From Aciduliprofundum boonei T469 (GTDB lineage: Archaea; Thermoplasmatota; Thermoplasmata; Thermoplasmatales; Aciduliprofundaceae): 32,000 bases of DNA. This document shows, piece by piece, positions 1 to 32,000 of the stretch. Both the position numbers and the translations under genes were made by a program. The stretch covers positions 1,454,779 through 1,486,778 of the forward strand of contig NC_013926.1 in NCBI RefSeq assembly GCF_000025665.1. Direction: 5' to 3'. The notes below the pieces were generated by a model that saw only the letters and a program-made list of their open reading frames with translations, was not told where the DNA came from and searched no databases. Positions within the stretch are counted from its first letter, which is position 1. Every line of letters begins with the position of its first letter.

Positions 1-725
1 GTGAAAATTGCCAAGCGACCTGCATGAGTTCCGGGAGCGAGAACTTCTGCATTTAACTCACGAGGAGTAACAATATCCACTCCAGGCAGATTCCTGAAAC
101 CCTTCAGAACATTATCCTTGTTGGATACAACTATCAAAACGCTCTTCTTTTTCTTGTACCTTCTACCTCTTCTCTTGCCCTTTCCTCCACGGATGCGTTT
201 CTCGCTTGCTCTTATAATATCCTCATAAATACCCAAATTCTGCAATACCCTAATGGCTTCTTTCACAGTGGAGATGTTCTCAAACTCATCCTCAACCACA
301 ACGGGCAAGGTTATATCGGGAGAGAATTTGTGGCCCCTTTTGGCAACCATAACCTTATTTGAGGTCATTGATAATGCAGAATATTTTGCTAAGCGGCGCA
401 TCTTTATGTTCATCTTTCTCTTCCAAACTTTTTGGGTTGTCGGTGGATGTCCAGCTCTGCCACCAACGGTACTTGGAATTATGGCACCCCTTGAAGTATG
501 CCCAACACGGGGCACCATCTTCGATATGCCATGCCCTGGACCCCAAGATTCAGCAACACGGCGCATACCTGCTGTTGGACTCACACCATGAGGTTGGACC
601 CTATTAAGCTGAAATATCCTAACTGCCTCTTTTATTAAATCTGGCCTATATGGATAATTGAAAACTTTTGGAAGGGTTATTTGTCTCTTTACCTCACCAT
701 CAACTGTGTAAACATTAACACGCAT
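1..725 (-). CDS. rpl4: 50S ribosomal protein uL4 (archaeal L4); C-terminus cut by the window edge
   Basis: Absent from the ORF track because it runs off the window. My hand translation of the minus strand from ATG 725-723 is open to base 1: MRVNVYTVDGEVKRQITLPKVFNYPYRPDLIKEAV...SWGPGHGISKMVPRV...GGRAGHPP...RGGKGKRRGRRYKKKKS... A GGGGGTG SD-like box lies just upstream. It starts 3 nt after the rpl3 stop, matching the conserved archaeal rpl3-rpl4-rpl23-rpl2 order. Confidence 0.92.
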   Translation of the reverse strand, partial: MRVNVYTVDGEVKRQITLPKVFNYPYRPDLIKEAVRIFQLNRVQPHGVSPTAGMRRVAESWGPGHGISKMVPRVGHTSRGAIIPSTVGGRAGHPPTTQKVWKRKMNIKMRRLAKYSALSMTSNKVMVAKRGHKFSPDITLPVVVEDEFENISTVKEAIRVLQNLGIYEDIIRASEKRIRGGKGKRRGRRYKKKKSVLIVVSNKDNVLKGFRNLPGVDIVTPRELNAEVLAPGTHAGRLAIF

Positions 726-728
726 TCA

Positions 729-1751
729 TCACACCCCCTGCTTGGATTCGAGGGAAACATAGGTGATTTCAATGCCTTCCACATCCTCCAGTGTTTGTCT
801 AACTGGATCACGGAATCTTATTAACCTCTTAGCCGGACCTGGAACAGAGCCATGGATGAGAACATACGCATTCTTAACTTCTCCATAATGCGGAAAACCA
901 CCCTTTGGAGTTATATCGATTGCAAGTCTCTTCTCACCATTCTCCTCTATGAAATCCACATATTTCACTATCCTTTTATTGTACTCCGTTCTCTGATGAT
1001 ATCCCATCTGACCCGCTTGTGGCACAGTGTAGCGAACCCAGTCAGGATGCCAAGGTCCGAGAGTGCCTATCATACGGCGGTGCTTTCTATTCTTTTGATT
1101 TAGAAGCTTAACTCCGAATCTCTTAACATGGCCCTGAAAACCCTTACCCTTAGTTATGGCAATAACATCCACAAATTTACCATCACTCTTGAAATCTGAA
1201 AATTTAATCTCCTTGCCCAAGAGATTCAGGGCATACTCTTTACGGGCATCAATTGTGCCTCCACCAACGCGAATCTCCATAATATCTGGAGCCTTTTTAG
1301 GCACGCCACTAACCAATCTTGGTTGAGTATGAACTATTAGGCGAATATCTTCAATATCACCCTTAATTCTTTCTAGCGCCTTATCCTTGCTGTATTCTTT
1401 GGGTAAAGGAAATCTCCTCGCAAGCTCTTTATCAAGGTTTTCATCCCATACCTCGCCTATGCTTTTCAGCCCATACATAGTTCTTTCATAAAACCTAACA
1501 CCTGCTACCTTCATAGGTGGAACTTCAATAACGGTAACAGGAGTCCATATCTCTTGACCTGCAGTAGTGGTATGCTTCCTCCAGTCAATTGTAAACACAT
1601 GGGTCATTCCAGCTTTATAGCCGGCAAAACCCTGAATCCTGGGACCATCTTCTATCTCTGGCCAAGTCCTTATTCTAGGAATAGGACTCGCTGCTCTCTT
1701 TCTCGGATAATACGCCATAGAGCCTCGTCTAGGATGATGTGCACTTCCCAT
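729..1751 (-). CDS. rpl3: 50S ribosomal protein uL3 (archaeal L3), 340 aa
   Basis: The ORF track gives 729..1760 starting at GTG. I prefer ATG 1751 (MGSAHHPRRGSMAYYPRKRA...) because a GAGGTGA box at 1757-1763 sits 5 nt upstream and GTG 1760 lies inside that box. uL3 motifs: HPRRGS..YPRKRA, TKGKGFQGHVKRFG, GPWHPDWV. Confidence 0.97.
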   Translation of the reverse strand: MGSAHHPRRGSMAYYPRKRAASPIPRIRTWPEIEDGPRIQGFAGYKAGMTHVFTIDWRKHTTTAGQEIWTPVTVIEVPPMKVAGVRFYERTMYGLKSIGEVWDENLDKELARRFPLPKEYSKDKALERIKGDIEDIRLIVHTQPRLVSGVPKKAPDIMEIRVGGGTIDARKEYALNLLGKEIKFSDFKSDGKFVDVIAITKGKGFQGHVKRFGVKLLNQKNRKHRRMIGTLGPWHPDWVRYTVPQAGQMGYHQRTEYNKRIVKYVDFIEENGEKRLAIDITPKGGFPHYGEVKNAYVLIHGSVPGPAKRLIRFRDPVRQTLEDVEGIEITYVSLESKQGV

Positions 1752-1856
1752 ATTTTTCACCTCGCAGGAGCCGTGACGCCGTCACTACGCCCAAAACACA
1801 TTTTTGGGCGTGCTCACGGGCCATATTGCCCATGGCGTCTGGCTAGCCTTTTTCTT
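1752..1856 (-). promoter_or_regulatory. Predicted structured 5' leader (about 100 nt) of the rpl3-rpl4 operon
   Basis: GC-rich block in an AT-rich spacer. There is a perfect 9-bp stem, cgcccaaaa/ttttgggcg (1788-1810, 5-nt loop). Further stems are gtgac/gtcac (1773-1785) and gccat/atggc (1820-1836). A competing long-range pairing is ccgtga (1771-1776)/tcacgg (1814-1819). The 5' boundary is inferred from the TATA-like box at 1879-1886. Confidence 0.4.
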
Positions 1857-1878
1857 TTGCTCCCATAAAGATATTTTG

Positions 1879-1886
1879 TATATAAA
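1879..1886 (-). promoter_or_regulatory. TATA-like box (TTTATATA on the minus strand) for the rpl3 operon
   Basis: The minus strand reads cTTTATATAc. This predicts a transcription start near 1856, about 105 nt upstream of the rpl3 ATG. Confidence 0.4.
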
Positions 1887-1910
1887 GAATTCGGAGAAAA
1901 AAGAAGAAAA

Positions 1911-3560
1911 TTATTTGAGCATGGGCATCCAGATGCCCTTCTCCTTAGCAGTTCTTATTGCTATCTCGTATCCCGCATCGGCGTGACGCACAACACCTAA
2001 GCCAGGATCATTGTGCAACACCCTTGCAAGTTTCTGCTCAGCAAGCTTCGTTCCATCCGCAACTATCACCATACCCGCATGCAAAGAGTAACCTATGCCA
2101 ACTCCACCTCCATGGTGGAAAGATACCCAAGTAGCACCGGAGGCCACATTGAGCATAGCGTTGAGAATTGGCCAATCTGCGATTGCCTCACTTCCATCTT
2201 TCATCTTCTCCGTCTCTCTATAAGGCGAGGCTACGCTTCCAGTGTCATGATGATCTCGGCCAATAGCTATGGGCGCATCCACCACTCCCTCGCGAACTAA
2301 TTCGTTGAATGCCAGTCCTGCTTTTTCTCTCTCTCCAAAATTGAGCCACAGGATTCTCGCAGGTAATCCCTGCCACTTCACATGCTCTTCCGCCTTATCT
2401 AACCACTGGATAACATGCTTATTCTCCGGGAACAATTTTCTTATTGCATTGTCAGTCTCAAATATATCCTCTGGGTTTCCGCTCAAAGCAACCCATCTAA
2501 AAGGCCCACTTCCTTCGGAGAACAATGGGCGAATATACTCAGGTACATACCCAGGAATCTTAAATGCATCCTCAACGCCAGCCTCCTTTGCCTGTGCCCT
2601 GATATTGTTTCCGTAATCAAATACCTTGGCTCCACGCTCTTTGAACCATACCATTGCGGGCACATGCTTGCGGAGAGACTTGCGTACTTCTTCAAGGTAC
2701 TTCTCAGGATCGTTTTCTCTCAATTCTGCTGCTTCCTCCACAGTATATCCAGCTGGAATGTATCCATTAAGCGGGTCATGAGCGGCAGTTTGATCTGTAA
2801 CAATATCTGGCACAATGCCTCTGCGCACAAGTTCTGGATAGACATCTGCAGCATTAGCAAGTAAACCTATACTTAATGGCTTTCCTTCTTTGAGGGCTTC
2901 ATCTTTCATCTTAAGCGCTTCATCCAAACTATCTGTCCAGGTATCCAAATATCCGCCTTTTAATCTCCGCTCTATGGCCCATTTATTAACCTCAACTATT
3001 ATCCCAACTCCGTTGTTCATTGTTATTGCAAGAGGCTGTGCTCCTCCCATCTCTCCCAATCCTGAGGAAAGAACCCACTTACCTGTCAAATCATGCTGTC
3101 CGAATTCTTTGCGCGCGACTGCATAGAGAGTCTCATAGGTTCCTTGAAGAATTCCCTGCGTTCCAATATAAATCCATGAGCCGGCGGTCATCTGTCCGTA
3201 CATTATTAATCCTCTTTCTTCTAACTCCCGGAAATATTCCCAAGTGGCCCATTTTGGAACAAGGTTCGAGTTTGCGATGAGAACACGGGGAGCCCATTCG
3301 TGAGTTTTGAAAACAGCAACGGGCTTTCCACTCTGCACAATAAGGGTCTCATCAGTTTCCATCTCTTTGAGAGTTTTTACAATTGCATCGAACGATTCCC
3401 AATTCCTCGCAGCACGACCAGTACCACCATAAACTATGAGATGTGCAGGATCCTTGGCCACTTCAGGGTCAAGATTATTCATAAGCAATCTCAATGGCGC
3501 CTCAGTTTGCCATGATTTTGCATTCAATTTTGTGCCTCTGGGGGCTCTAATTTCTCGCAT
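1911..3560 (-). CDS. hutU: Urocanate hydratase (urocanase), 549 aa
   Basis: Full-length urocanase-like sequence: [76 protein letters not shown]. The track start is GTG 3569; ATG 3560 (MREIRAPRG) is the start I prefer. Confidence 0.95.
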
Positions 3561-3582
3561 AATTTCCACATGAAATGAATAG

Positions 3583-3600
3583 ATAAATATTTTATTAAAG
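3583..3600. promoter_or_regulatory. Single AT-rich TATA-like box between divergent hutU and the yhbY-like gene
   Basis: ataaatattttattaaag is centred about 27 nt from the yhbY-like ATG (3618) and 22-31 nt from the hutU start candidates (3569/3560). No SD-like motif is present on either side. Confidence 0.35.
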
Positions 3601-3617
3601 GCCTCGATACTCTTTCT

Positions 3618-3839
3618 ATGGATATAAAAGCAACTGTGCAGATAGGCAAGGGAGGAATAACGGATGGCGTGAAAAGAGAGATAAAGGAGCAGTTAAAAAA
3701 GAGAAAGATAATCAAGATAAAATTCTTGCAAAACGCGGATAGAGAGAACTTCAAAGAAAAAATTGAAAAATTAGCAAAGGATGTGAATGCCGAAATTTTG
3801 GAGATTAGAGGATTCACTGCTGTTCTGAAGAAGAGATGA
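3618..3839 (+). CDS. YhbY/CRS1 (CRM-domain) RNA-binding protein, 73 aa
   Basis: [32 protein letters not shown]...[13 protein letters not shown] matches the YhbY pattern (GK.G.t..v...i...l..reliKvk ... iG....lyr). Confidence 0.75.
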
Positions 3840-4314
3840 GTTTCTCAATTTCCCTTTTCAATTCTTTGTAATTTTCCCTTATCCCTTGAACAATTACCTT
3901 AGTATCGCTTATGACAGGCATGAAATTCGTATCTCCATTCCATCTTGGCACAATGTGCACATGCAAATGCCCTTCTATGCCGGCCCCGGCAACTCTTCCA
4001 ATGTTCAGTCCTATGTTGAAGCCCTGAGGATTCATCGTCCTCTTTATAACCCTTACCATAAGTGCTGTGAGTGCGTGTACATCTTCCCATTCTTCCTCGC
4101 TTAAATCTTCAATCTCACCCACATGTCTGTAAGGTGCAACCATCACATGCCCAGGATTGTATGGATAATTGTTCATTATGACAAAAGCATGTTTGCCTCG
4201 ATAGAGAATTAGATTTTTCTCATCATCCCCATTGGGCAATTTGCAAAATATACATTCATCCATCTTCTCCATGCGGATATACTCAATTCTCCAAGGTGCC
4301 CATAGCTGTTGCAT
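3814..4314 (-). CDS. HIT-family nucleotide hydrolase/phosphorylase, 166 aa
   Basis: Histidine triad GHLHVHIVPRW, CIFC motif, and N-terminal LWAPWRIEYI as in the Ap4A-phosphorylase-like HIT branch. The track start is 4362. I prefer M17 (ATG 4314, MQQLWAPWR) because of the promoter geometry; 4362 remains possible. Confidence 0.88.
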   Translation of the reverse strand: MQQLWAPWRIEYIRMEKMDECIFCKLPNGDDEKNLILYRGKHAFVIMNNYPYNPGHVMVAPYRHVGEIEDLSEEEWEDVHALTALMVRVIKRTMNPQGFNIGLNIGRVAGAGIEGHLHVHIVPRWNGDTNFMPVISDTKVIVQGIRENYKELKREIEKLISSSEQQ

Positions 4315-4332
4315 AAAGCATGATGGCAAAGG

Positions 4333-4344
4333 ATTATTAAAAAG
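4333..4344. promoter_or_regulatory. Single shared AT-rich TATA-like box in the 46-bp HIT/truA divergent spacer
   Basis: attattaaaaag is centred about 22 nt from the truA ATG (4361) and about 24 nt from the HIT ATG (4314). There is no room for a 5' UTR or SD on either side. Confidence 0.4.
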
Positions 4345-4360
4345 ATACCGATATTCATCC

Positions 4361-5122
4361 ATGCTCCTGAAATTTGCCTATGATGGTACAAGGTTCTATG
4401 GATACCAAAGGCAAAAGGATGTACCTACCGTTGAGGGAGAGATTTTGAAAGCCCTTGAAAATATGGGAATTAAAAATTTGAAAAGTGCTTCACGCACAGA
4501 TAGAGGAGTAAGTGCTTTAGGAAATGTGATATGGATTAAAACAGATATTGATGGAAAAGAGCTAATAGGAAGGTTAAATGCAAATTTAAAACACATCTAT
4601 TTTCACTCATTTGCAAATTTGGATATAAATCCAAGATATGCCAGGATAAGATGGTACAGGTACCATTTACTCGATATGGGGCAAGATATGGATAGATTGA
4701 AAGAAGCAGCCATGATATTTCAAGGTGAGCACGATTTTCGAAATTTCACGAGAGTTAGAAAAAATACAGTAATAGAAATAAAAAAAATTGATGTAAATAA
4801 AAGAGGAAGCATAATCACTATAGATTTCTATGGTAGAAATTACCTGTGGAACTTGATAAGGAGAATAGTAGCCGCCATGGAGACCTACTCCCTCGGCAAA
4901 GAGTTTGGCCAAGAGATATTTACTATTCGCAAGAATTTTGGAATTGCACCACCAGAGCCCTTGATACTAATGGATATCCAGTACGATTTTCAATTTGAAA
5001 AAATTGGATTTAAGAAAGATACAAGAAGATTTTTTTCAACTAATTTCTTTAGCAGGTACATCTATTTTTACTTAGCAAATCCTGAGAAAAATATAAATCA
5101 TTTAAGTTCATACGACTTTTGA
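4361..5122 (+). CDS. truA: tRNA pseudouridine(38-40) synthase TruA/Pus1-like, 253 aa
   Basis: MLLKFAYDGTRFYGYQRQ..., catalytic-Asp motif SASRTDRGVSALGNV, GEHDFRNF. The track ORF (4232) has a 43-aa N-terminal extension that overlaps the HIT gene; I reject that extension. Confidence 0.9.
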   Translation: MLLKFAYDGTRFYGYQRQKDVPTVEGEILKALENMGIKNLKSASRTDRGVSALGNVIWIKTDIDGKELIGRLNANLKHIYFHSFANLDINPRYARIRWYRYHLLDMGQDMDRLKEAAMIFQGEHDFRNFTRVRKNTVIEIKKIDVNKRGSIITIDFYGRNYLWNLIRRIVAAMETYSLGKEFGQEIFTIRKNFGIAPPEPLILMDIQYDFQFEKIGFKKDTRRFFSTNFFSRYIYFYLANPEKNINHLSSYDF

Positions 5123-5664
5123 TGAAAGAGATTGAAATCGTTGATGATCCAGATAAAATAAAAATCATAATTGAAGACACAAGAACAAAAATTCTTAGGC
5201 TCTTAAAATTTAGGGATATGACTATTTCAGAACTTGCATCCATTTTAAATAAGGATGTATCCACCATATTCAGGCACATCAAAAAATTAGAAGCTGCTGG
5301 ATTCGTAAAGGTAACTGGAGAGAGAAAGATACACAATGTGCCTGAAAAGATTTATGGAAGGACTATCAAAACCATATTCCTAGCACCCGAGACTTATACG
5401 AAAGACGAAGCAATAAAAAAGATGAATAAGAAAAGGATTGAGATTTTGGCCGATATCTTAGAATCATTAGGGTACAAAGTTAAGGATACAGATTCATTAT
5501 TTGATATCATCGTTCATTTAGACGAATTATCAATAAAAGATATAGAAAAACTCGAAAAGGATGTTGACTGGGGGATATTGAGAAAGCTTGCCCTAATCCT
5601 TGTGCTTTTGAAAATTAGTGATAAGGATCTTGAAAATTTAAGGGAAATAGTGAAAAAAGCTTAA
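5122..5664 (+). CDS. ArsR-family winged-helix transcriptional regulator, 180 aa
   Basis: TRTKILRLLKFRDMTISELASILNKDVSTIFRHIKKLEAAGFVKV is an ArsR/HTH_20-type helix-turn-helix. The ATG at 5122 overlaps the truA TGA by 1 nt (TGATG). The track uses TTG 5119. Confidence 0.75.
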   Translation: MKEIEIVDDPDKIKIIIEDTRTKILRLLKFRDMTISELASILNKDVSTIFRHIKKLEAAGFVKVTGERKIHNVPEKIYGRTIKTIFLAPETYTKDEAIKKMNKKRIEILADILESLGYKVKDTDSLFDIIVHLDELSIKDIEKLEKDVDWGILRKLALILVLLKISDKDLENLREIVKKA

Positions 5665-6077
5665 TCTCCAACAATCTGCACTGCAATGCGCCTGTGCCTT
5701 CTTCTCACATCCAACTCCACAAACACTATTTGTTGCCATGTACCCAGAATCAAGTTTCCGCCTACAATGGGCACACATAAATCTGGTTTTAAAAAGGACG
5801 CCCTTATGTGTGAATGCCCATTTCCATCATGCCATGTCTTTTCATGCTCGTAATTTATGTTTTTTGGAAAAAGTCTTTCTAATGCAGCAGGAAGATCCTT
5901 TTTCAATCCCGGCTCGTACTCAATCGTAGTTATAGCCCCTGTGGAGCCTATTACAAAAACCAAAGCCAAGCCGTTCTTTATACCAGATCTATCTACAACA
6001 CTCTGAACCATACCTGTTATATCAATTATATCCACTTCTCCAGCAGTGCTCAAATTTATCTCTTCATAATAATTCAT
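5661..6077 (-). CDS. YjbQ/UPF0047 family protein (secondary thiamine-phosphate synthase-like), 138 aa
   Basis: HEKTWHDGNGHSHIRASFL...ILGTWQQIVFVELD is the hallmark of the YjbQ family. Confidence 0.85.
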   Translation of the reverse strand: MNYYEEINLSTAGEVDIIDITGMVQSVVDRSGIKNGLALVFVIGSTGAITTIEYEPGLKKDLPAALERLFPKNINYEHEKTWHDGNGHSHIRASFLKPDLCVPIVGGNLILGTWQQIVFVELDVRRRHRRIAVQIVGD

Positions 6078-6314
6078 TTACTTCACCCTCATAGCAAGAT
6101 GAGTAGTTACAGTACTCACCCTCCCAAACTGCTCTATAAAGCTTGATGCTAGCTCCTCGTTGGGCGCTTCAAAAACAAGGACTACATCTGGCTTTCCAAA
6201 AATTTCAAGTTTTTCTCGAATTTTAATGCCTTCCGGAACATTCATATTACGCAATAGATGAAATAAATCGGCGAACCTCTCTGGATTTGCTGTGGCAAAC
6301 ATAATGAATATCAT
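6078..6314 (-). CDS. GYD-domain-like small protein, 78 aa
   Basis: IFGKPDVVLVFEAPNEELASSFIEQFGRVSTVTTHLAMRV resembles the GYD-domain core (G.YD.v.i.EaPddeta....l.l...G.v.T.tl.A). Its stop codon abuts the yjbQ-like start codon (6078/6077). Confidence 0.5.
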   Translation of the reverse strand: MIFIMFATANPERFADLFHLLRNMNVPEGIKIREKLEIFGKPDVVLVFEAPNEELASSFIEQFGRVSTVTTHLAMRVK

Positions 6315-6346
6315 AAAAATAGGAAAAATTGTAATGAATATAAGTT

Positions 6347-8215
6347 TTACTTTTTCAAAACATCTTCTATCTTGAACTCTTTCCCCTCTTTCAATTTTTT
6401 AACGAAGAACTCTGAAAAGAGCTTGTATCTCTTACTTCTGTGCCTTGGCTTGCCCCGGATACTGTGCCCATGCTCTCCTTGCTTAAAAATCACTATGTAT
6501 GTCTCTTTTCCCAAAGATTTTAGCACATGATAGAACATAAGGCTCTGGTCTAGAGGGCACCGATAATCCTCCAAACTGTGTATGAATAACACAGGGGTTT
6601 TCACTGCCTCTGCATAGAACAACGGACTCAATTTTTTGTAGTTCTCATTCTCCAGAGGGTTATCACCTATAACTTCCCTGTCAAACCATAGCCCTATATC
6701 TGAAAATGCATAGGAAGTGAGCCAGTAAGATATTCCGTTCTCACTTATGGCCGCCTTGAATTTATCTGTTTGAGTAATAGCCCAGTTTGTCATATAGCCG
6801 CCATAACTTATTCCTGTTATTCCCAGTTTGTCTTTATCCACATTTTCGTTCTCTATCACCCATTCTAACCCTGCAAGAATATCTTGAAAATCCTCTAAAC
6901 CTGTGCGATTTAGAACTGCCAAGGCAAATTCTTCCGAGTATCCTGTAGAGCCGCGGGGATTCGTAAAGATTACATAGAAACCCATATCGGCCATAAGCTG
7001 CGCTGTATAATGGAAATAATGACCATACATACCCTTTGGTCCTCCATGCACAAACAGAATCGCTGGCAATTTTCTCTTTCCTGCGCCTCTAGGTTTTATG
7101 TACCATCCATCGAGCTCTTTTCCATCAAAGCTCTTGTATTTGAAATGTATGTATTTTCTAGGTTTTAACTTCTTCAAAATCTCAGAATTGTATGAGGTTA
7201 ACTTCTTTAATTCTCCATCAAATATGTACAGCTCTCCCAAGAATGTATCACTCATCATCAAAAATGCGATTTTTCCAGCAGAGCTTACTGCAAAGGAGTA
7301 AACATAGGCATCATTCCCCGCAATTCTAATTTTATTATTTCCTTCAAATTTCTCAAGAACTACGCTACCCGCATCTGCAGTAATTGCATATACATTGCCC
7401 TCAGCATCCAATTTACCTTCAAAATTTTCCAAGCCATAAGAAGCGCTGATCTCTTTCAAATCTTTTCCATCGTATATCATCAGATACCTGTGCTCTGAGA
7501 TGTACTGCATCTCTCTCTTTCCGAGCATAAGCAGAACCTTGTTATTGGAATCCACCGGATAGAAAGGTACATTCTCAAACATCTTCCTTTTCTTTCCCTT
7601 ATAAGCAAAAATATCGAAGGACTTAAACGGATTCTCTCTGCGAGCAATTGTGTATATTATCTCATCTCCGTGCCACAAGGCATTTTCCACATATTTATCC
7701 TCAAATTCATCTACAACTACTTCCCCTTCAGTGTCGTAAATCTGGATGATATTTTTCTCACAATCTCTAAATCCCTTGCCATTGAACCATACGGGAACAG
7801 AGTCATCATAGTAAAGATCCTCGTCTTCCAATTTCTTAGAGTACAATATTAGAATTTTCCTAGAATCATTGTGCCAATCCATACCTATGATATTCTTCGC
7901 TTCTATCAACCTCTTGGATGTCATAGTATCAAGTTCTAACAAATAAAGATCACTCCTTTTCTTGTCCTCATCTACGCGCAAATAGAGCATCTTCTTTCCA
8001 TCTGGAGAGAACTTGGGCATAGAGGCATCTTCCACATACCTTCTCTTCCCACTCTCAAGGTCCTCTATAACCATTGTATTTTCGTACTTGTTTTCTTTCA
8101 TATTCACCTTGCGAAGAACATAGGCAACCAAAGAGCCGCTGCTAGTTATATCCACATCCTGAAGATATGAGAACTTTGCAAATGTATCTTCTTTCCATCT
8201 CATTTTAATCGCCAT
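6347..8215 (-). CDS. S9-family serine peptidase (acylaminoacyl-peptidase/prolyl-oligopeptidase type), 622 aa
   Basis: N-terminal beta-propeller-like region, then a C-terminal alpha/beta hydrolase domain. The hydrolase has GISYGGYM (nucleophile Ser), HSLEDYRCP (Asp) and GEHGH (His). Confidence 0.9.
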   Translation of the reverse strand: MAIKMRWKEDTFAKFSYLQDVDITSSGSLVAYVLRKVNMKENKYENTMVIEDLESGKRRYVEDASMPKFSPDGKKMLYLRVDEDKKRSDLYLLELDTMTSKRLIEAKNIIGMDWHNDSRKILILYSKKLEDEDLYYDDSVPVWFNGKGFRDCEKNIIQIYDTEGEVVVDEFEDKYVENALWHGDEIIYTIARRENPFKSFDIFAYKGKKRKMFENVPFYPVDSNNKVLLMLGKREMQYISEHRYLMIYDGKDLKEISASYGLENFEGKLDAEGNVYAITADAGSVVLEKFEGNNKIRIAGNDAYVYSFAVSSAGKIAFLMMSDTFLGELYIFDGELKKLTSYNSEILKKLKPRKYIHFKYKSFDGKELDGWYIKPRGAGKRKLPAILFVHGGPKGMYGHYFHYTAQLMADMGFYVIFTNPRGSTGYSEEFALAVLNRTGLEDFQDILAGLEWVIENENVDKDKLGITGISYGGYMTNWAITQTDKFKAAISENGISYWLTSYAFSDIGLWFDREVIGDNPLENENYKKLSPLFYAEAVKTPVLFIHSLEDYRCPLDQSLMFYHVLKSLGKETYIVIFKQGEHGHSIRGKPRHRSKRYKLFSEFFVKKLKEGKEFKIEDVLKK

Positions 8216-8238
8216 GGTAGAATAGTGTTCATCTATAT

Positions 8239-8604
8239 TTATTTCTCTTCAACATTTCTCGTAGCAATAATATTTACCCCGAGGTCTAAAATATTCTCAA
8301 CAACAATATCTCCTACTTTTATCGGGGCTAATGCTTCAACATTTGACAGATATTTCATAATCTTTCTAATCATATCCTTGGGTACAGGCTTATCTGTTTT
8401 TACTGATACAATGGGATATTCACCATTTTTGACCTTAACAACGCTCATTACTATCCTCTTCGGCTCCAATATCTCCTCTCGAACCCACTCCTCCCCCCTA
8501 GAGCATCTGCATCCCCGAATTTTTAAATCACTCCCGTTTAATTCAGCCTCAATATAACAGCCTAAAGGACATATTATACAAGTAAATCTATATAACTTGG
8601 ACAT
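8239..8604 (-). CDS. DUF1667-domain Cys-rich protein, third subunit of the GlpA-like flavoprotein operon, 121 aa
   Basis: FTCIICPLGCYIEAE...IRGCRCSRG. The ATG at 8604 overlaps the upstream gene's TGA by 1 nt. Confidence 0.75.
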   Translation of the reverse strand: MSKLYRFTCIICPLGCYIEAELNGSDLKIRGCRCSRGEEWVREEILEPKRIVMSVVKVKNGEYPIVSVKTDKPVPKDMIRKIMKYLSNVEALAPIKVGDIVVENILDLGVNIIATRNVEEK

Positions 8605-9833
8605 CACTCCACCTCCAAAGTCAACTCTTTTATTTCCTTCTGTATTTTTTTCACTGGTAACCTAATTTTCAACATCTCGGAAGGTTTGACTACTGGATAT
8701 TTTATTTTATATCCTATATCCCCAAATTTTAGAGTGACATTTTCCTGTGGATTTTTCACTCTTGCATAAAAGATTACATTTTTTTCTCCGCTTATATAAT
8801 GGGGTACCACAAATCTCAGATTTCCCTCAATTTTTATCTTTATTTTTCGGGAAGATGGAAGGTTATTATCCACATAGTTTTTAGCAGAGAAAGCAGCTAA
8901 CTCACCCTGCTCAACCACATAGTCCACAAGGTCATTTATAATTAAAGAATTACCTGCAACAAAAATCCCTCTCACACTGGTTTCTAAATTCTCATCAACC
9001 ACAGGACCTCCTGTACGGGCGTCTATATCAATACCTATTTTTTCTAACAACTTAACACGAGGTACTAATCCTGCAGATATTATCACGGTATCGCATTCTA
9101 TATCAAATTCAGTACCTTCTACAGGTTCCAACTTATCGTTTACTTTAACTACTTTAACACTCTCAACTCTATTTTTACCTCTTATTTCTATGACTTTATG
9201 TGAGAGATATAATGGAATTGAAAAATCTTGGAGACATTGAATAATGTTTCTTGCTAAGCCTCCCGGATAAGGCATAAGCTCTATAACTGCCTTTACCTCA
9301 GCACCTTCCAAAGCAAATCTTCTCGCCATTATAAGCCCAACATCTCCAGATCCTACGATCACTATCTCCTTTCCAGGCATAATCCCATAAATATCCATCA
9401 TAGTTTGGGCTTCGCCTGCAGTGAACACCCCTGCCACTCTGTCCCCCACGATACCTATTTCAAATCTATGTCTTTCCCTCGCTCCCGACGCGTATATTAT
9501 ACTTTTAGTAAGCACTTCTTCTAACCCCTGTGGCGATACATATTTCACCCTTTTTAGTTCTTCCTCCACTGAAATATCAAGTACGGTTGCCTCTGTGATG
9601 TATTCAACATTTAAACTCCTGAATTTTTCTATGAGTTTATGAGCAAATTCTGGACCAGTTAAATCTTCTTTAAAATAGTGTAGACCGAATCCTGGATGAA
9701 TACATTGAGGTAATATTCCTCCAAGGTATTCCTTCTCATCTAAAAGCAAAACCTTGAGTCCCAATTCTTTGGCTTTTATGGATGCCGCTAATCCGGCAGG
9801 GCCTCCCCCTATCACCACTGTATCGTAAATCAT
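8604..9833 (-). CDS. NAD(P)/FAD-dependent pyridine-nucleotide-disulfide-type oxidoreductase, 409 aa
   Basis: Two dinucleotide-binding motifs: VVIGGGPAGLAAS and IVIVGSGDVGLIMA. ATGA overlap with the upstream gene at 9830-9833. Confidence 0.8.
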   Translation of the reverse strand: MIYDTVVIGGGPAGLAASIKAKELGLKVLLLDEKEYLGGILPQCIHPGFGLHYFKEDLTGPEFAHKLIEKFRSLNVEYITEATVLDISVEEELKRVKYVSPQGLEEVLTKSIIYASGARERHRFEIGIVGDRVAGVFTAGEAQTMMDIYGIMPGKEIVIVGSGDVGLIMARRFALEGAEVKAVIELMPYPGGLARNIIQCLQDFSIPLYLSHKVIEIRGKNRVESVKVVKVNDKLEPVEGTEFDIECDTVIISAGLVPRVKLLEKIGIDIDARTGGPVVDENLETSVRGIFVAGNSLIINDLVDYVVEQGELAAFSAKNYVDNNLPSSRKIKIKIEGNLRFVVPHYISGEKNVIFYARVKNPQENVTLKFGDIGYKIKYPVVKPSEMLKIRLPVKKIQKEIKELTLEVE

Positions 9834-11311
9834 CTCCCTCCCTCCTTTAAAAGTACCTTTACATCCCCTATACCTATTTCACTACCCTTACCTTTTAAGG
9901 TAATATTCCACATAGGTTGCTCATACTCTCGAGCAAGTATAGCCGCTATTTTAACCCTACAGAAACCCCCTTGGCAGGTACCCGTTGTGGCTTTAGTTCT
10001 AAATTTTATTGAATCTATGCTTGGTACCTTAACTCCTATTTTCTTCATTCTCTCTATGGCCTCTAGGATATCCCCCTCACTGACTTTATTACATTTGCAT
10101 ATAATTCTTCCATAAGCGCCGTTATTTTTTATTTTTTCATTTATCTCTTTGGAAGAAAGCATAAAGAAATGAGTTATCTCTTTCCTATAAGGATTCCAAT
10201 TTTTCTTCTCTCTTAGCTCTATTCCCAAATCTCTTTCAATTATTTCCTTAACTTCCATAGCAATGGCAGGGGCAGCTGTCAACCCTGGGGAGCGTATGCC
10301 ACCAACATTTATAAATCCATAAACCTCCTCCGCTTTTATTATAAAATCAGCATTTTTTGTTTCAGGTCTCAATCCAGCAAAAGTTCTTATCACCTTGCCC
10401 CTAGGGGGTAATTTGGGCCATAGCAGTTTGGCTTTGTTCCACACCTCCTCAAGACCCTCCTTTGTATTGGACAAATCTTCCTTATCCTCCTGATCTCTGG
10501 CATTTGGGCCTATCATGAGATGTCCAGATACCTCTGTGGTGACAACAACTCCTTTTGTCTTTTTTGTGGGTGCGGGAAATAGCACATGCTCTGGCTTTGG
10601 ACCGGCACTCTCGTCAAAAAGCCAGTACTCTCCTTTTCTAGGATAAATTTTAAAATAATCCAGGCCCGCCATTTTGGAAATCTCATCAGCGTACAAGCCA
10701 GCCGCATTTATTATTAAATCCCCTTCTATGAACCCATCTGGAACTTTAACACCCTTCACTGCCCCATTATCAACTTTGACTTCCTCAACAGGAGAATCAA
10801 AAATTATCTTTACTCCATTATCAACAGCATTCTCCGCTAAGGCAATAACCGCAGGAATTGGGGCTATTTGCCCAACACTAGGAATCCAGAGAGCCCCTTG
10901 CGAATTAGGGGATAAATTTAGTTCCATTTCTAAAAGTTCATCTCTATATATTATTCGTATATCTTTAACTCCATTTCTCTCTCCTCTTTTCAAGAGAATA
11001 TCAAGCTCTTTCATCTCATCATCATTCTTGGCAACTACCAAAGCTCCATTCCAAACAGATGGAATTTGAAGCTCTCTAACCCATTTTCGCCATATTTCAT
11101 TTCCTCTAACACACAACTTTGCCCTTACAGGATACTTATCTGGATCGTCATCATAACCTCCATGAATTAAGGCAGTGTTTGCCTTGCTTACACCCCAGCC
11201 CACATCCGATTTTCTCTCTATCACTGTAATTTTTAAATTATCATACTTGCTTAACTCTCTAGCAATACTCATTCCAGTTATTCCAGCACCTATTATTATG
11301 ACCTTGTGCAT
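9830..11311 (-). CDS. FAD-dependent oxidoreductase, GlpA-like (glycerol-3-phosphate dehydrogenase family) with C-terminal BFD-like [2Fe-2S] domain, 493 aa
   Basis: N-terminal VIIIGAGITGMSIAREL. C-terminal CKCNKVSEGDILEAI...TGTCQGGFC. SD-like AGGTGAG lies upstream of the ATG. Confidence 0.85.
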   Translation of the reverse strand: MHKVIIIGAGITGMSIARELSKYDNLKITVIERKSDVGWGVSKANTALIHGGYDDDPDKYPVRAKLCVRGNEIWRKWVRELQIPSVWNGALVVAKNDDEMKELDILLKRGERNGVKDIRIIYRDELLEMELNLSPNSQGALWIPSVGQIAPIPAVIALAENAVDNGVKIIFDSPVEEVKVDNGAVKGVKVPDGFIEGDLIINAAGLYADEISKMAGLDYFKIYPRKGEYWLFDESAGPKPEHVLFPAPTKKTKGVVVTTEVSGHLMIGPNARDQEDKEDLSNTKEGLEEVWNKAKLLWPKLPPRGKVIRTFAGLRPETKNADFIIKAEEVYGFINVGGIRSPGLTAAPAIAMEVKEIIERDLGIELREKKNWNPYRKEITHFFMLSSKEINEKIKNNGAYGRIICKCNKVSEGDILEAIERMKKIGVKVPSIDSIKFRTKATTGTCQGGFCRVKIAAILAREYEQPMWNITLKGKGSEIGIGDVKVLLKEGGR

Positions 11312-11593
11312 TTAACTCACCTGAACATCGGAGTATTTCTTTGACTTATTAAATCATTTGCCAATTTAAATTACAAAAACAATATACTAAAGCATCCTAT
11401 CAATAACTTGCCCATTTCTCCCCCCTTTTTGAGAGCTCCTATCTAGAAGCTTCTGCGTATCCCTTTACCTCTTGAAACCATTTTAAAAATTTTCTTTTGG
11501 GGTAAATGAGCATCGTGATATGCGAACACGCCCTGCTACGCAGGGCAGTGGCACTTTTCTTTTTAAGAAAAGGGCTCTAAGAAAGGGGCTTAA

Positions 11594-11678
11594 TGCGGGG
11601 GGCCGGATTCGAACCGGCGAACCCCTACGGGAGTGGATCTTGAGTCCACCGCCTTTGACCTGGCTCGGCAACCCCCGC
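11594..11678 (-). tRNA. tRNA-Leu (anticodon CAA), type II with long variable arm, CCA not encoded
   Basis: Hand-folded minus strand: GCGGGGG-TT-GCCGAGCCAGGTCAAAGGCG-GTGGA-CTCAAGA-TCCAC-TCCCGTAGGGGTTC-GCCGG-TTCGAAT-CCGGC-CCCCCGC-A. It has a 7-bp acceptor stem, 5-bp anticodon and T stems, and a GTTCGAATC T-loop. Confidence 0.95.
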
Positions 11679-11700
11679 TCGGTTGGGAAATTGTCATTTA

Positions 11701-11714
11701 GGATTTAATTTTTT
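11701..11714 (-). promoter_or_regulatory. TATA-like box for tRNA-Leu
   Basis: The minus strand reads aaaaaattaaatcc, centred about 27 nt upstream of the tRNA 5' end. Confidence 0.35.
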
Positions 11715-11763
11715 CTGGAGTAAAGCGTAAGTTATATATTTGGAATGGGCATTAGGCGCTATA

Positions 11764-12585
11764 ATGAAAGCATCTACTTACGCTATACTTGTAACGGTTA
11801 TGGTTCTAGCAGGTGGTCTTGGGGCCTATTTCTGGGGCACTCAAGGTCACAGCTCTGAAAGCGTTCCAATAGTGAAACAAGGAGACACCATCTCTGTAAA
11901 ATATTACGGCTACATTTATTATGGTGGAGAGCGTAGAATTTTTGATACAAATATAGAGGAAGTTGCAAAGGACAATATCACCTATCCTAAAACTGTGAGC
12001 TTCAAATGGCGTAATGATTTTGAGCCTTTAACTTTCAAGGTTGGAGACCACACAATGATCCCTGGGTTCGAAAAGGGTGTAATAGGAATGAAGTTAAATG
12101 AGACAAAAACAATAGTTGTTCCTCCAAGCGAAGGTTATCCATTCGATTGGTCCAAAGTGCAGAATTATTCTTTAGTACAGACCATTCCCGTTATAGAGAA
12201 TCTCTCTCTTCAAGATTTTAAGAAGAGATTTGGTCAGCAAAATCCACTTGATAATGCTGTGTATAGGGACAAAGTTCATGGTTGGAACTGCCTCATATTA
12301 CAGATAGATGCCACAAAAGGTATAGTCACGATACTTAACGAGCCAAATGTTGGTAAGTATTATCAACCATACAAAAATACAAGTTCCCTAAAAATATATG
12401 TGGAGAAAATCAAAGATGGAAAAATAACCTTCAAGTATGATATAGAGAGTCTACCCATTCTACTTCCAAACGGAGGCATAATTGACTGGAAAAACGATAC
12501 AATGTTCAGAGTGAATCATAACCAAGAAGTTGCAGGAAAAACCTTGTACTTTGTGGTCACGGTAATAAAGATAAAAGAATCTTAA
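11764..12585 (+). CDS. Membrane-anchored SlyD-like FKBP-type peptidyl-prolyl isomerase with an enlarged insert domain, 273 aa
   Basis: N-terminal hydrophobic helix MKASTYAILVTVMVLAGGLGAYFWG. FKBP core: GDTISVKYYGY...FDTN...FKVGDHTMIPGFEKGVIGMKLNETKTIVVPPSEGY. The closing FKBP strand, VNHNQEVAGKTLYFVVTVIKI, appears only at the C-terminus. The track start is TTG 11740. ATG 11764 fits the TATA-like gttatatatt (11731-11740), which lies about 28 nt upstream. Confidence 0.85.
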   Translation: MKASTYAILVTVMVLAGGLGAYFWGTQGHSSESVPIVKQGDTISVKYYGYIYYGGERRIFDTNIEEVAKDNITYPKTVSFKWRNDFEPLTFKVGDHTMIPGFEKGVIGMKLNETKTIVVPPSEGYPFDWSKVQNYSLVQTIPVIENLSLQDFKKRFGQQNPLDNAVYRDKVHGWNCLILQIDATKGIVTILNEPNVGKYYQPYKNTSSLKIYVEKIKDGKITFKYDIESLPILLPNGGIIDWKNDTMFRVNHNQEVAGKTLYFVVTVIKIKES

Positions 12586-13001
12586 ATTTCTTCCACAAAT
12601 TTTTTAAAATTGCTTATGGCTTTACCTTTTTTCATAGGATAACTTTCGAGCTTTGCATGCATTGCTATTGAGTCACCATGTATGGTCAGGGCTAGCTTTT
12701 CCAAGTACGCCTGCTGCTTATCAAACCTCAAGTATAGCATGCCTTGCTCATCCACAATTTCATCTAACATAGGGAGAATTTCATCAACGATTCCGTAATC
12801 TTTCATTCTCCTCCAGAATTCAACAACTTCGTTTTTCTTTGTAATTTTTGTTTCAAGAATTATTATTTTATTTCCATAATAGCCCTTTTCTTCCCTCTCC
12901 TTAAAATTATCTTTTTGGGTTATGAATTTAAATGCTTTTCTTACCTTATCAATATCCTCGGTTGCATGGGCAAAGCATCTAAAATAGATGTATTTGATCA
13001 T
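12582..13001 (-). CDS. DUF54/COG1931 predicted RNA-binding (exosome-associated type) protein, 139 aa
   Basis: YFRCFAHATEDIDKVRKAF...GYYGNKIIILETKITKKNEV...LYLRFDKQQAYL...GDSIAMHAKL follows the DUF54 pattern. The 233-aa track ORF has a low-complexity extension that overlaps trmB; I reject that extension. Confidence 0.7.
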   Translation of the reverse strand: MIKYIYFRCFAHATEDIDKVRKAFKFITQKDNFKEREEKGYYGNKIIILETKITKKNEVVEFWRRMKDYGIVDEILPMLDEIVDEQGMLYLRFDKQQAYLEKLALTIHGDSIAMHAKLESYPMKKGKAISNFKKFVEEI

Positions 13002-13020
13002 AAGGGTGAATGGAAGAACA

Positions 13021-13032
13021 CAAATATATGTT
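13021..13032. promoter_or_regulatory. Single shared AT-rich TATA-like box in the 46-bp DUF54/trmB divergent spacer
   Basis: In caaatatatgtt, the core aaatatat (13023-13030) lies about 22 nt from the trmB ATG (13048) and about 25 nt from the DUF54 ATG (13001). Confidence 0.4.
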
Positions 13033-13047
13033 TCACTATTTTGGTTT

Positions 13048-13758
13048 ATGGACATGGATTCCGCTATTGAAGAGTATAAAAAAATTGTAGATAGCCTTGA
13101 AAAATTGGGATTATCCCAGTATGAAATCAAGGCATTTCTTGCATTGATAATGCTCGGTGTAGGCTCTGCTGAGATCATTGCAAAAAACGCAAAGATTCCA
13201 AGAACTTCTGCATACAAGGTTCTTGATTCCCTGGAGGAAAAGGGATTCATCATATCCTCAGAAGGGAGACCAAAGATGTACAAGCCAGAAAACCTTCAAA
13301 CTTTGAAAAATAGAATAATAGAAGAAATAGAAGAACTATTCGAAAAACTGCAATTTGTAGAAAGCATATTTATGGAGAAGGGCGAGCCACAACTTGTGTA
13401 CACAGTATATGGCAAAGAGAAGGTTATGAAAAAAATCGCAGAGATGATTGATTTATCCGAGGAAGAGATAATAATATCCACGCCAAAAATATCAGAGCTT
13501 AGAAAATCTGTGGAAAAGAATATTGAAAGGGCGCTTAAGAGAGGAGTAAGAATAATAGTTGTAACGCATCCAAATCAAAGAGTGCCTCCAGGAGTGATTG
13601 CATATAGAAAAAAAGGGCTTATGGCCACGGATATAGTGTGTGATAATAAAAGCGCCTTACTTGCATCTCCCGAGCTAAACGCATGCGGATACACGGATAA
13701 TCCCGCATTAGCACAGCATTTAACACATTTCATAAACATACTCATTGAGAAGGAATAA
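13048..13758 (+). CDS. TrmB-family transcriptional regulator, 236 aa
   Basis: LGLSQYEIKAFLALIMLGVGSAEIIAKNAKIPRTSAYKVLDSLEEKGFI is a TrmB N-terminal winged helix, followed by a TrmB-type C-terminal domain. The start is moved to ATG 13048 (MDMDSAIEEY). Confidence 0.8.
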   Translation: MDMDSAIEEYKKIVDSLEKLGLSQYEIKAFLALIMLGVGSAEIIAKNAKIPRTSAYKVLDSLEEKGFIISSEGRPKMYKPENLQTLKNRIIEEIEELFEKLQFVESIFMEKGEPQLVYTVYGKEKVMKKIAEMIDLSEEEIIISTPKISELRKSVEKNIERALKRGVRIIVVTHPNQRVPPGVIAYRKKGLMATDIVCDNKSALLASPELNACGYTDNPALAQHLTHFINILIEKE

Positions 13759-13813
13759 TGTCATCAAAAGTGATAATGATAAGTTTTAAATCATATGAAT
13801 TTATTGATAATTT

Positions 13814-14161
13814 GTGGGCATTAAAATCCTGCTGGTGGATGATAACGAGGAATTGCTAAAGTTATACAGTATATTCTTGAAGAGGTACGAGGTAATAACG
13901 GCAAAGAATGGGAAGGAAGGGGTGGAATTGTATATGAAATATAATCCGGATCTTGTGATTATGGACATAAAAATGCCCGTGATGGACGGAATTGAAGCAA
14001 CAAAGGCCATAAAGGAATACGATAAAGATGCAAAGATAATTGGGGCAACTGCATACCATGATAAATACGCAGAGAAAATGTTAGAAGCAGGAGCTCTTGT
14101 GGTTATGAAAAAGCCATTTAAGTATAGAGAAATTTTAGATCTCATTGAGAAGTATATATGA
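13814..14161 (+). CDS. Stand-alone CheY-like response-regulator receiver domain, 115 aa
   Basis: ILLVDDNEE (acidic pocket), VIMDIKMP (phospho-acceptor Asp), GATAY (Thr) and KKPF (Lys). It has a GTG start. The TATA-like ttttaaat (13784-13791) lies about 26 nt upstream. Confidence 0.88.
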   Translation: MGIKILLVDDNEELLKLYSIFLKRYEVITAKNGKEGVELYMKYNPDLVIMDIKMPVMDGIEATKAIKEYDKDAKIIGATAYHDKYAEKMLEAGALVVMKKPFKYREILDLIEKYI

Positions 14162-15500
14162 TTTTCCCATCTACTATTGTGAGCCATATTTTATCATCTT
14201 TCAAAACCACCAAATCTGCGATATTTCCCTCTTTTATTTCACCATACCTATTCCCAAAATATTTTGCACCATGGGTATACGCTCGTACCGCTTCATTCCA
14301 GCTTATCCTCTGGCTATCGTACTTGCTATTCACGGCCATTTTTATCCCGTATAAGGGGTCCATGGGCATACAATCTGATCCAAATAGAAGATTCGCACCA
14401 CTATCCAAAATATTCCGATATGGATTATTCCTGCCAAGCCATTCTTTCCCGAGCATTCTTTCATAGAGCCCTCCACTCTTTGCCCATTTTAGAAAATTCG
14501 GCTGCATACTCAACTCAATTCCTTTCAACTCTTCCAAATATTCTTGCCTAACTAACTCGAAATGCTCAATTCTATTTCCCTCGCCCCCTTTATATCCCCT
14601 CAAAACCTCATCTATAGCATAATCTCCGATAGCATGGGTGAATACCCTTATCCCCTCTGAGTTTGCATTCTTTACAATTCTTCTTATCTTTCTAGCCGAG
14701 AGCATTGGTTTTACTTCCTCTCCATCCTTATAAAGTGTGGCCGCAGTTTTAGCACCAATGGAGCCATCTGCAAAGAGCTTTAGAGCACCTATTCTAAGAT
14801 ACTCGTCTCCAAACCCTGAGTAAAAACCAAGTTTTTTAATCAATTTGTAACCAGAGGAATAAAAATTAGCGTAAATTCTTATCTTTAACTTTCCCTCCCT
14901 ATGCATTCGCATATAAGCTTTAAGAGTATCAACACTTGCAAAATCGTGCACACAAGCAATGCCCTTGCTCAAAGCATAATTCTGTGCGTATTCAAAATCA
15001 AATGTAGATCCTATTTTCAATTTTTTAATTATCCTTTCCAATTCTTTTTCTTTAACAATTCCCTCTTTTCCAACTGAAAAAATTTTGGAAGTGTAAGAAT
15101 TGATAACCCCCATATGGCCATCTTCCCTGATTAGCAATACAATCTTATCGCTGCAAACATTGTCAATTTCCTCTTTTGTAATGTATTTTTTATCTTTCCA
15201 AAAACTCTCGTCCCAACCTCTGCCAATTACCATTTTCTTCTTTTTGCATTCTTCTTTGACCATGCCCAAAATCTCTTCTCTTCCCCTGTTCGTCAAATCC
15301 AAGGTTCCATGCATAAGTGCAATATTACTCAAATGAGTGTGTGAATCGCAGAATGCCGGAATAATAAATGCTCCCTTCAAATCAATCTTCTTTGCCTCGT
15401 AGGGTAAATTTCCCTTACCCAGTTTCTCAATTCTATTGTCCCTTATGAGTATGTACTCATAATCCTCATTTCCGAATATGCGAGCGTTATAAAGGAGCAT
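14142..15500 (-). CDS. Metal-dependent amidohydrolase (Amidohydro_3/YtcJ-like), 452 aa
   Basis: PAFCDSHTHL (HxH metal motif), THAIGD, FGSDCMP. Confidence 0.8.
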   Translation of the reverse strand: MLLYNARIFGNEDYEYILIRDNRIEKLGKGNLPYEAKKIDLKGAFIIPAFCDSHTHLSNIALMHGTLDLTNRGREEILGMVKEECKKKKMVIGRGWDESFWKDKKYITKEEIDNVCSDKIVLLIREDGHMGVINSYTSKIFSVGKEGIVKEKELERIIKKLKIGSTFDFEYAQNYALSKGIACVHDFASVDTLKAYMRMHREGKLKIRIYANFYSSGYKLIKKLGFYSGFGDEYLRIGALKLFADGSIGAKTAATLYKDGEEVKPMLSARKIRRIVKNANSEGIRVFTHAIGDYAIDEVLRGYKGGEGNRIEHFELVRQEYLEELKGIELSMQPNFLKWAKSGGLYERMLGKEWLGRNNPYRNILDSGANLLFGSDCMPMDPLYGIKMAVNSKYDSQRISWNEAVRAYTHGAKYFGNRYGEIKEGNIADLVVLKDDKIWLTIVDGKIIYTSQ

Positions 15501-15568
15501 GGATAGACATTGAAATCTTCTATAAAAATTATGAGTAAAGTTTATTTATCCTGTTTATATCCTTTTCT

Positions 15569-16921
15569 ATGCGCTTATTCGGCACAAACGGAATTCGAGG
15601 CAAGATTGGCGAAGAGTTCACTCCGGATTTCTTGGTTAATGTAGGCCGTGCAATTGGAACATATTTGCCCCTTGGCTCAGATGTGATACTTGGAACAGAT
15701 ACAAGGGTTTCTGCAAATATGGTGAAAGATGCTGTAATATCCGGACTTCTTTCAGCAGGGGTAAATGTTATAGACATAGGTATAGCTCCAACTCCCGCAA
15801 TACAACTCTACACAAAGAGACATGGGGATTTTGGAATCGCCATAACTGCAAGTCATAATCCTCCAGAATTCAATGGAGTAAAGGCGATAGCTTCAGATGG
15901 AACAGAACTGCCAAGGAGCGAGGAGGAGAAAATAGAGGAAATATATTTCTCAGGCCAATTCAGAAATGTGGAATGGAATAATGTTGGGAGTTATGAAATA
16001 AGAGAAGATGCAAATGAGGAGTATGTAAATTCCATTCTTTCCCTAGTTGATACGAATAGGATAAAAGAAAAGCACTTCAAGGTGGTACTTGATTGCGCAA
16101 ATGGTGCTTCCTGCTTTACATCTCCATATCTCCTCGAAAAGCTTGGGTGCAAGGTAATATCACTAAATTGCCAGCCAGATGGCAGGTTCCCTGGGCACAA
16201 CAGCGAGCCAAAACCAGAAAACTTGAAAGACCTTGTGGATATGGTTAAGGCTACAAATGCAGATTTAGGAATAGCTCATGATGGGGATGCTGACCGTGCC
16301 ATATTTGTAGATGATAGAGGAAGATACCTGTATGGGGATAAAACCTTGGCCTTAGTTGCAAAGGAGATTGTAAAGGAAAGAAAGGGTATTGTAGTAACTC
16401 CAGTGAGCTCCTCTCTGGCTCTTGAAGATGTTGTTAAGAAGGAGGGGGGAGAGGTAGTGTATACAAAAGTAGGCGCTCCAATAGTGGCAAGGAAGATGAT
16501 TGAACTTCATGCAATTTTCGGTGGAGAGGAGAACGGTGGACTAATATTCCCAGAGCATCAGTACTGCAGAGATGGAGCAATGGCCTTAGCTAAGATTCTT
16601 GAAATCTTGGCAAAGAAAGAGAAAAAATTGAGTGAACTTGCAGACGAACTTCCAAAATATAAGCAGATGAAAATAAGTGTGGCATGTGAGAACGAGAAAA
16701 AAGAGAAAGTGCTGGAAGAATTGAAAAAAAGAGTAATGGGAGAGAATGTAAATACATTGGACGGGATAAAAATTATGGGTAAGGACTGGTGGGTTTTAAT
16801 CCGCCCCTCAGGTACGGAGCCAATTTACAGGATTTATGCAGAGGCAAAGGATGAAAATATTTTAAAGAAGAAAGTTGAGAAGTATAAAGAAATATTAAAA
16901 AACATAATAAAAAGTGAGTAA
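15569..16921 (+). CDS. glmM: Phosphohexomutase (archaeal phosphoglucosamine/phosphomanno-mutase type), 450 aa
   Basis: TASHNPPEFNGVK (phospho-Ser loop), GIAHDGDADRAIFVD (Mg loop), GGEENGG (sugar loop), IRPSGTEP (phosphate loop). Substrate specificity cannot be decided from sequence alone. Confidence 0.88.
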   Translation: MRLFGTNGIRGKIGEEFTPDFLVNVGRAIGTYLPLGSDVILGTDTRVSANMVKDAVISGLLSAGVNVIDIGIAPTPAIQLYTKRHGDFGIAITASHNPPEFNGVKAIASDGTELPRSEEEKIEEIYFSGQFRNVEWNNVGSYEIREDANEEYVNSILSLVDTNRIKEKHFKVVLDCANGASCFTSPYLLEKLGCKVISLNCQPDGRFPGHNSEPKPENLKDLVDMVKATNADLGIAHDGDADRAIFVDDRGRYLYGDKTLALVAKEIVKERKGIVVTPVSSSLALEDVVKKEGGEVVYTKVGAPIVARKMIELHAIFGGEENGGLIFPEHQYCRDGAMALAKILEILAKKEKKLSELADELPKYKQMKISVACENEKKEKVLEELKKRVMGENVNTLDGIKIMGKDWWVLIRPSGTEPIYRIYAEAKDENILKKKVEKYKEILKNIIKSE

Positions 16922-16963
16922 TTTCAAAAAATTTAAGTCAAACCTATACCATATCCCCCCAAT

Positions 16964-18160
16964 ATGTGGCTTAGTTCAGTAACGAATGGCCCAGGCGCAA
17001 TATACTTGATCGTGGGGCTTTTGATGATACTTGGGTTATTTTTTGGTTATCTTTTTAGGAGGGTTCACCTCACTGATGTCCTTGCATACTTATTTGCTGG
17101 TTTACTCTTAACCATTTTAGGATTCAAAGCATCCACAACATTTTTCAATATCGTTACAGGAGCAACTTTGTCCTTTGTAGGATATATCGTGGGATTGAGT
17201 TTCTCTAGAAAATTTCTTAAGAGAATGGGAAGAAAGGTGATGATCATACTCGTGGTTGAGGTCATCGTTACTTCACTATCCGTTATGCTATTTGTATATG
17301 CATTCACAAGAGATTTGGCATTGGCAGTGCTTCTTGGCTCGTTAGCACCAGCAACAGCTCCTGCAGGCACAATTGCCGTTTTCCGTTCACTATCCTCCCA
17401 TGGAATATTGACCGATGTAGCCACTGCCGTTGTTGGCTTGGATGATGCTGCCGGGATAATAATGTATGTTGTTGGCATAATTTGGACAAAGGGGTTATTA
17501 GGATATCATGTTACTATCGGAACAGCAGTGATTCACGCTCTATGGGAGATATTTGGAGCCTTTATGCTAGGTGGAATTCTTGGCTTCCTATTTGGATATG
17601 TGGGAAAGAAAAAATCATTCACTCCAGAACAGAATCTAATTTTAGGAACCGCAGTGGCACTCCTTGGATGGGGCTTAGCTTCCGTGATTGGAGTATCCAA
17701 TATTCTTACTGCTATGGCAATAGGCATGACTGTGGTAAATATGAACGAACAGCTTGGAATAAGCAGTTACAAGGCTATTGATGCAATAATGACACCTATC
17801 TACATACTCTTCTTCGGAGCTATAGGTATGGAGATAAATTTCACCTTGCTAGCTGCCACTTGGGCCGTTGCCATAGTATATTGCATAGGTAGAACCGTTG
17901 GGAAAGTAATAGGTTGTAGCTTTGGCTCATGGATTGCCAGAGCGGAGGATAAACTTAAAAAATATTTAGGTATAGCCCTATTGAACCAAGCTGGTGTGGC
18001 TGTAGGATTGGCAGCACATGCAGCTCAAGAGCTTGGGGGCACATACTTGGGCGCCATAGTAATAACGCAAATTGCAGTTACAACTGCCATATTCCAGATA
18101 GCATCTCCATTGGGCACTCAGTTCGCCGTGAAGAAGGCGGGGGAGGCAATGAATATATAG
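16964..18160 (+). CDS. Cation:proton antiporter (CPA/Na+-H+ exchanger family) membrane protein, 398 aa
   Basis: Hydrophobic throughout, with roughly 11-12 predicted TM helices and Gly/Ala-rich helices typical of Kef/NapA-type exchangers. No soluble regulatory domain. Confidence 0.75.
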   Translation: MWLSSVTNGPGAIYLIVGLLMILGLFFGYLFRRVHLTDVLAYLFAGLLLTILGFKASTTFFNIVTGATLSFVGYIVGLSFSRKFLKRMGRKVMIILVVEVIVTSLSVMLFVYAFTRDLALAVLLGSLAPATAPAGTIAVFRSLSSHGILTDVATAVVGLDDAAGIIMYVVGIIWTKGLLGYHVTIGTAVIHALWEIFGAFMLGGILGFLFGYVGKKKSFTPEQNLILGTAVALLGWGLASVIGVSNILTAMAIGMTVVNMNEQLGISSYKAIDAIMTPIYILFFGAIGMEINFTLLAATWAVAIVYCIGRTVGKVIGCSFGSWIARAEDKLKKYLGIALLNQAGVAVGLAAHAAQELGGTYLGAIVITQIAVTTAIFQIASPLGTQFAVKKAGEAMNI

Positions 18161-18161
18161 C

Positions 18162-18183
18162 GTTATGTTTTTTTAAGCATAAC
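18162..18183 (+). terminator. Stem gttatg/cataac enclosing a T7 run immediately after the antiporter stop
   Basis: cGTTATGtttttttaagCATAACaa. An oligo-T run is the usual archaeal termination signal. Confidence 0.3.
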
Positions 18184-18245
18184 AATATAGAACAAGAAAA
18201 ATTTAAATATGATAATGCAGTAGATTCAATGGAGGAGGTAATAGA

Positions 18246-20060
18246 ATGTATGGATATCATGGAAAAATAGTCAGAATAAACTTATCCACGGGAAAAATAT
18301 CCGTGGAAAATATTGATGAAAATTTTGCAAAAAAATGGCTGGGTACAAGGGGCTTTGGAATACATACCCTTCTAAAAGAGATTGATCCAAAGGTGGACCC
18401 ATTAAGCGAGGAAAATAAAATAATCTATTCCACAGGTCCCTTGACTGGAACTGCAGCGCCAACTGGTGGGAGGTATATGGTCATAACCAAGAGTCCTCTC
18501 ACAGGGTATATCGCAATGGCAAACTCTGGTGGTTTCTTCGGTGCAGAACTCAAGTTTGCTGGTTGGGATTATCTCATAGTGGAAGGAAAGAGCGAGAATC
18601 CTGTGTACATCTCAATAAAAGATGATAATATAGAGATAAAGGATGCCTCACATATTTGGGGCAAGAAAGTTAGCGAGACGGAGAAAATTCTATTGGAGGA
18701 ATTTGGAGACAAGCATGCTCAGATTGCTTCAATAGGCCCAGCTGGTGAGAACCTTGTGAAATTCTCCGCCATTATGAACAATGGGCATCGAGCAGCAGCC
18801 AGAGGTGGTGTAGGAGCAGTTATGGGAAGTAAGAAGTTAAAAGCGATCATAGTAAGGGGCCATAATAAAACGCCTTTAGCAGATAGACAGAAATTCATAA
18901 GCGTTGTTAAGGAGAAAATTAATAAATTGAAAAATGACCCCGTGGCTGGCAGCGGTTTGCCAAAGTACGGAACTGCTGTGCTTGTAAATATCATAAATCA
19001 AAATGGATTGTACCCTACGAGAAATTTCAGAACAGGAGTGTTTGAATATGCGGAAGAGCAGAGCGGAGAGGCAATGGCAGCCAAGTACTTGAAAAGGAAT
19101 AAGCCCTGCTATGCCTGCCCAATAGGGTGCGGGAGAGTCAATGTTATAAGCTCTGTGGGCGAGACAGAGGGGCCAGAGTACGAAAGTTTATGGGCACTGG
19201 GTGCGCATCTGGGCATAAACGATTTAGGAAGTATCATTGAGGCAAACCATATATGCGATGAAATGGGTCTCGATACAATATCCACTGGAGGTACTTTAGC
19301 AACTGCGATGGAGTTATACGACAAGGGTATTTTGAAGCAGGAAGATTTGGGAGATGCACCCCCATTCAGATTTGGAAACACAGAGGTGATACATTATTAC
19401 ATCGAGAAGATAGCCAAGCGCGAGGGATTTGGTGCAAAGTTAGCGGAAGGAGGATACAGACTTGCGGAAAGCTACGGATACACAGACGCATTTATGGGAG
19501 TGAAGAAGCAAGAGCTTCCTGCCTATGATCCAAGGGGAGCAGAAGGCCATGGACTGGGATATGCAACAGATAATCGAGGAGGAGATCACATAAAAGCGTA
19601 TATGATTAGCCCTGAAATTCTTGGTTATCCTGTTAAGATGGACCCGCATGATATAAGCGATGAGAAGGTGAAAATGCTCATTCTATTCCAAAACTTGACC
19701 GCTTTGATAGATGCTGCGGGGCTTTGCATATTCACTACATTTGGCTTAGGAGCTGATGATTATCGGGATATGCTCAATGCTGCTCTAGGTTGGGATTTAA
19801 GCACGGAAGATTATCTAAAGATTGGCGAGCGTATATGGAATGCTGAGCGTTTATTCAATTTAAAAGCAGGATTAACCACGGAAGAGGATACACTTCCCAA
19901 GCGCTTAACCGAGGAGCCAATGCCCGAAGGACCGAATAAGGGGCATGTGGTGCACTTGAAAGAAATGCTTCCACGGTACTATGCTCTGAGAGGATGGAAT
20001 GCTCGGGGAGAGATAACAAAGGAGAAGATAAAGGAGCTCGACTTGGAAGAATACTTCTAA
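18246..20060 (+). CDS. aor: Tungsten-containing aldehyde:ferredoxin oxidoreductase, 604 aa
   Basis: It is collinear over its full length with the Pyrococcus furiosus AOR sequence as I remember it: MYG..G...R.NLSTG, GPLTGT.APTGGRY, KSPLTG, CYACPIGCGR ([4Fe-4S] ligands), ELPAYDPRG, GLGYAT.NRGG.H. A strong SD, GGAGGAGGT, lies at 18231-18239. Confidence 0.95.
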   Translation: MYGYHGKIVRINLSTGKISVENIDENFAKKWLGTRGFGIHTLLKEIDPKVDPLSEENKIIYSTGPLTGTAAPTGGRYMVITKSPLTGYIAMANSGGFFGAELKFAGWDYLIVEGKSENPVYISIKDDNIEIKDASHIWGKKVSETEKILLEEFGDKHAQIASIGPAGENLVKFSAIMNNGHRAAARGGVGAVMGSKKLKAIIVRGHNKTPLADRQKFISVVKEKINKLKNDPVAGSGLPKYGTAVLVNIINQNGLYPTRNFRTGVFEYAEEQSGEAMAAKYLKRNKPCYACPIGCGRVNVISSVGETEGPEYESLWALGAHLGINDLGSIIEANHICDEMGLDTISTGGTLATAMELYDKGILKQEDLGDAPPFRFGNTEVIHYYIEKIAKREGFGAKLAEGGYRLAESYGYTDAFMGVKKQELPAYDPRGAEGHGLGYATDNRGGDHIKAYMISPEILGYPVKMDPHDISDEKVKMLILFQNLTALIDAAGLCIFTTFGLGADDYRDMLNAALGWDLSTEDYLKIGERIWNAERLFNLKAGLTTEEDTLPKRLTEEPMPEGPNKGHVVHLKEMLPRYYALRGWNARGEITKEKIKELDLEEYF

Positions 20061-20075
20061 TTTTTTTCTTTTTTT
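20061..20075 (+). terminator. Oligo-T tract (T7-C-T7) directly after the aor stop
   Basis: tttttttcttttttt begins at the base after TAA (20058-20060). A further T5 lies at 20082-20086, just before the next ATG. Confidence 0.35.
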
Positions 20076-20086
20076 GGTCGATTTTT

Positions 20087-20338
20087 ATGCCAAAGGTCAA
20101 GTTCTTTGCAACTCTCAGGGAAATTACGGGGAAGAGAGAAGAAATCATAGAAGGAGATAATGTGGGGGATGTACTTAAAGTTCTTTACGAAGAGTATGGA
20201 GAAGAATTTGAAAAAGAACTAAAGGAGAGAAGTATGATTTTGGTAAACGGAAAAAATATAGAACACTTGGAGGGTTTGAAAACAAAAGTAAGCGAGGAAG
20301 ATACAATAAGCATATTCCCACCAGCAGGAGGAGGATAG
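20087..20338 (+). CDS. MoaD/ThiS-family ubiquitin-like small protein ending in Gly-Gly, 83 aa
   Basis: MPKVKFFATLREITGKREEII...VNGKNIE...VSEEDTISIFPPAGGG-stop is a beta-grasp sulfur-carrier pattern. The track ORF (19994) begins inside aor; I moved the start to ATG 20087. Confidence 0.8.
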   Translation: MPKVKFFATLREITGKREEIIEGDNVGDVLKVLYEEYGEEFEKELKERSMILVNGKNIEHLEGLKTKVSEEDTISIFPPAGGG

Positions 20339-21457
20339 ATGCATACTTTCAATTTTGATGGAGCCGAGATATACATTCCTGAGAGAGCGGATATGCAGTA
20401 TCTCTTTGTGGAAATAACAAACAGGTGCAATTTAAAATGTGAGATGTGCTTCAAGCAGTATTGGGAAGATGATGAGGGAGATATGCCCTACAAACTATTT
20501 TTGAAAATTCTCAATGACGCTCAGGAATTCCCCAACCTCAAAATGTTATATTTTGGAGGAATCGGTGAACCAACTGTACATCCAGATTTTATGCGAATGA
20601 TCGAAGAAGTAAAGAGTAGAGAAATTGGTGTAGGGATATCTACCAACGGGTTCTTGTTGACTCAAGAAAGGATGGAAAGGCTTGTAGAGCTAGGTGTGGA
20701 CCTAATTTACATCTCCCTGGATTCTATACCTGTTCAACCAACAGATATTGGTCATATAATGCCTGGAGTTACCGTGGATCGGCTAAAAAGATTAGCAGAG
20801 ATAAAAAATAGAAAAGGCAGTGAAATACCTCATATAGGAGTCGAAGTTGTGGTAACTAAAGAGAATTACAAGCTTTTGGGGAAAATTGCAGAGTACTTGG
20901 CAAATTATGATATAAATTCATTACTGCTTTCAAATCTGATACCCATAACAGAGGAGCATTCAAACCAGATAGTTTACGATGGAAATGTGAATATAGAACC
21001 TTACCTGGACGAACTATACAGAAACTCATACTCAGGATTTCTTCTTAGAGTTCCTGAATTTAAGCTTCGCACCGAGAGACATTGCGATTTTGTGGAAAAT
21101 AAAGTTGCAGTTGTGAGATGGGATGGTGAGATTAGCCCTTGCTATAGATTCTTGCATACATACCCCGAATATGTGTTTGGCAGAGAGAAGAAAGTGTATT
21201 CACATTCTTTTGGTAATGTAAAGGATAAATCATTAAAAGAAATTTGGACTTCAAGGGATTACACATGGTTCAGATTTGCCGTTAAAAATTCTTTGTTCCC
21301 GTCCTGCACAGATTGCCCCCTAGTAAATTCATGCAGTTTCGTACAAGATACAAAAACAGATTGCTGGGGAAATGAACCAAGTTGCGGAGATTGCCTATGG
21401 TGGAGGAAAATAGCGCAGTGTCCAATACCGATAGAGATGAATGGAAAATTTTGGTAG
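20339..21457 (+). CDS. Radical SAM/SPASM-domain enzyme, AOR-associated (tungsten-cofactor-oxidoreductase maturase type, MoaA-like 'cmo'), 372 aa
   Basis: EITNRCNLKCEMCF (CX3CX2C), GGIGEPTVHPDF. The C-terminal Cys cluster is CYRF...CTDCPLVNSCSF...CWG...CGDCLW. The ATG follows the MoaD-like TAG with no gap. Confidence 0.8.
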   Translation: MHTFNFDGAEIYIPERADMQYLFVEITNRCNLKCEMCFKQYWEDDEGDMPYKLFLKILNDAQEFPNLKMLYFGGIGEPTVHPDFMRMIEEVKSREIGVGISTNGFLLTQERMERLVELGVDLIYISLDSIPVQPTDIGHIMPGVTVDRLKRLAEIKNRKGSEIPHIGVEVVVTKENYKLLGKIAEYLANYDINSLLLSNLIPITEEHSNQIVYDGNVNIEPYLDELYRNSYSGFLLRVPEFKLRTERHCDFVENKVAVVRWDGEISPCYRFLHTYPEYVFGREKKVYSHSFGNVKDKSLKEIWTSRDYTWFRFAVKNSLFPSCTDCPLVNSCSFVQDTKTDCWGNEPSCGDCLWWRKIAQCPIPIEMNGKFW

Positions 21458-21459
21458 AA

Positions 21460-22461
21460 TTAACTTTTCAATTTCCATATTTCCTCTGGCTTAAATACTC
21501 CCTTTTCGGTGATTATCCCTGTTATGTATTTTGCAGGCGTAACATCAAATGCTGGATTCCTAGCATGACTTTCTTGAGGCGCAATTCTACACTCTCTGCA
21601 AAATAGAACCTCTTCCTCTCTCCTCTCTTCTATAGGGATCTGATCTCCGTTTTCCAAAGAGAAATCAAACGTGCTTATGGGTGCAGCAACATAGAAAGGT
21701 ATGCCGTTTTCCTTAGCTACCACCGCTTTCTCGTAAGTACCTATCTTATTTGCCACATCGCCATTGCTCGTGATTCTATCTGCTCCCACAATGACCATGT
21801 CTATTTCTCCCTTACGCATAAAATAGCCTGCTGCATTATCTGCGATAATTGCATGCTCAATACCCTCTTGTACCATCTCCCAAGCGGTTAAGCGTGCACC
21901 CTGCAATCTTGGGCGCGTTTCATCAACCCACACAAATATCTTTTTCCCATTTCTGTGTGCCTTGCGAATAGGTGCCGTTGCGGTACCCCAATCTCCAACT
22001 GCTAAAGCTCCTGCGTTGCAATGCGTCAATATTCTGTAGCCATCTTTTATCAATTTCTCCCCATACTCGCCAATCTTCTCACATCTTCCAATTATGTCAT
22101 TTGCATATTCTTCCGCCTTTTTCACAGGGTCCTCTCCAGAATTTATTGCATCCATCATACTGCGGAGAGCGTAGAAAAGATCATGGGCCGTAGGCCTGGT
22201 ATTCCTTAGAATCTCAAACGCTTCATCCACATTTCTTCCCTGTAAAGATGCCTGAGCCATCCCATAGGCAGCGGTTATACCGATGGCAGGTGCCCCTCGA
22301 ACAACCATTTCCTTTATGGCATATGCCACTTCCTCCGTTGTTTTTGCCTCAAATATCTCAAAATTGGCAGGCAACTGTCGCTGATCTATAAGCTTTACAA
22401 TCCCATCTTCAAACCAAACCGCACGCATCTCCTTAGTGCCATCCTCACTTTTTATTCTCAT
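21460..22461 (-). CDS. eIF-2B alpha/beta/delta-like sugar-phosphate isomerase (methylthioribose-1-P isomerase or ribose-1,5-bisphosphate isomerase), 333 aa
   Basis: IDQRQLP..FE......EVA.AIKEMVVRGAPAIG, LTHCNAGALA, VWVDETRPRLQGARLTAWE, VIVGADRI..NGDVANKIGTY. The start is moved to ATG 22461 (MRIKSEDG). The two activities cannot be told apart by eye. Confidence 0.85.
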   Translation of the reverse strand: MRIKSEDGTKEMRAVWFEDGIVKLIDQRQLPANFEIFEAKTTEEVAYAIKEMVVRGAPAIGITAAYGMAQASLQGRNVDEAFEILRNTRPTAHDLFYALRSMMDAINSGEDPVKKAEEYANDIIGRCEKIGEYGEKLIKDGYRILTHCNAGALAVGDWGTATAPIRKAHRNGKKIFVWVDETRPRLQGARLTAWEMVQEGIEHAIIADNAAGYFMRKGEIDMVIVGADRITSNGDVANKIGTYEKAVVAKENGIPFYVAAPISTFDFSLENGDQIPIEERREEEVLFCRECRIAPQESHARNPAFDVTPAKYITGIITEKGVFKPEEIWKLKS

Positions 22462-22547
22462 TAAATCACCAGCAGTGTAATATTTTGAATATTTATAAAT
22501 TTGCTTACACACAAATTTTATATACATTCTTTCACTTATATCTTTCA

Positions 22548-22796
22548 ATGGATTCAAAAGACCTCATTGATTTGAAAATCGAGAAAACCCTATACCCATT
22601 ATTTGGAAACCTCAGTGAAATTATCGTTGAAGTCAACAAAAAAAAGGTGAATAGAAACGGCCTTAATGAAAAGGAGTATGCAAAAATTATGAGTGAAGAG
22701 ATAAAAAGATTTATCGAAAGATTTGCAGGGGAGGAGCTTGCAGACAGGACATATAGAGAGCTTTTAAATTCTTTAAAATTTGAGATAGGTGAGTAG
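22548..22796 (+). CDS. Hypothetical small charged, probably helical protein, 82 aa, translationally coupled to the KaiC-like gene
   Basis: MDSKDLIDLKIEKTLYPLFGNLSEIIVEVNKKK...EEIKRFIERFAGEELADRTYRELLNSLKFEIGE. I recognise no family. The TATA-like ttttatata (22516-22524) lies about 28 nt upstream of ATG 22548. The stop (22794-22796) is 1 nt before the KaiC-like ATG. Confidence 0.5.
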   Translation: MDSKDLIDLKIEKTLYPLFGNLSEIIVEVNKKKVNRNGLNEKEYAKIMSEEIKRFIERFAGEELADRTYRELLNSLKFEIGE

Positions 22797-22797
22797 G

Positions 22798-23508
22798 ATG
22801 GAGTTTATAAACACCTATGTTAAGGGGCTTGATGAGCGAATAGAAGGTGGAATCCCGAAGGGCTCTGTAATTTTAATTTCTGGGCCTACTGGCAGTATGA
22901 AGTCCAGCTTCAGTTTCTACATTGCCTACAATTATCTAAAGGACAAAAAAGAGGGAAATGTTGTGTACATTTCCTTAGAACAGAGCAGGGAGAGTTTGAT
23001 AAATCAAATGGTAAATTTGGGAATGGATATAGATAAACTGCCAAAAAATTGCGAATTCAATATATTTGATTGGGGATTGGTTAGAAAGATAGTAAAAGAT
23101 GCAGGAAAGCATGAAAAGGTGAACTGGCTAGATACTATAATAAATCCAGTTAAAGAGTTTGCAAAGAACAAAAAATTGGATTTCGTGATTTTGGACTCGC
23201 TTAACGCCCTTTATGCTATCTCTAACTTGGAGAATCCAAGAAACCAATTATTCTTCCTCTTTGAAGCCATGAGAGAATTAGGTGCCACAACCCTGGCCAT
23301 ATCAGAAACAACTTACAACTCTATGCAATTTGGAACTTACGATGTTGAAGGCTTTTTGGCTGATAGCATAATCCATCTTTCTATGGAAAGGATAGGAAGA
23401 ACATTAGGGAGGTACATATCAATAATAAAAATAAGGGGAGTTAAACACTCTACAGATTACTATCCGCTCTTGGTAGATAAGAAGGGATTTAGAATTATAT
23501 CCCACTGA
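22798..23508 (+). CDS. Single-domain KaiC-like/RecA-superfamily ATPase with a non-canonical Walker A, 236 aa
   Basis: GLDERIEGGIPKGSVILISGPTGSMKSSF (Walker A region), VVYISLEQS, LDFVILDSLNAL (Walker B strand), SIIKIRGVKHS...Y. Alternative start GTG 22789. Confidence 0.85.
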   Translation: MEFINTYVKGLDERIEGGIPKGSVILISGPTGSMKSSFSFYIAYNYLKDKKEGNVVYISLEQSRESLINQMVNLGMDIDKLPKNCEFNIFDWGLVRKIVKDAGKHEKVNWLDTIINPVKEFAKNKKLDFVILDSLNALYAISNLENPRNQLFFLFEAMRELGATTLAISETTYNSMQFGTYDVEGFLADSIIHLSMERIGRTLGRYISIIKIRGVKHSTDYYPLLVDKKGFRIISH

Positions 23509-26500
23509 TTTTCTTTTTAACTTCTCGCAGTTTATCTTCCAAACCCATCTCTTCATAAAGCTCTATAGCTTTATTTATCTTGTTTTTCCATTCTTTTTTA
23601 TTCTTCTTTAAGAGACACAGTCCGTAATAGTAATATGTCTTAGCCAAATAGATTTTGTAATCCATCTCACCGTACTCCTTTATGGCACTTTCAAATACAT
23701 CTTTTGAAAATTTATCATCTCTCTGACATATAGAATAAGCCTTGAGCACCTCTATATATATTGAGTTGATCACATCATTTATTTTCTTGGCATTCTCCTT
23801 GGCTTTATCCAGCCATTTTAATACCATATCCCAGTTGCCCAAAGCGATATCATATTCTGCATTAACTAGATAATAATCCATTATCAAATAACTCTCCTGT
23901 ACATTCTTTTTCAGAGAATGACTTAACTCGATATACTTCTGCGCTTTTTTAAATTCCTCTAAATGCACATAAGCCCTTGCCATATAAAGGTATATGGAGA
24001 ATAGAATTGTAGTATAGGAATACATCTTTGCAATTTCCATAGCTCGTGAATAAAAGTCAATGGCGTCCATATACTTACCCATCTCCTCATTTATCTCTCC
24101 CAGAGATACCAATCTCTCGCATATACCATACTTGTTATTTAATTTAATTGATATTTCTAAGCTTTTACTTATATGTTCTAAAGCGAGAGAGTAATTTCCA
24201 TGTCTTGAATAGAGAACTGCTATATTATTATGAAATGCCTCCAACAATCTATCGTTGCCAAGCTTTTCAATTATCTCTATAGCCCTTTTGTGATATTCTT
24301 CAGCTTTTTTTAAATCACCCATTTTCTCATAAGTTACTCCTATATTGTTATAGGCTCTTGATAGATATGTTAAATTTCCCATCTTCTCGCTGATCTCAAG
24401 ATACTTTAAGAGATAAGTTAATGCCTCCTCGTAATTATTTAGATGGTTATTTATCACACCTATGACATTATAAGTATCGGCTATCTCCCTTATGTCTCCG
24501 CTCTCCTCTGCAAGCCTAAGAGCTTTCTCCGCATACTTCAGTGCTTTTTTGTAATTTCCCTCCATATAATATACGGAAGCTATATTTCTCGTAGCCTTAA
24601 CTTCATCAATCTTGCTTTCATATCTTTGAGCATAAGCGAGATATTTTCCTAATTTCTCAAGGGATTCCTTAAAATCCCCAGTTTCCCACTCTATTATGCC
24701 AAGTTCTCCAATTATTCTCCCCTTATCCATACCCTTTGCAATCTTAAGGTACTCGTTTAAAATTTCTTTAGCCCTATTTAGCTCACCCATCAACCTATAG
24801 CACATCCCCATTTGAGTGCCAAAATACACAATATCTTCAGGTAGATACTCTGTAGCCCTAGAAAACATCGCTGCTGCTTTTTTGTATTCCCCCACAGAAA
24901 CATACCACTCTCCAAGATCCCTGTACAATTCTCCTATGAGCTCAACTTTTCCATATTTCTCCGCTATTTCAAGAGCCTTTTGGAGATAATCTATGGCGCT
25001 CTTGAAAGCCATCATTTTAGCGGATTCTTCTGCAGCGATTCTTAAAAATCCGACTGCTCGCTCGTCTCTGGCCATATAATAATGATAAGCTGCCATAAAA
25101 AGATCGTTATTTCTTTCTGCCCAGTTCCCAATTTTCCTATGAAAATTAATTCTTGTATCACGAGATATACCCTTGTATATTATTTCCCTGTAGATGGGGT
25201 AAATAAATCTTAGTTTTTTATTTTCCAATATTACAAATATGTTGGAAGGATCCTCCAAGAATTGCTTATGCTCAGGATAAAAAGATTCTACAATACTCAA
25301 AGGGATTTCGTATCCAACCACAGATAAAAACCTAATAAAACTCAAGACATGCTCTTTAAGCTTATCTACTTGCAGCTCCACACTCTCTCTTATCGTCTCC
25401 GGCAGTGAACTTTTGTTTCCTTGCATTATGTATTTTGCCATATTTATTGCCAGTAGAGGATTTCCCTCACTAATCTCATAAATGGATCCAACATCACCTC
25501 TGTATCCCATGCCATAAAGTATATCCTCAATATCCTTCTCTTTTAAAGGCTTTAATCTTAATACCTTAGCGGTGGGCTCATCTTGGATATTTGTGAGAAT
25601 CTCCAGAAGATTCTTATTTTCAACAATATCCTCATTTCTATAAGTGAGGATTATCATTATCCTGCCTTTTCCTATATTCCTAGCAAGATAATATATAAGT
25701 TCTAAAGAATTACTATCTATCCATTGGATATCCTCAAATACCAAAATCATAGGCTTTCTCCTAGAGTTGTAATCTAAGAAATTGTGGATAACATCATAAA
25801 ACTTTACAGGGCCCTCTACTATATCCATCCCCCCATATATTCTATCCTTACCTTCATCTATCAAATCAAAGAAGAACTCTATATCTTTAGAGATGGGTGT
25901 CCTCTCAACTAAATACACCCTCCTTCCATTTTTTCTAGCGTAATCTCTAACCGCCTTTAGCCATATATAAACCCTTCTCTTATCATTATAATGGACTATG
26001 GTGTTAAGACATTCTATTGCAATATCCATCCCATTATCTATTGCCTCCGCAATTTTCTCAAATATTTCAAAATCCAAACGGGTAGGGTGGATGCCTTGTG
26101 GGGATACATAAAGAGTGTTTCCTCCATCTTTTTTATTTGTTAATCTTAAAACATTTTTTTCTCTGACCCTATCAGTAAGAATTATGGTAGGGGGCGTTAT
26201 TTTATCCTCCCATTCAATTAATATTTTTTCATCAAACAGGCTTAGCAGATGCCTCTCCTTCTCAGAGAGGTACTCTATTTTTCCGGAGATTATAATTAAA
26301 TGCCTATTAGAAGCTAAAGAGCGCAAAGTGTGAAGAAAATCCACAACCCTATCTATCCCTGCAATATAAACTAAAAAGTTCAAATCTTCTATGTAAACCA
26401 ATTTTCTCTCACTACTGTTTAAAAATTCGTGTAAATACATTACGAACTCAAACTCGAGATTATACGGATTTATGCTCTCTTTATCCGTTTTCGTCTCTGT

Positions 26501-26938
26501 AAGCCATATGGCATCACTTCGGCTTGGTTGCCTTATTGTGAAATACAATCCTTTCATTCTCTTGCTGAGTTCTTTATATAATCTATATCCTCCTCCGTAT
26601 CCTATTTCATCTACAAATACCATCTTATTCTCTTTATACAATTTTTTTGATATATCTCTTATCTTTCTCTTCCATTCCTTTCTCTTTATCTCGCTCAAGG
26701 TCCCAAAACTACCAAGGGCTTGAGATATGGCATTATAGGGTACATACTGGGTTGATTGCTCACACCTAGTTTTGAGAATTTGAACATCCTTATTATCTTC
26801 CAAAAATTTATCAATAAGATAACTCTTTCCTATACCGGCAGGACCTTCCAGAAGTATAACTTTACCCTTGCCTCTCTTAACCTCATTAAGATACATCTTT
26901 AGATTGTGGAGTTCTTTCTCCCTGCCGACAAAGAGCAT
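23495..26938 (-). CDS. STAND-type (AAA_16-like) NTPase interrupted by two DUF835-like modules, with a long C-terminal TPR array, 1147 aa
   Basis: - aa 1-100: FVGREKEL...LLEGPAGIGKSYL...YVPYNAISQAL.
- aa about 105-245 and about 250-365: DUF835-like modules.
- aa 396-411: PMILVFEDIQWIDSNS (Walker B).
- aa 490-496: SEGNPLL.
- aa about 640-1147: TPR-like repeats (GNYKKALKYAEKALRLAEE, NNYEEALTYLLKYLEISEK, GDLKKAEEYHKRAIEIIEK ...). Confidence 0.85.
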   Translation of the reverse strand: MLFVGREKELHNLKMYLNEVKRGKGKVILLEGPAGIGKSYLIDKFLEDNKDVQILKTRCEQSTQYVPYNAISQALGSFGTLSEIKRKEWKRKIRDISKKLYKENKMVFVDEIGYGGGYRLYKELSKRMKGLYFTIRQPSRSDAIWLTETKTDKESINPYNLEFEFVMYLHEFLNSSERKLVYIEDLNFLVYIAGIDRVVDFLHTLRSLASNRHLIIISGKIEYLSEKERHLLSLFDEKILIEWEDKITPPTIILTDRVREKNVLRLTNKKDGGNTLYVSPQGIHPTRLDFEIFEKIAEAIDNGMDIAIECLNTIVHYNDKRRVYIWLKAVRDYARKNGRRVYLVERTPISKDIEFFFDLIDEGKDRIYGGMDIVEGPVKFYDVIHNFLDYNSRRKPMILVFEDIQWIDSNSLELIYYLARNIGKGRIMIILTYRNEDIVENKNLLEILTNIQDEPTAKVLRLKPLKEKDIEDILYGMGYRGDVGSIYEISEGNPLLAINMAKYIMQGNKSSLPETIRESVELQVDKLKEHVLSFIRFLSVVGYEIPLSIVESFYPEHKQFLEDPSNIFVILENKKLRFIYPIYREIIYKGISRDTRINFHRKIGNWAERNNDLFMAAYHYYMARDERAVGFLRIAAEESAKMMAFKSAIDYLQKALEIAEKYGKVELIGELYRDLGEWYVSVGEYKKAAAMFSRATEYLPEDIVYFGTQMGMCYRLMGELNRAKEILNEYLKIAKGMDKGRIIGELGIIEWETGDFKESLEKLGKYLAYAQRYESKIDEVKATRNIASVYYMEGNYKKALKYAEKALRLAEESGDIREIADTYNVIGVINNHLNNYEEALTYLLKYLEISEKMGNLTYLSRAYNNIGVTYEKMGDLKKAEEYHKRAIEIIEKLGNDRLLEAFHNNIAVLYSRHGNYSLALEHISKSLEISIKLNNKYGICERLVSLGEINEEMGKYMDAIDFYSRAMEIAKMYSYTTILFSIYLYMARAYVHLEEFKKAQKYIELSHSLKKNVQESYLIMDYYLVNAEYDIALGNWDMVLKWLDKAKENAKKINDVINSIYIEVLKAYSICQRDDKFSKDVFESAIKEYGEMDYKIYLAKTYYYYGLCLLKKNKKEWKNKINKAIELYEEMGLEDKLREVKKKISGI

Positions 26939-27013
26939 CGTTTAATTAAATGTCATAATCATATTTAAAAATGCCATAACAAAAGATATCTACTTCGGAG
27001 CACATACCCCTGT

Positions 27014-28225
27014 ATGGATGGTCAAAACAAACTCGACTGGGCTTATGCTCATATGGATGTTATCCAAAAGATCAGAGAGAGATTCCTCAAAGAAAAACCT
27101 TTTGAAGGTCTGAAAATTGGCATGGCTCTGCATGTTGAGGCGAAAACCGGAATTCTTGCTTTGACCCTGCGAGATGGAGGCGCGAAGGTTCGCTTAGCTT
27201 CTTGCAATCCCCTGAGCACAGATGATTCCGTTGTTGAAGCCCTGAGAGAAAGAGGTCTTGAAGTGTATGCGAAGAAGGGAGAAACGAGAGAAGAGTATTA
27301 CGAGAATTTATACAAAGTGCTCGAGATGGAACCGGATATAATAATCGATGATGGAGGAGATTTGACAACCCTGCTTCACACCTCTTATTCTCATATTCCA
27401 ATTTTAGGGGGCAACGAAGAGACAACCACCGGAGTGCTTCGTCTGAAAGTCATGGAGAGAAAAGGAGTTCTCAGATTTCCGATGTTCGATGTGAACGATG
27501 CAAAGATGAAGCATCTCTTCGACAATCGCTACGGCACCGGGCAGAGCACTTTAGATGGAATCATGAGCGCCACTAATCTCAGCATAGCTGGTAAAATCGT
27601 GGTGGTCGCGGGCTATGGCTGGTGCGGTCGGGGAATAGCAATGAGGCTTAGAGGAATGGGCGCAAATGTAATTGTCACGGAAATTGATCCTGTGAAGGCC
27701 ATAGAAGCACGCATGGATGGTTTTCGAGTAATGCCTATGATTGACGCAATAAAAGAGGCAGATATGGTTATAACTGCAACGGGAATGAAGGATATCGTTA
27801 GAAAAGAACATATTGTGGAGGCAAAGAATGAATGCATATTCGCAAATGCAGGGCATTTCGACAACGAGATTTCAAAAAATGCGTTAGAGGAATTGGCAAA
27901 GGGAAAGAGAGAGATAAGAAAATTCGTGGAAGAATACGATTTAGGCAACAAAAAATTGTATCTTTTGGGCGATGGGCGCCTCATAAATTTAGTAGCTGGA
28001 CAAGGGCATCCTGTGGAGATAATGGACATGAGCTTTGCAATCCAAGCTCTTACCGCTGAATACATTGCGAAAAATCATGAAAAGTTGGAATCGAAAGTTT
28101 ATGCGGTTCCAGAAAAAATCGATAATGAGGTTGCATGGCTCAAACTTCAAGCAATGGGTGTGAAAATAGATAAGCTAACAGAGGAGCAGAAAAGGTACCT
28201 AGAAGAGTGGAAAGAGGGAACATAG
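27014..28225 (+). CDS. ahcY: S-adenosyl-L-homocysteine hydrolase (short archaeal type), 403 aa
   Basis: LHVEAKTG, ASCNPLSTDD, DDGGDL, NAD fold VVVAGYGWCGRGIAMRLRGMGANVIVTEIDP, GHFDNEI, LVAGQGHP. Confidence 0.95.
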   Translation: MDGQNKLDWAYAHMDVIQKIRERFLKEKPFEGLKIGMALHVEAKTGILALTLRDGGAKVRLASCNPLSTDDSVVEALRERGLEVYAKKGETREEYYENLYKVLEMEPDIIIDDGGDLTTLLHTSYSHIPILGGNEETTTGVLRLKVMERKGVLRFPMFDVNDAKMKHLFDNRYGTGQSTLDGIMSATNLSIAGKIVVVAGYGWCGRGIAMRLRGMGANVIVTEIDPVKAIEARMDGFRVMPMIDAIKEADMVITATGMKDIVRKEHIVEAKNECIFANAGHFDNEISKNALEELAKGKREIRKFVEEYDLGNKKLYLLGDGRLINLVAGQGHPVEIMDMSFAIQALTAEYIAKNHEKLESKVYAVPEKIDNEVAWLKLQAMGVKIDKLTEEQKRYLEEWKEGT

Positions 28226-28230
28226 ATATA

Positions 28231-28281
28231 GGTTCGGCTCGTCAAGCCCTATCATTTTTCAAGGGCTCTCCCTACCGAACC
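28231..28281. terminator. Nested GC-rich hairpin in the only non-zero convergent spacer (ahcY/MFS)
   Basis: The outer stem is ggttcgg (28231-28237)/ccgaacc (28275-28281). The inner stem is agccct (28245-28250)/agggct (28262-28267), with an 11-nt T-rich loop, atcatttttca. Confidence 0.4.
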
Positions 28282-28295
28282 GGAAAGATATATTT

Positions 28296-29438
28296 TCACT
28301 CGTTTATATCCTTTTTCATCGTTTCTGGTAAGGCAAAACTTAGGAATGAGGCAAGAAGCATAGCTATTGTGAATATTATAAAAGGTTCAAACCATGTTGC
28401 AAAGAATCCCGGGACCAAAGGACCTATAATACCGCCTATCCTGCCTACCGAATTTGCAAATCCAGCGCCTGAGCCTCTGACCCTTTGAGGATATAATTCT
28501 GGAGTATACGCGTAAAGGGCACCCCATGCTCCTAGGTCAAAGAAGGAGATCAGTATAGCCCCAACCAGAGTGGCTCTCGTTATGAATAGGTAAGAAGAGA
28601 GCGCTGTTAAGAGCATAAATGTGAACAGAACTTTTCTACGACCAATTTTTTCAATTAAATAGGCCGAGGTGAAGTACCCTGGTATCTGAAATAGGTAAGA
28701 TAGGAAAATGAACCAAGTCGATTGCAATAGAGGGTAATCCTCAGAGAATATCTTTGGAAGCCAAACGAATATTCCATAATAACTAAACGCCATGGCGAAC
28801 CAGATGATCCATAGAGCATAAGTATGTGGTTGCTTTACGATATAAGAAACCCCAACTTTCTTTCTCTTCTCCCTCACTGACTCTGGAAGGTATTTCCCTA
28901 GGGCTAACAAAAATAGCCAGAATATTGCGATCAGGTAGTAAACTTTCCAGTGAGATCCAAGCCTGGGAAGGAGGAGCAAGGATACAAAAGATGCAAACAC
29001 CCACCCATAGGTCCAGAAGGAATCTAGGAGCACAACCATTCTACCTCTTATCTCCTTATCCGATGCTTCACTTACTAATGTACTGAGAATTGGAAGCACA
29101 ATACCAAATCCCATTCCTGCAATAAAACGCAATCCAAAATAAGCCCAGTAAGATGTGGCAAAGAACATCAAAGCTGTAGCGAGGATGTGCACAGGCGTAG
29201 CAGCCACAACAATGCTCCTTCTTCCAAATTTATCAGATAAGTATCCGAATATAAAGGAGCCAAAGAACCAACCTATTAGAGTTATAGAAACAAGAGAACC
29301 AACCATCAATTTTGCCTGTGGATCGTTACCCAGATTCAACTCCTGTATTATATTCCCTGTGGTAAAGGTTACAACAGCCATATTGTAAGATATGGCCGCC
29401 CAGAAAAGGCCAGGAACCAAAAGCTCCTTGTAGCGCAT
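28296..29438 (-). CDS. MFS transporter, 380 aa
   Basis: About 12 hydrophobic segments. MFS loop 2-3 signature GYLSDKFGRRS. Second-half motif GRIGGIIGP. Confidence 0.85.
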   Translation of the reverse strand: MRYKELLVPGLFWAAISYNMAVVTFTTGNIIQELNLGNDPQAKLMVGSLVSITLIGWFFGSFIFGYLSDKFGRRSIVVAATPVHILATALMFFATSYWAYFGLRFIAGMGFGIVLPILSTLVSEASDKEIRGRMVVLLDSFWTYGWVFASFVSLLLLPRLGSHWKVYYLIAIFWLFLLALGKYLPESVREKRKKVGVSYIVKQPHTYALWIIWFAMAFSYYGIFVWLPKIFSEDYPLLQSTWFIFLSYLFQIPGYFTSAYLIEKIGRRKVLFTFMLLTALSSYLFITRATLVGAILISFFDLGAWGALYAYTPELYPQRVRGSGAGFANSVGRIGGIIGPLVPGFFATWFEPFIIFTIAMLLASFLSFALPETMKKDINE

Positions 29439-29508
29439 AATGGAAAATGGGATTCCCCTATAAATTTATTTGGGAATGTTTTAATATATCTCTTCAATTA
29501 CTCTCGCA

Positions 29509-30777
29509 ATGGAGAGAGAGGAAATTGAGTACATATACAACCTGAGAAGATTCGGAATGAAGCTTGATTTGAGCATTATGAGGGAATTCGCAGAGATAAG
29601 GGGAAACCCTCAAGATAAATTTAAAAGCGTGCATATTGCAGGAACGAATGGAAAGGGCTCAGTTGCCTCAGCAATATACTCAATTTTGAGAAAAAATTAC
29701 AATGTTGGCATATACACATCACCCCATCTTGTAAGATATTCAGAAAGGATAATCGTAAATGATAGGGAAATTAGCGAAGATTACATAGCAAGATTTGTAC
29801 TAGAAGTAAAGCCAATAATTGAAGAGCTTGCCAAAGAGAATAGAAACCCCACATTCTTCGAAGTATCCACAATGCTTGCCTTTGAGTATTTCTCTTATAT
29901 GAATGTTGATTTTGCTGTTCTCGAGGTTGGCTTGGGAGGAAGATTGGATGCAACGAACATAGTTATGCCCGAAATAACCAGTATAGTCACCATTGATTTA
30001 GATCACACCCATATACTTGGAGATACCATAAGGGATATAGCGAGGGAGAAGGCTGGGATAATCAAACCAAATGTGCCTGTAGTCATTGGAGAGAACAAAA
30101 AAGAGGCTATAGAGGAGATAAAGAGAATTGCAGAATTAAGAAATGCTCCATACCACAATATATGGGATGAAATGGAATTTGAAGATGTTCATATTGATTT
30201 AAATGGATTGCGATTCAAAGCCCACACGCCCATATCCACATACACCATAGAAACTCCACTCCCGGGAAAGCATCAAATTACAAACATGCTCGTAGCTATA
30301 AGAATTGCTGAACTCCTGCAGGAGAATTACTCCATATCTCATTCAGATATTGAAGATGGGATAAAGAATATAAAATGGAAAGACAGGTTCCAAGTGAAGA
30401 GAAGAAGACCCTTGTTAATATTTGATTCTGCACATAATCCATCGGCTGCAAGAGCTTTAGTCAGCACGATTAGAGATGTGGGCATAGAAGAGCCAACATT
30501 CTTATTCTCCATACTCTCAGACAAAAACATTGATGAATTCTTGAAAGAGATCTCAAAAGTCAGCAAGAAGATAATTGTAACAGAGATCGATTATGAGAGA
30601 AGGAGAACGGAATTAGAGGATATTGTGGAGCATGCAAAAAAATACTTTTCAGAGGTCATACCCATCAAGAATCCCTGCGATGCGCTGAAATATGCGATGG
30701 AGAATGAGAAGAAAATAATAGCAACTGGCTCTATATATCTTCTGGGAGAGCTTGAAAAATGCCTGATGTCATTGTAG
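29509..30777 (+). CDS. folC: Folylpolyglutamate synthase/dihydrofolate synthase (Mur-ligase family), 422 aa
   Basis: HIAGTNGKGSV (P-loop), TSPHL, EVGLGGRLDATN, DHT..LG.T...IA.EKAGIIK, DSAHNP. Confidence 0.9.
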   Translation: MEREEIEYIYNLRRFGMKLDLSIMREFAEIRGNPQDKFKSVHIAGTNGKGSVASAIYSILRKNYNVGIYTSPHLVRYSERIIVNDREISEDYIARFVLEVKPIIEELAKENRNPTFFEVSTMLAFEYFSYMNVDFAVLEVGLGGRLDATNIVMPEITSIVTIDLDHTHILGDTIRDIAREKAGIIKPNVPVVIGENKKEAIEEIKRIAELRNAPYHNIWDEMEFEDVHIDLNGLRFKAHTPISTYTIETPLPGKHQITNMLVAIRIAELLQENYSISHSDIEDGIKNIKWKDRFQVKRRRPLLIFDSAHNPSAARALVSTIRDVGIEEPTFLFSILSDKNIDEFLKEISKVSKKIIVTEIDYERRRTELEDIVEHAKKYFSEVIPIKNPCDALKYAMENEKKIIATGSIYLLGELEKCLMSL

Positions 30778-31976
30778 TTTTTGATGGAAACGAGGAATTT
30801 GAGGAGCTTGTGAAATCCTTAGGATACGAAATAGTGGCAAAGGTTTACTTCAAAAATAAGGTAAATCCAAAGTACTACATCTCCAAGGGCAAGATAGAGG
30901 AAATTAAAAATCTTCTTAAAGATTTCAATGTTGAGAAGATTATAATAGATGCCATTTTGAAATCCTCTCAATGGTATAAGCTTGAGAAGGAATTGAAAAT
31001 TAGGGTTGATGATAGAATAAAATTGATCATAGATATATTTGCAGATAGGGCGAGAAGCAGAGAAGCGATGATGCAAGTGGAATATGCAAATTTGAAATAC
31101 GAAACATCACATATTAAAGAACTCATCCACCAAATCCGTTTAGGAGAGCACCCCGGATTTATGGGTGGGGGAGAGTATGAAATTGCTGATTATTATGAGC
31201 AGATAAGGAGAAAAATGGCTAGAATAAGAAAAGAACTGGAAAAATTGAAGGTGCATAGAGAAGAGAGAAGAAAGAGGAGAAAGGAAGAGGGGTATATCCT
31301 CGTGGGAATTGCAGGGTATACAAACACTGGAAAAAGTACCCTGCTAAAAGCCCTAAGCGGTAGAGATGTGGTCATAGAGAACAGAATGTTCTCCACATTG
31401 AGCACCAGAACTTCAAAGATAGGTAAGGAAAAAATCCTTATAACAGACACTGTAGGATTCGTTGAAAACATGCCCCCTTGGTTAATAAGGGCATTCGAGC
31501 CGACATTGGAGGAAATTTACAAGGCAGATATTGTGCTTTTGCTTCTTAATTGCCAAGAATCAATCGAAGATTTTAAAAGAAAAATGCAGGTAAGCTTAGA
31601 GATCTTGGAAGGAAAGAGTGAGGGAAAAATCATACCTGTAATAAACAAAATTGATTCCTGTAAAGACCTCGATGAGAAAATTAAAATTGCAAAGGAGATT
31701 GGAGAGCCAATTGCAATATCTGCTCTAAGGGGCATAGGAATCGAGGATGTTATAAGGAGAATAAAAGATGAGATGAAAATAGAGAAATTCTACGCAGAAG
31801 TGGAAAAAGACAGCAAAGCATACAATTTCATAATAAAACACGGAAAAATAATAAAAATTGAAGCAGATGAAATGATGAAAATTATATTTGAAATGCCTAT
31901 ATCCAAATACTCTGCGTTGAAAGATTTAATTCGAGAGATTTCCACAGGAAATGATGGGGTGTTAAAGAGGATATAA
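30759..31976 (+). CDS. hflX: GTPase HflX, 405 aa
   Basis: HflX N-terminal domain (IFA.RA.S.EA..QVE.A.L.Y), then G1 GYTNTGKSTLL, G3 DTVGF, G4 NKID. It overlaps the folC 3' end by 19 nt. Confidence 0.9.
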   Translation: MPDVIVVFDGNEEFEELVKSLGYEIVAKVYFKNKVNPKYYISKGKIEEIKNLLKDFNVEKIIIDAILKSSQWYKLEKELKIRVDDRIKLIIDIFADRARSREAMMQVEYANLKYETSHIKELIHQIRLGEHPGFMGGGEYEIADYYEQIRRKMARIRKELEKLKVHREERRKRRKEEGYILVGIAGYTNTGKSTLLKALSGRDVVIENRMFSTLSTRTSKIGKEKILITDTVGFVENMPPWLIRAFEPTLEEIYKADIVLLLLNCQESIEDFKRKMQVSLEILEGKSEGKIIPVINKIDSCKDLDEKIKIAKEIGEPIAISALRGIGIEDVIRRIKDEMKIEKFYAEVEKDSKAYNFIIKHGKIIKIEADEMMKIIFEMPISKYSALKDLIREISTGNDGVLKRI

Positions 31977-32000
31977 ACATTTTGGTAAAATTGCTGGTAA

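Follow-up and report, generated by a model that had tools for sequence, protein, structure and literature searches.

Do a KaiC-like ATPase, its small neighbour and a large STAND protein encoded tail-to-tail with it act together in signalling, or are they neighbours by chance? The question is raised by a locus of Aciduliprofundum boonei T469, a deep-sea vent archaeon of the DHVE2 lineage (Thermoplasmatota), within a window of 32,000 nucleotides that was analysed as a whole (NC_013926.1:1454779-1486778). ORF calls on the plus strand gave a small ORF of 82 aa (ATG 22548 to TAG 22794-22796), followed by a KaiC-like ORF of 236 aa (ATG 22798 to TGA 23506-23508; PF06745). The minus strand encodes a STAND NTPase of 1147 aa (23495-26938) with AAA_16, DUF835 and TPR_12 matches, which converges on the KaiC-like gene and overlaps it tail-to-tail by 14 nt (23495-23508). 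The trio, its 1-nt junction and the tail overlap, as described in the original prediction, are real by ORF calls and sequence. We also retained the start codons chosen there: homologues begin at the equivalent Met, and a GGTGA motif precedes the KaiC ATG. This Shine-Dalgarno-like motif (22788-22792, plus strand) is contained within the 3' end of the small ORF, precedes the KaiC ATG by 5 nt and indicates translational coupling of the two genes. About 28 nt 5' of the small-ORF ATG, the TATA-like element TTTTATATA could be read (22516-22524, plus strand), a candidate archaeal promoter that may drive a leaderless small-ORF/KaiC transcript. Pfam identified the genes flanking the trio as an IF-2B/MtnA-type isomerase and an AdoHcy hydrolase (AhcY). 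The isomerase ORF was over-extended by the mechanical ORF call; because homologues begin MRIK..., its true start is at about 22461, not 22557.

The KaiC-like protein is a single-domain member of the RecA superfamily. Its residues 4-235 covered positions 1-228 of the 231 in the PF06745 profile, a full-domain match (E 8.8e-45; 153.3 bits, cut-off 26.6), while it scored under every NCBIfam equivalog cut-off. The Walker A motif, GPTGSMKS (aa 29-36), departs from the canonical GxxxxGK[ST]. Throughout the subfamily, the Gly before the Lys is replaced by Met, or by Tyr in some relatives, with Lys35 and Ser36 retained; GK occurs at this position only in the most distant relative. The catalytic Glu that follows strand 2, Glu61, is kept throughout the clade with the small partner, and Walker B Asp133, Lys211 and Arg213 (K/R..H motif) are invariant in 15 sequences. 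The ATPase has a derived P-loop, GxxGSMKS, in which the Lys is kept, and its catalytic Glu, Walker B Asp and Lys/Arg finger are intact as well.

The small ORF is a real gene. Its product was modelled by AlphaFold as an all-alpha protein of four to five helices (pLDDT 92.4), and belongs to a family of 47 homologous clusters, each of 74-104 aa and all unannotated. Profile searches returned zero Pfam or NCBIfam matches, and comparison of the model with PDB folds gave no match (best E 0.75 among the top 50 matches listed). Directly 5' of KaiC in every locus inspected, the small gene ends 1-20 nt before it in 21/21 distinct loci that have the gene, and among the contexts read the family was never seen away from KaiC. 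The 82-aa protein and the KaiC-like ATPase are therefore a conserved, operon-coupled core pair. The placement of GGTGA in the stop region, kept in nearly all lineages, supports the view that the small protein invariably accompanies the ATPase and is translationally coupled to it. Next to the pair, sister DHVE2 loci have an archaellin-like gene.

In the 1147-aa protein, a split AAA_16 domain with a tandem insert nested in it is followed by a helical arm and, at the C terminus, an array of TPRs. AAA_16 was detected with 83.4 bits (Pfam cut-off 32.6) in two parts. The N-terminal part (aa 3-90; 26669-26932, minus strand; profile positions 2-95) contains the canonical Walker A motif GPAGIGKS, and the C-terminal part (aa 379-430; 25649-25804, minus strand; profile positions 115-167) the Walker B motif MILVFEDIQWID. 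The NTPase domain is not contiguous, since about 285 aa are inserted between the two parts. Both GPAGIGKS and hhhhFEDIQWxD are conserved across the 13 members of the STAND-DUF835 family, and by these motifs the NTPase looks active. A putative sensor or scaffold region of TPRs follows at aa ~640-1140 (23519-25021, minus strand; TPR_12 x6, E 5.8e-57; TPR_MalT, E 8.6e-21). Such nesting is rare, occurring in only 13 of 1.84 billion cluster representatives.

Two stretches of the STAND protein matched DUF835 (PF05763; 64.9 bits for the whole protein, cut-off 33.1), a domain also called iKaiC. Unit 1 (aa 103-246; 26201-26632, minus strand) reached 47.8 bits alone, with E 1.7e-12 for the isolated segment in Pfam and E 6e-51 with our own HMM. 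Its P-loop position reads GYGGGYR, without Lys-Ser/Thr, and is accompanied by a Walker-B-like strand, KLVYIEDLNFL. DUF835 relatives have unrelated residues at the P-loop position, and GK[ST] is not conserved among them. Judged by sequence, the P-loop of DUF835 is lost, which marks the domain as inactivated. Unit 2 (aa ~252-375; 25814-26185, minus strand) is an N-terminally reduced, more degenerate DUF835-like repeat that scored under the 33.1-bit cut-off (26.5 bits, Pfam E 5.9e-6).

It had been proposed that the strand-helix motif of these units resembles Walker B of the neighbouring ATPase and that they are degenerate RecA/KaiC-fold domains. The resemblance goes beyond chance: hhalign aligned DUF835 with the KaiC family over 106 columns (E 7.3e-5, with a probability of only 62%), pairing DUF835 KLVYIEDLNFLVY... 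with KaiC LDFVILDSLNALY..., and the NCBIfam FlaH model matched aa 164-227 of the STAND protein (E 9e-5). The AlphaFold model of the insert (pLDDT 89.8, pTM 0.87) had KaiC, FlaH and PH0284 as its top Foldseek matches (E 5e-5 to 9e-4, probability 1.00). These were KaiC 8jon_A (E 5e-5), FlaH 4yds (E 6.6e-5, rmsd 4.3 Å over 166 columns) and PH0284 2dr3; with unit 2 included, the tandem model aligned over ~390 columns to two-domain KaiC. An unrelated fold, named in the original prediction as contrary evidence, was not found: the fold is KaiC-like, and the inserts are degenerate RecA/KaiC-fold units. This fold of DUF835 is already published under the label "iKaiC" (Galperin et al. 2018, PMC5847659, citing Makarova 2017), where iKaiC/DUF835 is described as an output domain of REC and PAS proteins in Methanomicrobia and Thermoplasmata.

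We then compared loci from a small sample, mainly MAG contigs, seeded on KaiC, in which the gene after KaiC carried DUF835 in 16/20 loci where that gene was visible. Three arrangements occurred. A STAND-nested DUF835 gene is convergent to KaiC in the window, L001-3, L022 and L029, and partially in L006. In L004, L007-10, L014 and L015, the gene is on the same strand as KaiC and encodes a free-standing DUF835 protein of 203 aa (Pfam E 1e-36 to 1e-37); in sister lineages, genes for a GvpD/KaiC-like ATPase and a receiver domain come after it. A HisKA_7TM protein with two fused DUF835 units is again convergent in L012 and L021. The DUF835 gene beside KaiC has three independent architectures and occurs in two orientations, which argues for a functional link between KaiC and iKaiC. 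Four lineages (L011, L020, L024, L023) have the small/KaiC pair without a neighbouring DUF835 gene. In ~250 kb of flanking DNA, DUF835 away from the KaiC pair was seen only at loci retrieved by a STAND-DUF835 or DUF835 query (L025-L031, L034-L036).

STAND adjacency to KaiC is limited to one syntenic clade. Since the housekeeping flanks MtnA and AhcY are conserved in that clade too, the adjacency of the trio is not independent evidence. Four more distant STAND-DUF835 homologues (L025, L027, L030, L031) are not adjacent to KaiC, and the idea of a self-contained cassette around the STAND protein had to be given up. What was conserved of the predicted neighbourhood is the small/KaiC pair (21/21) and a DUF835 neighbour (16/20), not the STAND gene.

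On balance, we lean towards reading the locus as a signalling module of the KaiC type, in which DHVE2 archaea combine a fixed core with a sensor that can be exchanged. The core would be the two-gene operon for the four-helix 82-aa protein and the single-domain KaiC-like ATPase. The exchangeable part would be a protein with inactivated KaiC domains (iKaiC), here a STAND/TPR NTPase in which two such units separate Walker A from Walker B. These units may serve as a docking or transmitter surface that couples different sensors to the ATPase. Having kept the RecA/KaiC subunit fold and presumably lost ATP binding and hydrolysis, they could for that reason use RecA-type subunit interfaces to contact the KaiC-like ATPase, and such contact might cap, seed or poison its oligomer. 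The state of the STAND/TPR protein (ligand-driven nucleotide exchange, oligomerization) would thereby be coupled to a cycle of ATPase activity or phosphorylation in the KaiC-like protein. The ATPase may have the 82-aa protein as a constitutive subunit or as a regulator, in a role like that of KaiB or of the alpha-helical proteins already suggested as partners of other archaeal KaiCs. In all this we infer the physical KaiC-iKaiC interaction, the direction of signalling and the cellular output.

Neutral synteny could also account for the trio. The STAND/TPR protein would then be a stand-alone signal-transduction NTPase of the MalT/AfsR type whose iKaiC units act intramolecularly, its place beside KaiC having been inherited by chance in one clade, and the KaiC pair would have other partners. 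The single origin of STAND adjacency, confined to an Aciduliprofundum-type block with MtnA and AhcY, agrees with this, as do the more distant homologues located elsewhere and two assemblies in which the KaiC pair and the STAND gene lie on separate contigs (L009/L027 and L023/L031). However, within DHVE2 a KaiC pair without STAND has the free DUF835 gene in the same slot, with L023 as the sole exception, and a third DUF835 architecture occupies the slot in a distant lineage. Moreover, the tail overlap (14 or 20 nt) is retained in 7/7 STAND-type loci, down to 41% STAND identity. We therefore regard chance inheritance as rather unlikely, although it is the alternative to which we give most weight.

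Improbable, in our view, is a function in DNA transactions, with the small/KaiC pair as a RecA-paralogue factor like archaeal RadC/Ral and the DUF835 neighbours as inactive paralogue subunits, as in Rad55-Rad57-type heteromers. An XPD-type (DEAD_2/HBB) helicase gene does begin 4 nt after KaiC in L020 and L024, an RFC-like AAA+ gene follows it in L011, and the KaiC-like protein has weak RadA/RadB/DnaB profile matches. But these two contexts are single lineages, the partners in most loci are of sensor type (7TM receptor, STAND/TPR, REC), and the best NCBIfam family matches of the protein are KaiC and ArlH, not RadA/RadB. Hardly credible is an Avs-like antiviral NTPase with the KaiC pair in a defence island. 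The layout of an NTPase with a C-terminal TPR sensor is that of Avs, and PADLOC gave weak mad8 matches for KaiC (E 5e-6) and STAND aa 24-294 (E 4e-4), but no defence family had a meaningful PADLOC score, the other matches being generic TPR models. Nuclease, protease or other effector domains are absent from the protein. Housekeeping flanks, stable synteny, nothing mobile nearby and a GC content only slightly under that of neighbouring genes point to stable vertical inheritance without island features.

The module with a fixed core and exchangeable sensor thus remains our preferred reading. A bolder version, which we consider speculative and quite unlikely, is that the tandem iKaiC insert mimics a two-domain KaiC protomer. 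Once its TPR sensor is triggered, the STAND protein would oligomerize like the apoptosome or MalT, and the iKaiC pairs would form a pseudo-KaiC ring. In such a STAND-KaiC hybrid signalosome, this ring could template, cap or sequester the KaiC-like hexamer with its 82-aa subunit. If true, one KaiC hub could be addressed by 7TM receptors, receiver domains and free adaptors through an iKaiC 'plug', and iKaiC-KaiC docking would be a general principle of archaeal signal transmission, comparable to His-Asp phosphotransfer.

With the cyanobacterial KaiABC clock, the locus shares the RecA-superfamily KaiC fold and a small partner gene directly beside kaiC, and both KaiC domains are covered by the alignment with the tandem iKaiC insert. 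A circadian KaiC (NF006799 / TIGR02655) was rejected, since the protein has a single domain and reached 119.8 bits versus 408 and 70.8 bits versus 546. Of the partner genes we considered the adjacent one only, and its product is neither KaiA nor KaiB, being all-alpha, not thioredoxin-like and without a Pfam match. Unlike in the clock, rhythmicity is not evident here. In the archaellum motor, ArlH (FlaH) acts by docking to a second ATPase ring, that of ArlI. It too is a single-domain KaiC-like protein, and among single-domain structures FlaH 4yds matches the iKaiC unit best; identity of our KaiC-like protein with ArlH was rejected at 72.4 bits (NCBIfam cut-off 215), given the flanks MtnA and AhcY, and the window contains no archaellum genes.

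In Rad55-Rad57, Rad51 paralogues and RadA/RadB, an active RecA-fold ATPase works with a paralogue lacking catalytic motifs, and these proteins act on DNA. Such pairing of active and degenerate subunits is a model for the proposed KaiC-iKaiC contact, whereas here the ATPase has sensor proteins as partners, and this genome shows no evident link to DNA. STAND NTPases with TPR sensors (MalT, AfsR, Avs, Apaf-1 type) share the AAA_16 domain with Walker A and B, the helical arm and the C-terminal TPRs; the protein described here differs in that an N-terminal effector domain is absent and the NTPase domain is interrupted by a tandem iKaiC module of 285 aa.

Gene pairs of a KaiC-like protein (arCOG01174) and an alpha-helical 'DEATH-like' protein (arCOG03758), a proposed KaiB substitute, have been described and linked to type IV pili (Makarova, Koonin, Albers 2016, PMC4858521). 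Our locus likewise pairs a small all-alpha protein with a KaiC-like ATPase gene, and the archaellin-like gene beside the sister DHVE2 pairs echoes the type IV pili link; the four to five helix bundle of the 82-aa model had no death-fold among the top 50 matches listed (best E 0.75). Makarova, Galperin and Koonin reportedly proposed in 2017 that archaeal KaiC-like proteins, including inactivated KaiC domains, form a 'signal transduction hub'. Our locus agrees with this proposal, summarized in Galperin et al. 2018 (PMC5847659), in linking input or output proteins of varying kind to a single-domain KaiC-like ATPase. The locus departs from it in that iKaiC is a tandem pair nested in the NTPase domain of a STAND/TPR protein, and in that the ATPase is in every case accompanied by an unannotated helical protein of 82 aa. 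It is a concrete example of the proposed archaeal KaiC-based signalling, most of whose ingredients had been predicted before.

An ORF check of the sequence located all three genes where the original prediction had placed them. The small gene, an 82-aa ORF (22548-22796, +), is followed by a 236-aa KaiC-like ATPase gene (22798-23508, +; PF06745, E=8.8e-45), and the convergent STAND gene (23495-26938, -) encodes 1147 aa; its Pfam match to AAA_16 falls into two separated pieces, and DUF835 (two stretches) and a long TPR array were recognised as well. The expected 1-base gap between the small-gene stop and the KaiC-like ATG is present in the sequence, and the last 14 nt of the KaiC-like gene indeed overlap the last 14 nt of the STAND gene tail to tail. 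IF-2B/MtnA-type isomerase and AdoHcy hydrolase (AhcY) genes flank the trio (Pfam). The mechanical ORF of the isomerase (21460-22557, -; TTG start, 365 aa) is over-extended; its homologues measure 333-337 aa and start with MRIK..., which places the true start at about 22461. The divergent intergenic region between this corrected start and the small gene comprises 86 bp with two TATA-like elements, at 22490-22499 and 22516-22524. The second, TTTTATATA, precedes the ATG of the small ORF by about 28 nt, a distance that would fit a leaderless transcript from the small gene. The same locus is present in the complete genome of strain MAR08-339, and when a single genome of each species was scanned, two Aciduliprofundum MAGs proved to encode KaiC-like proteins with 97% and 93% identity to that of the window. 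Elsewhere in the window, positions 18246-21457 (+) encode a tungsten-type aldehyde:ferredoxin oxidoreductase (AOR), then a ThiS/MoaD-like 84-aa protein, then a radical-SAM/SPASM protein; this probable cofactor-maturation cluster is kept in relatives. The sole RNA gene detected in the window by tRNA and Rfam scans, tRNA-Leu(CAA) at 11594-11678 (-), lies far from the KaiC locus.

The 82-aa protein matched no family in Pfam or NCBIfam, nor did its 14 relatives match one in Pfam. A profile of these relatives retrieved 47 protein clusters among 5.8 billion, all of 74-104 aa, all unannotated and none fused to another domain. AlphaFold modelled the protein as a bundle of four to five helices (pLDDT 92.4). 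Given the 47 homologous clusters and this confident bundle, the ORF is a real gene. Foldseek comparison of the model with the PDB gave a best E of 0.75, with KaiB, KaiA and the death-fold absent among the top 50 matches listed, and searching PDB sequences with the family profile returned chance-level matches only, for example TIM and adenylate kinase. At every locus that has the small gene, its stop lies 1-20 nt upstream of the KaiC-like start, and a GGTGA motif is found inside its stop region, ahead of the KaiC-like gene. Spacing and motif suggest that the two genes form an operon with coupled translation.

Its ATPase is a single-domain protein whose scores against the NCBIfam models of circadian KaiC and of ArlH lie far under their cut-offs. 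Lys35/Ser36, Glu61, Asp133 and Lys211/Arg213 are conserved. The Walker A motif reads GPTGSMKS (aa 29-36, window 22882-22905), and throughout the subfamily Met or Tyr occupies the position of the canonical Gly before Lys, GK being retained in the most distant relative only. KaiC relatives at 48-49% identity (L016 and L018) were set aside as a different subfamily, since they are found without the small gene, without DUF835 and in an unrelated aconitase context.

The DUF835 inserts of the STAND protein had been proposed to be degenerate RecA/KaiC-fold units, and four agreeing lines bear this out. In profile-profile comparison, the DUF835 units matched the KaiC subfamily (E=7.3e-5, probability 62%), and the alignment pairs KLVYIEDLNFLVY with LDFVILDSLNALY, the very motif resemblance on which the proposal had drawn. 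The NCBIfam FlaH model matched STAND aa 164-227. An AlphaFold model of the insert, covering STAND aa 95-380 and built with a 16-sequence alignment, reached a pLDDT of 89.8 and a pTM of 0.87; its best PDB match was full-length KaiC over about 390 aligned columns, so that both units correspond to CI and CII, and further top matches were FlaH (rmsd 4.3 Å, 166 columns) and the KaiC-like PH0284. Finally, Lys-Ser/Thr is missing from the P-loop position of the units. Model and sequence together identify DUF835 as a dead KaiC domain. This identity is correct but not new: Galperin, Makarova, Wolf and Koonin in 2018 (PMC5847659) listed 'DUF835 (iKaiC)' as KaiC-like but inactivated, and as a fusion partner of REC and PAS domains, with credit to Makarova et al. 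2017.

Within the STAND protein, AAA_16 profile positions 2-95 correspond to aa 3-90, including the Walker A motif GPAGIGKS, and positions 115-167 to aa 379-430, including the Walker B motif MILVFEDIQWID (Pfam). The insert of about 285 aa between these pieces holds one full and one reduced iKaiC unit. As the protein is without an N-terminal effector domain, this insert is the obvious candidate output. An exhaustive HMMER search of 1.84 billion cluster representatives revealed only 13 proteins that match STAND aa 1-475 in a single stretch (1117-1161 aa, 61-32% identical), all of which keep both Walker motifs; the remaining proteins matched with the two Walker-bearing pieces apart from each other, as in ordinary AAA_16 proteins. 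The tandem iKaiC also forms the C-terminal part of a 7TM receptor and, in a further architecture, lies within long proteins rich in coiled coils, including P0143, P0146 and P0150 (1014-1473 aa); it thus behaves as a mobile module. A Cys-rich zinc-finger-like motif (CxxC...CxxC...HxxC...CxxC) closes two of these proteins, P0146 and P0150.

In close relatives (loci L001-3 and L022) the entire block is syntenic, including MtnA, AhcY, AOR and an MFS transporter, which says nothing about function; it is the more distant loci that inform. The most divergent syntenic relative, L029, has a 239-aa gene without Pfam match between AhcY and the STAND gene (3159-3878), and a GAF-domain gene between MtnA and the radical-SAM gene (9486-9929). 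The gene after KaiC could be read at 20 distinct loci and carries DUF835 at 16 of them, in three architectures. The STAND-nested form, whose gene converges on KaiC and overlaps it by 14 or 20 nt, occurs in the window, L001-3, L022, L029 and partially L006. A free 203-aa DUF835 protein follows KaiC on the same strand at L004, L007-10, L014 and L015; a GvpD/KaiC-like ATPase comes next at L007-10, L014 and L015 (the L004 contig is too short to show it), and at L014 a receiver-domain gene was confirmed after this ATPase. At L012 and L021, from a lineage whose KaiC identity is only 47%, a HisKA_7TM protein with two DUF835 units is convergent to KaiC. A metagenome scan with the free-DUF835 alignment yielded 5 loci, two of them duplicating known ones. 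Another gene follows KaiC at the four exceptions (L011, L020, L023 and L024); the downstream genes of L023 were considered as cryptic DUF835 and ruled out, as they look like membrane proteins.

In the reverse test, none of the STAND-DUF835 homologues at 33-38% identity (L025, L027, L030 and L031) adjoins KaiC. At L025 a KaiC and free-DUF835 pair lies 3.3 kb from the STAND-DUF835 gene, and at the other three KaiC is absent from the flanks read around that gene; L027 and L009 belong to one assembly on different contigs, as do L031 and L023. With these distant homologues, the expectation of a trio conserved everywhere failed. What recurs is the association of the small-protein/KaiC pair with an iKaiC-bearing protein, rather than with STAND/TPR as such, and where pair and STAND gene lie apart, the slot is usually filled by a free iKaiC protein. 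In an unsupported NJ tree built from the KaiC sequences, DHVE2, the Thermoplasmatota lineage that includes Aciduliprofundum, has the loci of STAND type at its base and those of the free-DUF835 type nested inside.

We propose that iKaiC domains would serve as transmitter or docking modules between sensors (STAND/TPR in the window; 7TM receptors, REC and PAS proteins elsewhere) and the KaiC-like ATPase, which they may contact through RecA-type subunit interfaces, while the small helical protein may be a constitutive subunit or regulator of the ATPase. We hold a functional coupling of iKaiC-bearing sensors to the ATPase to be somewhat likelier than its absence, and have less confidence in any specific geometry. 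Under neutral synteny, the STAND protein would be an independent regulator inherited beside the KaiC pair, which we regard as unlikely, though to be taken seriously. An accessory role of the pair in DNA repair is suggested by its neighbours at some exceptions, namely an XPD-type (DEAD_2/HBB) helicase starting 4 nt after the KaiC-like gene in one Thermoplasmata lineage (L020 4707-6650; L024 1341-3290) and an RFC-like AAA+ gene after KaiC at L011; we consider it improbable. A defence STAND is the least credible of these readings, and was dropped when a PADLOC search gave no real match: mad8 of the MADS system weakly matches STAND aa 24-294 (E=4e-4) and KaiC-like aa 18-156 (E=5e-6), which probably reflects the shared RecA/KaiC-like fold, and there was no other defence signal.

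Sister DHVE2 genomes have a larger 'KaiC island' (L014 1969-9114, with the same layout at L009, L010 and L015). One part of it encodes a second canonical KaiC paralogue, a Zn-ribbon protein and a protein of 538 aa whose N-terminus is of archaellin type (PF01917, E=2e-19). Next come the small-protein, KaiC and free-DUF835 genes, the GvpD/KaiC-like ATPase (457 aa) and the receiver domain, all of them running opposite to the archaellin-like gene. The archaellin-like gene and second paralogue, of which the window has no counterpart, hint at control of a surface structure.

Support for KaiC-like ATPases as native archaeal signalling hubs comes almost entirely from comparative genomics, and to our knowledge very few of the archaeal enzymes have been studied experimentally. 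The locus offers a compact biochemical test system, with a small ATPase, an obligate 82-aa partner and a defined iKaiC module of 285 aa, open to expression in isolation, and with natural 'swap' variants of that module (free, 7TM-fused and STAND-nested). If iKaiC does dock onto active KaiC-like ATPases, the hub hypothesis would gain a mechanism and the widespread DUF835 domain an explanation of its role; the nested architecture would extend the outputs of STAND NTPases by a new type. Earlier publications contain the concept of the hub, the assignment of DUF835 as iKaiC and the suggestion that small helical proteins partner KaiC. Apparently new are this family of small proteins, the derived P-loop GSMKS, the recurrence of iKaiC genes after this KaiC subfamily and the rare tandem iKaiC nested in a STAND NTPase domain, all provisionally, because Makarova 2017 and its tables lay outside the literature searched. 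The locus represents a variant within a known, predicted type of system and is of reasonable interest as a test bed, and its 82-aa protein/KaiC-like pair recalls the pairs of KaiC and an alpha-helical protein that were earlier proposed as KaiB substitutes (PMC4858521).

Follow-up and report, generated by a model that had tools for sequence, protein, structure and literature searches.

The protein studied here is of the same type as the STAND ATPases PH0952 and MalT. In PH0952 the TPR sensor caps a tip made of ISM, ISMb and H2; in both proteins the autoinhibitory contact between NBD and sensor is made through this tip, and autoinhibition of MalT is relieved by the substitutions M96T and H102Y in its ISMb (PMC6468293). 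MalT is also under the control of inhibitor proteins, for example MalY (PMC6468293, PMC10427625). Separately, DUF835 is known in the archaeal signalling literature as 'iKaiC' (inactivated KaiC), is found at the C-terminus of archaeal response regulators and is listed as an output domain (PMC5847659). Here we report that Aboo_1546 of Aciduliprofundum boonei T469 is a STAND ATPase with a DUF835 cassette nested in its P-loop domain, a conserved layout for which we found no published description.

Results

The window analysed is a stretch of 32,000 nucleotides, and all positions in Table 1 are counted from its first letter. Aboo_1546 (ADD09352.1, WP_012997486.1, UniRef100_D3TB73) is annotated as 'tetratricopeptide repeat protein' and nothing more; the reading frame and Walker A motif that had been placed from the sequence alone were both borne out. 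Over the whole protein, Pfam reported AAA_16 (83.4 bits; cutoff 32.6) and DUF835 (64.9 bits; cutoff 33.1) in two stretches each and TPR_12 (190 bits) in six, together with TPR_MalT (75 bits). The best Foldseek matches in the PDB were 6mfv_A (the STAND-TPR protein PH0952) and 8bob_C (MalT). The protein is a STAND ATPase of the MalT/PH0952 type: a NOD (NBD, helical domain and winged helix) precedes a TPR arm and sensor.

Table 1. Features of Aboo_1546 and its neighbours, with positions in the window.
Feature	Residues	Position	Strand	Basis
Whole gene Aboo_1546	1147 aa	23495..26938	-	ORF list, exact-sequence look-up
N-terminal NBD part: FVGRE, S1 (aa 26-31), P-loop, H1, S2 (aa 53-58), ISM-region helices (aa 69-74, 81-101)	1-96	26651..26938	-	AAA_16 profile, AlphaFold2 secondary structure
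Walker A, GPAGIGKS	32-39	26822..26845	-	Motif search, alignment
iKaiC/DUF835 module 1, complete beta-alpha-beta KaiC-like core without P-loop	105-245	26204..26626	-	Pfam, NCBIfam, secondary structure, alignment
iKaiC/DUF835 module 2, shortened, without first helix; conserved R-L-D-F-E and Y-I-W-L-K	250-362	25853..26191	-	Pfam, module comparison, secondary structure
Return linker, predicted disordered, unconserved	363-376	25811..25852	-	pLDDT, pairwise identity
C-terminal NBD part: H2 (aa 377-394), S3 and Walker B (aa 397-402), S4 (aa 427-433; TYR motif, R434), S5 (aa 457-461)	377-465	25544..25810	-	AAA_16 profile, AlphaFold2 secondary structure
Walker B, ILVFED, then IQWID	398-403	25730..25747	-	Motif search, alignment
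Helical and winged-helix domains of NOD; EGNPLL (aa 491-496), conserved F578 and H600	466-640	25019..25543	-	Nearly invariant columns, secondary structure, Foldseek
TPR arm and sensor region	641-1147	23498..25018	-	TPR_12, TPR_MalT
Single-domain KaiC-like ATPase, convergent	239 aa	22789..23508	+	PF06745 (KaiC), 153 bits
Small ORF directly upstream of and overlapping the KaiC-like gene	82 aa from internal Met	22548..22796	+	ORF list; no family match

The nucleotide-binding domain of Aboo_1546 is split. Scanned by segment, AAA_16 matched aa 3-87 (profile 2-85, 55.7 bits) and aa 379-430 (profile 115-167, 33.3 bits), and after removal of aa 97-369 the two pieces became one stretch covering profile positions 2-167 of 167 at 91.3 bits, in agreement with the original prediction that the Walker B appears only after the intervening modules. 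The predicted stretching of the motif spacing from a usual value of about 100 was likewise confirmed: K38 of Walker A and D403 of Walker B are 365 residues apart (365-370 across the inserted family), versus 77-137 in the alignment of 28 uninterrupted AAA_16 relatives, all but one of which (77) fall at 103-137. The canonical AAA_16 pattern ED..W.D lies at aa 402-408. The spliced NOD gave a single HSP (aa 2-366) with uninterrupted AAA_16 proteins, and two HSPs, broken at the insert, with members of the inserted family. In the AlphaFold2 model of aa 1-640 (pLDDT 89.2, pTM 0.78; block means of 84-98 over aa 1-96) two strands precede the insert and three follow it, so neither half could make up the fold by itself, and the strand order, the pLDDT and pTM values and homology together argue that the halves join into the one P-loop fold expected from the original prediction. 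It is virtually certain, at the least, that a five-stranded NBD is interrupted by a cassette of 270 residues, which lies between S2 with the ISM helices on one side and H2 and S3 with its Walker B on the other; the DUF835 unit is a true nested insertion and not a fusion.

The nucleotide-binding residues are well kept. In 35 AAA_16 sequences G35, G37, K38, D403, D408 and R434 are nearly invariant, and GK[ST] of Walker A is retained in 14 of the 15 members of the inserted family. The second acidic position of Walker B is N or G in five of these 15, and for this reason ATP hydrolysis may be dispensable in the family, as judged from sequence.

A profile search over aa 105-365 found DUF835 similarity in both modules, as had been proposed, and the borders first given for them (aa 105-245, nt 26204-26626; aa 250-365, nt 25844-26191) translate correctly. 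Module 1 matches the DUF835 profile above the cutoff (aa 137-233 on profile 38-133, 47.6 bits, E 1.9e-12), with MVFVDE as its first strand and LVYIEDLNFL as the Walker-B-equivalent strand. Its first third (aa 100-136) was left unaligned by Pfam and is backed both by structure prediction and by aligning the family profile with other DUF835 proteins; the module can be aligned with the DUF835 modules of membrane proteins and with the neighbouring KaiC-like protein, and NCBIfam reported a FlaH match at aa 164-227 (E 9e-5). Module 2 (aa 260-339 on profile 41-113, 26.8 bits, E 5e-6) falls under the Pfam cutoff when scanned alone. The return linker holds the sole segment with pLDDT below 50 in the AlphaFold2 model (aa 363-374), and its mean pairwise identity is 0.10 versus 0.31-0.39 elsewhere.

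When the insert was modelled by itself (pLDDT 77.7), 49 of the top 50 Foldseek matches in the PDB were KaiC tandem chains, the remaining one being FlaH 4yds (167 columns, rmsd 4.4, TMt 0.47). These matches confirm the KaiC-like fold, and on the predicted model DUF835 is a P-loop-less KaiC/RecA-like domain, in line with its name in PMC5847659, rather than the orphan sensor fold for which it had been taken. GK[ST] is absent from the P-loop position of the DUF835 modules in every member of the inserted family, and the cassette contains no catalytic motif.

Some 14 divergent clusters of Thermoplasmata/DHVE2 archaea, at 28-59% identity, have the nested layout and retain its motifs; in them the modules are conserved at 0.32-0.33 and the TPR region at 0.31. 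Because these clusters share it, the layout is real and selected and not an assembly chimera, an explanation first entertained and also excluded by the complete isolate genome (1,486,778 bp) and by a sequence cluster of 17 members, nearly all of 1147 aa, from NCBI, ENA and Logan assemblies. Module 2 scores 179 (z 29) against module 2 of the cassette protein P0055 and reaches z 10 against that of P0063, but only 50 (z about 4) against module 1 of its own protein. As module 2 is far closer to its counterparts than to its own neighbour, the comparison of module sequences indicates that an older, mobile two-module cassette was grafted in once, ready-made; the original prediction was right that DUF835 is inserted inside the P-loop domain, but not that this happened twice. 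Coiled-coil/Prok-RING proteins also contain this cassette, and membrane proteins carry it at their C-terminus; the claim that DUF835 elsewhere sits C-terminally in membrane and sensor proteins holds for these membrane proteins and for response regulators (PMC5847659). In P0171, P0178 and P0113, DUF835 lies N-terminal to an intact AAA_16 and TPR; since their NODs are not close to those of the inserted family, the association of DUF835 with STAND-TPR proteins arose more than once. The equivalent insertion site is occupied in other AAA_16-TPR proteins, by a single DUF835 in P0005 and, in P0011 and P0014, by a domain of unrelated type.

Scans of Aboo_1546 with Pfam, NCBIfam and PADLOC found no effector family, whether DNA-binding, nuclease or of another kind, as had been read from the sequence. 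A HTH, SARP, cyclase, kinase or TIR domain is listed for 21 of the 28 uninterrupted relatives, and the other seven have no recognised effector, so the inserted forms share this absence with some uninterrupted ones.

Lastly, the 3' end of the KaiC-like gene overlaps the STAND gene by 14 nt. This adjacency is kept at the orthologous locus of L001, L006, L007, L009/L010 and L011, and a gene of 82-83 aa (36-71% identical) occupies the position of the small ORF in L006, L007, L009 and L011. The locus is, however, a block of conserved synteny running from SAHH to IF-2B, with flanks 67-87% identical, and no KaiC-like gene lies beside the paralogues in L003 and L008, which makes the adjacency weak evidence of partnership; comparing the cassette with its KaiC-like neighbour by profile gave no significant match (E 0.19). 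The neighbouring ATPase is a candidate partner only.

Discussion

Mapped by topology, the cassette would emerge between S2 and H2, at the ISM/ISMb tip, its direction of projection being read from the order of secondary-structure elements, from pLDDT/pTM and from homology. This is the tip that the TPR sensor caps in PH0952 and MalT, and the position makes a role at the latch plausible.

Of the roles considered for the cassette, that of a latched output module is the most likely, and its targets may be KaiC-like ATPases. The NOD would retain ADP/ATP switching, since Walker A, Walker B and GNPLL are preserved, as is R434, and the cassette would stand out from the NBD at the ISM/ISMb/H2 tip, where in the resting state it is probably capped or held by the TPR sensor. 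Binding of a ligand to the TPR would release the latch, allowing ADP-to-ATP exchange and multimerisation, which would gather several cassettes. The clustered cassettes would themselves be the output, as Aboo_1546 has no other effector domain, and their likeliest target would be an ATPase of the KaiC/RecA superfamily, for instance the single-domain KaiC-like protein encoded next door, which might be recruited, capped or templated. The reading as an output module is suggested by the lack of another effector, by the N-terminal DUF835 of P0171, P0178 and P0113 and by the use of DUF835 as a response-regulator output. We put this mechanism forward tentatively, and the whole explanation, a split STAND ATPase with a cassette grafted once and working in this way, is the best we have at somewhat short of an even chance.

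It is also possible, though on balance unlikely, that the cassette is a pure input or gate, as the original prediction suggested, in which a bound partner or ligand controls the NBD-sensor latch, nucleotide exchange and oligomerisation, with output through the TPR scaffold or the oligomer. An insertion at the tip described as autoinhibitory in PH0952 and MalT, and whose mutation activates MalT, would suit such a gate, as would the control of MalT by inhibitor proteins such as MalY (PMC6468293, PMC10427625) and the filling of the same site by other inserts in P0005, P0011 and P0014. However, this would leave the protein with two input modules and no recognisable output, and DUF835 stands in output positions elsewhere (PMC5847659), while other STAND-TPR proteins carry it N-terminally, in the place of the effector.

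A rather improbable role for the cassette is that of a structural scaffold, whose self-association surface would stabilise the STAND oligomer with no external partner. RecA/KaiC folds form rings, and the match of the fold to ring-forming KaiC and FlaH, a module conservation similar to that of the rest of the protein and the lack of a consistent gene neighbour across paralogues are in keeping with this. Nevertheless, it explains neither the same cassette in unrelated coiled-coil/RING and membrane proteins nor DUF835 as a response-regulator output, and an output would still be lacking.

We consider it very unlikely that Aboo_1546 is an antiviral, Avs-like STAND sensor in which a viral protein is sensed through the TPR and the cassette acts as a toxic or abortive effector of a novel kind. 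The STAND and TPR layout is typical of that class, the protein evolves much faster than its surroundings (40% identity versus 67-87% for the neighbours at the orthologous locus), there are several paralogues to a genome (one MAG contains both L002 and L004, and L003 has two copies) and PADLOC gave a weak 'mad8' match (E 3.6e-4). Against this, no Avs or other defence family matched apart from generic TPR models, the neighbourhood is stable and housekeeping (SAHH, IF-2B, PGM) and not a variable island, and the cassette is devoid of catalytic motifs.

A simple fusion in which aa 1-100 are an independent ATPase, or a chimera or pseudogene, is hardly credible: VFVDE does fit an hhhhDE pattern, the weak mad8 alignment spans aa 24-294 and the metagenomic relatives L006 and L007 have the gene as two separate ORFs, but VFVDE was rejected as a Walker B because it is strand 1 of module 1, aligning with the first strand of DUF835 (YLIKE/YLVKE) and the pre-P-loop strand of the neighbouring KaiC-like protein, and the two upstream strands, the canonical Walker B, the HMM match that is continuous without the insert, the isolate genome and the recurrence of the layout and length all speak against it.

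In the preferred reading, that of a latched output module, the insert may be the missing output module of this STAND protein.

The P-loop domain of Aboo_1546 is split

Our analysis supported the original prediction that the P-loop domain of the STAND ATPase Aboo_1546 is interrupted: the split is real. Pfam scans of the whole protein matched AAA_16 at 83.4 bits (cutoff 32.6) and DUF835 at 64.9 bits (cutoff 33.1), each in two stretches, and scans of its segments placed AAA_16 profile positions 2-85 at aa 3-87 and positions 115-167 at aa 379-430. In silico deletion of aa 97-369 gave a single AAA_16 stretch covering positions 2-167 of 167, at 91.3 bits. Walker A is GPAGIGKS (aa 32-39), which fits GxxGxGK[ST], and Walker B is ILVFED (aa 398-403). 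The distance from the Walker A lysine to the Walker B aspartate (K-to-D) was 365 residues in Aboo_1546 and 365-370 in the set that it forms with its close relatives, against 77-137 (103-137 except one) in 28 uninterrupted AAA_16 relatives in the same alignment. A spacing in the usual range, about 100-140 residues, is missing solely because of the insertion, and is normal after removal of aa 97-369. Furthermore, a spliced NOD (nucleotide-binding domain or NBD, helical domain and winged helix; aa 1-96 joined to 370-640) gave one BLAST HSP (aa 2-366) against the uninterrupted relatives and two HSPs against family members, with the break exactly at the insert.

The gene corresponds to ADD09352.1, WP_012997486.1 and UniRef100_D3TB73 by exact-sequence look-up. 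It lies on the complete 1.49-Mb genome of the isolate, and the cluster that holds it at 90% identity comprises 17 members, almost all of 1147 aa, from NCBI, ENA and Logan assemblies, which excludes an assembly chimera. Aboo_1546 is currently labelled only 'tetratricopeptide repeat protein' and its relatives merely the same or 'AAA family ATPase', and the gain in annotation is modest in practice.

An AlphaFold2 model of aa 1-640 (pLDDT 89.2, pTM 0.78, only aa 363-374 falling below 50) has two NBD strands before the insert (aa 26-31 and 53-58) and three after it (aa 397-402, with Walker B, 427-433 and 457-461). Since the five-stranded AAA+/STAND core is divided into two and three strands, neither half should be able to fold alone, and we infer from the model that both assemble in space as one P-loop fold, in agreement with the original prediction. 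The best Foldseek PDB matches of the model were 6mfv_A (PH0952) and 8bob_C (MalT). A phmmer search of PDB sequences with aa 1-640 returned nothing, the similarity to solved proteins lying below phmmer detection, and an alignment-profile search of the PDB (alignment A3) gave no NOD alignment, its matches being dominated by TPR proteins. The helical domain and winged helix are present (EGNPLL at aa 491-496, F578 and H600, all nearly invariant), with secondary structure in agreement, and are followed by a TPR sensor at aa 640-1140 (Pfam; TPR_12 190 bits, TPR_MalT 75 bits). As had been noted from the sequence, no terminal effector domain was recognised in Pfam, NCBIfam or PADLOC scans of Aboo_1546. 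The NTPase begins at residue 3 and the TPR repeats reach the C-terminus; a HTH, SARP, cyclase, kinase or TIR domain is listed in 21 of the 28 uninterrupted AAA_16 relatives.

The insert is a pair of DUF835 modules

DUF835, a domain that is widespread among signalling proteins of archaea and to which, to our knowledge, no function has been assigned, is said to have been defined as iKaiC by Makarova, Galperin and Koonin in 2017 (mBio 8:e01959-17). Galperin et al. 2018 (PMC5847659) enter it under the name 'iKaiC', as a KaiC-like ATPase domain that has been inactivated, and count it among the outputs of archaeal response regulators, in REC-DUF835 and REC-PAS-PAS-DUF835 architectures. The DUF835 similarity first recognised by eye in aa 105-365 was borne out by Pfam. 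Scanned alone, module 1 (aa 105-245) scored 47.6 bits, above the cutoff, and module 2 (aa 250-362) 26.8 bits (E 5e-6), below it; the identity of module 2 is also backed by its likeness to other second modules (z 10-29). The insert shares the DUF835 signature WLTE...P..L(D/E)FE...hhh(D/E)xhxYL, and tandem pairs are also found elsewhere in DUF835 proteins, as at the C-terminus of membrane proteins (see the table). Unlike other DUF835 domains, those of Aboo_1546 are nested in a P-loop domain rather than terminal, module 2 is shortened and lacks helix 1 in the model, and the motifs E(N/D)hNYL and YxWLK are particular to this subfamily.

When the insert was modelled by itself (pLDDT 77.7), 49 of the best 50 Foldseek PDB matches were KaiC chains, aligned over about 390-410 columns across both KaiC domains; the remaining one was FlaH (4yds; 167 columns, rmsd 4.4 Å, TMt 0.47), and an NCBIfam FlaH match was found at aa 164-227 (E 9e-5). 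The predicted fold is therefore KaiC/RecA-like alpha/beta. MVFVDE aligns with the first strand of DUF835, YLIKE, and with VILISGPTGSMKS, the strand and P-loop of the KaiC-like protein encoded next to Aboo_1546. Additionally, LVYIEDLNFL aligns with the KaiC Walker B strand DFVILDSLNAL when ordinary DUF835 modules and the KaiC-like neighbour are aligned. Like KaiC (CI-CII), the cassette formed by the two modules is a two-domain tandem, and like KaiC and ArlH/FlaH it shows the fold match and keeps the Walker-B-equivalent strand. Unlike KaiC and FlaH, it has no P-loop, neither module containing GK[ST] and the replacement loop varying across 15 family members; its modules have about 110-140 aa instead of about 230; and by sequence it is not PF06745, the active KaiC profile, which matched neither Aboo_1546 nor its segments. 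Given the P-loop loss and the shorter modules, nucleotide binding and autokinase activity would not be expected of the cassette. An hhalign comparison of the cassette profile with the KaiC-like neighbour was not significant (E 0.19), with the Walker-B-equivalent strand correctly aligned, and a search of PDB sequences with the cassette profile returned nothing. At most, the cassette would act like a KaiC-fold domain through its shape and not catalytically.

These alignments also bear on how the N-terminal P-loop is read. VFVDE was ruled out as its Walker B, being the first DUF835 strand of module 1 in the alignment, and the protein has a split domain rather than a plain fusion. The scenario that the original prediction had itself named as a refutation thus does not hold. 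A weak PADLOC mad8 match (aa 24-294) was likewise rejected as a sign of a KaiC-like N-terminal P-loop, because a first strand and helix already belong to module 1 itself and the N-terminus matches AAA_16 specifically (55.7 bits).

A ready-made cassette

The original prediction that DUF835 had been inserted twice did not hold. Modules 1 and 2 of Aboo_1546 are barely alike (local score 50, z about 4), whereas module 2 resembles the second modules of the coiled-coil protein P0055 (score 179, z 29) and the membrane protein P0063 (score 83, z 10), and module 1 resembles first modules in other proteins (scores 118-159, z 16-24). When 1.84 billion representatives were searched with an insert profile, 280 proteins were found at E up to 1e-3; a word-indexed homologue search that took the insert as its query gave one protein. 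The two modules are found as a co-linear unit in three contexts (see the table). The module-to-module scores together with the three contexts indicate that the tandem had already differentiated before it reached the NBD, which it entered once, as a ready-made cassette. Among the coiled-coil proteins, the Prok-RING_1 finger of P0055, the one protein scanned, scored 38.2 bits; these proteins include one encoded at locus L013, and one MAG (GCA_027052275.1) encodes both P0055 and P0039, a member of the STAND family.

Coordinates of Aboo_1546, its neighbours and related genes, and proteins carrying the two-module cassette (nucleotide positions in the window or in the named locus)
Feature	Location	Strand	Description
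Aboo_1546 ORF	window 23495-26938	minus	1147 codons; exact-sequence look-up
Small ORF + KaiC-like unit	window 22548-23508	plus	convergent with the STAND gene, overlaps its 3' end
Small ORF + KaiC-like unit	L006 8495-9455		
Small ORF + KaiC-like unit	L007 7229-8189		
Small ORF + KaiC-like unit	L009 8452-9417		
Small ORF + KaiC-like unit	L011 8428-9389		
STAND gene called as two consecutive ORFs	L006 5035-8514		301 + 837 aa
STAND gene called as two consecutive ORFs	L007 3786-7242		641 + 506 aa
STAND paralogue	L003 5796-9278		DHVE2 contig
STAND paralogue	L003 11560-14988		DHVE2 contig
Coiled-coil cassette protein	L013 436-3480		
Cassette context 1	P0001, P0037-P0046, P0051, P0052		inside about 14 STAND-TPR clusters, 1110-1160 aa
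Cassette context 2	P0048-50, P0063, P0066		C-terminus of polytopic membrane proteins
Cassette context 3	P0047, P0055, P0056		inside long coiled-coil proteins ending in a Prok-RING_1 finger

Family and gene neighbourhood

The layout is kept in fifteen sequences that are 28-59% identical to Aboo_1546, as are Walker A, the first acidic residue of Walker B, R434 and GNPLL. Mean pairwise identity is 0.32-0.33 in the modules, 0.38-0.39 in the NBD halves, 0.31 in the TPR region and 0.10 in the return linker. The family comes from Thermoplasmata/DHVE2 metagenome-assembled genomes, with several paralogues in some of them (e.g. loci L002 and L004 from one MAG), and two paralogues at L003 lie 2.3 kb apart. 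The second Walker B acid is replaced by N or G (hhhhEN/hhhhEG) in five of the 15 (P0038-P0041 and P0043), and Walker A of P0040 has GKG instead of GK[ST]; judging from these motifs, some paralogues may bind nucleotide without hydrolysing it. At L006 and L007, the STAND gene (58-59% identity to Aboo_1546) is called as two ORFs with different break points, which could reflect a frameshift, an assembly error or decay.

Aboo_1546 is surrounded by housekeeping genes. Downstream, a convergent gene overlapping it by 14 nt encodes the KaiC-like protein (239 aa; PF06745, 153 bits) and is preceded by an 82-aa ORF without a family match. The block of SAHH, STAND, KaiC-like, small ORF and IF-2B recurs at L001, L006, L007, L009/L010 and L011, with a small ORF of 82-83 aa and a KaiC-like protein of 236-239 aa across the window, L006, L007, L009 and L011, 36-71% and 67-83% identical, respectively. 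The STAND protein is 40% identical to those of L009 and L011, against 67-87% for the flanking SAHH, IF-2B and KaiC-like proteins, and by this comparison evolves much faster than its neighbours. The KaiC-like neighbour is absent beside the paralogues in L003 and L008. Its adjacency to the STAND gene may be plain synteny, and we rejected the conserved neighbour as strong evidence of a partnership, since the whole block is syntenic and paralogues occur without it.

Position of the cassette in the STAND switch

STAND switches such as MalT, Apaf-1, NLRs and Avs are understood as a sensor, a NOD and a terminal effector. Aboo_1546 resembles PH0952 (6MFV) and MalT, both of them STAND ATPases on the AAA_16/MalT-APAF1 side of the class whose sensor is of the TPR or SUPR kind, in its Walker A, hhhhED Walker B, helical-domain GxP, winged helix and C-terminal TPR sensor. 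Unlike them, its NBD is broken by 270 residues at what would be the ISM/ISMb/H2 tip, and a terminal effector is absent. The resting STAND is a closed ADP-bound monomer with arm and sensor contacts on the NBD, which an inducer opens, ATP replacing ADP and multimerisation activating targets (PMC6468293). By analogy, Aboo_1546 presumably shares the closed ADP form, autoinhibition by arm and sensor, and subsequent opening and multimerisation. In PH0952, strand S2 is separated from helix H2 by two helices, ISM and ISMb, and the ISM/ISMb/H2 tip is capped by the TPR sensor; MalT is released from autoinhibition by M96T and H102Y, substitutions in ISMb, and its residue 96 can be cross-linked to the sensor in the resting form only (PMC6468293). 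The cassette of the Aboo_1546 model exits the NBD past the post-S2 helices (aa 69-74 and 81-101) and re-enters before the pre-Walker B helix (aa 377-394). We infer from this modelled topology, rather than from a sequence alignment to PH0952 or MalT, that its site corresponds to their ISM/ISMb/H2 tip.

Other proteins carry inserts at the same NBD site. The more distant P0005 has one DUF835 there (25.8 bits; K-to-D 265), and in the AAA_16-TPR proteins P0011 and P0014 the site is taken up by an unrelated insert of about 110 aa (aa ~85-235 in P0011; K-to-D 226). The latter is homologous to the middle domain (aa ~225-385; score 134-137, z 18-19) of P0100, a DUF835-X-TPR-DUF835 protein; it found no named match in Pfam or PDB sequence searches and by eye gives the impression of Roadblock/LC7. 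The ISM/ISMb tip may be a general acceptor site for accessory or signalling domains in AAA_16 STANDs.

The same blocks (DUF835, AAA_16-type NOD and TPR) also form linear fusions in P0171, P0178 and P0113, where DUF835 occupies the classical N-terminal effector position and the NBD is uninterrupted, with a single AAA_16 match that covers profile positions 3-167 or 5-167 and about 90 residues from Walker A to Walker B. P0113 has an extra N-terminal region of about 130 aa without a Pfam match. The NODs of these fusions match that of Aboo_1546 at 82-91 bits, no closer than generic AAA_16 proteins do, which indicates that the association of DUF835 with STANDs arose independently. Two further DUF835 proteins differ in layout: P0153 combines DUF835 with a weakly matching Zn-ribbon and a Mg-chelatase-type AAA+ domain, and in P0172 DUF835 is followed directly by a Walker-B half, Walker A being absent from the called protein, so that P0172 is another variant unless its gene call is truncated.

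Large P-loop inserts are known in principle: KAP NTPases have transmembrane helices within the NTPase domain (the paper on them reportedly has 'transmembrane segments inserted' in its title), and SMC/Rad50 proteins a coiled coil that separates Walker A from Walker B. Aboo_1546 is like these in that sequence-distant halves complete a P-loop fold around a large insert, and unlike them in that the insert is a predicted globular pseudo-ATPase pair, the host is a MalT-type STAND and the site, the putative ISM tip, is also an autoinhibition surface. The interest here lies mainly in the position of the insert and in what it replaces. The domain combination is already visible in automatic Pfam annotations, and among the papers covered by a literature search, from which Makarova et al. 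2017 stood apart, 'DUF835' occurred in one, and none described the nested architecture or named the locus tag or the accessions.

A possible role for the cassette

The tip position, the lack of a terminal effector and the effector position of DUF835 in other STANDs favour the cassette as a latched output, capped when the switch is off and clustered when it is on, a reading that we hold tentatively, at somewhat under an even chance. In the off state the TPR sensor would cap the cassette at the ISM tip; activation would free it, multimerisation would cluster the cassettes, and the clustered pseudo-KaiC units might then work on a partner, for which KaiC/RecA-type ATPases are the most plausible candidates. 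In a further version, which we consider unlikely, the cassette would be the effector of the switch, and ATP-driven multimerisation would assemble the cassettes into a KaiC-like ring or platform that templates, caps or recruits active single-domain KaiC-like ATPases, wiring STAND sensing directly into the proposed archaeal KaiC signalling hub. We know of no STAND for which output by 'induced proximity of pseudo-ATPase subunits' has been described.

The original prediction saw the cassette purely as a gate that regulates the NBD; its place within the nucleotide switch suits this too, and we hold it less probable than the latched output. A purely structural role, as a mere part of the scaffold, seems less probable still. 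An immune sensor is improbable: PADLOC made no defence-system assignment, returning generic TPR models besides the weak mad8, no Avs model matched, and the neighbourhood is housekeeping and syntenic. A simple fusion or an artefact is scarcely credible, with VFVDE placed in DUF835 and the gene present on a complete isolate genome and in a 17-member cluster.

If the latched output is correct, a single element would couple 'unlatching' and 'effector exposure' compactly in a STAND switch, as the only candidate effector would sit on the NBD surface that normally makes the autoinhibitory sensor contact. The family also offers a defined biochemical context in which the function of DUF835/iKaiC may be assayed.
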